Part shown: one piece after another, positions 1 through 32,000 of the stretch
Layout: the number at the start of each line of letters is the position of its first letter
Numbering within the stretch: the first letter of the stretch is position 1
Notes under the pieces: generated by a model
The model's input: the letters and a program-made list of their open reading frames with translations, nothing else
Told to the model about the DNA's origin: nothing
Database searches by the model: none
Position numbers and translations under genes: made by a program
Assembly (NCBI GenBank): GCA_963706795.1
Contig: OY970170.1
Span: 600,001-632,000 of the forward strand
DNA: 32,000 nucleotides
Direction of reading: 5' to 3'
Origin: Candidatus Saccharimonadota bacterium
GTDB lineage: Bacteria; Patescibacteriota; Gracilibacteria; BD1-5; UBA2023

Positions 1-83
1 CTCTTTCTACGAAGGAAGTCTCATAGATAAAGAGAATATCCCATCCCATTTGCCAAATCCTCGCTTTCTATAAAATACCCCTC

Positions 84-791
84 ATGATCTTCATTTCTCT
101 CGTACTCGTCCTTCTTGCAAGCCTGACAGGTCTCTTGCTCGCACGGACAAAATTTATCGAATCCCTCTCCCTTGAGCTCATCGCTCTTGGCGCTGGTGCG
201 ATGACGAGTGTGGCGCTGGTACATATTTATCCTGAGGCTATCGCGACAAATCCCCATGCGGTCTATACATTTTTGCTCGGATTTCTCGTAGTCTATGTGC
301 TCGAAAATGCCAGTATTGTACATCCATGTGTTGAGGATCATTGCCACTTTCATTCGCTTTCACTCTGGTCATTTAGTGGACTCATCGTCCATACGCTCTT
401 TGATGGAGTAGGAATTTGGGCCTGATTTTCGTCTGGTGTCGAGCTGGGAATGCTCGTAACACTGGGTGTTTTAGTGCATCAGATTCCAGTTTCACTCTCG
501 CTTGCAGGCCTCGCAAAGCGAGCACATTTCGACGCAAAGAAACGTAAATTACTCTTCGCTTTTTTTGCTCTTGCGGCTCCAATTTGAGCACTTCTTGCGC
601 TTTTTGCTCTGAATGGTCTCTCGCCTGAGTTGCTTGCATATCCGCTCGCATTTGCAGGAGGAAGTCTGCTCTATATCGGTGCCTCTGATCTCTTGCCGCT
701 CGTACACAAAGACTCCCATAAACATCTTGCACTTATAAGTATGTTTATCCTCGGAATGGCGCTTTCGGTTATTGCTAAGTTTTTTGAATAG
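84..791 (+). CDS. ZIP-family divalent metal (zinc) permease, ZupT-like; 2 in-frame TGA read as Gly
   Basis: ORF 84..425 continues in the same frame through TGA at 423-425 and 585-587 to TAG at 789-791. The translation carries His-rich TM motifs (HPCVEDHCHFH, HQIPVSLSLAG, GGSLLYIGASDLLP) typical of ZIP/ZupT. Confidence 0.75.
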
Positions 792-1462
792 TGCATAGCG
801 TTTTTGCTGATCGTATCCTTGAAATATCTGGCCCAGCAGAGATATTTCAATTTCGAATGCCTCTCACTTACGAGTTCGGAGGCATTTTTGATATGGGTAA
901 GTTTCTCACGGAGCATCACAATCCAGAGCTCCTCCGTACAAAAATCCCAAAGCAGTACTCAGAAGTCTATCCCGAATCCCTCGAGCTTGCCTGCTTTGAG
1001 TCACTCTTGGATAACGCTCTTGCCACAGGTATTCCACTCCATCTTGAAAATATCTCTCAAAAAGCTATCGCTGATCGAATCAAAAATCTCTATATCGAGC
1101 TTGGATATTTTGTACCAGAGCTCAATGCATTCGTGGTCGATTTTGAGCATGCGCCAGTGACTCTTGGTGTCAATTTAGCCAGTCTCATCTATTCGACCAA
1201 GGATATTTACCTCCTGGACGAACAACTCTTCTCGCTCGTTCCACCACCGAGATCGCCAACACATCAAAAGGCTCTTATCGCCGCAGTAAACTCAGGTATC
1301 ATCTCTCGAATTCGTGTTGATCAACCTCAAGAATGACTCCTCGGTGACTTTCTCGCGAACGAAAATATTGCTCTGACAAAGGCAGCAGCTCAACTCTATG
1401 ATCACTATCAAAAAATCGGAAACCCAGAGGATTTCCGATTGTTCGATTTGCATCTCGATTAG
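791..1462 (+). CDS. hypothetical protein (about 223 aa; one in-frame TGA at 1334-1336)
   Basis: ORF 791..1336 stays open after its TGA to TAG at 1460-1462. The GTG at 791 overlaps the upstream TAG by 1 nt; an ATG at 857 is an alternative start. I recognise no family. Confidence 0.5.
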
Positions 1463-1749
1463 GCTGCAGCCTTTTCTCTGAGCGCCGTACGAATCATTGC
1501 CTGCTTCATTTCTTCGTCGATTTCGGATTGGATTTCTTTCATCATTATGAGATCATTGAGCGCTTGTTTCTTGATGATTTTATTCTTTTTTGCGATCATT
1601 GCGTCGTAGGCGTCCGTAATAATCGGCAGAAGCAAATAAGCCCCAATGGCACATATGAGCACCCCGCCCGCGATGATATATTCATCTGGCGAGAATGGCT
1701 TTTGAAGTGTCTGAACACTGAGGATGTATGGTGTCTCGAGGAGATTCAT
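1459..1749 (-). CDS. small single-pass membrane protein, hypothetical
   Basis: 96-aa ORF starting 3 nt after the sortase stop and ending in TAA. It has a hydrophobic segment (IIAGGVLICAIGAYLLLPII) followed by a charged helix-like tail. Confidence 0.45.
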   Translation of the reverse strand: MNLLETPYILSVQTLQKPFSPDEYIIAGGVLICAIGAYLLLPIITDAYDAMIAKKNKIIKKQALNDLIMMKEIQSEIDEEMKQAMIRTALREKAAA

Positions 1750-1752
1750 AGA

Positions 1753-2829
1753 CTATTTATGAGAAGTTTCTTGAAGCTCTGTAAATACGAGCATACGCTT
1801 GAGGGTAGTTCCGACTGGCCAGCATGTCATGAGCGAGAGTTCTTTTTGTGCTGGATCACGGTCGAGTACTTTAACATCACCTGGCTTTACAACCTTCTTT
1901 TCTTTGACGACGTAGACGAATTTTTTTTGATTGTAGTAGACGATGATTTGATCGCCGAACTCGAGGTCGTCGAGGAGGGCAAAGATATCATTATAGCTCC
2001 CTTTGAGCCATGGATAATTTGAGGAATGTCCAAAGATGAACGAGTTTCCCTGTTCGCCTGGAAGGGCGCTTCCTGGATATCGTACCACACCTTTTTCGAG
2101 TTCCTGCATAAAAATATTTTCCATGTGGTCGAAGTCGAAGGTGTTCGTAGACATGATATCAACGAGGGGAATATTCTTACCGATCTTTGGAATAATGATG
2201 CGATTTTCGTAGGGTGTAATATCAAATCCAACCTGAATATTTGGCTCAGAAGGAATAAGATGCTTCATCGAAAATGGATCTTCTTTGATCTGAACATTGT
2301 CTGCTTCTAGCTGCTTTTTGATCGTTTCAGCAGTTTCTTTTTTGCCAGCTGCTTCGATGTTTTCGGAGTCTGCGTTCGCAAATACCGTAATGCGGGATTT
2401 ATTCAGGCTGTCGGCGATTTCCATGCCAGATGCCTTGAGTGCACCAGGATTGATGGCATTCATGGCAATCGTGTAATATGCGCTCCAATTTGTGCTTACC
2501 AAGAGAATCGCAAATACCGCAACAGAAACAGCGATATAGTGAAGCAGAAACTTGAATGAATCAAAGATGCTTATATTGAACTTTGGAGTCTTTTTGATCT
2601 CCAAAATTGAAGCTGTTGGTGCTTCGATTGTACCGAGTGGATCAATGGAAGGCACTTCTTCGATCACAAGAGCAGTTGTAATAACCGGAGCAGGAAGGGC
2701 TTCAATTGTTTCGATTGATGCCTCTACAATTGAGAGAGGATCAAGTACCGCAGAGGTTTCTTGTTCGATCTGAGTGAGGGCGTCGAGAGCGGAAAGAGGG
2801 TTTTTTACCCCGTCTTCGAGAAAGTGCAT
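1753..2829 (-). CDS. sortase-family transpeptidase with N-terminal membrane anchor
   Basis: 358-aa ORF with no TGA and a TAG stop. It has the catalytic-type motifs 'FIFGHSS' (His) and 'LSLMTCWP' (TLxTC-like Cys) with a downstream Arg (TLKRMLVF), plus a TM segment (YIAVSVAVFAILLV). Confidence 0.75.
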   Translation of the reverse strand: MHFLEDGVKNPLSALDALTQIEQETSAVLDPLSIVEASIETIEALPAPVITTALVIEEVPSIDPLGTIEAPTASILEIKKTPKFNISIFDSFKFLLHYIAVSVAVFAILLVSTNWSAYYTIAMNAINPGALKASGMEIADSLNKSRITVFANADSENIEAAGKKETAETIKKQLEADNVQIKEDPFSMKHLIPSEPNIQVGFDITPYENRIIIPKIGKNIPLVDIMSTNTFDFDHMENIFMQELEKGVVRYPGSALPGEQGNSFIFGHSSNYPWLKGSYNDIFALLDDLEFGDQIIVYYNQKKFVYVVKEKKVVKPGDVKVLDRDPAQKELSLMTCWPVGTTLKRMLVFTELQETSHK

Positions 2830-2883
2830 ATTTTGTTTTGGTTTTTGTCTAAAAATAGACTACCGCAAATTCTCTCAGGCGTC

Positions 2884-2915
2884 AAAAAAGCGAGCCCTTG
2901 CGGACTCGCTTTTTT
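2884..2915 (-). terminator. rho-independent terminator downstream of the rpsU-like gene
   Basis: aaaaaagcgag-cccttgcgga-ctcgctttttt: a GC-containing stem flanked by an A-run and a T-run, located 12 nt after the TAG at 2927-2929. Confidence 0.5.
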
Positions 2916-2926
2916 GTGGTGTAAAA

Positions 2927-3130
2927 CTATGCGATGTTATTCTTTGCCGCAGTGCGGTAAAATTCGCGAACAATCGCTTTTTCTCGGAGCTTTCGCACCG
3001 AAACCTTACGCTGGTGTTGAGCGGAAGCTTTAAGCTTGTTGTTGGTGCGTGTCTGGAAGAACATCTTCTTGTAGCGAAGAATGAGCTTCTCGTTTGACTC
3101 TGATGAGTTCTTAATCGCGTAAACAATCAT
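2927..3130 (-). CDS. rpsU: probable 30S ribosomal protein S21
   Basis: 67-aa, very basic ORF. The N-terminus 'IKNSSESNEKLILRYKK' resembles the S21 'V..nEs.e.alrRFKr' pattern and the C-terminus is K/R-rich. It has a good SD (aaggag, 9 nt upstream) and a sigma70-like promoter. Confidence 0.55.
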   Translation of the reverse strand: MIVYAIKNSSESNEKLILRYKKMFFQTRTNNKLKASAQHQRKVSVRKLREKAIVREFYRTAAKNNIA

Positions 3131-3170
3131 GGGTTTCTATCTCCTTTAGAGACTAAAAAATATTGCGGGA

Positions 3171-3198
3171 AGTGTATCGGAGAATGCACTAAAGTCAA
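3171..3198 (-). promoter_or_regulatory. putative sigma70-type promoter for the rpsU-like gene
   Basis: On the minus strand: TTGACT (3198..3193), 16-nt spacer, TACACT (3176..3171), about 40 nt upstream of the ATG at 3130. Confidence 0.3.
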
Positions 3199-3218
3199 AA
3201 GTTTGCACCACAACAGCA

Positions 3219-3497
3219 CTAATCCTTCCAATTCCACCACTTGAGAAGCTCGGGATCGTGTGTTTTGTTGCTTGCGAAGTACACCGCACATTTGAATGTA
3301 TAGAGCATGCAGCGATCTACTATTTGTCATTTTTTCCTACAGTGCTCCGCATAGAGTTGATTAGGATTTTTGTCTATGAGATCAGCGATTTTATGGATTC
3401 AGAGCTCATATAGATCGTGAGCAACCGCCTTCCCAACTCAGGGGATCATGCGGAGTTCTCGTAGAATAGACTCTTTGGTCGCGGGATTATTTACCAT
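3219..3497 (-). CDS. small helix-hairpin-helix protein (Cdd1/'pathogenicity locus'-like), 92 aa, 3 in-frame TGA
   Basis: Not visible with the standard code. Under code 25 it reads MVNNPATKESILRELRMIPGVGKAVAHDLYELGIHKIADLIDKNPNQLYAEHCRKKGQIVDRCMLYTFKCAVYFASNKTHDPELLKWWNWKD. TGA supplies the G of the HhH 'PGVGK' and 'ELGI' motifs. The ATG at 3497..3495 overlaps the toxin stop (ATGGTAAATAA). Confidence 0.7.
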
Positions 3498-3756
3498 AGA
3501 GATGGGAGTGAGTTCCGAGTGTAATGAGCGTCACAAGCTCGTATGTTCCGTCCTTTTCTTCAAAAATAATTCTCAGGTCGAATGCGGCGTCTATGGAGCG
3601 AAGGTTCTTGTATTTTCCGTTCAATACGTGATTTCGAAGATCTCTATGAAATGGGTTTTCTCTGAAAAGTCACAAAGATTTTTCTACAAATTCTCTGTCT
3701 TGGGTAGAGAGTTTTGCGAATTGCTTGAGGTATTTCTTTTTGAGTAAGATACGCAC
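3487..3756 (-). CDS. type II toxin, RelE/YafQ-family mRNA interferase (89 aa, one in-frame TGA)
   Basis: GTG start at 3756. Translation: VRILLKKKYLKQFAKLSTQDREFVEKSLGLFRENPFHRDLRNHVLNGKYKNLRSIDAAFDLRIIFEEKDGTYELVTLITLGTHSHLYGK. It has the RelE/YafQ layout, including a C-terminal 'GTHSHLY' (compare YafQ 'GTHAALF'), and sits directly downstream of a DinJ-like gene. Confidence 0.75.
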
Positions 3757-3792
3757 ACAAAAAATATGAAGAAATTGTGCGCTATCTTCGAA

Positions 3793-4086
3793 TTATTCTT
3801 GGGGAATCTTTTTCATGTATTCTATTGCTTCTTCCATTGATTCAAAAAGTATTCCAGGATCTTTTCCAGATCTGTGTTCTTCTATGGCTTCCATAATTTG
3901 GGCGCTTTCTTCAGGAGTAAATCCCTCTTCGTCCAAGTCGACTCGAAGCCTGCGATGACGCACAAAATTAGCAAGCAAAATATTTGCTACTGTGCTCAGG
4001 TTTGTACCCATTTCTTTAGCAAGAATCTGAGCATCTTGTTTGATTTTCGTATTCAGGCGAATACTGGTGGCAGTTGTTTGATTCAT
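3793..4086 (-). CDS. type II antitoxin, DinJ/RelB family (ribbon-helix-helix)
   Basis: 97-aa ORF. The N-terminus 'SIRLNTKIKQDAQILAKEMGTNLSTVANILLANFVRHRRL' matches the DinJ RHH pattern and the C-terminus is acidic. It lies 36 nt upstream of the toxin, in the same frame. Confidence 0.75.
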   Translation of the reverse strand: MNQTTATSIRLNTKIKQDAQILAKEMGTNLSTVANILLANFVRHRRLRVDLDEEGFTPEESAQIMEAIEEHRSGKDPGILFESMEEAIEYMKKIPQE

Positions 4087-4088
4087 AG

Positions 4089-4108
4089 TACAATGTATAT
4101 ACGTTGTA
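4089..4108. promoter_or_regulatory. 20-bp near-perfect palindrome, candidate TA operator
   Basis: tacaatgtatatacgttgta equals its own reverse complement except for one symmetric pair. It starts 3 nt upstream of the antitoxin ATG. Confidence 0.35.
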
Positions 4109-4133
4109 TATTAATCATTTCCAAGCTATTCAC

Positions 4134-4167
4134 AAAAAAATCTCTCCGAATCGGAGAGATTTTTTTA
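4134..4167. terminator. bidirectional rho-independent terminator after typA
   Basis: aaaaaaa-tctctccg-aat-cggagaga-ttttttt: a 9-bp stem and 3-nt loop, with an A-run and T-run on either side. It lies 11 nt after the typA TAA. Confidence 0.65.
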
Positions 4168-4177
4168 CCTTGAGGAA

Positions 4178-5977
4178 TTACTTCCCACCCTTCTTGCGAT
4201 CTCCTTCCGTCAAACCCTTCTTGCGGATTCGAACGTTTGATGGAGTAACTTCTACGTACTCATCAGTTGAGATGTAATCGAGAGCTTCTTCGAGTGTGAA
4301 CTTGCGTGGTGGAGTAAGGCGAACTGCTTCGTCTGTTCCAGAGGCTCGCATATTCGTGAGCTGCTTGTTCTTTGTTGGGTTAACAACGAGGTCTCCACCC
4401 TTGAGGTGTTCTCCGATAACCATTCCTTCGTAGACTTCAGTCTGTGGATCGATGAAGATTGGTCCTCGTTCTTCGAGCTTCCAGAGTGAGTATGCCATGG
4501 CATTTCCTCCGACTCCAGAGATCATAGAACCTACTTCGCGCTTTTCGATAGGACCCTTGTAGTCTTCGTAGTGTGAGAATGCAGAGTACATAATACCTTC
4601 ACCCTTTGTCTGTGTAACGAACTGAGATCTAAATCCAAGGAGTCCACGAGTTGGAACTTCGAATTCGAGATTCGTGATTCCATTCTTTGTGTCCATGTTC
4701 TTGATGAGACCCTTTCGCTTTCCGAGTGCTTCGATGATAGAACCTGAGTCACCTTCTGGTACGAATACTGTAACCTGTTCGATTGGCTCTTGCTTCTTTC
4801 CTCCGTCTTCGTGGAAGATAACCTGCGGAGCTCCGACTGAGAGTTCGAAACCTTCACGGCGCATAGACTCGATGAGTACTGAGAGGTGGAGTTCTCCACG
4901 TCCAGATACGTTGTATCCGTTTCCGTCAGAACCGTCGAAGTCTACCTTGAGACCTACGTTCATCTCGAGTTCCTTTTCAAGACGCTCGCGGATGTTTCGT
5001 GAAGTAACGAATTTACCTTCCTTACCTGCAAATGGAGAGTCATTTACACGGAATTCCATCTTGAGAGTTGGCTCATCGATGGTAATTGGTGGCATGGCTT
5101 CAAAATCCGAAACACTCGATACCGTTTCTCCAACGTAGATGTCGGCGATACCAGCGATCGTAACGATGTCTCCTGCTTCTGCTGCAGTTACTTCGTTACG
5201 CTTAAGACCAAGAGAAGTGAAACACTTCGCGATCTTTCCAGTTCGCTTTACTCCGTCGTTTCCGAGGATAGTAACTGACTGACCAGCCTTTACGACTCCT
5301 TCGTATACACGTCCGATACCGAGGCGACCGAGGTAGTTGTCGTACGCAAGGTTTGCGATCTGCATACGGAATGGCTTCTCAAGATCGTTTGATGCCGCAG
5401 CAACGTGATCGAGGATCGTGTCGAAGATTGGAGTAATATCCTTCTTCTCGTCGTTAAGATTGCGAACCGCAACTCCTTCACGAGCAATCGCGTAAACGAT
5501 TGGGAAGTCGAGCTGTTCGTCGGTTGCTCCGAGCTGAACGAAGAGATCAAAAAGCATATCAACTACTTCATCTGGACGAGCTGTTGGCTTGTCGATCTTG
5601 TTGATGATAACGATCGGGCGAAGTCCGAGTGAGAGTGCCTTCTTGAGAACGAACTTCGTCTGTGGCATTGGGCCTTCGTAGGCGTCAACGACGAGACAAA
5701 CTGAGTCAACCATTCGAAGAACACGCTCTACTTCAGAACCGAAGTCCGCGTGACCTGGAGTGTCAACGATGTTGATCTTAACGTCCTTGTAGAATACGGC
5801 AGTATTCTTGGCGTAGATGGTGATACCACGCTCTTTTTCCTGGTCGTTTGAGTCCATAACACAAATGTCGACAGCTTCGTTGTCGCGGAAAACTCCTGAC
5901 TGTTTGAGAAGGGCGTCAACGAGGGTAGTCTTTCCGTGGTCAACGTGGGCGATAATCGCAATATTGCGGTAAATCAT
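4178..5977 (-). CDS. typA: translational GTPase TypA/BipA (599 aa)
   Basis: 'IRNIAIIAHVDHGKTTLVDALLKQSG', 'DTPGHADFGSEVER' and 'NKIDK' G-motifs, with EF-G-like domains throughout. I place the start at the ATG 5977..5975 (MIYRNIAIIAHVDHGKT) rather than at the 682-aa ORF start. No in-frame TGA. Confidence 0.9.
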   Translation of the reverse strand: MIYRNIAIIAHVDHGKTTLVDALLKQSGVFRDNEAVDICVMDSNDQEKERGITIYAKNTAVFYKDVKINIVDTPGHADFGSEVERVLRMVDSVCLVVDAYEGPMPQTKFVLKKALSLGLRPIVIINKIDKPTARPDEVVDMLFDLFVQLGATDEQLDFPIVYAIAREGVAVRNLNDEKKDITPIFDTILDHVAAASNDLEKPFRMQIANLAYDNYLGRLGIGRVYEGVVKAGQSVTILGNDGVKRTGKIAKCFTSLGLKRNEVTAAEAGDIVTIAGIADIYVGETVSSVSDFEAMPPITIDEPTLKMEFRVNDSPFAGKEGKFVTSRNIRERLEKELEMNVGLKVDFDGSDGNGYNVSGRGELHLSVLIESMRREGFELSVGAPQVIFHEDGGKKQEPIEQVTVFVPEGDSGSIIEALGKRKGLIKNMDTKNGITNLEFEVPTRGLLGFRSQFVTQTKGEGIMYSAFSHYEDYKGPIEKREVGSMISGVGGNAMAYSLWKLEERGPIFIDPQTEVYEGMVIGEHLKGGDLVVNPTKNKQLTNMRASGTDEAVRLTPPRKFTLEEALDYISTDEYVEVTPSNVRIRKKGLTEGDRKKGGK

Positions 5978-6246
5978 AGAAATGAAAAAGGGTATTCGAA
6001 ATTTGAAAAATCGTCTCTCGCAATAGACACAGAAATGAACTCTTTGAGGGAGTTCATGAAGGCTTCTTTCAAAGCTATTTTTGCGTTGTCTTGCCTGCTC
6101 GCGATTTATGTGCCCCATTGTACCGATAATTTCTCTTTGTAAAGCCAAAATATGATTCTTGTATTGGGGCTTTAAAAATGATTGAATCGAGGATGATTTG
6201 ATTCTGAGGTTTCCCTTTTTTGACACTGCGAATGTATTAGCGTAGA

Positions 6247-7446
6247 GTGAGCAAGAAAATTACAAAAACCATGACAAAATTGAATATGTCTTCGCTCAAA
6301 AAGCAGAAGGCCGAAGATACCGCTCGCGAAGCCATCGTTGCAGTAACTCCAGAACCTGCTGCGGTTATTCCTGTCGAATCCGCACCGAAAGCTGACTCCC
6401 CAAAGGCGCGTATTTCACTCGCAGGTTTTAAAAAAGAGCCCGAAAAGGTGGCTGAGTCAGTAATTTCAGAACCGGTTGTAATGACCCAGGTTCCGAATAC
6501 TGCTGAGATTGAAGTTCCACTGCCATCTACCTCGCTTGCACAGGAAGCGACGGCTGTAGAGGCGCTCGTGACTTCTCTCGAATCCGAGGCAAAGTCAGAG
6601 CCAGCACCACATCCAGACTTTATTCCTGAGGCGGCAATCGTACCAATTCAACCTAAGGAATATTTCCCAAATCTTGATATGGGTGACGCTGATGATCTCT
6701 TTAAGGATCTCGAAGGCGGCATTATTATCGAAGCTCCTAAAGAAGAAGGAAAGACAGCCGAGATTTCTCTTCTAGAACCGACCGAAGTATTTACTCTTCC
6801 ACAGATGGTCGAAGTGGGGCCTGAGCCAGAAGTGACTCAACCTGCTTCGGCACTTCCTGAGATGATCGAATTTACTACGCCAGAGAGTTCTGAGGCGGCA
6901 ACGGAGATTTCGAACGCTTCTGACTCAGTGGCTCCTCTCGAACAGGAATCACCTTCTGTGCAAAATGCAGAGATTCCTCCTGTAAAGCCAGTTCTCAGTG
7001 GTCTCGCTGCATTTATGAACAATAAAAAGCGAATGCGTTTTGCAGGAATATTCGCTTCAATTTTAGGTATCGTGGTAGTCTGACTCGTGGTTGGTACGAA
7101 CATGCTTTCTCGTAGTCAGGTTCCTCCACATGTAGTCTCGACGGGCGCAACCGCCATAAAGCCAAAACCGGTAGTTGCCGTAACGCCTCCTGTAGCTTCG
7201 GGGGCACTTGCTCCAACAACTGCAACTGGTGGGCTCACAGAGTCTGGTGCAACTAATACAGGAGTTGCTAGTGGTACGGGCATGGTAGCTGCTGGTCCAG
7301 GAACTCAGACTGGAGCTACGTTGACTACTTCCACTGGTGCGGCAGTGCCCGATATGACCACAGCTACCGGCTCAACAATTACATATCCTAAGGCAAATAC
7401 GACGGTGAATTCGATTCGAACACCAAATGTTCATAAGCCTCGTTAG
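6247..7446 (+). CDS. low-complexity single-pass membrane protein (acidic P/E/A-rich N-half, T/G/A-rich C-half), hypothetical
   Basis: ORFs 6247..7083 and 7087..7446 are in one frame, joined by a TGA at 7081-7083 that lies inside the only hydrophobic segment (FAGIFASILGIVVV-G-LVVGTNML). The stop is TAG and a strong terminator follows. Confidence 0.55.
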
Positions 7447-7451
7447 AGAAG

Positions 7452-7475
7452 AGCGTCCTTCAGGGCGCTTTTTTC
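7452..7475 (+). terminator. rho-independent terminator
   Basis: agcgtcc-ttca-gggcgct (7-bp stem including one G:U pair, 4-nt loop) followed by tttttt. It begins 6 nt after the stop. Confidence 0.7.
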
Positions 7476-7509
7476 TTGGATTTTTTGGTCTTTCGTCTAT
7501 GCTCTCTGC

Positions 7510-8268
7510 ATGCAAACTGGCCAATTCTCTCGCTTTGTAACCAAGGCGATCAATACGATTTTTACTCTGATCCTGCTTGGTCTCACGGTGCTCGCACTTT
7601 TTCGTCCAGATCTCGTGGAGCGTGCAATTCTCTTTATTGGCGATCAGATTAAACTCATCGGCGCATGGAATTACTTGATAGTATTTCTCTCGAGCTGTAT
7701 CGAATCTTTTCCTGTCATTGGTGTCTTGATTCCAGGGCAGCAGGTGATGCTTTTGGTTGGCGGATTTTATGGACATGACCATCTGATTGGTGTACTCATT
7801 CTCTCTTCTCTTGGCGCAATGCTCGGCAATTGGATCGGATATATTCTCTGAGTTTCGCATGGGAAGGCGTTCCTTCATCACTATGGCGATACCTTTGGCA
7901 TAGGTAAAACCGAGCAGAAGATTCTTGAGAAGCAGATCATCAAAAATGGCCCTTGGTTTATAGTGCTGGGTAAATTCCATAATTTTACTCGTTCATTTGT
8001 GCCATTTATCGCTGGTGCAATGGGAATGAAGGCAAAAAGTTTTTGGCCATACAATCTCATAGGTTCCGTTATTTGGGCTTCCACTATGATGATCTTGGGA
8101 ATATTTTTTACAACCTATCTCAAAGTGATCCTTAATTCTATTGGATATGTATTTTTGGGTATTATCACTGCCACGGTGATCTATATTTCTCTCTTTAAGC
8201 GGGCTGAATTTAGGGAATATATGCGTGAGAAACGACTTGAACTCGAATTAAAATCTCAAGGTAAATAA
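7510..8268 (+). CDS. DedA/SNARE-associated family membrane protein (one in-frame TGA at 7849-7851)
   Basis: ORFs 7510..7851 and 7963..8268 are in the same frame with no other stop between them. Motifs: 'ESFPVIGVLIPGQ', 'GNWIGYILGVSHGKAFLHHYG' and 'GKFHNFTRSFVPFIAGAMGM'. Confidence 0.8.
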
Positions 8269-8269
8269 T

Positions 8270-9406
8270 ATGACTCTCGAACTCATTACTCGATTCTTTT
8301 TTATTTTCGGAGCTTCTACATTGATATCGTGTGCTCTGTTTTGGGCGGTACTCCGATACTTTCCAAAGTTGGGACTATTGGATAATCCAGGTCCATATGG
8401 ACACGATCGAAAACCCGTGCCATTTGGAGTGGGCATTGTTCTCTATCTCAATTTCTTGATCTGTTCGCTCGCGTTACTCGGCATTTCCGAAAAACTCGTA
8501 GTATTGCTCATACTCGGAGCGATCGTCACGGCCGTGAGTTTCCTTGATGATCTTGATACTATATATAAGTACAATGAGAAAGATAAAGCCGGTAAAACGG
8601 GTGAGATGATCAAGCCTCGAGAAACTCCGTTTGCGGTTCCAGCTAAGATCCGACTGGCACTTCAGATCCTTGTGGGGCTGATAGTTGGGCTCACGAGTAT
8701 CAAGATCAGCTATGTCTCTAATCTCTTTGGTGGTATCTTGCAGCTCGATTGGCTTTCATTTACTGCATTCGGATTTGAAGTCTTCATTATCCCAGTGCTT
8801 TTTACGATCGCGTGGTATGTGCTCGTATTTAATAGCGTCAATTGGAGCGATGGAGTTCCAGGATTGACTTCTGGCCTGACATCGATTGCATTTATAGTCA
8901 TCGGGATTCTTACGGTCCGATTTTATCTCGTGGATCAGACTCCTGCACTTCATGAAAATTCGATATTTGTATTCTCAATCTTGGCGATTTGTATTCCTGC
9001 AGCACTGATTGGTTGGTTTTTAGGAATGCGTCCACGAATACTTCTCGGAGACAGTGGTACGATGTTCGCGAGCTTTATTATCGCTTCACTCGCGCTCTTG
9101 GTGGGCTGAAAGGTTGCAACGGTTGCAACCGCTCTGGGTGTCTATTTGATTGATGCATTTTACGTAATCTTTGCCCGTATTCTCAACGGTAAAAACCCAC
9201 TGAAGGGCGATCGTATTCACCACCTGCATTATCGACTTATGGCGATAGGCATGTCCGAATCAGCTATTCGTATATTTGTTTGGTCGCTTTCATTTCTTTT
9301 TGGAATGGCGGCTGCATTTTTGGATAAAGTGGGTAAGATTATTCTGTTCGTTGCGCTGATGCTCGTGATTATTTTTATCACCAAGATTCTCTCCCTCAAA
9401 AAATAG
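8270..9406 (+). CDS. glycosyltransferase family 4 polyprenyl-phosphate sugar-1-phosphate transferase (WecA/TagO/MraY superfamily)
   Basis: ORFs 8270..9109 and 9146..9406 are in the same frame, joined at the TGA 9107-9109 ('LLVG-G-KVATVATALGVYLIDAFYVIFAR'). Motifs: 'DNPGPYGHDRKPVPFGVG', 'NSVNWSDGVPGLTSG', 'LLGDSGTMF' and 'DRIHHLHYRL'. Confidence 0.8.
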
Positions 9407-9407
9407 C

Positions 9408-10097
9408 ATGAAAGGTTTTACTATCGTCGAACTCCTTGTCGCGATAACCATCATCGCGCTGATCTCTGGTACTGCATATCAGGGATATTCTTCTTTTGAT
9501 GCGAGCCAAAAAGATCGCAAGATTGTCACCAATGTCAACAATCTCATACGTTCGCTCGATCGTGAGGTTGCAAATGATAGGGTTTCCTCGTACGTTCTTA
9601 CTTTTAGTTCAGGAAGTCTCGGTTCTATAGTAACAACAAATTCTTATCGACTCACTACTCCGTTGACGCTTGGTGCATTTGATTGGGTAACACTTGCGGG
9701 GTCGATTGATATGTCTGCTCTTTCGGGAAATCCAGGATTTCGCACGGTCATCGATGGAAAAATCGCTGGTACAACAATCGGAAGCGGAGGACTCACATCT
9801 GTTGGCTTTCGCTTTCCACTCGGAAGTCATGAGCGATTTGAGCTCGTAGGATTTAATGATATCGCAGCGCTTAATAATTTTAGATTTGAGCTCTATGAGC
9901 CTGAGAGCATGCTCGCTCCCATCGATACACGGCCAAGTGTTCGCTTTGAGGATCCAACACTTACCTCTGTTGTTCTCAAGAATTTCCGCTCTAAAAAAAC
10001 TCTCGAATCTCAGTCTGGTACTGCACTTCCCAATGCTAAACTCATATTTGGACGCCTTGGCAGAACTTCCGAATACATAATTTCTCCGAATGATTAG
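9408..10097 (+). CDS. type IV pilin-like / pseudopilin protein (prepilin N-terminal cleavage-methylation motif)
   Basis: The N-terminus 'MKGFTIVELLVAITIIALISGTAY' is the class III signal (G|FT.vE + hydrophobic helix). 229 aa, TAG stop. Confidence 0.8.
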   Translation: MKGFTIVELLVAITIIALISGTAYQGYSSFDASQKDRKIVTNVNNLIRSLDREVANDRVSSYVLTFSSGSLGSIVTTNSYRLTTPLTLGAFDWVTLAGSIDMSALSGNPGFRTVIDGKIAGTTIGSGGLTSVGFRFPLGSHERFELVGFNDIAALNNFRFELYEPESMLAPIDTRPSVRFEDPTLTSVVLKNFRSKKTLESQSGTALPNAKLIFGRLGRTSEYIISPND

Positions 10098-11022
10098 AAT
10101 CTGATTTTTTTGAACTCCTGAACTCTCGCGATCCATCTTAGAATCTCTCGCAAAACAGAGCGAGTTTCAAATATGTTACGTAGTAACCCAGCCGGATAAG
10201 CCAGTCGGTCGGCATGCTGAAATGACCAAAAGTGCAGTACGAGACTTTGCAGAAACAGTTGGGATTCCGGTTTTTGTGCCTGAAAAAATTCGTGGAAATA
10301 CTGAGTTTCTCTCGGCAATAAGCGCATTGGAGGTGGATTATCTCGTGGTAGTTGCATATGGCAAGATTCTCCCAAAAGAGATTTTGGAGCTCCCCCAAAG
10401 ACATCCAATTAATATCCATGGCTCGTTACTTCCAAAATATAGAGGAGCCTCACCAGTACAGTCTGCGCTTCTTGCAGGCGAAACCGAAACAGGCATCACC
10501 TTTATTGTGATGGGTGAAGCCATGGATGATGGCGATATGCTCGCAAAAGTTTCTATCGCGATAGATCCTAAAGAAACCTCCGCGACACTTTTTGAGAAAC
10601 TCGCGGCCGTAGCACCTTCTGCGCTCAAAGAAACAATCCTTCGAGATTGGGATACGCCGATTATAGCCGAAGTACAGAATCACAAAGAAGCGACCTATTG
10701 CACAAAAATCTCGAAAGAAGACGGAAAAATCGATTTTTTGCGCCCAGCTATCGAAACATTTCATAAGTGGCAAGCCTACACACCCTGGCCAGGAATCTGG
10801 TGCGAACTTGATGGGAAACGCTGCAAAATACTCGATGTCGAGACTATAAGTGACGTGAACGAATTGGCTCCAGGCGAGTGCAAAATGATTGATAATCTCG
10901 CTCTCGTAGGCTTCATAGATCATTCAGCACTACAAATTATCACCCTTCAATGTGAAGGAAAAAAACCAATGTCTGCGGTCGAATTTTTAAAAACCCGAGG
11001 CGGGCAAGTACGATTTTTATAA
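10090..11022 (+). CDS. fmt: methionyl-tRNA formyltransferase (310 aa; N-terminus recovered through two TGA-Gly codons)
   Basis: Extending ORF 10222..11022 upstream in frame gives 'MIRI-G-FF-G-TPELSRSILESLAKQSEFQICYVVTQPDKPVGR', with TGA at 10102-10104 and 10111-10113. Also present: 'NIHGSLLPKYRGASPVQSALL'. The ATG at 10090 overlaps the pilin stop (ATGATTAG). Confidence 0.9.
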
Positions 11023-11034
11023 ATTTTGAAGCAG

Positions 11035-11066
11035 AAAAAAACCGGATCTGAGATCCGGTTTTTTTG
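11035..11066. terminator. bidirectional rho-independent terminator between convergent genes
   Basis: aaaaaaa-accggatc-tga-gatccggt-ttttttt. Confidence 0.75.
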
Positions 11067-11077
11067 AATTCGCCTTA

Positions 11078-11383
11078 TTATAAGACGATGGGGTGATGCG
11101 AAAGCCAGATGACACAACCGAGTGTGGTGAGTCCTGCGCTGCCGCCCCACATTATCAAGGCATCTTGAGCAGAGGCTTTGTCTGTAATGAACCAGAAAAT
11201 GCCGCCAGCAAGTGCACCAATGATGATGCTGAAAAGAATATAGTTTGTTCCCTGAGAGAAATAGCCACTCAGGAAGGATATCACTGCAATAATGATCGCA
11301 GCGGAGTATTTTGCCCAATAGGTGCTTTCTTGAGCTTCTGTTTCTGAATCTGTAGCGTTAGTCGTATTTACTATCGTACTCAT
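11078..11383 (-). CDS. small multi-pass membrane protein, hypothetical
   Basis: 101-aa ORF with a TAA stop and three hydrophobic segments (for example AAIIIAVISFLSGYF, ILFSIIIGALAGGIFWFI). No family recognised. Confidence 0.5.
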   Translation of the reverse strand: MSTIVNTTNATDSETEAQESTYWAKYSAAIIIAVISFLSGYFSQGTNYILFSIIIGALAGGIFWFITDKASAQDALIMWGGSAGLTTLGCVIWLSHHPIVL

Positions 11384-11539
11384 TTGAAACCTCCAAAATT
11401 TGTTTTGGTGCTTGCATTGTGTAGAGAGAGGCTACTTTGTCAAAAAAATAAATCTATTCTATAAATATCATAGTATAAAAGTCAATTCTCTCATTTTCCT
11501 TTTCTTGCCGTTGGGGCAGGCGTGGATATAATCTGCGGC

Positions 11540-12307
11540 ATGTTCAATATTGCATTCAATACATTTCGTGAGCTCATTCGCAATCGGATTCTCACAATCA
11601 TTTTGTTTTTTACGTTTGTACTCATCCTGTTTTCTCAGGTATTGGCATCATTGTCGCTTGGCCAGACGGACCGAATCGTCCTTGATTTTGGTCTTGCGAT
11701 GATTGAAATCTGCGGACTCATTGCTGTAATCTTTGTTGGTGGACAGATACTTTTTAGAGAACTAGAAGGTCGTACGATTTATCTCATTCTCAGCAAGCCA
11801 ATAGCGCGAAGGGATTTCATTTTTGGGAAATTTCTTGGATTTTCGGGGATTATCTTACTCCTTCTCTTGCTTCAATCGGCTGTATTTGCGGGAGTTCTGG
11901 CATTTGGGCATATTGCATTTGATCCTCTTATTCTGACAGCGCTTCTGGCAATCTTTGTGAAGCTCTTGCTGGTCTTTGCGATTATTCTTTTTTGTTCGAC
12001 CTTTACCAATCCGCTTCTCTCCATCTTGGTGACCATGGGAATATATATCGCAGCGCACTCTACGAGCACAATCCTCGATATGGCAGCGCGCCTCAAAAAT
12101 CCATCCCTCATCATTATCGGTAAGTTCCTCACTGCAGTTATGCCTAACTTCGAGGCACTCAATTTTGCTAAAAACACTCTCTGAACTTCCGTTGCTATTG
12201 CCGCAAGCAGTTATGGGATAAATTTTGGAATTGCAGCACTCTATCTCGCTGTTATCCTCGTACTTACGGTCGTGATATTCGAACATAAGGGATTCGAAAA
12301 TGCCTAA
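11540..12307 (+). CDS. ABC-2-type transporter permease-like membrane protein (one in-frame TGA at 12182-12184)
   Basis: 'MFNIAFNTFRELIRNRILTIILFF...' and 'ELEGRTIYLILSKPIARRDFIFGKFLGF' resemble ABC-2/NosY-like permeases. The ORF continues past its TGA to TAA at 12305-12307. A GTG at 11522 is an alternative start. No ATPase partner is present in the window. Confidence 0.6.
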
Positions 12308-12959
12308 TAACCGACCGACGGAGGTCGAATTCTTTTTCCGAACTTTTTCGGTGAATAGCGATGTGCTCATGCCACGATTTGAGACAGAATCCCTCGTACG
12401 TCGAGCTATTAGTTCGCTTCACGAGGAGCCGGCTGATATTATTTGTGATGTCTGAACGGGTTCGGGGATTATTGCCGTGAGCCTAGCATCTGAGTTCCCA
12501 GATGCTAAAAATATTGCTCTCGATATCTCTCCGGCGGCGGTTGCCATTGCTCGATTGAACGCTCAGAAAAATAATACTCAAATCGAAATATGAGAGTCTG
12601 ATCTCATCTCGGGTATCGCAGATCGAAATTTTTCGTGAAAATCTCTTTTTTTTGCAGCGAACCTTCCGTATATTCGTGATAACGATCCAGAGGTTGGAGA
12701 AGATGTTGTACTCTATGATCCACATATTGCGCTCTATGGATGAGCAAAAACAGGATTTGAGTGTATCGAACGTTTTCTAGATCAATTGAATGCTATTGCA
12801 CCACAGACGAAGTCACTTCGTGTCATTCTCGAATTCGGTCATGATCAGTCTGATATTGCTGAAGCATGCTCGATAATGCACGGCTACAAATTTGCATCCT
12901 TCTCTGATCTCTCTGGTATTCCACGTTTTGCTCTACTCACTTATGCTTGATCTCGCTAA
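12300..12959 (+). CDS. prmC: HemK/PrmC-family protein-(glutamine-N5) methyltransferase, short form (219 aa, 5 in-frame TGA)
   Basis: Only visible under code 25. Motifs: 'FRTFSVNSDVLMPRFETESLV', SAM motif 'DV-G-TGSGIIAVSLA' (TGA at 12453-12455), catalytic-position 'NLPYI', and 'DPHIALYG-G-AKTGFECIERF'. The ATG at 12300 overlaps the upstream stop (ATGCCTAA). Confidence 0.75.
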
Positions 12960-13242
12960 ATATACTCAAAATCCGCACGTACTTACCGCCCTCCTTGTGA
13001 GTGCAGTAAGTACAGCTCTTAAATGAGCTGATCGAGCGGATATGATCCCATATGTGACCTGAGTAGCTCTTGGTAAGCCATGAGTTTTGGTGATTTCGAC
13101 AAATTCTACTTTAGCACGAACAGAGATCAGATTGCTGACGACCCCAATTCTCGAGTCTGTAACTACTATTCTCTCGAGATTCGACAAAAATATCGCACTT
13201 ACCCGCATTGCATTTCGCGAATGAAATCCCTCCGAAAATTAG
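12943..13242 (+). CDS. possible 99-aa hypothetical protein, open only under code 25 (4 in-frame TGA)
   Basis: This frame has no TAA or TAG from 12877 to 13240. The ATG at 12943 overlaps the prmC end and the stop overlaps the PLD start by 22 nt. No family recognised. It fills an otherwise 261-nt gap in a tightly packed operon. Confidence 0.3.
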
Positions 13243-14258
13243 TACTCTGCTGCTTCTTACTGGCTTCGTGTAGCAACCCCTACGTCGAGTACCAAAATCA
13301 ACTCGACCAAGCCAAGCAAGCACAAAAGCAAAATGCCGAAGCGATTAATGCCTTTGATCCCTCAAAGATTGAATCTTTTTCGTATGAGATCGCCGCTGGA
13401 CCCGACAAAAATATCGGAACACGGATTATTAAAGCATTCGACAGCGCGCAAAAATCGATTGATTTTAATATGTATCTCCTCACTCGGACTGATATGGTCG
13501 ATGCACTTGTGAGAGCACAGAAGCGATGAGTAAAGGTTCGTGCTATTATCGAAAAGACCGTCTATCAAATGCCGCGTATTAATAACAAGGCGTACGAGAC
13601 TCTTTCATCTGCAGGTGTTGCAGTGCAATGGGCTGACGAAAAGCGATTTAATTTTGATCACGCAAAATACTTTATTGCGGATGACACCATGATGATTGCG
13701 ACGGGGAATATGACGAAATCTTCCTTTGAGAAAAACCGCGAATTTTTTGTGTTCTCAACAGATCAACGACTCAAGGTAATGCTTGAAAAGATATTTGAAG
13801 CTGATATTACCAATACCATTCTCGATACGAGCTTCCCTGAGCTCTATATTTCACCGTCAGACTCGCGTTCAAAGATCCAAAAATTGCTCAGCGGGGCTGC
13901 AAAGTCCATCTATTTTTATTCAGAGTCGCTCTCAGATGACGCGATCCTCGATATTCTAGCCAAAAAACGTGCCGAATGACTCGATGTCAAAGTCTGTCTT
14001 TCTAAACAGAAAGGTGCATCTTTTGAAACCAAGATTGCAGATCGTCTCAAACTGGCAAATATACCTCTTACACATGCAAGCGGACCCTATGTCCATGCAA
14101 AATCATTCCTCGTCGATGGGTCGATTCTCGCCATTGGAAGCATCAATTTTACTACAAATTCACTGAATAATAACCGAGAAGTTGGCATCCTGCTGAGGAA
14201 TAGTCCATTTCTTCCACGGTATCTTTCGATCGTAAACAAAGATTGTGTCTTCCCATAA
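13221..14258 (+). CDS. phospholipase D / cardiolipin-synthase-like protein with two HKD motifs, predicted lipoprotein (2 in-frame TGA)
   Basis: Three standard-code ORFs (13080.., 13569.., and the frame after 13979) fuse in one frame. Lipobox signal 'MKSLRKLVLCCFLLASC'. HKD 1 is 'FDHAKYFIADD...GNMT' and HKD 2 is 'VHAKSFLVDG...GSINFT'. TAA at 14256-14258. Confidence 0.75.
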
Positions 14259-14303
14259 ACTCGTTGAATCAGGCAGTGAACTCGCTATAATTGCCAAAAT
14301 TCT

Positions 14304-16970
14304 ATGAAACGACTCGTTTTTGCATTCTTGGTAGCCGTCACTTCCGTTATCTGTATCGGTCTTATTTTGCGTACACAAGATGTGCGCCAAACTGCCGATG
14401 CAAGTATTAAGCTTGGACTCAGATCTGAGACAGCGCATGATATTTTTGCGCTTACAGGATCAGGAGATCTCCTCTCTAGTGCTTCTGGTACTACCGAAAA
14501 TATCAAGGCAGAAGCTCTGGGTATGATGGATTTGGTGCTCTATGATCGTAATTCGCCAGATCCGATTATTACTCAAAATACTACCAAAACAACGGTTCAG
14601 ATCGGTAAGGGGCTTTACCTTTTTAGTACAAATGATCTCTTTCAGACATATGAGATTACCTCAGATACCTTTTCTATTAAGCATGCTGCGAAGGGTGTCT
14701 TTTTTGTAGATTCACGTGCTGATGAGATTCGCATCTATTCACTCTCCGCACTGCTTGATGTTGATCTCTTGACGGATAAAACACCGGTCACAAAAGTCAG
14801 CGTCTTCCCATCAATGCTCTTTATTTACAATCCAGCATATAACACGGATCTTGCAAATGTAGATGCATTTCGCATTGCTCAGGTCAACACACTTCGAATG
14901 GTTGATCTCAATACTACCACGGGATCACGAGCAATTTTTGGCGAGAATGATGAAACTCCTACACAGATTATGAGTGCCTACAAGGCTTACTCTGCCAAGC
15001 GTGATGCAAGTTTCCGTGATTTTTATAAGGCATTCCAAATAAGCGATGATAAGAGTGATCTCTCACTCATGGATCGCTATGCAATCCTCTTTGTGAATGA
15101 CGAAAAGAAGCGATCTATTCTCATGAATTCGCTTATCGAGTCACTTCAGAGACTCTTGCTTCTTGATAAAAATCTCTGTGATACTGCCTGCAAAAAAACG
15201 ACTGGCTCACAGGATGCGCTTATCAAAAATATCACTGATCGCATCGCATCGCTTGATGCTACAGATAGCTCCAATGGAGAGTCTGCCCGTAGTCTTGTTC
15301 GTCGCTACATAGCACTCGCTACCCTCCAAACCGAAAAAAAATCCGAGGATTACTTCAGAGGTGGTAAAAGTCCATTTGTCATGCTCGTTTCAAAGGTTTT
15401 TGATAAGCGAGTTGTACTCGATGAACGCTATAGACTTCTCTCTGAGATCTATAGTTCCTACTATTTTGCTGGCGCTACCAAAGAAGAAACCGCAAAAAAT
15501 ATCGAAAATTTCATCCGCCTCCTCGTCGACGACAAGATTATTGGAGAGAAGGACTTCCTCTCATTTGTATTTTTCCTCAAGGAATATCTCTCGCTTCAGA
15601 GTAGCGTTATCAATGCGAATACACTCAATATCACCTACAACATGGTCCGAATTGCGGATGCATATTTTGTAACTCTTGGTACGGACGAGCAAAAATTCCT
15701 CGGACTTTCGACGCTGTTTTATACATTTAATACCATCTTTGATGGCATCCGTGAGAATTCACTCACGCAGTTTTTTGATGGGACACCGGATAACCTCACG
15801 CTCAAAAGCCAGTATCTCAATGGTGACAATCCAAATATTTCGAGCGACTTCCTGGCGAGTTACAAAAAAACACTCGAATCCCTCACTGATCTCCTGACTC
15901 GTAAGAATGCTGAATTCTACACTCTTCTCTGAACGAAGCAGGGTGATACGACCGATAATTTTGCCATTCTTTCGGCGACTGCAGACAAACTCAAGGCTCT
16001 CAGAGATATATTTGTCGATTACAGTGCATACCGCAAAAATCTCACATTAAATGACTCCACTCGCAATGCCACAGGTATTCTCTTCGGTGGCACCAAGCTC
16101 TCAAAAGAATCCCTCCAAACCTATCTTGCACGCTTTGAAGGCGTAAATATCTCAACGCTCGAAGTGCTCAATGACTTCGAAAAAGACAATGCATATGATG
16201 TGCGTATTACGATTGGTGGGCAGCCATTCTCATTTACGCTTCGTGAACCTGGCAATATCCTCACAAATCTCATCTACGTAGACGAAACCGGCAATACGAA
16301 CGAAAATTTTAAATCTGCTGCCATCTCACTCGATGATCGTGAGAAGCTCTCAAAAGAACGCGTAGCCATGGCACAAACGGCTGATGATCGTGCGAAATAC
16401 GACTTCCGTAACTATTTTAAGGCAACCTTCTTTAAAGCAGTTGATCTGCCAGTTATCACTACAACAGGACCGGTAATTCCATCTCATCCAGAAATGAGTC
16501 CTGATATGCAGCTCACTGTTCAGCACGAGCTCATTGAGAAGGATTTCCGTAATCTCTCAACTTTTGCGCCGATCGCGATCAAAAATATCTATGCCAAGAT
16601 CGACAGTGGAATCTACGACATTGATCTCTTTGGTGTACGATTCTCACTTCGTGGTGTGATTACGGCTTATCCGATTGAGATGACTTCCAAATATATCTTT
16701 ACGGACCAAGAACACGCGTTTTCGGGTATATCATTTAAGGTACTCAAAGATAATCCGCAGGATGGATATATGTTTGGTGGGGTCGACATTCATGTCATCC
16801 CGAATAAAATCGACCTCGCGTCATTCCAAAACAGCCTCGCAAATGCAGGTCAATACCTCGATGTTCTCCGGCGACAAGGGGTTACAAATCCCGAATCCGT
16901 GTCTATCGACCTCACAAACCAACAAATTTTTATTAACGGAACACCATTTCCTGTAACTTTCTCTAAATAA
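14304..16970 (+). CDS. large secreted/membrane-anchored hypothetical protein (888 aa, one in-frame TGA at 15930-15932)
   Basis: ORFs 14304..15932 and 16164..16970 are in the same frame and the interval between them has no TAA or TAG. N-terminal signal/anchor 'MKRLVFAFLVAVTSVICIGLIL'. No family recognised. Confidence 0.7.
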
Positions 16971-17074
16971 TGAAAAAACGCACAAATCAAGTCCTGGTGA
17001 TACTTACTGTGGGATTTCTTCTCCTTTCTTTTCTTCTTCCAATGATTTCTTTGTTTTTTCAGTCGAAAAATTAA
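16970..17074 (+). CDS. possible 34-aa single-TM micro-protein
   Basis: The ATG overlaps the upstream TAA (TAATG). Translation: MKKRTNQVLVILTVGFLLLSFLLPMISLFFQSKN. Its last 8 codons lie inside direct-repeat copy A. Confidence 0.3.
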   Translation: MKKRTNQVLVILTVGFLLLSFLLPMISLFFQSKN

Positions 17075-17150
17075 GAAAAAATTAATAATTGTGATTAGAA
17101 TGGTGAAAAGAAGCTTTCAAGGAGGAGGCTTCTTTTTTTATTTCTTGGAT
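17048..17150. repeat. direct repeat copy A (about 90-nt core plus weaker tail), contains a terminator-like hairpin
   Basis: The core 17048..17138 matches 18325..18415 with 5 mismatches by hand alignment. The hairpin is gaaaagaagc (17105-17114) / gcttctttt (17128-17136) followed by a T-run. Similarity resumes at 'atttcttggat' after a 7-nt indel. Confidence 0.85.
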
Positions 17151-17308
17151 TTTTCCTTGGATTGAAGAGCCCCATAAATACATCTCGACTTTAAATGGAG
17201 TTTCTTTTTTAAGACGAGTCACAACATGGCATAATTAAATTCAACATATTCGCATTTAAGATACTGAATCATATGTAGACTGTAGGGTTCCAATTACTCC
17301 CCGTCGAT

Positions 17309-18184
17309 ATGCAAAATCTTGAACGATCGCAAATTCCAGAAGATTATTTTCCGTACCGCTCGCATTCCCATCCTTTTTTTCACTGGCTCACAAAAAATTT
17401 GGATACATCCCACGCTTCAATCATCAATGAAGATGGCTGGTTCTGACTCATTAATCATTGCTTTTGGGGACACTTTTCAATCGCGTACTTCGAAAAGTGT
17501 GATCTTGAGCCCACGCAAGCACTCCTGATGAAATATGGTATGAAACGATGAATTGTATTCTGGTCTGGCTGGAGAAAGACAAAGCCTGCAGGACGTGGAT
17601 GGCTGAGATTCGGTTACAATTTTTCTCGAATGTATCATCACTCAACCCGTTCAGCATTTGTAGTTATCAACTCTGCAGAATACTGGGAAAAATGGACTTC
17701 AGGTGCACGATGACAGCGAAAAAAAATTCGTGACTTAGAGCAATCCGACACGATCCGCATCGATACCGACGTCAGTATTGAAGACTTCCTCATAATTTAC
17801 AACAGAACTGAAATATCCCATGGCTGGAAAACGTACTTAAGTCTAAGACAACAGTTTCTCTCTCAATATTATGGTGACAATATTCGGATCTTTCTTGCCT
17901 TTGTAGGTAATCGCCCATTGGCGGGAGCTATATTTCTCGATGACCAATCAACGAGCACATATCTCGTCGCTTTTCAAGATCCAGCAGGCAAGCCGTACCA
18001 TCTCTGACTCGCCATTGTTGATCGTTGGTGTGAACAGTCTTTTGAGAAAGGTTTTAAATACCTTGATTTCGACCATATGCAAAATACATGTGACTCGGAT
18101 TCATATGCTGGTTATACTCGCTTCAAGGCACACCTAACGGAATTTGAACTGCAGTTTCGTGAAGTATGGGCAAAATGGGTATAA
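17309..18184 (+). CDS. FemAB/CelD-like GNAT-fold acyl- or aminoacyl-transferase (291 aa, 4 in-frame TGA)
   Basis: Only open under code 25. The C-terminal half, 'IRIFLAFVGNRPLAGAIFLDDQSTSTYLVAFQDPAGKPYHLGLAIVDRWCEQSFEKGFKYLDFDH...YAGYTRFKAHL', resembles the FemAB-like / Acetyltransf_6 pattern (partner-binding strand, 'y..fD.g' and 'FK..'). TAA at 18182-18184. Confidence 0.55.
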
Positions 18185-18223
18185 GGGGAATGTGATTTCC
18201 GAGCTCTGTTTTTCTCTTTAATC

Positions 18224-18258
18224 AAAAAATCCACACCATTAATGGTGTGGATTTTTTT
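18224..18258 (+). terminator. strong rho-independent terminator of the GNAT gene
   Basis: aaaaaa-tccacaccatt/aatggtgtgga-ttttttt: a perfect 11-12 bp palindromic stem followed by a T-run. Confidence 0.8.
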
Positions 18259-18324
18259 GAGAATCTCTTTATAGAGTTTCTGCCTCTTCCTTCGTCTCCT
18301 CAATTTTCACTTTTTTCGGCGACC

Positions 18325-18434
18325 TCTTTGTTTTTTCAGTCGAAAAATTAAGAAATAATTAATAATTATGATTAGGATGGTGAAAAGAAGCTTTCAATGT
18401 GGAGGCTTCTTTTTTCGTAAAAATTTCTTTGGAT
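18325..18434. repeat. direct repeat copy B
   Basis: See copy A. The same hairpin occurs at 18382-18391 / 18405-18413. Two of the five mismatches fall in the hairpin loop (gga vs tgt) and none fall in the stem. Confidence 0.85.
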
Positions 18435-18446
18435 CCTGTCCTCCTG

Positions 18447-18463
18447 CTTGTACTGTGTACAAG
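18447..18463. promoter_or_regulatory. 7-3-7 inverted repeat upstream of the RHS gene, candidate operator/promoter element
   Basis: cttgtac-tgt-gtacaag ends 30 nt before the ATG at 18493. TTGTAC could double as a -35 element, with 'taggat' (18471-18476) as a -10 after roughly 18 nt. Confidence 0.3.
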
Positions 18464-18492
18464 ATACAAATAGGATCATTAATTTGCTATAA

Positions 18493-21400
18493 ATGAAAAA
18501 ATATCTTCTTTCGATTCTCTTCTCACTTTTTGTACTTTTTCAGATTTCCTATGTTTCTGCATACGAAATCTTAAGTGATAGTGGTGCTCTTATTACGCAT
18601 AGCTCTCCTGATTCAGTTGTTTGGTCTTCCAATGGCAATGGTGGATATGAAGCATATGGCTATCAAATTCCACTCTACCTTTCTGGTACTATGGTCGCCA
18701 ATAAATGGGGTATAACATCCCTAACTAGTGGTGTCGATTCTTTTGGCGGTAAAAGCTACTATCATATGTATTGACCTAACTACAACTGGTGAGGATATCT
18801 TTCTATGTATTACCCAGTCTTTACAGACCATACAATGTATCGTTCAGGCATAGGGCGTTTTGAAGGTGGTCTTATGGTCTATGGTACTGGTTCAAGTCTT
18901 TACCGTTTTTGTACTTATGATGGAAATAATGGTGCTGTAAGCCTTTGAGGATGATGGAACTCTGGCTATCCACAGGGCAGATTCTTTTTTGGATCAGGTT
19001 CATCTACACAGAATTTTGCTGATTGTTCAAATAGCTATCTTTGAGGTACTTTAGTGAATTGGAATTGAGAATGATCAACAGCAACCTGTTCCGACTGAAT
19101 CAAAAATCAAGATGAGACAACTGTTGATAAAGGTTGAGTCTGCACTCCGATAATGTTCAGCATATGAAATAATCTATATATAAAGCCTGATGAAACTGCA
19201 ACTGATAATAAAGTGCTTTTTGCTTCTGGTGCGACTATAGGCGCCTTCTCCCATGATTGAATTGGAGCATATCTACAGCGTGCCTCTGACTTAAAGATTT
19301 ACTATAAACTACTTTCGAATACTAACGTTAATGATTTTGGAGTTGCCAGAGAAACAGTAAGGGGTGTAAACTCTAATCTTTGTACATTATGAGACTCCTC
19401 TGATCTCACTACTCTTATCGCTTGAGGCTGTGGTTTTTACATGTTCAAGAAGAATGCGTTAGATATGTCTAGTCTTACACCTATTCTTTCTGATCCAACT
19501 GAGCATCAGTATTCTGCTCTCCCCTCCTTCTTTACAGGTTCCTCAACCATAAGGTACCAGAATGCGTATCTTTGAGGTACGTATCTGAAAAATATTTCCG
19601 ATGCAAACCATTGAGTGCCATTTCTTGTCTCTTGATTTCCCGCCTATGCAAGCTCTTCACCTTATTGACAGGCATTACGTCTAGGCAATGACTACTACTA
19701 TGTGCATGGCCTAAGTGCAACTTATGGTAAACTTTGGAAGAAAAATGCTTTCGATTCTACTGAGTGAATTCAGTTAACAGATACGAATGTACTTGGTGTT
19801 AATAGTGGGCCAGGGACTGTATTTTCTGTAAAGGAAGATTGATCTAAGGTTGTATATAGGGAAAACTCCACTGGTTATCTTTATGTGTTACCAACTTCTC
19901 TTTCATTTCCCAGTAACTGAAATCAGGTTACGAATTTTGCTGTAACAAATCCTATGTATGGCTATGCGTCAGTGAGTCAATTAGCCACTTGTTCCGACTG
20001 AATCAAAAATCAAGATGAAACAAGTGTTGATACGGGCTGAGTATGTTCGCCAACGGCCACCACTCCAGTTGTTAGTAATATATGTCCTGCAAACATGTGT
20101 TGTTCGACGGATGTAGTAAGTAGCTCTCAGTCTAATAAACAGAACCTTCTTGACACAGCTTCGATAATGGCATCAAACATTGGCGATCCGATTACTCTAT
20201 CGTCGGGTGAGTCAATATATACGGATACTTTTCTCAAAACCCAAGCTCCAGGTGTGCCGTTTGAATTTACGCTGACCAATAAAACTCGTGCTACATACGA
20301 TGGTCCCGTAGGTTTTGGATGGGATCACAACAATAACATTTTCCTACGAGAAGAAACTGATGGCTCTGTGACGTATTACGATGGGAAGCTCGGGGTTTCT
20401 CCGTTCCCTAAAAATACGGATGGGACATTTGCTCGTAATAATTCTGCAAAAGCACAACTCACGAAGACGGGTGGATTTTATGATATAACATTCGACTCAG
20501 GGAATGTGTATCACTTCGCAAACAATCTCCGTGTTGCGACGATTACAGACAAGAATCAAAACATCACAACATTTACCTACGATACGAACAATCGCCTTAC
20601 TAAAGTAACTGATTCTCTCGGTCGAGATGCGGTGTATGTGTATTTTGATAATGGTCGCATAAAAACCGTTACAGATTCAAATGGTCGAGTAGCTACTATG
20701 GCTTATTATGGCACGAGTGATCTACTTGGGAACGAAAATGACCTCAAGTTTCTCATGATTACTAATCCTGATACATCAACAAAAACAGTTTCATATCAGT
20801 ATACCAAGGTTGGCGGCAATCAGATTCTCTCTCACAATATCAGTAAACTCGTTGATGCAAAGGGGCAGACGTATGTTGAGAATACATATGACACGAATGA
20901 CCGCGTAACAGCACAGAAGTTCGGAGATGGGACGCTTACATATGCCTATGTACTTGATGCAACAAACAAATACGTCACAAAAACTACAGTTACCAACAAG
21001 CGCGGAACTGTAACCGAATACACCTACGATCAGTACGGTAATAATCTCACTATGACGGTGCTTGCTGCGGTTTGAACTGGTTCGCTTGCATATACTTATG
21101 CGTATGATGTTTCTGGTCGCATGATTTCCGAGAAGAGGCCTCGCGGGAACGGTACAACGTATGTCTACGATATTCGTGGAAATATCCTCGAAAAACGTCA
21201 AAAGATGGACATGACTGCGGCCAATAATGACGCGGTCGATCTGGTGACGAAATATGTATACGATGTAAACTACCGCAATGCTACCGAGCGTACTCTCCCA
21301 TCAGGACTCAAGACAGCATATACCTATGATACAAAGGGGAATCTGACGGAGTCTAAGGTTGTTGCCGCAACTCTTAACAGTGGTACAACGACAGATATCA

Positions 21401-24400
21401 CGATCAGTAATGAATACGACACAAAGGGCAGACTCACAAAATCCACCGATCCAGAGGGGAATATTTCAACCTATGAATACGGGACTGGAAGTGCCATTAC
21501 AAAGATTACAAAGGGGCTTCGTAATTCGGGGGCAGGTTTGGATGCTACGGCTGCAAGAGTCATAACCTATACCTACGATACTCGTGAAAACCCACTCACA
21601 ACAACTGATCCCGAGGGGAATGTAAGTACATTTACATACGATGCATTCGATCGACTTACCTCTCAGCTTTCGGCAGCAGGGATTCGGAAGAATTTTGTAT
21701 TCAGTGCGAATAACAAGATCGAGAAAACGATCACTCCGCTCACGGAATCAGTGAGTCTCACTGAGGAAAATACCTACGATACCCTTGATGAAATCATCGG
21801 CACAAAACTCAGTAGTACTCCTTCTGATGCTCGTAATCTCGTCATTGTTCGTGACAAGAACGAGAATATTGTTTCGACGACTGATCCATCAGGACTCACA
21901 ACCAAGTACACTTACGATGCACTCGAGCGTGTTACCGAAAAAAGACTCGTCACAGTCGCAAATGATCCTACAAAGGATATCGTGACCCGTTACGAATACG
22001 ATACAAATGGAAATCAGATCAAGATCACTGATCCTATCGGTGCTATTACCGTGCTTACATACGATCTCTTTGATCGTCCAAAGACCAAGACGGATGCTCT
22101 CGGCACAAAAACAACCTACACCTATGATACGGTTGGAAACATCACAGAAACTCGCACAGAAAGTGCAACAGGAGCACTCCTTGCCAAGACATCTGTTGTA
22201 TTCAATTCAATCACAAGACTACTGACACAGTCAGTATGGAATCTTTCGACAAACACACCAATAGTGCAGTCGTACACATATGATAAAAACGGAAATATCC
22301 TCACGCTCACCGATCCACGAAGCGGAGTAACGACAACGTCATATTCTCTACACTGACAACCGGTTGAGATCACTGATCCTGTTGGAAATAAAACCCAGTT
22401 TACTTACGACAAGCGCGGACTCGTCATCACTCGAAAGTCACTCACAACTGACGGGAAAATCGCCACCACATCGTATCTCTACGACGGTGATGGACGGGTG
22501 CTTTCGAGCACAGATGCACTCGGCAATATCCAAAAATATGCATACGATGCATTTGGTCGCGTAACAAAAAAGACCGATCCAGCGAATAATATTACCGACT
22601 ATATCTACGATATATTCGGCAATCTTCTGGGTGAAAATGTTCGCTTTGGAACTGGAACGGTGACTACGTCATACGAGTATAACACTGCAAACCGAGTCAC
22701 GAAACTCACAGATGCAAAGGGAAATGTAACGACATATTCTTACGATATGCTTGGTCGCAAAACCAAGCAGACATCTGCAGATGGAAGTTTCACAACCTTT
22801 GTCTACGATGCAGCATCGCGACTTACAGGATCAACGGATGCAAATGGAACTGTCGTCACCAATGTCTACGATCCACTTGGTCGCCTCACTGCACGTACTA
22901 TTGCAACCGGTACAGGTGTACTTTGAACAACGAGTGAATCATATAGCTACGATCCACTCGGTCGTCTTACTTCTGCAAATGATAACCAAAGCGGAAGCCT
23001 GAATTTCACCTATGATAGCCTAGGCCGTCTCGCAACCGAGTCACAGGGAATGGGTCAGATCAGCTATACCTACGATCTAGCTGGAAATCGTACCAATATC
23101 ACAACGGGTATGGGCTATCTCGTGGATTTGACCTATGATCCACTGAGTCGTCTTTCGGCGGTTTCGTACAATGGTGTGAATATTGCGACATACAGTTATA
23201 CAGGGGCTTCCTTGAGTTCGCTTCAGTTTGCAAATGGGGTAACTACGAGTGCGTCTCAAGATATCATCGGACGACTGACGGCTCTTGATTTTGGGGCAAC
23301 TGGTCTTCCAGGTCGTGTGTTCACATATTCAGCAAATGGAAATATCCTCTCTGATGGACAAAAGGATTATACATATGACGTACTGAGTCGACTTACTCAG
23401 ACGCAGAGCCAATCTGGTGCACTCATTGCTCCTGAAAATACACTCTACGCGTACGATGCAGTTGGGAATCGTCTCGCAGAAAATAAACTGCAAGCCACTA
23501 AGTTGTACACGACAAATATGCTCAACCAGTACCTCTCCTTGAGTGATTCTACTGCATCAGGCGCAACTACGTTCACCTACGATCTCAACGGCAATATTCT
23601 TTCGAACGCAAAGTTCAAATTTGCATACGACTATCAAAATAGACTCGTAGAAGTTCGTAATACTGCAGATAATTCGCTCGTTGCACGCTATGTCTACGAT
23701 GTCCTCGGGCGTCGTACTTCCAAGTCAGTCGGAGATGCCACAACGACCTATCTCTATGCAGGAACTGATGTCATAAAAGAGTCCAAAAAGGCTACTCCAG
23801 AATCCACAGTACTCGATACCCTTCGAGTTTACGGCAATGGCGCAGATGACCTCCTTGCATACACGACTCAGGAATCTTCCGTTGCCCCTTCTGTCTCGGA
23901 AGAATACGCTTTTTGTCTCAAATCTGTCACGCCTTCCAAGGCATCTTTCCTCAAATATGGTTGGACAGCACTCGTAGACCGATGTAACGATCTCACGACC
24001 CAAACTCAGAACGCAACGATCGCAACACATACCCACTACCTCTTCAAAGATCACCAGAATTCCACCCTCGCCCTCACCGATGCCTCAGGCTCGCTCGTCG
24101 CGTCATACTCATACGATGCATTCGGACTTCCGTACATCGCAACTGGTTCAGGAGCATTCACTCCACTCTCTATCTACACTGGTTCGCTTCACAACAACGA
24201 CCGATTCTTCACCGGTCGTGAATATGACTCAGAAACAGGACTCTACCACTACCGAGCAAGAACCTACGATCCAATCCTCGGTAGATTCCTCCAAAGAGAT
24301 CCCGTAGGAACTGCCGATCAAATCAATCTCTATACATATGTCGGGAACAATCCTGTGCGGTTTGTAGATCCGAGTGGGATGGTTATTAAGACTACACTGA

Positions 24401-24888
24401 TGGAAGCACGAGGATGAATCGCTGGGTACTATGATTTTGTACAACAACAAAAAAAGAGTGATAATTTCTCAGACTATGGACCTGCGTATGTTTCAGATAT
24501 TACCATTGCTCCTGCATTCAATCTGATTGGAAATTGGGAGAAATTATCGTCAACCGAGAGAGTTGCTAATTCTGCATTAATAATCCCCTACGATAAAGTA
24601 ATTTCATTATGAGCGGAGGCGACAATATGAACTGTAAAAACATTTGAATTAGTAACTACGCATTGACTTACGAAGAGTAAAAAGGAAATGGCAAAATTAG
24701 CTCAGGATATTGCGGAGAACGGTATAAAAGATGCTGTAAAATATATAGAATTTAAAGGTACTAAATATTTAGTTGATGGTCATCATAGACTTGCAGCCGC
24801 GAAAGAGTTACTTATAAAAGAAATACCTGCAGAAGTAGTAAAACTTCCATATAATTGATATCAGACTGTAAAAGACCTATTCTTCTAA
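18493..24888 (+). CDS. giant secreted RHS/YD-repeat polymorphic toxin (2131 aa, 30 in-frame TGA) with C-terminal ParB/Srx-like 'DGHHR' domain
   Basis: I walked the frame codon by codon from 18493 and found no TAA or TAG until 24886-24888. All five standard-code ORFs (18493.., 20095.., 21121.., 22498.., 23050..) share this frame. Signal peptide 'MKKYLLSILFSLFVLFQISYVSA'. RHS core entry 'GDPITLSSGESIYTDT...GPVGFGWDHN'. There are dozens of YD repeats ('YTYD..GN', 'Y.YD.lgRl'). The core ends at 'DPVG-x19-DPSGM' (24367-24381). Confidence 0.85.
19087..19143 (+). repeat. intragenic repeat 1 encoding Cys module 'CSDGIKNQDETTVDKGGVC'
   Basis: This 57-nt segment is near-identical to 19990..20046, for example the shared tgttccgactgaatcaaaaatcaagatga. 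In both copies, both glycines flagged G in 'SD-G-I' and 'G-G-V' are TGA. Confidence 0.8.
19990..20046 (+). repeat. intragenic repeat 2 encoding 'CSDGIKNQDETSVDTGGVC'
   Basis: See repeat 1. It lies 903 nt downstream in the same frame, immediately before the RHS core. Confidence 0.8.
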
Positions 24889-24897
24889 AACCCAACT

Positions 24898-25374
24898 ATG
24901 GCACTTTGGCAATATCAATGTCGTCTTTACCCAAGAGAAAATATTAAAACTTTACTGAAGGCAGAGATCTGAAATTTTACTATTGATTTACTAGATGAAT
25001 TAAATTTATGGAAGGAATTTAAATTACAGAAAGAGCTTTTATTAGACCTGTCTAGGATTTTGCCTTCAGTAAAGTCCTGGTCAGAGGATGTCCTAGTGTA
25101 TGGTGATACAGCTACCAGTGATATACAAATAGACATTGAATGATGATCTATAAATTCCGTATCTTTCCGTTTAGATATACAACGACCGAATAATGTGTTA
25201 CTCGCACAATTTCTTGAATTGGTAACTAAATACGAATTAAGCTGTTTTAGTCAGAACGATATTATTCTAGTGCCAGATAAAATTAGTCTTATTAAGAGTA
25301 TTAGGAAATCACCTGCATTTAACTTTGTTGCTAATCCTGAAGAATTTCTCAGTTCGTTAACCAATATTACCTAG
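24898..25374 (+). CDS. candidate cognate immunity protein (158 aa, 3 in-frame TGA), family unknown
   Basis: The ATG lies 9 nt after the toxin TAA. Under code 25 the frame is open to TAG at 25372-25374 (MALWQYQCRLYPRENIKTLLKAEIGNFTIDLLDELNLWKEF...). It shares the same low-GC block as the toxin tip and has no signal peptide or TM segment. The functional call rests on position only. Confidence 0.55.
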
Positions 25375-25380
25375 ATTCTT

Positions 25381-25983
25381 ATGCCTATTTTCCTTTCCCT
25401 TCTCATTCGACCCAAAGATTTTTTTCAAAATCACGCGCTTCAATTATCAGAAGAAACATATTATTTCTGTGCAGTATTCTACTGTGTTGCTACTAGTATC
25501 GAACAGATAGAGAAAAAGATACTCATGAAACAAAATGCCGCTATGAGTATTGGTCAGAACTGGTCTGGATACTGGGGTTCGGTAGCAATCGGTGCACTCT
25601 TCGCTATCATATCACTTGCAATCGGTGCATGGTGGTACGATAAGCGAATGAACATTGCGTGAGCTCCACGAGATTTCAATAAGGCAAAGAGACTCTATCT
25701 TTTCAGCTCACTCATCTGGGCAGTGCCACTCATCGTGAATCAGGTCTTGTACACGATTTTTGCTGCTTCACCAACTGACCAGACAGAGATTTTCTATCTG
25801 GATATGTTCAGTCTGGTATGAATCATTTTTCCATTTTACTCAGTCTGGGTAAGTTACAGTGGTGTAAAAGTTCTCAATCCAGATGCACACGCTGGTAGAC
25901 TTCGACTTTGGTTTCTGATACTTCCTGTTGTAGTATATCTTATCTGAACGGTCCTCATAATTTGAGCGATGTTTCATATGTAA
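25381..25983 (+). CDS. multi-pass membrane protein, possibly Yip1-domain family (200 aa, 4 in-frame TGA)
   Basis: ORF 25381..25662 continues in frame to TAA at 25981-25983. The N-terminus 'MPIFLSLLIRPKDFFQNH' is followed by 4-5 hydrophobic segments (WGSVAIGALFAIISLAIGAWWY, LFSSLIWAVPLIV, IIFPFYSVWVSY, LWFLILPVVVYLI). Confidence 0.5.
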
Positions 25984-25992
25984 AATCCAACA

Positions 25993-26024
25993 AATAACCC
26001 CCTGTTATGAGTCAGGGGGTTATT
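25993..26024. terminator. hairpin between convergent genes (probable bidirectional terminator)
   Basis: aataaccccctg-ttatgagt-cagggggttatt: a 12-bp stem. The flanking T-runs are short. Confidence 0.5.
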
Positions 26025-26047
26025 TAGTTCGTGCACATATTCAAAGA

Positions 26048-26647
26048 CTATGCTTCTTCCGTCTCCGTAATTTCCTCTACTTTCACTTCCTCCACCTTCT
26101 CTTCTTTTTTCTTTCCGCCCTTCTTCGAATTTTTTACTGCTTCGCTCTGATCGTGTCCGCAGGCTGCGCAGTATTTCCATGAGACATGGACTGGAGCTTT
26201 GCAGGCGATACAGTCGGCCATGAGCTCAAAACGGCAGTGAGGACAGTATTTGTGATTGCTTTCGATGGATCCATGGCAGTGAGGGCAGGCAAGACCGATT
26301 TCGACGGATTCGATGTCGGCATTGTCATCGTAGTTTTCGAGACTCTCAAGACTGGTTTCTTCGTAGTATTGCTCAAAGAGTGTAGTTCGCGGTCGGACCA
26401 AGAGATAGACAGGGAGTCCGAATATTGGCGTGAAGATCACTACCAAGAGGATCGCGAGTACCTGAAGCAATATATTAGTCGTGCGATTGGTAATGTCTTT
26501 GATCACCCAAATAATGATCGCCAGCCAGATAATGAGCCCATAAATAAGCCCAAGCTTCACCACAAAATCGAGTGTGAGGCCGGTGAGGATAACTTCATAA
26601 AACGAGATGAAGAATCCTGATGCGGAATGGATGAATTGTTCGAACAT
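26048..26647 (-). CDS. membrane protein with C-terminal double zinc-ribbon domain, hypothetical
   Basis: 199-aa ORF with three N-terminal TM segments, then 'CPHCHGSIESNHKYCPHCRFELMADCIACKAPVHVSWKYCAACGH' (four CxxC pairs) and a K/E-rich tail. It starts 2 nt after the trmD stop. Confidence 0.65.
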   Translation of the reverse strand: MFEQFIHSASGFFISFYEVILTGLTLDFVVKLGLIYGLIIWLAIIIWVIKDITNRTTNILLQVLAILLVVIFTPIFGLPVYLLVRPRTTLFEQYYEETSLESLENYDDNADIESVEIGLACPHCHGSIESNHKYCPHCRFELMADCIACKAPVHVSWKYCAACGHDQSEAVKNSKKGGKKKEEKVEEVKVEEITETEEA

Positions 26648-26649
26648 AT

Positions 26650-27297
26650 TTATGTGAGGTGACGTTTTTTCCAGTCTTCTATGCTTTTGTGATTTCCTGA
26701 GAGGAGCTCTGCGGGAACGGTTTTATTATTCCAGATTTCGGGACGAGTATAGTGGGGATATTCTCTTTTTCAATCGAGTCAGGGTGAGAATGATTCTTCG
26801 ATGAGCGATTCTTCGGATAATACTCAGGGGAGAAGTCGTACCACTCCATCAATAATGACCGTGCTTGCGAGCTCTCCAGATGTCAGGACGTATTCGCCGA
26901 GTGCGATACTCGTGACATTGTAGTGTTCGAGGATGCGCTCGTCTATGCCTTCGTAGTGGCCACACAGAAATCCAATCGATACCTCTTTACTGATTTCTGC
27001 AAGAAGCGACTGTTTTAGAACTTGACCACGAGCATCCGGATAATACCACTTGATCGGATTTTGATCGAGCGAAGCAGCGTGTTCGATGGCTCGCTCGAGT
27101 GGTTCAGGAGCAAGGATCGTTCCAGGAAATCCTCCATAGGGACGATCGTCAGCACGTCTCGTATTTTTGACTGAAAAATCCGCAAGGTTATAGACCGAGA
27201 GTTCAAAAGCTCAGCTTTCCTGGGCACGTTTCATAATGCTCGATTCAAAGTAGCTTGAGAGCGCCTTCGGAAAGAGCGTAACGAAATGTATGCGCAT
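26650..27297 (-). CDS. trmD: tRNA (guanine37-N1)-methyltransferase TrmD (215 aa, 4 in-frame TGA)
   Basis: Code-25 translation: '[42 protein letters not shown]...[22 protein letters not shown]...[17 protein letters not shown]...[31 protein letters not shown]...HYTRPEIW...[18 protein letters not shown]'. These are classic TrmD motifs. The ATG overlaps the FKBP stop (TAATG). Confidence 0.88.
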
Positions 27298-28217
27298 TAT
27301 TTTGAATTCTTGATTTCTTTAACCTCGAGGTCGAAAACGAGTGTCTTTCCTGCGAGTGGGTGTGTGTTCTTTTGAGAAGCAGAGATCGTGATGTTATCAC
27401 CATCAACCTTGATGACCTTAATCTTCTGATCCTTACCGTACATTCCTTCGAGGCCAGCTTCGAGCTTTTTATCAGTGAATGGATTCATCTTGTTAGTTAC
27501 AAGAAGAGAAACATTTTCGTTGTCGATCTTTGTGATCTTTGCTGGATTACCATCAACGACGATCTCAGTTCCTACCACCATCTTTTTTCCGTGGAATGGA
27601 TTTCCGCTATTGTCGATTTCGAGAGAAACATTGTTGTCATCGATCGCAGTAACCTTTGCCGCGAGTCCGTTTGCATTGCGAAGCACATCTCCCACCTTTG
27701 GAAGTGGACCCTGATCAGCAAGAACCTTACGAGGAACCGCCATGGCGATCGTGTCCTTTGTTTCAGTGAGAGGAATCGTTCGCTCAAGTGTAGGATCGAA
27801 GAGTTTCTTATTTACGACATTTTCTCCTTCTGAAGTCCATTCTTCACCGTAGGCATCCTTAGGAGCAATAGTAACGGTCTTTTTTTCACCAACCTTCATG
27901 CCGATGAGCGCCTTCCAAAATCCTGAGATTGAACCTCCGCCTTCTTTCGCTGTGAGCACAAATGGCGCGTAGCTTGGGCGTGGCTTGTAATCTGGAGCTT
28001 TCTTGGCTTCTTCTTGGATAGAAGAATCAAAAACGGTACCGTCTGGATAACGACCAATATAGTCAACCGATACAGTGTCGCCTTCTTTGACGATAGCGCC
28101 TTCGGCTACTTGCTTTTGAATTGTTGGATCGTTCTTTCCAGTCTCAGTGAGAGATTTAGATTGTCCACACGAAGCGAGGACCGTTGCGAGAATTGCAAAA
28201 ATGAGAACCTTTTTCAT
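27297..28217 (-). CDS. FKBP-type peptidyl-prolyl cis-trans isomerase, predicted lipoprotein
   Basis: Lipobox 'MKKVLIFAILATVLASCG'. FKBP core 'GDTVSVDYIGRYPDGTVFDSS...GFWKALIGMKVGEKKTVTIAPKDAYGE'. The C-terminal extension has repeated 'V(S/T)..(I/V)DN..V.L...N..NPF..K' units. Confidence 0.8.
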   Translation of the reverse strand: MKKVLIFAILATVLASCGQSKSLTETGKNDPTIQKQVAEGAIVKEGDTVSVDYIGRYPDGTVFDSSIQEEAKKAPDYKPRPSYAPFVLTAKEGGGSISGFWKALIGMKVGEKKTVTIAPKDAYGEEWTSEGENVVNKKLFDPTLERTIPLTETKDTIAMAVPRKVLADQGPLPKVGDVLRNANGLAAKVTAIDDNNVSLEIDNSGNPFHGKKMVVGTEIVVDGNPAKITKIDNENVSLLVTNKMNPFTDKKLEAGLEGMYGKDQKIKVIKVDGDNITISASQKNTHPLAGKTLVFDLEVKEIKNSK

Positions 28218-28254
28218 AGTTTTTAGTAAGAATTACCGGCTGATTTTAGTGGTT

Positions 28255-29217
28255 TTAGGCGCTTTTCAAAGCGAAAATTGCGCTCTCAAGAGCAAAGACG
28301 AGCGATTCGTCTCACTCTCATGGGAGTCCGCCAACTTTTGAGAGTCGCTCGACTTCGATGAGTTTTTCGTACAGGGTCTCCAGTTTTGATCCAATAGAAG
28401 TACTGACTCGATCATATTTCGTAGCTACAAAATCACGAATACCGAGCATTTTTATTGTCTCGGTACTTGTTATACCCATTTTGCGCAGTGTCTTGTAATA
28501 GACAAATGCCCGAAGTCCAGCAAGTAGCACCGAAAAAACCGAACGGATTTCTTCTTGAGTGAGCACATGGCGAAGCTCATCAATTGAGGATTTTGCATTG
28601 CCACTGAGGAGTGCATCCGTGATCCTGAAAACCGAAACTTCGGTATTTTCGCGGATATGTTCGGTGATGGTGGTGATGTCGATATTGTCCACGAGGGAGA
28701 GTTTTTCGACTTCACCTTCGAGGGTTCGGACGTCTTCGTTGCATCGACGCACGAGCTCGAGGATTCAGGCTCGGTCGAGATGAGTGAGTCGCTCGCTCAC
28801 GTAGGCAATGCGATCTTGCTCACTTTTGAGGGAGAAGGTCTTCATCATGGCCATTTCCTCAAGCTTTCCAAAAACCTCTCCGGCGGTTGCTTCTTCGAAG
28901 CGGCGGAATATGACAAAATTGGACTCGGGAATTTCGCTCAATAAACCCGCGAGGGCTTCAAGTTTGGTATCCGCTTTTTTTGAAGCCTTCTCACCCTCGA
29001 TTTTTTCGGGACCTGAGAGGATAACGAGACGCTTCTCTGCAAGAAAGGGCGATGAGAGTAGCTCGCTTTTGAGCTGATCGTCATTTGTGGATTCCCAGTT
29101 GAGCGAAACCACATTCATTTCTCCGTATTTTTCGACAAAAATCCGCCTCCATTCGTCGATGTTGCGAGCGATGGTGCGTTCGAGATTTCCGCGGAAAAGT
29201 ATGAGATTTTTTGCCAT
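28255..29217 (-). CDS. holA: DNA polymerase III delta subunit HolA-like (320 aa, 3 in-frame TGA)
   Basis: ORFs 28765..29217 and 28318..28752 are in one frame. The apparent TGA 'stop' at 28318-28320 is read through for a further 20 sense codons (one of them another TGA), so the CDS ends at TAA 28255-28257. Delta-like features: 'LILFRG', 'LLSSPFLAEKRLVIL' and 'ITDALLSGNAKSSIDELRHVL'. Confidence 0.65.
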
Positions 29218-32000
29218 TATGCGTGCTTTTGCAGCAAGTATACCGTCTTCCTTAAAAAGTCGAGGTCGCCATCGTATTCGTTCTTGGCGGTGCGAATACG
29301 AGAGAGAGATTGAGGTAAAAATACTCCTTGTTCGTCGATCGCAAGAAATGTCCGAATCATCTGTGTTGTCGTATTTGGCGCAAAATCAAAGACATAATCC
29401 TTGAGCACTTTTTTGACTCCGATTACGCCGTAACGATCGAGATAAATGCGAGATTTGAGCACCAAGAAGAGATTTGCGATATTCTCAGGCAAAGCTTCGT
29501 GGCCTCGGACGAAGCTTTCTTCGGCGCTTTCGAGATCTTCGATATCGTCGACGGATTCGAGTGACCGATAAAATCCAATTTTGTCGTGTTCGCTCGCAAA
29601 ATACTCTTCGCTGACAAAGGTATTAATATCGAGCTCGATCTTCGTCTCTATTGTGTGGGTTTTGATACCGGTACGAAGCTCTTCGATTTTGGATTCGAGA
29701 AGCTTGAGATAGAGCGAGATTCCGGTCTCTTTTGCGCGTCCAGATTGCTTGATCCCGAGGATCTCACCGGCACCACGAATCTCGAGGTCGCGCATGGCAA
29801 TCTCAAATCCTGCTCCAAGATGTGAATTTTCGACAATGGCGAGTAAACGCTTCTTCGCATCTTCGGGCAAATGGTCTTTGCGATAGAGTAAAAAGCAATG
29901 TGCGTCCATGTCTTTGCGCCCTACTCGTCCTCGGAGCTGATGGAGTTGCGCGAGTCCAAATTCGTCTGCGTTGTCGATCAGGATGGTATTTGCTCGCAAA
30001 AAGTTTACACCGTTTTCGATTACGGTTGTTGTGAGAAGGATGTCATATTTTCCTTCTTTAAAATCCATGATGCGATCCTCGAGTTCTGTCGGATCGAGCT
30101 GGCCATGAGTGATGACGATTTTGAGTTTTTTGCCCGCAATCCGCATGAGCTCCTTGGCAGTACCTTCGAGTGAAGCAATGCGATTATGCAAAAATATCAC
30201 CTGACCACCACGATCGAGTTCGCCAGTGATAGCATCTCTCAGGACTTCTTCGCTCCATTTGGCAACGAGGGTGCGGATTGGTTTTTTGAGTGGGGGAGGT
30301 GTTGTGATCATTGAGATCTTACGAAGCCCTGAGAGCGCCATATTGAGGCTTCGCGGGATCGGTGTTGCTGAGAGGGAGAGGATGTCGAGATGCGCCTTCA
30401 TCGTGGTGATTCGCTCTTTGTCGATGACGCCAAATTTGTGTTCTTCGTCGACAATGAGGAGTCCGAGTCGCTTGCAGGTGATATCTTCGGAGAGGATACG
30501 GTGGGTTCCAATAACTATGTCGATAGTGCCTTCTGCCAGACCGTGGATGATCTCTTTTGCCTCGCGGGCGCTCGTCATGCGCGAGAGCGTTGCGATGCGT
30601 ATTCCTGTGCCATCAAATCTCTTTGCAAATGATTCAGCATGCTCATAGGCTAGTACAACTAATGGCGAAATTACCGCTACCTGCTTACCTCAGAGTACCG
30701 CTTTGTAGGCAGCATTCATAGCAACTTCCGTCTTCCCAAATCCGACGTCACCCGAGAGAAGTCGATCCATGGGTTCGGAACTTTCCATATCGCCAAAGAT
30801 TTCTTCGATCGAGCTGGTCTGATCGGCGGTGTGCTTGTAGGGGAATCGTGCCCTAAAATCTCATTCTTCCTTGCGGAATTTTGGGAAGGGATATCCCGTA
30901 GAAACCTTGCGTCTTGCATAGACATCCAGAAGCTCGGCCGCAGTTTTTGCGATTTCGTCCTCGGTGTTCTGAAGTGCGGTTTTCCAGATTGTTCCGCCGA
31001 GTCTATGGAGATTTGGATGCTCATCTCCGAGGTATTTTGTCAGTCTATAGAGCTCAGTAACTGGCACGTAGAGTCGATCGTCATCAGCGTATTCAATCGC
31101 AACATATTCGCGTTTCACGCCATTCATTTCTTTTTCGATGAGTTCGCGAAATATTCCGATCCCGTGCTCAAAATGAACGACGTAGTCATTGGGTGCAAGC
31201 GATAACAAAAGGTCGAGTGACTTCGCGGCACTGCGTCTCGTGCGCTTTACCGCAAAGAGTCGAGAGAGAATATCATCCGCAATCGCAAAATGATCTGCCG
31301 ATCGAAAACTCTCGATCGCAAGACGTGGAATTGTTTCGATTCATTTATTTGCCAGACTGTTATATGACAAAAATTGCTCGATCGCTTTGGGATGACGAGT
31401 ATAAAACCGCGTCTTTTCACCAAATGCCCGCAGATGGTCTTCGAGAGCTTCGAGCGAATCAATCGTTAGTGGATCAATCTCAAGAGAAGTGCTCTCGCGC
31501 GTACTTTCAAAACAGAGATATCTTGTAAGTCCCGATCGCAAATCATTTGCCAGTGCAAAAAATTCGAGATCAAAAGTTACAACTAAAACATCATTTAACT
31601 CACTCGAGAGCTTCTGATCTATGGACTCTGCAAACTCCGGAAGAGGTTCAGAATTAGCCGCAAAAATGATACAACTCTCAGGTTTTTCTTTGGGTTCGCC
31701 GCCAAGTGTTCTCAAGATGATCTCATCGAGCTCATCTCCAAAAAACGAAGCAATCACGATCCGATCGCTTCTACGAATATGGAGCTCACCTCCATCGATT
31801 TTATAAGTAAAATCCTTGCTGAGATGAGGTCCGTGGCTGTATCCCATCTCAAGAAGTCGACTCACTATATCATCGAGTCGGTAGGTTTTCCCACGAATAA
31901 ACTCAAGTCCTCATTTTGTTCGTTTATATTCGTGCCGTACTCGTTCATCAAAAAATCCAGTGGTCGTACAATAGAGTCCGTTTTTCTCGACTAAAAAGGA
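29217..32000 (-). CDS. mfd: transcription-repair coupling factor Mfd (partial; N-terminus lies beyond the window end; at least 4 in-frame TGA)
   Basis: One frame is open from 32000 to TAA at 29217-29219 under code 25, with TGA at 31911-13, 31341-43, 30861-63 and 30690-92. CarD/TRCF motif '[14 protein letters not shown]'. Helicase motifs '[14 protein letters not shown]', '[11 protein letters not shown]', '[12 protein letters not shown]' and '[11 protein letters not shown]'. The stop overlaps the holA ATG (TAATG). Confidence 0.9.

Follow-up and report, generated by a model that had tools for sequence, protein, structure and literature searches.

What does a reading frame of 6.4 kb, interrupted by 30 TGA codons, encode in a bacterium of the Gracilibacteria type, and could it still be a working weapon? 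RHS shells encapsulate a variable C-terminal toxin and release it by autoproteolysis after a DPxG motif. The frame considered here has all the parts of such a protein, and the next gene downstream looks like its antidote. The reading that we prefer, with a probability of roughly 0.8, is that of an intact, accessory RHS toxin-immunity locus in a bacterium that uses TGA for glycine, acting by the mechanism proposed below. The weapon is of a familiar type, in bacteria that are poorly known as a group, and brings no new mechanism or kind of system; for a lineage about whose cell-cell interactions next to nothing is known, it does provide a complete, accessory toxin-immunity locus. In the searched literature, RHS proteins of Gracilibacteria or CPR bacteria receive passing mentions only.

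Architecture of the RHS protein

The frame that opens with the ATG at 18493 is 2132 codons long if the terminal TAA is counted; it holds 30 TGA, no TAG and no internal TAA, and an in-frame TAA at 18490-18492 directly precedes it (Table 1). At the given composition, a run of 2131 codons free of TAA and TAG is estimated to arise by chance at a rate of about e^-88. The earlier note had described this single frame along with a Sec signal, an RHS core entry motif, about 1400 aa of YD repeats and a closing double DPxG, and had proposed profile searches; the codon count bears out the frame, and Pfam and TIGRFAM recovered all the hallmark domains. The entry motif (GDPITLSSGE...GFGWDHN) coincides with DUF6531 (PF20148, E=2.9e-9, score 37.6 against a cut-off of 24.1). 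The YD repeats are matched by 21 stretches of RHS_repeat (PF05593, E=5e-101 over the frame) and 13 units of TIGR01643 (E=1.6e-86). DPVG (residues 1936-1939, 24298-24309) and, after 19 residues, DPSGM (1959-1963, 24367-24381) close the match to Rhs_assc_core (TIGR03696, E=6.4e-24, score 84.3 against a cut-off of 32.5), which ends at DPSGM. With the preceding PVRFV, the latter forms the motif PVRFVDPSGM, ending at 24381, and the RHS-associated core is predicted to act as an aspartyl autoprotease and to form the boundary at which the protein is cleaved. A metagenome scan found no close relatives of this core end.

The part upstream of the shell is less familiar. Residues 1-23 (MKK, a 13-residue hydrophobic core and VSA/YE, with a Kyte-Doolittle maximum of 3.1) show the Sec pattern by eye and by hydropathy. 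Behind them lie two modules, residues 24-217 and 218-518, rich in Gly, Ser, Thr, Tyr and Asn and with paired Cys. Neither Pfam nor NCBIfam matched this N-terminal region even at E<=10, sub-segments included, and a search of 5.8 billion proteins for homologs of the first 638 aa returned one marginal match, to a 32-aa motif. A genome scan for relatives of the first 1000 aa, in which three of the six patterns held TGA-coded Gly, found none. The absence of relatives is provisional, since database gene calls made with code 11 or code 4 may hide them. All that the region shares with other proteins is a short Cys motif. Its two copies in this protein (DNA repeat D8) are 87% identical and use TGA for Gly at the same two positions; elsewhere it stands in tandem in one protein (P0004) and recurs in two others (P0005, P0013), of which P0005 also has a linker similar to residues 519-562. 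Pfam and NCBIfam found no PAAR, VgrG, SpvB/TcdB (TcdB_toxin_midN), LXG or WXG domain in residues 1-562, and by sequence the N-terminus appears to belong to neither the T6SS nor the Tc subtype.

Table 1. Features of the RHS locus, in positions of the window (the whole stretch of DNA analysed, 32 kb)
Feature	Residues	Positions	Strand	Basis
Complete RHS polymorphic toxin ORF, 2131 codons + TAA	1-2131	18493..24888	+	Frame, codon counts, domains
Predicted Sec signal peptide	1-23	18493..18561	+	Inspection, hydropathy
N-terminal region without detectable relatives	24-518	18562..20046	+	Pfam/NCBIfam, homolog search, composition
Cys-flanked motif, copy 1, CSDGIKNQDETTVDKGGVC	199-217	19087..19143	+	DNA repeat D8
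Cys-flanked motif, copy 2, CSDGIKNQDETSVDTGGVC	500-518	19990..20046	+	DNA repeat D8
Ser/Thr/Cys-rich linker, N-terminal region to RHS core	519-562	20047..20178	+	Similar linker in P0005
RHS/YD-repeat shell	563-1963	20179..24381	+	Pfam and TIGRFAM repeat matches
DUF6531, N-terminal plug of shell	564-631	20182..20385	+	Pfam PF20148
RHS-associated core domain	1900-1963	24190..24381	+	TIGR03696, motif inspection
N-terminal part of tip	1964-2039	24382..24609	+	No family match (Pfam)
Predicted ParB/sulfiredoxin-fold toxin domain	2040-2131	24610..24885	+	Homologs, profile, models
Predicted cognate immunity gene, 158 aa		24898..25374	+	Homology to ORFs downstream of same tip

The toxin tip and its immunity partner

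The 168 aa that follow DPSGM are unrelated to the tips on the closest RHS cores. The first part of this tip has no Pfam match and is poorly conserved among the tip homologs; it is perhaps a subdomain for entry or a linker. For the last 90 residues or so, homologs, a profile and models of moderate confidence point to a ParB/sulfiredoxin-fold (ParB/Srx) domain. Three homologs (P0001-P0003) are 45-52% identical to the tip and two of the three carry PF02195; the profile (A1) matched, in PDB, ParB 4umk at E=2.4e-6 and Srx 6ky4 at E=4.4e-4, with SbnI also below ParB. Models were built for the 52%-identical homolog P0001 and for a TGA-free fragment of 63 aa from the window tip (pLDDT 67 and 65). The former matches Srx, ParB, Noc and SbnI at E about 4e-6, the top folds of the latter are of ParB/Srx type only (query-normalised TM-scores 0.6-0.76), and the two together have only ParB, Srx, Noc, KorB and SerK among their top folds. 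Taken alone, the window tip scores below the Pfam cut-offs for ParB_N and ParBc_2. The GHHR at residues 2096-2099 (24778-24789) is invariant among homologs and aligns with GERR of ParB, GCHR of Srx and GVHR of SbnI.

The tip family comprises 730 cluster representatives and sits nearly always at the extreme C-terminus. Its carriers in metagenomes are RHS, HINT and other proteins as well as small orphan ORFs, a variety that is expected for a polymorphic-toxin cassette. Homologs of the product encoded 9 nt after the RHS stop lie directly after the same tip in Flavobacterium (L001, E=4e-19) and Sorangium (L002, E=4e-10). Among the 40 metagenome loci with a strong tip and at least 480 nt of downstream sequence, 28 have this family 12-170 nt downstream on the same strand and 12 do not; in the same scan it was never found next to weak ParB-like matches. 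This pairing marks the downstream ORF as the predicted cognate immunity gene. Its product has no relative in Pfam or PDB, and no Pfam family, Imm20, Imm27 and SuFu included, matched any of three immunity homologs even at E<=5: the family is undescribed, with at least 30 tip-paired examples. The variable toxin tip that the earlier note had proposed is thus real by homologs and fold, and the conserved immunity gene behind it is one that the note had missed.

Locus context and related systems

In the closest genome (L003, Mfd 82% identical), the syntenic site holds a gene for a 209-aa lipoprotein in place of the GNAT, RHS and immunity genes, and this block is therefore accessory. Comparison with other Gracilibacteria RHS loci, which had also been suggested, gave cores that are 34-48% identical along their full length and tips that differ. 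These closest relatives (P0005, P0007, P0012, P0014; L083-L085) have DUF6531, shell and Rhs core, and P0005 has both the Cys motif and the linker in common with the window protein. Their N-termini are instead subtilisin S8, LamG or beta-helix-like repeats, and their tips are M15 peptidase and unknown ones, not the window tip; Tox-REase-9 is a further tip among recoded Gracilibacteria RHS proteins. Some of these loci have orphan RHS fragments with toxin cassettes and Imm32 downstream, which the window does not.

Outside the lineage, one parallel is WapA of Bacillus subtilis, which Koskiniemi et al. are said to have described in PNAS in 2013 as a Sec-exported RHS toxin of a single-membrane bacterium. 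From what is generally known of WapA, the two have in common a signal peptide and an extracellular N-terminal region (both predicted here), an RHS/YD shell, a PxxxxDPxG[LM] boundary, a variable C-terminal toxin with an adjoining downstream immunity gene, and no T6SS adaptor domains. WapA has tRNase tips and, at its N-terminus, cell-wall-binding repeats, whereas the window tip is of ParB fold and its 500-aa N-terminal region matches nothing; the window gene is also written in genetic code 25. Overall the locus is closer to the WapA-type RHS toxins, which single-membrane bacteria export through Sec, than to the T6SS or Tc types.

Proposed mechanism and possible targets

How would such a protein act? 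Sec would export the 2131-aa product, its signal peptide being cut after VSA, and the disulfide-rich N-terminal region would come to lie outside the cell, probably for surface display or target recognition; being without relatives, this 500-aa surface region could set the target range. The DUF6531 plug, YD-repeat shell and Rhs-associated core would form a closed cocoon around the C-terminal 168 aa and cut the tip free at PVRFVDPSGM, as solved RHS/Tc structures suggest for both encapsulation and autoproteolysis. The freed tip carries a putatively nucleotide-binding domain of ParB/sulfiredoxin fold, with GHHR in place of the GERR phosphate-binding box of ParB, and would act in the target cytoplasm by NTP binding or hydrolysis, on the analogy of ToxB. 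In the producer, the 158-aa partner would neutralise the tip, presumably by binding it.

Against whom would it be directed? The earlier note had suggested host, prey or competitors, and contact-dependent killing would be the presumed mode of attack. One possibility, which we consider rather unlikely, is that this bacterium, as an episymbiont, uses the toxin as an effector of predation or parasitism against its bacterial host or prey, and not to exclude kin or competitors, with the N-terminal region serving host recognition. Relatives of this bacterium are thought to be host-dependent, and the giant surface proteins of Vampirococcus have been proposed to act in host attachment (PMC8080830). The N-terminal region is lineage-specific and Cys-rich, RHS relatives in Gracilibacteria have cell-wall-degrading M15 peptidase tips, and the accessory locus varies between close relatives, all of which would suit such a role. 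However, the sequence holds nothing that identifies a target, and an adjacent immunity gene with cassette-type tip exchange is the classical signature of inter-bacterial competition, although the immunity gene itself does not discriminate between the two roles because it would be needed in either.

A more far-reaching and doubtful proposal joins the host/prey weapon of a predatory or episymbiotic Gracilibacterium, N-terminal recognition module included, to the idea that code 25 may be a valve through which toxin cassettes pass in one direction only. Genes for tips and immunity proteins may enter from standard-code bacteria and then gain TGA-Gly codons. The cassette here has five TGA in the tip and three in the immunity gene (three of its four Gly codons), two of them on invariant Gly. 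A TGA-bearing cassette would no longer be exportable in working form, so recoded lineages would build a private toxin arsenal.

Chemistry of the tip

Could the same gene, with the same architecture, kill through a tip that is a DNase or another nuclease? Tox-ParB tips, which occur on RHS and FilH carriers, have been classed among nucleic-acid-targeting toxins, and ParB domains occur in R-M-like nucleases (Zhang et al. 2012, PMC3482391). PADLOC matches fell on ParB-domain methyltransferases of restriction-type systems, and there is a weak match to ParBc_2, "putative ParB-like nuclease". Nuclease action is nevertheless improbable: the nuclease label of ParB rested on erroneous assumptions (PMC3482391), and the GxxR box, which is conserved here, serves NTP binding in all of the closest solved folds. 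ToxB, the sole characterised ParB-fold polymorphic toxin in the searched literature, is a CdiA-CT toxin with a ParB-CTPase fold from Erwinia, Providencia, Klebsiella and Proteus; it has a GNHR motif, binds and hydrolyses ATP and collapses the nucleoid without cleaving genomic DNA (bioRxiv 10.64898/2026.05.05.722872). ATPase toxin action in the ParB-fold tip class has been demonstrated only in that 2026 preprint.

The window tip resembles ToxB in several respects: each is a polymorphic-toxin tip of ParB fold, without a DNA-binding domain, with a small immunity gene downstream and with a GxxR box that has His before Arg (GNHR in ToxB, GHHR here). The PDB matches did not include the ToxB structure. 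The carriers differ, since ToxB is delivered by CdiA/T5SS with a VENN boundary in Enterobacterales and the window tip by a Sec/RHS protein. If the ATPase activity shown for ToxB is assumed here by analogy, the tip would most likely poison the target cytoplasm via NTP binding or hydrolysis and not as a nuclease. With Tox-ParB the window protein shares the ParB-fold C-terminal domain, the conserved Arg, an RHS carrier among others and a small downstream immunity gene; Tox-ParB immunity partners are Imm20, Imm27 and SuFu, in contrast to the undescribed family found here, and Patescibacteria are absent from the Tox-ParB lineages in the table of that survey (PMC3482391). Other proteins of ParB/Srx fold include kinases, CTPases and putative nucleases.

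A compositional mosaic

The TGA codons concentrate in the AT-rich N- and C-terminal modules of the gene, with 22 of the 30 in the N-terminal region, 3 in the shell and 5 in the tip. In the same order, TGA makes up 33%, 2.7% (3/111) and 42% of Gly codons, and GC3 is 0.29, 0.41 and 0.24; the genome background has a TGA share of 7.4% and a GC3 of about 0.42. The compositional outliers are thus the N- and C-terminal modules, not the core. Could the sharp steps in both measures betray an assembly chimera, in which pieces of different genomes were joined, an AT-rich one for the N-terminus, a GC-richer one for the core and an AT-rich one for the tip and immunity gene? This is very unlikely: the frame is unbroken, functional motifs cross the junctions (linker into DUF6531, DPSGM into tip), the flanks on both sides are syntenic with L003, and the same TGA-poor core with TGA-rich ends recurs in independent Gracilibacteria RHS genes (L083 and L085, more weakly L084). 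A GC-richer core with AT-rich tips is, moreover, a classical property of Rhs elements. Horizontal transfer of the core from a standard-code donor, considered for its three TGA, was rejected because the core does not depart from the genome background and the relatives nearest to it are Gracilibacteria.

Genetic code and gene calling

The preferred reading of an intact locus depends on TGA encoding glycine (code 25), which alignments indicate because TGA falls on invariant Gly in Fmt, where FF(TGA)TPE aligns with FAGTPD, in PrmC, where DV(TGA)TGSG aligns with DLGTGTG, and in the tip, on the conserved Gly of "THG" and "xGY". At RHS position 1478, too, TGA aligns with Gly. The nearest relatives are TGA-recoded Gracilibacteria MAGs, and the Mfd genes of the closest have 2-44 in-frame TGA and no other stops; as a test of the code, the Mfd alignment has its TGA sites on variable columns, and Fmt and PrmC are decisive instead. 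A tRNA scan found no tRNA genes within the window. If the organism used the standard code or read TGA as Trp, the region would be a decayed pseudogene or a series of separate genes. This would fit the eight ORFs left by table 11 and the W at these sites in some database entries of relatives, but is rejected as exceedingly improbable, since TGA sits on invariant Gly and accounts for all 30 interruptions, and neither another internal stop (TAA, TAG) nor a frameshift occurs over the 6.4 kb.

TGA on Gly, the hallmark domains, the recoded relatives and the tip with its immunity gene together uphold the central claim of the earlier note, one putatively secreted RHS/YD polymorphic toxin gene in a TGA=Gly Gracilibacteria-type bacterium. 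The note was also right that standard-code pipelines would cut the gene into fragments, because table 11 breaks the frame into eight pieces of 93, 47, 44, 326, 411, 142, 455 and 56 aa. The gene is hidden from such pipelines but not otherwise: annotation under code 25 already includes full-length RHS relatives in Gracilibacteria, and NCBI lists them (P0012, P0014). Gene calling on recoded CPR genomes with the standard code, or with TGA read as Trp, loses the targeting and killing ends of the toxin and leaves only shell fragments. Several database entries of relatives are translated with TGA as Trp.

A gene for a probably secreted RHS toxin, with TGA encoding glycine

The earlier note read this stretch as holding one secreted RHS/YD toxin gene interrupted on paper by 30 in-frame TGA codons, and translation bears this out: the frame runs from ATG to TAA with 30 TGA codons, no TAG and no internal TAA. 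An in-frame TAA lies immediately 5' of the ATG, which is therefore the earliest possible start. The signal-peptide, core-entry and double DPxG motifs all lie at the positions claimed for them (see the table of features). The anticipated fragmentation is also real, as the standard bacterial code yields eight ORFs of 44-455 aa (93, 47, 44, 326, 411, 142, 455 and 56 aa). The Pfam/TIGRFAM search that the note had proposed for the code-25 translation (TGA read as Gly) returned DUF6531 (E=2.9e-9), RHS_repeat (E=5e-101, in 21 stretches) and TIGR03696 (E=6.4e-24), the last ending at PVRFVDPSGM. Together, these results support a secreted RHS toxin gene with TGA read as glycine; the follow-up further supports a tip identity, an immunity gene, an accessory status and an explanation of the TGA distribution, all new relative to the earlier note.

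Coordinates of features in the window and in loci used for comparison
Feature	Nucleotides (strand)	Residues	Remarks
PrmC/HemK homolog	12300-12959 (+)		NLPY in place of family motif NPPY
Signal-peptide protein gene	14304-16970 (+)		889 aa; no Pfam match
Unannotated ORF	16971-17075 (+)		34 codons, MKKRTNQVLVILTVGFLLLSFLLPMISLFFQSKN
Direct repeat, first copy	17033-17138		106 nt
GNAT gene	17309-18184
Direct repeat, second copy	18310-18415		106 nt
In-frame TAA	18490-18492
RHS gene	18493-24888 (+)	1-2131	2131 sense codons, then TAA
Signal peptide		1-23	typical Sec type by inspection
VSA|YE		21-25
N-terminal region		24-518
Linker		519-562	Ser/Thr/Cys
RHS core		563-1963	DUF6531, 21 RHS_repeat stretches, Rhs-associated core domain
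GDPITLSSGE...GFGWDHN		564-611
DPVG-x19-DPSGM		1936-1963	DPSGM at nt 24367-24381
Toxin tip		1964-2131	168 aa
Immunity ORF	24898-25374 (+)		starts 9 nt past RHS stop
Flavobacterium locus L001, tip region	7157-10043		row of small ORFs
Nearest genome locus L003, extra segment	12606-15071		about 2.4 kb
Locus L005, Mfd match	7485-10109		40 in-frame TGA, no TAA or TAG

TGA is glycine in the window. It aligns with conserved glycines both in methionyl-tRNA formyltransferase (FF[TGA]TPE against E. coli FAGTPD) and in PrmC/HemK (DV[TGA]TGSG against DLGTGTG). Within the RHS gene it coincides, in the tip-family alignment, with the invariant Gly of "THG" and with the glycine in "xGY", and at residue 1478 it sits in an RHS column where Gly is conserved; both copies of CSDGIKNQDET..GGVC in the RHS protein carry it as well. 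The Mfd alignment is uninformative on the code because its TGA sites sit in variable columns, and no tRNA genes were found in the 32-kb window. The window Mfd shares 82% identity with its counterpart in the Patescibacteria MAG Deming_bin.574 (L003) and 41-49% with those of MAGs labelled Gracilibacteria or Peribacteria. All seven relatives checked (L003-L007, L010 and L011) have 2-44 in-frame TGA codons in Mfd and no TAA or TAG, which places the window in the TGA-recoded Gracilibacteria clade. One of them, L005, comes from a MAG labelled "Candidatus Peribacteria"; its Mfd marks it as a TGA-recoded organism despite that label. The remaining window genes serve ordinary housekeeping and envelope functions (sortase, TypA, DedA, a WecA/MraY-type transferase, type IV pilin, Fmt, PrmC, a PLD-family protein, FKBP, HolA and Mfd).

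Architecture and relatives of the RHS protein

Residues 24-518 have no Pfam or NCBIfam match, even at E<=10, and a single marginal match among 5.8 billion proteins. The region is enriched in Gly, Ser, Thr, Tyr and Asn, and its Cys pattern (140/178, 199/217, 297/313, 500/518) fits a disulfide-bonded extracellular domain. It comprises two modules, each closed by a 19-residue motif, CSDGIKNQDETxVDxGGVC, whose two copies share 87% DNA identity; an unrelated protein of 560 aa (P0004) has the motif in tandem, and in two Gracilibacteria RHS proteins (P0005 and P0013) it precedes the RHS core. No PAAR, VgrG, SpvB/TcdB, LXG or WXG domain was found in the RHS protein.

The comparison with other Gracilibacteria RHS loci, also proposed in the earlier note, yields best matches 34-48% identical across the full core, and all others are at most 32% identical. 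The best matches either bear the name Candidatus Gracilibacteria (P0012 and P0014) or reveal their TGA codons through W in place of Gly (P0005 and P0007). Unlike the window protein, these relatives bear N-terminal domains such as subtilisin, LamG or beta-helix-like repeats and tips that include an M15 peptidase; downstream of some of their genes lie orphan RHS fragments, Imm32 and Tox-REase-9. These homologs show that RHS toxins recur in the lineage and are annotated there already, and the window locus is not the first of its type. No paper in the literature searched discusses these toxins. Four entries (P0005, P0007, P0011 and P0013; loci L083 and L085) have W at expected Gly sites, as in FTWREYD and NLWDPV, which suggests that their genes were called with TGA as Trp. 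Such systematic mistranslation of recoded lineages weakens homology searches.

A ParB-type tip and its immunity gene

On its own, the tip gives only sub-threshold matches, to ParB_N, ParBc_2, Noc and SerK. Its homologs are a 141-aa Flavobacterium protein (P0001, 52% identical), the C-terminal end of an RHS protein from Sorangium (P0002) and a protein from a metagenome (P0003), the first and third with PF02195; invariant residues in their alignment include THG and V.GHHRL..AKEL...P...VKLPY. Against the PDB, the family profile matches H. pylori ParB (E=2.4e-6), sulfiredoxin (4.4e-4) and SbnI (5e-3), with GHHR aligned to the GERR box II of ParB, GCHR of Srx and GVHR of SbnI. An AlphaFold model of P0001 (pLDDT 80-90 across the domain) matches sulfiredoxin, ParB-CDP, Noc, SbnI, KorB, PadC and a serine kinase, and a model of the window's 63-aa TGA-free tip core (pLDDT 65) retrieves the same folds. 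The family counts 730 cluster representatives among 1.84 billion, nearly always at the extreme C-terminus of proteins of 74-3196 aa; metagenomic tips sit on RHS, HINT or other carriers or stand alone. Zhang et al. 2012 (PMC3482391) described this class of tip as Tox-ParB.

How would such a tip act? A 2026 preprint (bioRxiv 10.64898/2026.05.05.722872) shows that ToxB, a ParB-fold CdiA tip, binds ATP and hydrolyses it, makes the nucleoid collapse while leaving DNA uncut, and is inhibited by an immunity dimer covering its pocket. The motif of ToxB is GNHR, against GHHR in the window tip. Target and chemistry are matters we infer: by analogy, an NTP-dependent mechanism is most likely, with a nuclease as the main alternative.

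The product of the immunity ORF, which begins MALWQYQCRLYP, is 33% identical (E=4e-19) to that of the ORF directly after P0001, which begins MAIWQYTFQVLP, and also matches the ORF after P0002 (E=4e-10). Pairing was assessed in metagenomes by a tip-alignment scan giving 70 loci, which were searched with tip and immunity HMMs. In 28 of the 46 strong tip matches, the immunity family follows on the same strand at a distance of 12-170 nt; 12 lack an immunity match although 480 nt or more of sequence follows the tip, and in 6 that sequence is too short to judge. The family lies beside none of the weak ParB-like matches in the scan. Neither Pfam nor the PDB contains a relative of it, and it is distinct from Imm20, Imm27 and SuFu. 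In Flavobacterium supellecticarium (L001), the ParB-type tip and immunity pair belongs to a series of small ORFs that follows a large RHS/FG-GAP gene and also includes a Colicin_D-type tip with its own small partner, a classic orphan toxin-immunity array.

TGA density marks the ends of the gene

TGA share of Gly codons and GC3 by segment
Segment	TGA/Gly codons	Share	GC3
N-terminal region	22/66	33%	0.29
RHS core	3/111	2.7%	0.41
Toxin tip	5/12	42%	0.24
Immunity gene	3/4	75%	0.26
18 other window genes	32/432	7.4%	about 0.42

The N-terminal region exceeds both background (Fisher's exact test, P=6e-8) and core (P=2e-8) in TGA share. By TGA share and GC3, therefore, the RHS shell looks native, and both ends and the immunity gene are outliers. 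The same pattern is seen in other Gracilibacteria RHS genes, those of L083 (25%, 9% and 56% for N-terminus, core and C-terminus) and L085 (24%, 4% and 68%), with a weaker contrast in L084 (91%, 71% and 81%), a locus of 20% GC. Rhs elements have long been known to combine a GC-richer core with AT-rich tips; in a code-25 genome a single synonymous change turns GGA into TGA, so AT-rich ends become dense in TGA. No metagenomic tip has TGA within the tip domain, so the tip and immunity cassette of the window has evolved in recoded lineages for long enough to acquire its eight TGA codons. Across window genes, TGA use follows low GC3, from 0% of Gly codons in TypA, sortase, FKBP, pilin and a zinc-ribbon protein to 36% in PrmC (5 of 14) and Yip1; this variation could reflect expression level or gene age.

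An accessory locus between collinear flanks

The flanks are collinear with L003: on one side lie hyp904 and a small membrane ORF, and on the other Yip1, DZR, FKBP, HolA and Mfd. In the place of the window's GNAT, RHS and immunity genes, L003 has a single 209-aa lipoprotein gene; the locus is accessory. The GNAT gene is flanked by a direct repeat (89% identical), each copy comprising the 3'-terminal part of a small ORF plus a terminator-like hairpin. L003 has one copy, which suggests that GNAT was inserted by duplication or recombination beside the RHS island.

Just upstream of the island, the gene for the 889-aa protein retains about 68% DNA identity in L003, and its product may be a further lineage-specific surface protein. 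The 34-codon ORF directly 3' of it encodes a hydrophobic peptide and is kept in sequence and position in L003. The extra segment of L003, between Mfd and HolA and without a window counterpart, is a second indel between the two genomes within 30 kb.

Follow-up and report, generated by a model that had tools for sequence, protein, structure and literature searches.

Gene content and genetic code of the RHS locus

The window, the 32-kb stretch of DNA that was analysed and to which our statements about the host genome apply, contains an RHS gene at positions 18493–24888 on the plus strand. The gene is a single ORF of 2,131 codons when only TAA and TAG are read as stops, and the long ORFs of the window are open only with TGA as a sense codon. 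From its 5′ end, the gene comprises a predicted signal peptide, an N-terminal region, an RHS core and a C-terminal tip, and it is followed by a predicted immunity gene on the same strand.

UGA is read as Gly, not as Trp. Specifically, the TGA codon of TrmD falls on the invariant Gly of the 'L(I/L)PGVL' motif of solved structures, with LLP-TGA-VL pairing with LIPGVL in the alignment, and the TGA codon of HemK falls on the invariant Gly of 'D(L/V)GTG(S/T)G', with DV-TGA-TGSG pairing with DLGTGTG. TGA also pairs with Gly in alignments of a widespread Cys motif and of homologues of the tip. The assignment of genetic code 25 (UGA = Gly) to the window's organism is verified at the level of aligned sequences. 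Among the nearest RHS cores are proteins listed by NCBI as 'Candidatus Gracilibacteria bacterium', and all of these have in-frame TGA. The full RHS protein, when searched against species-representative genomes, returned a 24%-identical Paludibacter RHS protein as its sole match and no close genome, and the only second copy of the locus is L090, which is 100% identical to the window. No tRNA gene was found in the 32-kb window. The seemingly empty region at 2830–4177, in which Rfam matched no RNA gene, contains small protein genes.

Composition mosaic of the RHS gene

The in-frame TGA codons are distributed unevenly along the gene, with 22 in the first 516 codons, three in the 1,400-codon RHS core, and five in the 168-codon tip. 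The N-terminal TGA codons are spread over 18772–20038, those of the core lie at 21073, 22354 and 22924, and those of the tip lie at 24415, 24610, 24628, 24664 and 24856; our recount reproduces exactly the positions given in the original prediction. The interval 18772–20040 holds 22 TGA codons in 423 codons, as originally counted, and 34 GGN codons, close to the earlier figure of about 37, such that TGA accounts for 39% of its Gly.

The N-terminal region (aa 1–534) has 22 TGA and 44 GGN codons (TGA share of Gly 0.32–0.33), a GC content of 0.389, and a third-position GC content (GC3) of 0.28. The core (aa 564–1963) has 3 TGA and 108 GGN codons (TGA share 0.03), with a GC content of 0.452 and a GC3 of 0.41, while the tip has 5 TGA and 7 GGN codons (TGA share 0.42), with a GC content of 0.347 and a GC3 of 0.24. 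The usage of TGA versus GGN differs significantly between the N-terminal region and the core (Fisher p = 2.5e-8) and between the tip and the core (Fisher p = 1.8e-4).

By maximum likelihood, the use of TGA among Gly codons changes at codons 516–564 (nt 20038–20182) on the 5′ side and at codons 1974–1975 (nt 24412–24415) on the 3′ side. Segmentation by GC3 gives a log-likelihood ratio of 20.4, compared with a maximum of 11.9 over 200 permutations; the composition break at the core end is placed at codon ~1975–1980, and the 5′ GC3 change point is broad, with support over codons 534–843. In GC3 z-scores relative to the 20 other genes of the window, the N-terminal region stands at −3.0, the tip at −3.7, the immunity gene at −3.4 and the core at −0.6. 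The composition breaks fall on the homology boundaries of the gene. Furthermore, a significant GC3 change point is present in seven of seven Gracilibacteria RHS genes, versus one of 13 other long genes. By these tests, the mosaic is real and statistically significant.

N-terminal region and module junction

The start codon and a predicted Sec-type signal peptide (MKKYLLSILFSLFVLFQISYVSA, with the boundary before YE) occupy 18493–18561, as suggested by the ORF start and by an n/h/c pattern judged by eye. The following N1 subdomain (aa 24–193, 18562–19071) is low in GC3 (0.26) and carries 6 TGA and 25 GGN codons. Over its first ~45 residues, it is similar to the 'W.a.a.GG..Y.Y' motif of surface-protein Ig-like PKD/Y_Y_Y repeats, with weak matches in HMMER and BLASTP, and protein and metagenome searches returned no further homologues of N1. 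The first copy of a Cys motif (TCSDGIKNQDETTVDKGGVC) lies at 19072–19152 and includes the first copy of a 63-nt direct repeat (family D6, 19080–19142). The N2 subdomain (aa 221–494, 19153–19974), an apparent orphan between the two repeat copies, is the most TGA-rich stretch of the gene (11 TGA and 17 GGN codons, GC3 0.30). The second copy of the Cys motif, at 19975–20055, forms the module junction; it includes the other repeat copy (19983–20045) and the last two N-terminal TGA codons (19999 and 20038). A Thr/Ser/Cys-rich linker without Gly codons (20056–20181) leads from the Cys motif to the RHS core and aligns with residues 301–390 of the closest relative, P0002. All of these features are on the plus strand.

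The two repeat copies are 87% identical, with the same TGA codons in both. A diversity-generating retroelement was considered as the source of the repeat and rejected, since the mismatches show no adenine specificity and no reverse transcriptase is encoded in the window. The Cys motif is common to P0001 and to many metagenome loci, and homology to P0002 starts within its second copy, at aa ~498. A word-index protein search with the N-terminal body matched only the 20-aa Cys motif, a metagenome scan returned only DGIKNQDE-motif matches, and comparison with 121 RHS homologues by BLASTP and phmmer gave the motif and nothing beyond it. By these searches, in which the exhaustive HMMER query from the N-terminal body was its TGA-free segment aa 24–93 only, the N-terminal body is a putative orphan. 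Pfam identified no T6SS, PAAR or VgrG domain in the RHS protein.

RHS core

The core (aa 564–1963, 20182–24381, plus strand) consists of DUF6531 and an RHS/YD-repeat shell, with TGA at three of its 111 Gly codons and a genome-typical GC3. Pfam RHS_repeat is matched with an E value of 2.6e-97 over 15 stretches, DUF6531 is also matched, and the core matches the solved Rhs cages 8h8a (E 1e-51), 7q97 and 8cp6 (Tse5). The best matches of the core are Gracilibacteria RHS proteins at 34–50% identity, with other phyla at ≤30%; judged by this homology, the core is apparently clade-native. The core ends with the motif YDPxxGRFxxxDP / DPxG, which is conserved in six of six relatives. In RHS toxins, this core-end motif marks where autoproteolysis occurs and the tip begins. 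The first 326 codons of the core contain 30 Gly, which corrects the 25 of the original prediction.

C-terminal tip and immunity gene

The tip (24382–24888, plus strand) comprises aa 1964–2131 and the stop codon, and consists of a linker and then a predicted ParB/Srx-like toxin domain (including VDGHHRLAAAKE). TGA is used at five of its 12 Gly codons. Taken alone, the tip stays below the Pfam threshold (ParBc_2 E 0.017, ParB_N E 0.032; PDB ParB E 0.22). A profile of the tip family matches ParB 4umk and sulfiredoxin 6ky4 at E 2.6e-4, Pfam ParB_N is matched by four of six family members (best 8.5e-5), and the DGHHRL motif is invariant in the family. The tip is a predicted ParB/Srx-like toxin, and a 'Tox-ParB' class of polymorphic toxin domains was reportedly described by Zhang et al. 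in 2012. Like ParB/Srx-fold toxins (ParB_N PF02195, ParBc_2 PF08857), the tip contains a conserved ...ENGI...(V/L)(V/L)DGHHRL.AA... block, and its nearest relatives are RHS/polymorphic-toxin C-termini from Phycisphaerales and Clostridia MAGs. Unlike other toxins of this fold, it is encoded with five in-frame TGA codons.

The predicted cognate immunity gene (24898–25374, plus strand, 158 aa) has full-length homology to the genes that directly follow the ParB-like toxins in L007 and L008 (BLASTP E 8e-13 and 3e-15, respectively). It has a GC content of 0.325, falls in the 600-nt window with the lowest GC content in the 32 kb, and uses TGA at three of its four Gly codons, confirming the earlier count of three TGA in 158 codons. 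The immunity protein gave no match in viral contigs.

The toxin domain is 44–59% identical to RHS/polymorphic-toxin C-termini of standard-code bacteria. Two homologue loci, one in a 70% GC Phycisphaerales MAG and one on a 62% GC contig, use TGA as a stop, and the immunity genes beside the homologous toxins match that of the window at E 1e-13 to 1e-15. The tip is unlike the tips of 120 core homologues, yet it is homologous to toxin C-termini carried by unrelated RHS proteins. Because homologues of the tip and of the immunity gene are found in standard-code bacteria, the cassette family appears to cross the code boundary, and the predicted toxin/immunity family has homologues on both sides of it. 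The original prediction had held that the TGA-rich modules must derive from another UGA = Gly organism and that toxin exchange would be 'code-locked' within the clade; the occurrence of tip and immunity homologues in bacteria of 62–70% GC with TGA as a stop does not bear out this claim as worded, and leaves a block at most on export.

Comparison with relatives and with known Rhs systems

In four mid-GC Gracilibacteria RHS genes, the TGA share is 0.56–0.68 in the tip, at a GC3 of 0.20–0.33, and 0.04–0.23 in the core, at a GC3 of 0.45–0.54. The fall in GC at the core end, from the core to the tip and the gene that follows, recurs in L001, L002, L004 and L006. The relatives' cores carry up to 31 TGA codons, and TGA accounts for 23% of Gly in the core of L004. 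Displaced tip fragments lie downstream of the RHS gene in the relatives L002, L003 and L005. The N-terminal body and the tip of the window's gene are unrelated to those of every core relative, and the window shares no synteny with the relatives' loci except for a sortase. Neither the same core with another N-terminal region or tip, nor the same N-terminal region with another core, was found. Judged by module, as the original prediction proposed, homology differs: the core goes with Gracilibacteria RHS, the tip has homologues among standard-code toxins, and the N-terminal body is a putative orphan. The earlier proposal of 'different histories' for the three parts is borne out: the core is conserved in the clade, neither the N-terminal body nor the tip is related to that of any core relative, and the composition breaks coincide with the homology breaks and are rare in other long genes (1 of 13).

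Jackson et al. (2009, PMC2935791) describe Rhs genes in which the core is G+C-rich and the tip A+T-rich, the N-terminus is specific to the clade, and C-termini are displaced. For Rhs elements of the enterobacterial kind (Hill 1994; Jackson et al. 2009, PMC2935791), Serratia provides an example, with 67.7% GC in the core and 46.4% in the tip. The original prediction did not recognize a GC-normal core with AT-rich ends as the textbook Rhs pattern (PMC2935791). As in enterobacterial Rhs, the G+C content of the core exceeds that of the tip and the low-G+C trough runs into the downstream gene (here 0.452/0.347/0.325), and displaced tips are present in L002, L003 and L005, although the window itself has none. 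Unlike enterobacterial Rhs, the gene resides in a code-25 host, hence its AT-rich parts are also rich in in-frame TGA; its core matches the GC content of its own genome instead of being GC-rich relative to it; its N-terminal region is AT-rich as well; and a T6SS context (VgrG, PAAR) is absent, with a predicted Sec-type signal peptide instead. The composition pattern is the classical Rhs mosaic, with AT-rich ends and a GC-normal core, seen through an unusual code, and is largely ordinary.

The WapA type of RHS toxin from monoderm bacteria, such as WapA of Bacillus subtilis, has a signal peptide, a surface-associated N-terminus, RHS repeats, a nuclease-type toxin, and an adjacent immunity gene. 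The predicted layout of the window's gene is the same, and in both cases dedicated secretion-system genes are not nearby. Unlike WapA, it has an N-terminus without a recognizable wall-binding domain, with a weak Ig-like motif and two Cys motifs, and its toxin is predicted to be ParB/Srx-like, whereas that of WapA is a tRNase.

TGA share and third-position GC

The TGA share is not an independent signal, as GC3 predicts it. When TGA share is fitted on GC3 by logistic regression over the window's other genes, the N-terminal region is expected at 0.29 and observed at 0.32, and the tip is expected at 0.39 and observed at 0.42; the regression is extrapolated here below the GC3 range of those genes. 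Fits from neighbouring genes in L002, L004 and L006 predict the RHS segments of these loci likewise, and the core and tip of L006 exceed their predictions. The gene-level Spearman correlation between TGA share and GC3 is −0.40 to −0.74. TGA share tracks local GC3 because TGA is the most AT-rich Gly codon and lies one synonymous step from GGA. The whole core falls below its GC3-based prediction (0.03 vs 0.10, p = 0.002), and its first ~200 codons have a GC3 of 0.34 yet no TGA among 18 Gly codons (p = 0.015), so that GC3 is not the whole explanation.

The ratio TGA/(TGA+GGA) is 0.74 in the N-terminal region, 0.63 in the tip and 0.08 in the core, while T/(T+G) at fourfold sites is 0.84, 0.69 and 0.61, respectively. 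The proximity of the two ratios in the N-terminal region and the tip is what mutational equilibrium would predict, and, together with the prediction of TGA share by GC3, it fits a history without transfer, in which the three parts were always together and AT-biased mutation acted in place on weakly constrained, fast-evolving ends. An N-terminal body without homologues also fits very fast evolution. We nevertheless regard decay in place as unlikely. In particular, the intergenic GC content of the window is 0.40 (from 2.5 kb only), well above the GC3 of 0.25–0.29 in the low-GC modules, a difference that speaks for import from a pool of lower GC rather than decay in place. The TGA share of the modules (0.32–0.75) overshoots the mean of 0.087 in the window's other genes, an overshoot that amelioration towards the host cannot produce. 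Furthermore, the TGA change points are abrupt and lie at homology boundaries, the tip and immunity gene form a recognizable cassette that is also present in distant phyla, and the displaced-tip arrays downstream of the relatives' RHS genes are a signature of cassette replacement.

Translation tuning, which the original prediction had raised in the form of expression tuning, would purge a slow or error-prone TGA where speed or accuracy count, as in the RHS shell and housekeeping genes, and tolerate it elsewhere. The wobble ambiguity of U34 between UGA and UGG (PMC8629427) counts in its favour. Consistent with tuning, TGA is absent from the TypA, sortase and FKBP genes of the window, as originally reported, and occurs zero to one time in the relatives' genes for ribosomal proteins L1, S6 and S18, SSB, and the ATP synthase beta subunit (AtpD). 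Within the window's core, the conserved Gly positions are all GGN (56 of 56), the three TGA codons are at variable positions, and the TGA deficit relative to the GC3 prediction points the same way. However, the three modules form one ORF with one expression level, and gene-level tuning therefore cannot yield an internal mosaic; tuning thus holds between genes and fails within a single co-translated ORF. A 500-codon 'ramp' together with a TGA-rich 3′ end matches no positional model, and the core of L004 tolerates TGA at nearly a quarter of its Gly codons. Across seven cores, a deficit of TGA at conserved Gly positions is seen for L001 and L005, whereas L002, L004 and L006 show none; site-level selection for accuracy was rejected as the main cause on the basis of this inconsistency. 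Overall, we consider tuning an improbable origin of the mosaic.

That the core is itself the foreign piece, a recent standard-code import that has yet to accumulate TGA, would fit its TGA deficit and its TGA-free early segment but is highly improbable and was rejected on homology and composition, given that the best core homologues are Gracilibacteria RHS proteins rather than those of other phyla, the core has a GC3 like that of the window at large, a TGA share of ≤0.04 is also seen in nine of the 20 other window genes, and the relatives' cores carry TGA. Among 5,895 matches, no standard-code RHS core was >60% identical and closer than the Gracilibacteria cores.

A probable modular toxin gene in code 25

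We consider it likely that the gene encodes a secreted RHS/YD polymorphic toxin of a Gracilibacteria-type, UGA = Gly bacterium, built from three kinds of module, and that its TGA mosaic is the classical Rhs mosaic in code 25. The first module would be a lineage-specific surface or targeting N-terminal region (aa 24 to ~497). The second would run from the conserved junction, made up of the Cys motif and linker, through the DUF6531/RHS shell, which would be native to the clade, with the composition of the surrounding genome. The third would consist of the C-terminal ParB/Srx-like toxin and its immunity gene, both exchangeable. Recombination at conserved junction motifs would have joined the AT-rich modules to the core; as no swapped-module sequence was found, we infer this recombination from the pattern rather than from observed exchange. 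The AT-rich modules would have had their recent history in a lower-GC3 gene pool in which UGA encodes Gly. In-frame TGA could then constitute a one-way barrier, with export to standard-code bacteria blocked and import from them permitted, and TGA may arise after import through one synonymous GGA>TGA change.

A bolder and rather doubtful extension of this modular reading is that TGA acts as a one-way ratchet, in which cassettes enter from standard-code neighbours, gain GGA>TGA changes, and then circulate within the recoded clade only, making Gracilibacteria a sink for a private AT-rich pool of 'export-locked' cassettes. Evidence for such a ratchet is the overshoot of the modules' TGA share (0.32–0.75) relative to the 0.087 of the resident genome. 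If so, TGA density would roughly date how long a cassette has resided in the recoded pool, and the Cys-motif repeat, where TGA is sharply lost, would be a second recombination joint on the N-terminal side, comparable to the C-terminal DPxG joint. Recoding as an asymmetric barrier to gene flow has already been discussed for phages and for synthetic recoded strains, and the locus would be a natural test case for such a barrier, not yet a demonstration. In Gracilibacteria phages, in-frame TGA density is a marker of adaptation to code 25 (Liu et al. 2023, PMC10746230). As in the comparison of code-25 with code-11-compatible phages, where TGA marks confinement to UGA = Gly hosts, the logic is that of a 'code-lock'; the phage study concerns whole phage genomes, whereas here the TGA marker differs among the modules of one chromosomal gene.

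As a practical aid to annotation and method, the TGA share per Gly in code-25 genomes offers a cheap read-out of local AT-richness that cleanly delimits exchangeable polymorphic-toxin modules. The locus suggests that predatory or episymbiotic CPR-type bacteria carry predicted Sec-dependent RHS toxins with a modular plan as in Proteobacteria and Firmicutes. At least one predicted toxin/immunity pair is common to the clade and to high-GC standard-code phyla, which argues that, for import at least, the code leaves the clade open to the toxin pool of bacteria at large.

The public record of the window's RHS gene consists of code-11 fragments only, and several of the relatives' RHS proteins are translated in public sets with W at TGA. 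Translated in these ways, the variable ends are invisible to ordinary homology searches.

A glycine code and the layout of the RHS gene

Long ORFs stay open in the window (GC 43.7%) on condition that TGA is a sense codon. In-frame TGA is positioned opposite invariant glycines in TrmD ('LIPGVL', 3ky7) and in the SAM-binding motif of HemK ('DLGTGTG', 1t43), as well as opposite Gly both in homologues of the RHS toxin tip and in a widespread Cys motif; the organism therefore uses UGA=Gly (table 25). No tRNA genes or Rfam families were found within the 32-kb window.

Under UGA=Gly, the RHS gene (18493-24888, plus strand) is one ORF of 2,131 codons. Its product is composed of an N-terminus that, judged by eye, is predicted to resemble a signal peptide, a Gly/Ser/Tyr/Asn-rich N-terminal region without Pfam match, DUF6531 (aa 564-631, Pfam), 15 scored RHS repeats (Pfam E 2.6e-97), a core end with the sequence ...[39 protein letters not shown], and a C-terminal tip of 168 aa. 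The core matches the solved Rhs cages 8h8a, 7q97, and Tse5 8cp6. A candidate immunity ORF of 158 aa (24898-25374) directly follows the gene. In public records, the gene appears only as code-11 fragments (93, 47, 326, 411 aa and so on; L090, a Logan contig identical to the window), and the RHS proteins P0002, P0004, P0006, and P0010 of the related loci L001, L002, L004, and L006 have every TGA translated as W (code 4). Through such mistranslated code-25 records, the TGA-rich variable ends are missed by ordinary homology searches.

TGA and GC3 break at both ends of the core

The mosaic described in the original prediction, a TGA-poor core between a TGA-rich N-terminal region and tip, is real. 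All 30 in-frame TGA positions were confirmed, with minor corrections to the glycine counts: 34 GGN codons in 18772-20040 instead of about 37, and 30 Gly in the first 326 core codons instead of 25. Specifically, TGA makes up 0.33 of Gly codons in the N-terminal region (aa 1-534; 22 TGA, 44 GGN; GC 0.389, GC3 0.28), 0.03 in the core (aa 564-1963; 3 TGA, 108 GGN; GC 0.452, GC3 0.41), 0.42 in the tip (5 TGA, 7 GGN; GC 0.347, GC3 0.24), and 0.75 in the immunity ORF (3 TGA, 1 GGN; GC 0.325, GC3 0.26). The core differs from both the N-terminal region (p=2.5e-8, Fisher) and the tip (p=1.8e-4, Fisher). A two-change-point fit places the TGA-among-Gly breaks at codons 516-564 and 1974-1975, and segmentation of GC3 over non-Gly codons gives a log-likelihood ratio of 20.4 versus a maximum of 11.9 over 200 permutations, with support intervals at codons 534-843 and 1931-2080; these data are consistent with the breakpoints proposed near 20.1 kb and 24.38 kb.

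Variation in TGA share between genes is not unusual. TGA accounts for 0 to 0.40 of the Gly codons in the window's 20 other genes (overall share 0.087; heterogeneity p=2.7e-6) and for 0 to 1.0 in genes of the relatives' loci, where its share correlates negatively with GC3 or GC (Spearman about -0.40 to -0.86, part of them non-significant). Genes without or nearly without TGA are the conserved or highly expressed ones, among them those for TypA, FKBP, and sortase in the window (identities confirmed) and for ribosomal proteins L1, S6, and S18, SSB, and AtpD in the relatives. A TGA/GC3 break within one gene, in contrast, is unusual: in a one-change-point test, GC3 shifts significantly in all seven RHS genes examined, whereas 12 of 13 long non-RHS genes give non-significant results. 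The sole exception is a partial mfd (29217-32000, minus strand; GC3 0.37 over the first ~230 non-Gly codons and 0.52 over the remainder, permutation p<0.003). The first result that, according to the original prediction, would have refuted it, namely that such swings are common in native genes, is therefore not seen.

TGA share largely reads out GC3

When a logistic model of TGA versus GGN is fitted to non-Gly GC3 in the other genes of the window and extrapolated below their GC3 range, the predicted TGA share is 0.29 for the N-terminal region (observed 0.32), 0.39 for the tip (observed 0.42), and 0.10 for the core (observed 0.03, p=0.002). TGA share is thus not a signal independent of GC, since GC3 predicts the values of both ends. 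Corresponding fits in L002, L004, and L006 recover most N-terminal, core, and tip shares, the core and tip of L006 lying above prediction. TGA tracks low GC3 because, of all Gly codons, it is the richest in AT, and a single synonymous change separates it from GGA; the primary anomaly of the RHS gene is therefore low GC3, and TGA is secondary. A residual remains in the window's core, where TGA is somewhat rarer than GC3 predicts, including in its first ~200 codons (GC3 0.34, TGA 0/18, p=0.015); this extra depletion is absent from the relatives. The intragenic mosaic is much weaker in the very low-GC relatives L003 and L005, Gracilibacteria MAGs with 22% GC at the locus, whose RHS genes use TGA for the majority of glycines along their whole length (0.59-0.91, GC3 ~0.1).

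The core and the ends have different relatives

The core is clade-native. Its composition is genome-like (GC3 z=-0.6), its best matches are RHS proteins with 34-50% identity along the full length (other phyla ≤30%), and all six relatives fetched contain in-frame TGA, two being named 'Candidatus Gracilibacteria' by NCBI. The N-terminal body and the tip resemble their counterparts in none of the core relatives. For the N-terminal body, both a search of 5.8 billion proteins and a metagenome scan returned only a 20-aa motif, CSDGIKNQDETxVDxGGVC, which is typical of CPR surface proteins; an exhaustive HMMER search using aa 24-93, a stretch that lacks TGA, turned up weak similarity to the Ig-like 'W.a.a.GG..Y.Y' repeats (PKD/Y_Y_Y) found in large surface proteins.

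This Cys motif occurs twice, encoded by a 63-nt direct repeat (19080-19142 and 19983-20045; 87% identical, 903 nt apart) with TGA-coded Gly at identical codons in both copies, which flank the N-terminal subdomain N2. Homology with P0002, the nearest relative at 48% core identity, sets in around aa 498, where the second Cys motif lies; this copy carries the last N-terminal TGA codons, and TGA usage ends there. The motif also directly precedes the core in L001 and L006. The bracketing of N2, the start of homology, and the shared position of the motif make this repeat a plausible N-terminal recombination joint. A scan of species-representative genomes yielded no close-species genome, and no strain variants of the locus were found, L090 being identical to the window.

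The tip is predicted to be a ParB/Srx-like domain. Alone it falls below the Pfam threshold; the profile of its family matches both ParB 4umk and sulfiredoxin 6ky4 (E 2.6e-4), and ParB_N is matched in four of six members. Tip homologues (44-59% identity) include an orphan cassette in L007 (62% GC) and, in L008 (Phycisphaerales MAG, 70% GC), an RHS protein's C-terminus; the ORFs directly downstream show homology to the immunity ORF of the window (E 8e-13 in L007, 3e-15 in L008).

TGA ends genes in L007 and L008. It is a logical point, not a finding, that in-frame TGA must originate in a UGA=Gly background and that the proteins would be truncated in a standard-code host. In-frame TGA density has already served as a marker in this sense for Gracilibacteria phages (PMC10746230). 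The proposed strict code-lock on module exchange fails, since the window shares a cassette family with standard-code, high-GC bacteria; the barrier is therefore at most one-way.

Origin of the mosaic

The segments flanking the core and the downstream gene are GC3 outliers (z=-3.0, -3.7, and -3.4, respectively) with unrelated or cross-phylum homology, and on these grounds the parts of the RHS gene do have different histories. We infer that the ends were recombined onto the core: they would have been drawn from a lower-GC3, UGA=Gly cassette pool and joined at conserved joints. Four mid-GC Gracilibacteria RHS genes share the arrangement (tips 0.56-0.68 TGA, cores 0.04-0.23). The mosaic matches the pattern described for enterobacterial Rhs, with a G+C-rich core, an A+T-rich tip, a low-G+C trough running downstream, a clade-specific N-terminus, and C-terminal displacement (PMC2935791), and is a further instance of it. 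Several relatives have displaced RHS fragments downstream, with other toxin/immunity domains (Tox-REase-9, Imm32, DUF4304); these arrays (L002 17240-22953, L003 17568-20216, and L005 18261-21220) bear the classic mark of C-terminal displacement. No array of this kind is present in the window, where the immunity gene is followed only by a Yip1-domain membrane protein.

Import of the ends is favoured over decay in place, as the window's intergenic GC (0.40) exceeds the modules' GC3 (0.25-0.29), and amelioration towards the host cannot produce a TGA share above the resident average of 0.087, which the modules exceed. Expression tuning, the alternative offered originally, cannot account for a mosaic within a single co-translated ORF, and conserved Gly sites of RHS cores show no consistent TGA depletion. 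Overall, the original interpretation is thus partly supported.

Neighbouring elements

Two low-GC intergenic regions (GC 0.33-0.34) each carry a copy of a ~90-nt element (17049-17138 and 18326-18415, 94% identical). The copies flank a GNAT/FemAB-like gene (17309-18184), the second lying just upstream of the RHS gene, and the independent contig L090 breaks at this repeat. With an A-run, a GAAGC...GCTTC hairpin, and a T-run, the element looks terminator-like. Between typA and the sortase gene, what seems to be a 1.3-kb gap contains three small minus-strand genes missed with an 80-aa ORF cut-off, encoding a RelB-type antitoxin (3796-4086), a YafQ/RelE-type toxin (3487-3792, stop-to-stop, start uncertain), and a Cdd1 helix-hairpin-helix protein (3219-3449).

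Low-GC3, TGA-rich islands cluster at RHS loci. In L004, four consecutive genes without Pfam match (6456-9333) lie directly upstream of the RHS gene, with very low GC3 (0.18-0.26) and TGA shares of 0.57-0.67. In L005, a reverse-transcriptase gene (RVT_1, 277-1410) lies upstream, about 8.6 kb from the RHS gene, and could belong to a diversity-generating element, a retron, or a group II intron.

Follow-up and report, generated by a model that had tools for sequence, protein, structure and literature searches.

The RHS gene and its reading frame

The analysed stretch of 32,000 nucleotides (hereafter the window) carries on its forward strand an RHS polymorphic-toxin gene (18493..24888), the product of which comprises 2131 amino acids under genetic code 25 (TGA = Gly) and contains 13 Pfam RHS_repeat matches (E 2.6e-97). 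The protein starts with what we take, from the translation and the general features of signal peptides, to be an N-terminal Sec-type signal peptide (18493..18561, forward strand; MKKYLLSILFSLFVLFQISYVSA). Residues 564-631 (20182..20385, same strand) belong to the DUF6531 domain (PF20148, E 1.4e-08), the usual element ahead of RHS repeats, and are followed by the RHS/YD-repeat shell and core (20386..24381), the end of which reads ...YDPILGRFLQRDP...NNPVRFVDPSGM and is homologous to the RHS ends found on other TGA-recoded contigs. The core is closed by DPSGM (24367..24381), an instance of the DPxG[LM] motif and, by its sequence, the expected cassette junction, where self-cleavage would take place, judging from what is known of RHS/Tc proteins. 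Unrelated tips follow this same motif in the related RHS cores of other recoded contigs. Here the tip consists of exactly 168 codons (24382..24885, beginning with VIKTTLMEARGGIAGYYDF) and ends with the stop codon TAA at 24886-24888. A spacer of 9 nt (24889..24897; AACCCAACT) separates it from an ORF of 158 amino acids in the same orientation (24898..25374, stop TAG at 25372-25374), a putative cognate immunity gene. The values for the tip, the spacer and the ORF, as well as the position of the DGHHR motif discussed below, agree with the initial annotation, and the features of an RHS/YD-repeat polymorphic toxin, namely the RHS repeats, the core end with DPSGM and the variable tip, are all present.

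It had been proposed that the protein continues past DPSGM only under code 25, and the single 2131-codon frame indeed requires TGA to be a sense codon: read with table 11, it breaks into many pieces. Code 25, in which TGA encodes glycine, is that of the Gracilibacteria/Absconditabacteria. The 30 stops that table 11 places in the RHS frame could also be understood as the traces of decay, the gene then being a pseudogene of a standard-code genome and its tip remaining untranslated. Against such decay, all 30 are TGA, with neither TAA nor TAG among the 2131 codons; TGA falls on glycine-conserved columns, the conserved toxin residues are intact, and the nearby housekeeping genes (holA, mfd and an FKBP-type isomerase) are likewise intact only with TGA as sense. 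At RHS codon 2122, which is TGA, 135 of 149 relatives have Gly in the aligned column and none has Trp, and for this reason the codon was read as glycine rather than as tryptophan or a stop. The all-TGA frame and the conserved columns effectively refute the pseudogene, to which we give hardly any probability. No tRNA genes were found in the 32,000-nt window, so no tRNA-Gly reading UGA was seen there.

The GC content of the cassette comprising the tip and the downstream ORF (24382..25374) is 0.336 (33.6%) vs 0.434 (43.4%) for the RHS body, which bears out the low-GC block described initially. In 100-nt windows the value remains within 0.30-0.38 over the whole span between about 24400 and 25500, the drop beginning just past DPSGM, and this block (24400..25500) coincides with the tip and the immunity gene; five hand counts on single lines (20, 14, 20, 27 and 29 per 60 nt) were all exact on recount. 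The eight in-frame TGA codons of this foreign-looking cassette show that toxin cassettes are passed between TGA-recoded bacteria with small genomes.

The toxin domain and its partner genes

The conserved module, a Tox-ParB domain with the ParB/Srx fold as judged by HMM, profile and Foldseek searches, comprises just the last 86 or so residues of the tip (RHS residues 2046-2131; 24628..24885, forward strand). The initial annotation was right as to the fold and the tip; as a refinement, the conserved part of the toxin is confined to this module. The preceding part of about 82 residues (24382..24627, same strand), an unassigned linker or perhaps a region for entry, yielded no homologs, the relatives covering only 49-58% of the tip, in its C-terminal part; Pfam and NCBIfam searches with it gave no match either, in line with the earlier remark that the first approximately 95 residues carry no recognisable motif.

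An HMM of the toxin domain built without the window sequence matched the tip at E 1.8e-38, a match beyond chance, and we call the domain intact because, of the 30 columns best conserved in the family, it agrees with 28. When a profile of the tip and four homologs was compared with the PDB, the top matches were ParB/Srx proteins only: sulfiredoxin (1.2e-5), ParB (1.3e-4), and also SbnI, SerK and Noc. Both ParB_N and ParBc_2 were matched by all five members, the ParBc_2 matches being weak. The fold search used a homolog in place of the tip, namely the closest admissible one (57% identical to the tip), in its AlphaFold model of pLDDT 89.5; the best 50 Foldseek matches of this model all belonged to the ParB/Srx superfamily (probability 1.00, TM 0.62-0.76; the best were 7bnr, 7bm8 and 6sdk). 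The structural neighbours include the CTP-dependent ParB, Noc and KorB, the ATP-dependent sulfiredoxin, and the kinases SerK and SbnI. The profile and the structure search thus both returned the ParB/Srx fold proposed from the motif. A canonical ParB clamp was considered and rejected: the domain ends at residue 2131, its motif is DGHHRLAAA, and TIGR00180 scored 13.9 bits vs a cut-off of 58.45.

The module has 404 representative relatives at E<=1e-10, a number which rises to 2070 when the threshold is relaxed to E<=1e-3. In nearly all of the best 150 the module lies at the extreme C-terminus, and the scaffolds, across hundreds of proteins, are of the RHS, HINT and VENN types, which upholds its earlier description as a polymorphic-toxin tip.

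The motif D2095-G-H-H-R2099 (24775..24789, forward strand; GATGGTCATCATAGA) is the predicted phosphate-binding GxxR P-motif of the fold, aligning with GERR of ParB, GCHR of sulfiredoxin and GNHR of ToxB, a toxin of CdiA proteins described in a recent preprint (Kaljevic ... Le, 2026; bioRxiv 10.64898/2026.05.05.722872). Its glycine, second histidine and arginine are invariant in 149 relatives; VDGHHR occurs in 127 of 152 and GNHR in 9 of 152. The domain stops 32 residues past this loop. The pair T2056-H2057 of a 'THxxT' motif (24658..24663, forward strand) presumably occupies the gamma-phosphate/catalytic position and, from spacing only, would be equivalent to the catalytic Gln of ParB and to Q60 of ToxB; T2056 is conserved as T in 146 of 149 relatives, and H2057 as H in 134, with Q in 10. 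By a comparison of spacing only, a conserved D-I-x-x-N-G-I stretch and a near-invariant Tyr are placed comparably to the ATP-contact residues of ToxB.

Genes lying 3' of the toxin homologs, chosen by position alone, encode colinear homologs of the 158-aa ORF product. An HMM of this family built without the window sequence matched the ORF end to end (E 1.3e-33), and it was the sole match among the 444 ORFs of the window. The family, here defined as MAxWQ, comprises 35 clusters of proteins of approximately 150-165 aa with invariant M1, A2, W4, Q5, G69 and R91 and near-invariant P12, D93, S138, F143 and P147. Its genes follow the toxin gene in 24 of 47 reference-genome loci, at -29 to +63 nt from the toxin stop and in at least five phyla, and are thereby the commonest partners of Tox-ParB toxins. 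Two annotated plasmid RHS loci carry such a partner, and orphan copies are present on plasmids and also next to a Tn7-like element. In the other loci the MAxWQ gene is replaced by different small genes and is never accompanied by them. The window ORF holds all invariant and near-invariant residues of the family; in place of the central WG-EDGNR-D motif it has YGDTATSD (T71, A72, T73, D75), with Q95 for R95, and judging from these residues it is a divergent MAxWQ subtype, like the Clostridia protein P0009 and the Leptospira copy.

A Pfam search of 36 MAxWQ members at E<=1 matched no family, there is no NCBIfam model, and the PDB yielded neither a sequence relative nor a fold match to the MAxWQ model of pLDDT 96 (best E 0.04, TM <=0.35). 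Pfam probably includes models of both Imm20 and Imm27. Of the immunity families listed for ParB-type toxins, Imm-SuFu, SUKH, Imm20 and Imm27 were not recovered by the Pfam search of the 36 members at E<=1, nor by the PDB fold search. MAxWQ may be identical with the Imm20 of Zhang et al. (2012) or with the iToxB of the preprint, the latter having no entry in the PDB copies searched. The initial annotation had seen in the ORF the toxin's partner and a new immunity family. Its partnership is supported by the conserved family, the genes of which follow the toxin gene at 24 of the 47 loci; novelty stands insofar as the family is unnamed in Pfam and NCBIfam and lacks a PDB relative; it is not unique to this locus, being the commonest partner.

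The missing EDGNR motif of the window copy might suggest that the product of the ORF has an accessory role, as a chaperone or an adaptor, or that the gene is a chance downstream neighbour. Both readings are very improbable, given the close spacing to the toxin stop in 24 loci of at least five phyla, the exchange elsewhere for other small genes which never stand alongside, and the orphan copies on mobile elements, typical of immunity genes. The accessory role is also disfavoured by the upstream position of the genes for known RHS chaperones and adaptors.

In 17 of the 47 loci the place of the MAxWQ protein is taken by an intact calcineurin-like metallophosphoesterase, the five metal-binding motifs of which are invariant down to 52% identity. 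The two partners are mutually exclusive across the 47 loci. The enzyme is found in Clostridia only, and the toxins paired with it are interleaved with the MAxWQ-paired ones, DGHHR being common to both; it might serve merely as a binder.

Taken together, these data make it highly probable that 24382..25374 encodes a toxin of the Tox-ParB family and the immunity protein belonging to it. The toxin class is already known, Tox-ParB from 2012 and its CdiA-borne relative ToxB from the 2026 preprint.

Possible mode of action

As the best overall explanation, which we hold with good though not full confidence, the locus encodes a Tox-ParB (DGHHR) cassette on a Sec-secreted RHS protein, acting in a nucleotide-dependent manner and blocked by its partner. 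By what is known of RHS proteins, the shell would enclose the tip, and the protein would cut itself at DPSGM, the tip being freed into the target cell. The fold and the ToxB preprint suggest that the ligand of the G-H-H-R loop would be a nucleoside triphosphate (ATP being the most likely) together with Mg2+. D2095 and the T-H motif would sit next to the phosphates of this nucleotide, and D-I-x-x-N-G-I next to its base. It would then be nucleotide turnover (hydrolysis or phosphate transfer to a cellular target), and not DNA cutting, that makes the tip toxic. The MAxWQ protein presumably binds the toxin and occludes its nucleotide site, thereby protecting the producer, as iToxB covers the ATP site of ToxB and blocks it (Kaljevic ... 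Le, 2026).

A nucleotide-dependent chemistry is somewhat favoured over a nucleolytic one, because of the ToxB preprint and of the metallophosphoesterase which replaces MAxWQ in 17 of 47 loci. Were the tip a metal-dependent DNase or RNase, DGHHR would serve as the metal site hydrolysing target phosphodiesters. Zhang et al. (2012) argued that nucleases dominate polymorphic toxins, leaned to this function in their computational study and noted that the phosphotransfer chemistry of the fold could in principle cleave phosphodiesters; the weakly matched ParBc_2 family is entitled 'putative ParB-like nuclease', 'ParB-like nuclease' is the usual database label, and a 2025 Rhs survey calls such tips DNases, by annotation only. 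The same authors, however, trace the nuclease label of ParB to 'entirely erroneous assumptions' (PMC3482391), and every structural neighbour of the tip is a nucleotide-binding switch or a phosphotransferase. The sole characterised toxin of the fold, ToxB, compacts the nucleoid without DNA damage or SOS response (Kaljevic ... Le, 2026), and, since a phosphoesterase could not reverse the cleavage of DNA, its presence at the immunity position fits poorly with such an activity. We consider a nuclease unlikely; of the 'nuclease/NTPase' alternative left by the initial annotation, the fold and ToxB lend more support to the nucleotide-dependent side, and no evidence here favours the other.

More tentatively, the tip may specifically be a phosphotransferase, kinase-like or making a toxic phosphorylated nucleotide, in which case phosphate from ATP would be transferred to a conserved molecule of the cell. 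Three non-clamp members of the fold among the top structural matches, sulfiredoxin, SerK and SbnI, are phosphotransferases. ATP turnover by ToxB is slow (approximately 300 per hour) and does not deplete bulk ATP early, and its authors leave an ATP-derived product possible; in vitro, however, it yielded ADP only, and no modified nucleotide was detected. The phosphoesterase with its invariant metal-binding motifs, which excludes MAxWQ at toxins otherwise intermixed, is consistent with a product that can be erased: MAxWQ would block the toxin by binding, and the Clostridial enzymes would detoxify by hydrolysing what it makes. This link is genomic and confined to Clostridia, enzyme folds are at times reused as plain binders, and the window has the MAxWQ type, on which the phosphoesterase evidence does not bear directly. 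It is a possibility of lesser weight that Tox-ParB toxins, this one included, are neither nucleases nor simple ATPases but ATP-dependent phosphotransferases opposed by two unrelated counter-measures, the stoichiometric MAxWQ blocker with its fold unmatched in the PDB and the catalytic Clostridial metallophosphoesterase eraser. If so, there would be a concrete, testable answer to the mechanism of ToxB and, after the ADP-ribosylhydrolases, a second instance of immunity conferred by an enzyme. The phosphoesterase in about one third of the loci is in any case a genomic clue to the action of the toxin, which the ToxB authors call unresolved.

Comparison with known systems

Taken alone, the locus is one further member of a toxin family described in 2012. 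Tox-ParB was defined on RHS/FilH toxins, with 'a strongly conserved DGHHR motif', by Zhang, de Souza, Anantharaman, Iyer and Aravind (2012, Biol Direct 7:18; PMC3482391); the initial annotation, too, had mentioned comparative surveys which list ParB-like domains among polymorphic-toxin tips. By its predicted features the tip answers to this definition, with the ParB fold, DGHHR, a site at the extreme C-terminus of the scaffold (RHS, filamentous haemagglutinin or HINT in the family) and an immunity gene directly 3'. It differs in its partner, which matches nothing in Pfam and no PDB fold, whereas Imm20, Imm27 and Imm-SuFu are the partners given by Zhang et al., and in its host, an organism with TGA = Gly from a group absent from their list of phyla. 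The MAxWQ partners form a well-conserved family of about 155 aa; since it has no PDB relative and its fold, predicted with confidence, has no neighbour among known structures, the family is a clean target for structural study of how a ParB nucleotide pocket is blocked.

Like ToxB, the tip is a stand-alone ParB-CTPase-fold end of a polymorphic toxin, devoid of DNA-binding or dimerisation domains and followed directly by a small immunity gene, with orphan and truncated cassettes occurring in both. ToxB binds and hydrolyses ATP and requires the Arg of its loop for toxicity (Kaljevic ... Le, 2026); the corresponding GxxR loop is GNHR in ToxB vs GHHR here, and this Arg is invariant in the present family. 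The scaffolds differ, CdiA/VENN vs RHS with DPSGM, although the relative P0104 combines VENN with DGHHR. The ATP-specific base contacts of ToxB are D75, Y81, R82 and W134 (Kaljevic ... Le, 2026), and, since a comparison of spacing only puts G and I of the DGHHR family at the places of the adenine-stacking residues Y81 and R82, ATP specificity cannot be carried over from ToxB. In the preprint, which is the sole experimental work, the form carried by CdiA is described as rare (52 of 68,709 species); naming neither Rhs, DGHHR nor Tox-ParB, the preprint does not link it to the DGHHR toxins, which with 404 representative clusters at E<=1e-10 constitute a large cross-phylum family.

Sulfiredoxin, SerK and SbnI resemble the tip in using the fold as a single domain, their GCHR (sulfiredoxin) and DGxHR-type (SerK, SbnI) loops aligning with DGHHR; in the fold search with the model of the 57%-identical homolog they gave TM 0.63-0.71. 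They are housekeeping ATP/ADP-dependent phosphotransferases of 20-26% identity, and their substrate-binding elements are absent from the tip. The CTP-dependent clamps ParB, Noc and KorB share with it the N-terminal nucleotide-binding fold and provide the best Foldseek matches, whereas the tip has neither the helix-turn-helix nor the C-terminal dimerisation domain of the clamps and carries DGHHRLAAA in place of GERRxRA.

The recoded RHS gene and its low-GC cassette

With the standard bacterial code, the RHS region was read as a run of short ORFs; with TGA as a sense codon, positions 18493..24888 of the forward strand form one frame of 2131 codons containing 30 in-frame TGA and neither TAA nor TAG. 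The alignment with relatives supports Gly (code 25) over Trp (code 4) as the meaning of TGA, since RHS codons 2122 and 2058, both TGA, fall in Gly columns: of 149 relatives, 135 have Gly and none has Trp in the former column, and Gly is the commonest residue of the latter. Code 25 is not known outside Gracilibacteria and Absconditabacteria. No tRNA genes were found within the window. A pseudogene reading of the RHS gene was rejected, its ‘stops’ all being TGA on Gly columns.

The N-terminus of the encoded protein resembles a signal peptide; residues 564-631 form a DUF6531 domain, and RHS repeats are matched 13 times (E 2.6e-97). The end of its core reads ...YDPILGRFLQRDP...DPSGM (DPSGM at 24367..24381), with ...NNPVRFVDPSGM as the final stretch, and the tip then begins with VIKTTLMEARGGIAGYYDF..., extending over exactly 168 codons (24382..24885) to TAA at 24886-8. 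The DGHHR codons occupy 24775..24789, and 9 nt separate the RHS stop from the ATG of a 158-codon ORF (24898..25374), so the layout of tip, motif and candidate immunity gene described in the initial annotation was reproduced in full. The gene is surrounded by housekeeping genes (GNAT, zinc-ribbon membrane protein, FKBP isomerase, holA, mfd), and no secretion-system genes were found near it. In the N-terminal part of the protein, a Cys-flanked motif, CSDGIKNQDET[TS]VD[KT]GGVC[TS]P, occurs twice (19087..19149 and 19990..20052, i.e., residues 199-219 and 500-520); the two copies enclose approximately 280 residues without a Pfam match, a region in which Gly encoded by TGA is abundant and which is a possible receptor-binding module.

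The cassette comprising the tip and the downstream ORF (24382..25374) has a GC content of 33.6%, the remainder of the RHS gene one of 43.4%. Profiled in 100-nt steps of sequence, the decrease sets in at about 24400, just past DPSGM, and ends at about 25500, in line with the low-GC block noticed initially, for which all five hand counts proved exact. The cassette is of foreign composition, yet 8 of its 16 Gly codons are in-frame TGA, and therefore it is no recent import from a standard-code bacterium. Scanning of metagenomes with the RHS core end detected no near-identical core, but several contigs of low GC content in which 9-15 TGA lie in frame and the RHS cores end in the shared motif ...DQINLYTYVxNNP...D.xG. 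On the contigs with homologous core ends (L096, L098-L100, L106), unrelated tips follow the shared motif, and three of them (L098-L100) carry downstream orphan fragments consisting of a core end plus a new tip. Homologous cores bearing unrelated tips and the fall in GC at DPSGM jointly support tip swapping at a DPSGM-type boundary within recoded lineages; as the best core was 58% identical, this support concerns exchange among related recoded lineages. The contigs L098-L100 also encode a 181-aa multi-pass membrane protein. In the window, a multi-pass membrane protein with a Yip1 domain (25381..25983, forward strand; Pfam E 9e-10) starts 7 nt past the stop of the immunity gene, the first 100 nt or so of its gene still lying within the low-GC block; it is probably unrelated to the cassette, because the other loci show no Yip1-type gene 3' of their immunity genes.

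Family and fold of the toxin tip

Searches of Pfam and NCBIfam with the tip alone returned sub-threshold matches only, all of them to ParB-type models and all on tip residues ~99-155; these single-sequence matches pointed correctly, and were counted as evidence only once a family profile existed. Among 5.8 billion proteins the tip had five relatives, covering its last ~85 residues only, two of which are the ends of RHS-type proteins from Phycisphaerales and Clostridia. The profile of these relatives matched sulfiredoxin (Srx, 1.2e-5) and ParB (1.3e-4) in the PDB, as well as SbnI, SerK, Noc and Spo0J, and aligned the GHHR of the tip with GCHR of Srx and GERR of ParB. Structures were predicted for homologs in place of the window proteins, namely for the P0001 domain (57% identity) and for P0016 (31% identity). 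With the AlphaFold model of the 57%-identical homolog (pLDDT 89.5), all 50 top Foldseek matches belonged to the ParB/Srx superfamily at probability 1.00, which bears out the fold initially proposed from the motif. A canonical ParB partition protein was rejected as an identity for the tip, which has neither HTH nor dimerisation domains.

Relatives were then sought exhaustively with HMMER among 1.84 billion representatives, the query alignment being headed by a fragment free of TGA (RHS residues 2059-2121); 2070 proteins passed E<=1e-3, of which 404 also passed E<=1e-10. With few exceptions, the best 150 relatives, 91 to 3196 residues long, carry the toxin module at the very C-terminus, on scaffolds represented by RHS ends, self-cleaving HINT ends or a VENN motif. 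Assignment as an RHS toxin tip accordingly holds, in a class that had already been described (Zhang et al., 2012). VDGHHR is present in 127 of 152 toxin-relative sequences and VDGNHR in 9. Of the 30 columns that the family conserves best, the window domain matches 28 and departs from the other two by Ile/Val swaps; judged by these residues, it is an intact family member. HMM scans that covered all 444 ORFs of the window revealed no additional orphan cassettes.

For the first 82 residues of the tip (24382..24627) no homolog was found, consistent with the initial failure to recognise a motif there; a Gly-rich stretch within them, ARGGIAGYYDF, resembles same-position stretches of the toxin relatives P0001 (FGGIAGGIRGLF), P0002 and P0004. 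Several family members, including the one from Leptospira, have a C-terminal extension ...GK[MQ]PG[YF]WK[YF][VM]K. Active-site variants also occur: DGNHR in Leptospira weilii (L089, 926..2785) and HGNNR in Spartinivicinus ruber (L090, 1..2764), each still accompanied by a partner of the family described below.

Partner genes of the toxin

As a single sequence, the downstream ORF matched nothing in Pfam or NCBIfam, nor anything among 5.8 billion proteins. Its family was reached via the genes lying directly 3' of three toxin homologs, with position as the sole criterion: each of these genes proved to be a colinear homolog of the window ORF starting with MA[LT]WQ, and the family is named here MAxWQ. 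A profile of the four sequences collected 35 clusters (117-202 residues); every one is labelled ‘hypothetical’, and Pfam domains are absent throughout. The model built without the window sequence matched the window ORF end to end (E 1.3e-33), as the sole match among 444 ORFs. None of 36 members matched any Pfam or NCBIfam family, the profile had no match in the PDB at E<=10, and the model of a homolog (pLDDT 96) had no fold neighbour in the PDB (best E 0.04, TM <=0.35) and no match in a viral structure library. The window copy keeps the invariant residues, W4, Q5, R91 and D93 among them, and does not carry the common EDGNR motif. The initial proposal of a new immunity family is thus upheld as regards a conserved partner family outside Pfam and NCBIfam; this family is, rather than unique, unnamed.

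The pairing was surveyed in 47 reference-genome loci with a full toxin module, found by the pattern VDGHHR, which toxins of the GNHR type (ToxB-like) would escape. A MAxWQ gene lies directly 3' of the toxin in 24 loci and 385 nt downstream of it in one more (L056); 17 loci have a calcineurin-like metallophosphoesterase next to the toxin, three have a third small family, and two (L038, L043) have none of these. MAxWQ and phosphoesterase genes never occur together (0/47). The third family (~120-131 aa, motif VIHNLP...SAWDxDHFF, no Pfam match) was observed in one delta-proteobacterial, one gamma-proteobacterial and one Bradymonadales genome (L034 3299..3694, L045 1000..1362, L051 1973..2338). The plasmid RHS loci of L. 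weilii and S. ruber exhibit the same toxin/MAxWQ pairing, both partners being annotated as ‘hypothetical protein’.

MAxWQ genes with no toxin gene or remnant nearby were observed on a Sphingopyxis (sphingomonad) plasmid (L091 3001..3486), on a Sinorhizobium plasmid, flanked by IS elements (L092 3001..3486), and beside TnsA/TnsB genes of a Tn7-like element (L008 5001..5444). Orphan copies on mobile elements are typical of immunity genes, and in these cases plasmids and a transposon seem to carry immunity without its toxin. On the Deinococcus hopiensis chromosome (L006), the gene of a scaffold-free 92-aa DGHHR protein (5699..5977) precedes that of a MAxWQ protein (6001..6609) which reaches 202 aa and contains an insertion of 40 residues. 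A DDE transposase adjoins the two genes, which form an orphan cassette or else a pair of the toxin-antitoxin type. In the window, a 148-codon frame, open with TGA as sense, runs antisense to the immunity gene (24927..25370, reverse strand); nothing supports it, and most likely it simply results from the low GC content.

The phosphoesterase loci are all clostridial (L010, L014, L016-L022, L024, L029, L036, L037, L039, L040, L042, L047). The gene of the enzyme (224-238 aa, PF00149, E 1.5e-14) comes immediately behind the stop codon of the toxin gene (at 3292..3966 in L016, for example), and its five metal-binding motifs are all invariant, even between copies only 52% identical. It has no relative among PDB sequences at E<=1 and only a faint match to the YfcE family. 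The toxins paired with it are 54-65% identical to those paired with MAxWQ, the same as among themselves, and DGHHR is common to both. No mention of an association of Tox-ParB (the DGHHR toxin domain) with a metallophosphoesterase was found in the searchable literature.

Proposed mode of action and relation to known ParB-type toxins

With family membership, fold, integrity and conserved toxin-partner pairing established, a mode of action can be outlined. By analogy with RHS proteins in general, the RHS shell would encapsulate the tip and the protein would cleave itself at DPSGM. The fold and ToxB, a toxin of ParB fold that is carried by CdiA and has GNHR as its loop (bioRxiv 10.64898/2026.05.05.722872), suggest that NTP and Mg2+ may be bound at the GHHR loop, that nucleotide turnover may underlie toxicity, and that the partner protein may occlude the nucleotide site.

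The initial annotation had left the choice between nuclease and NTPase undecided. Rhs tips with ParB motifs from Pectobacterium and Dickeya bear a DNase label in a 2025 survey, by annotation only. All structural neighbours of the tip, however, are NTP switches or phosphotransferases, ToxB causes no DNA damage, and one locus in three has a phosphoester-hydrolysing enzyme in the place of the immunity gene; a nuclease is therefore rather improbable, and nucleotide-dependent chemistry is the reading we favour with some confidence. The invariant metal motifs of the phosphoesterase, and the intermixing of its toxins with the MAxWQ-paired ones, fit a toxin making a phosphorylated product that an enzyme can remove, as far as genomic patterns tell; this argument is confined to Clostridia, and the window's own partner gene is of the MAxWQ type.

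Overall, the initial observation is confirmed and its interpretation supported, with corrections; the findings of greatest value come from outside the window, namely the size of the DGHHR family, an unnamed partner family without structural neighbour, and the phosphoesterase alternative. ‘ParB domain toxins’ with ‘a strongly conserved DGHHR motif’ were described on RHS and filamentous-haemagglutinin scaffolds, with Imm20, Imm27 and Imm-SuFu as immunity proteins (Zhang et al., 2012, PMC3482391). The ToxB preprint (bioRxiv 10.64898/2026.05.05.722872) mentions neither Rhs nor DGHHR nor Tox-ParB. ToxB (UniProt A0ABX7MJ29) binds ATP and slowly hydrolyses it. Its toxicity requires the loop Arg, and the nucleoid is compacted with neither DNA damage nor an SOS response; the mechanism, in the authors' words, ‘remains unresolved’. 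A dimer of its immunity protein iToxB (UniProt A0ABX7MJ22) covers the ATP site and thus blocks the toxin. The adenine-stacking residues of ToxB are not conserved in the window toxin family, and hence ATP is only the likely nucleotide of the latter. The Gly-rich stretch early in the window tip recalls the ‘cytoplasm entry helix’ mentioned for ToxB.
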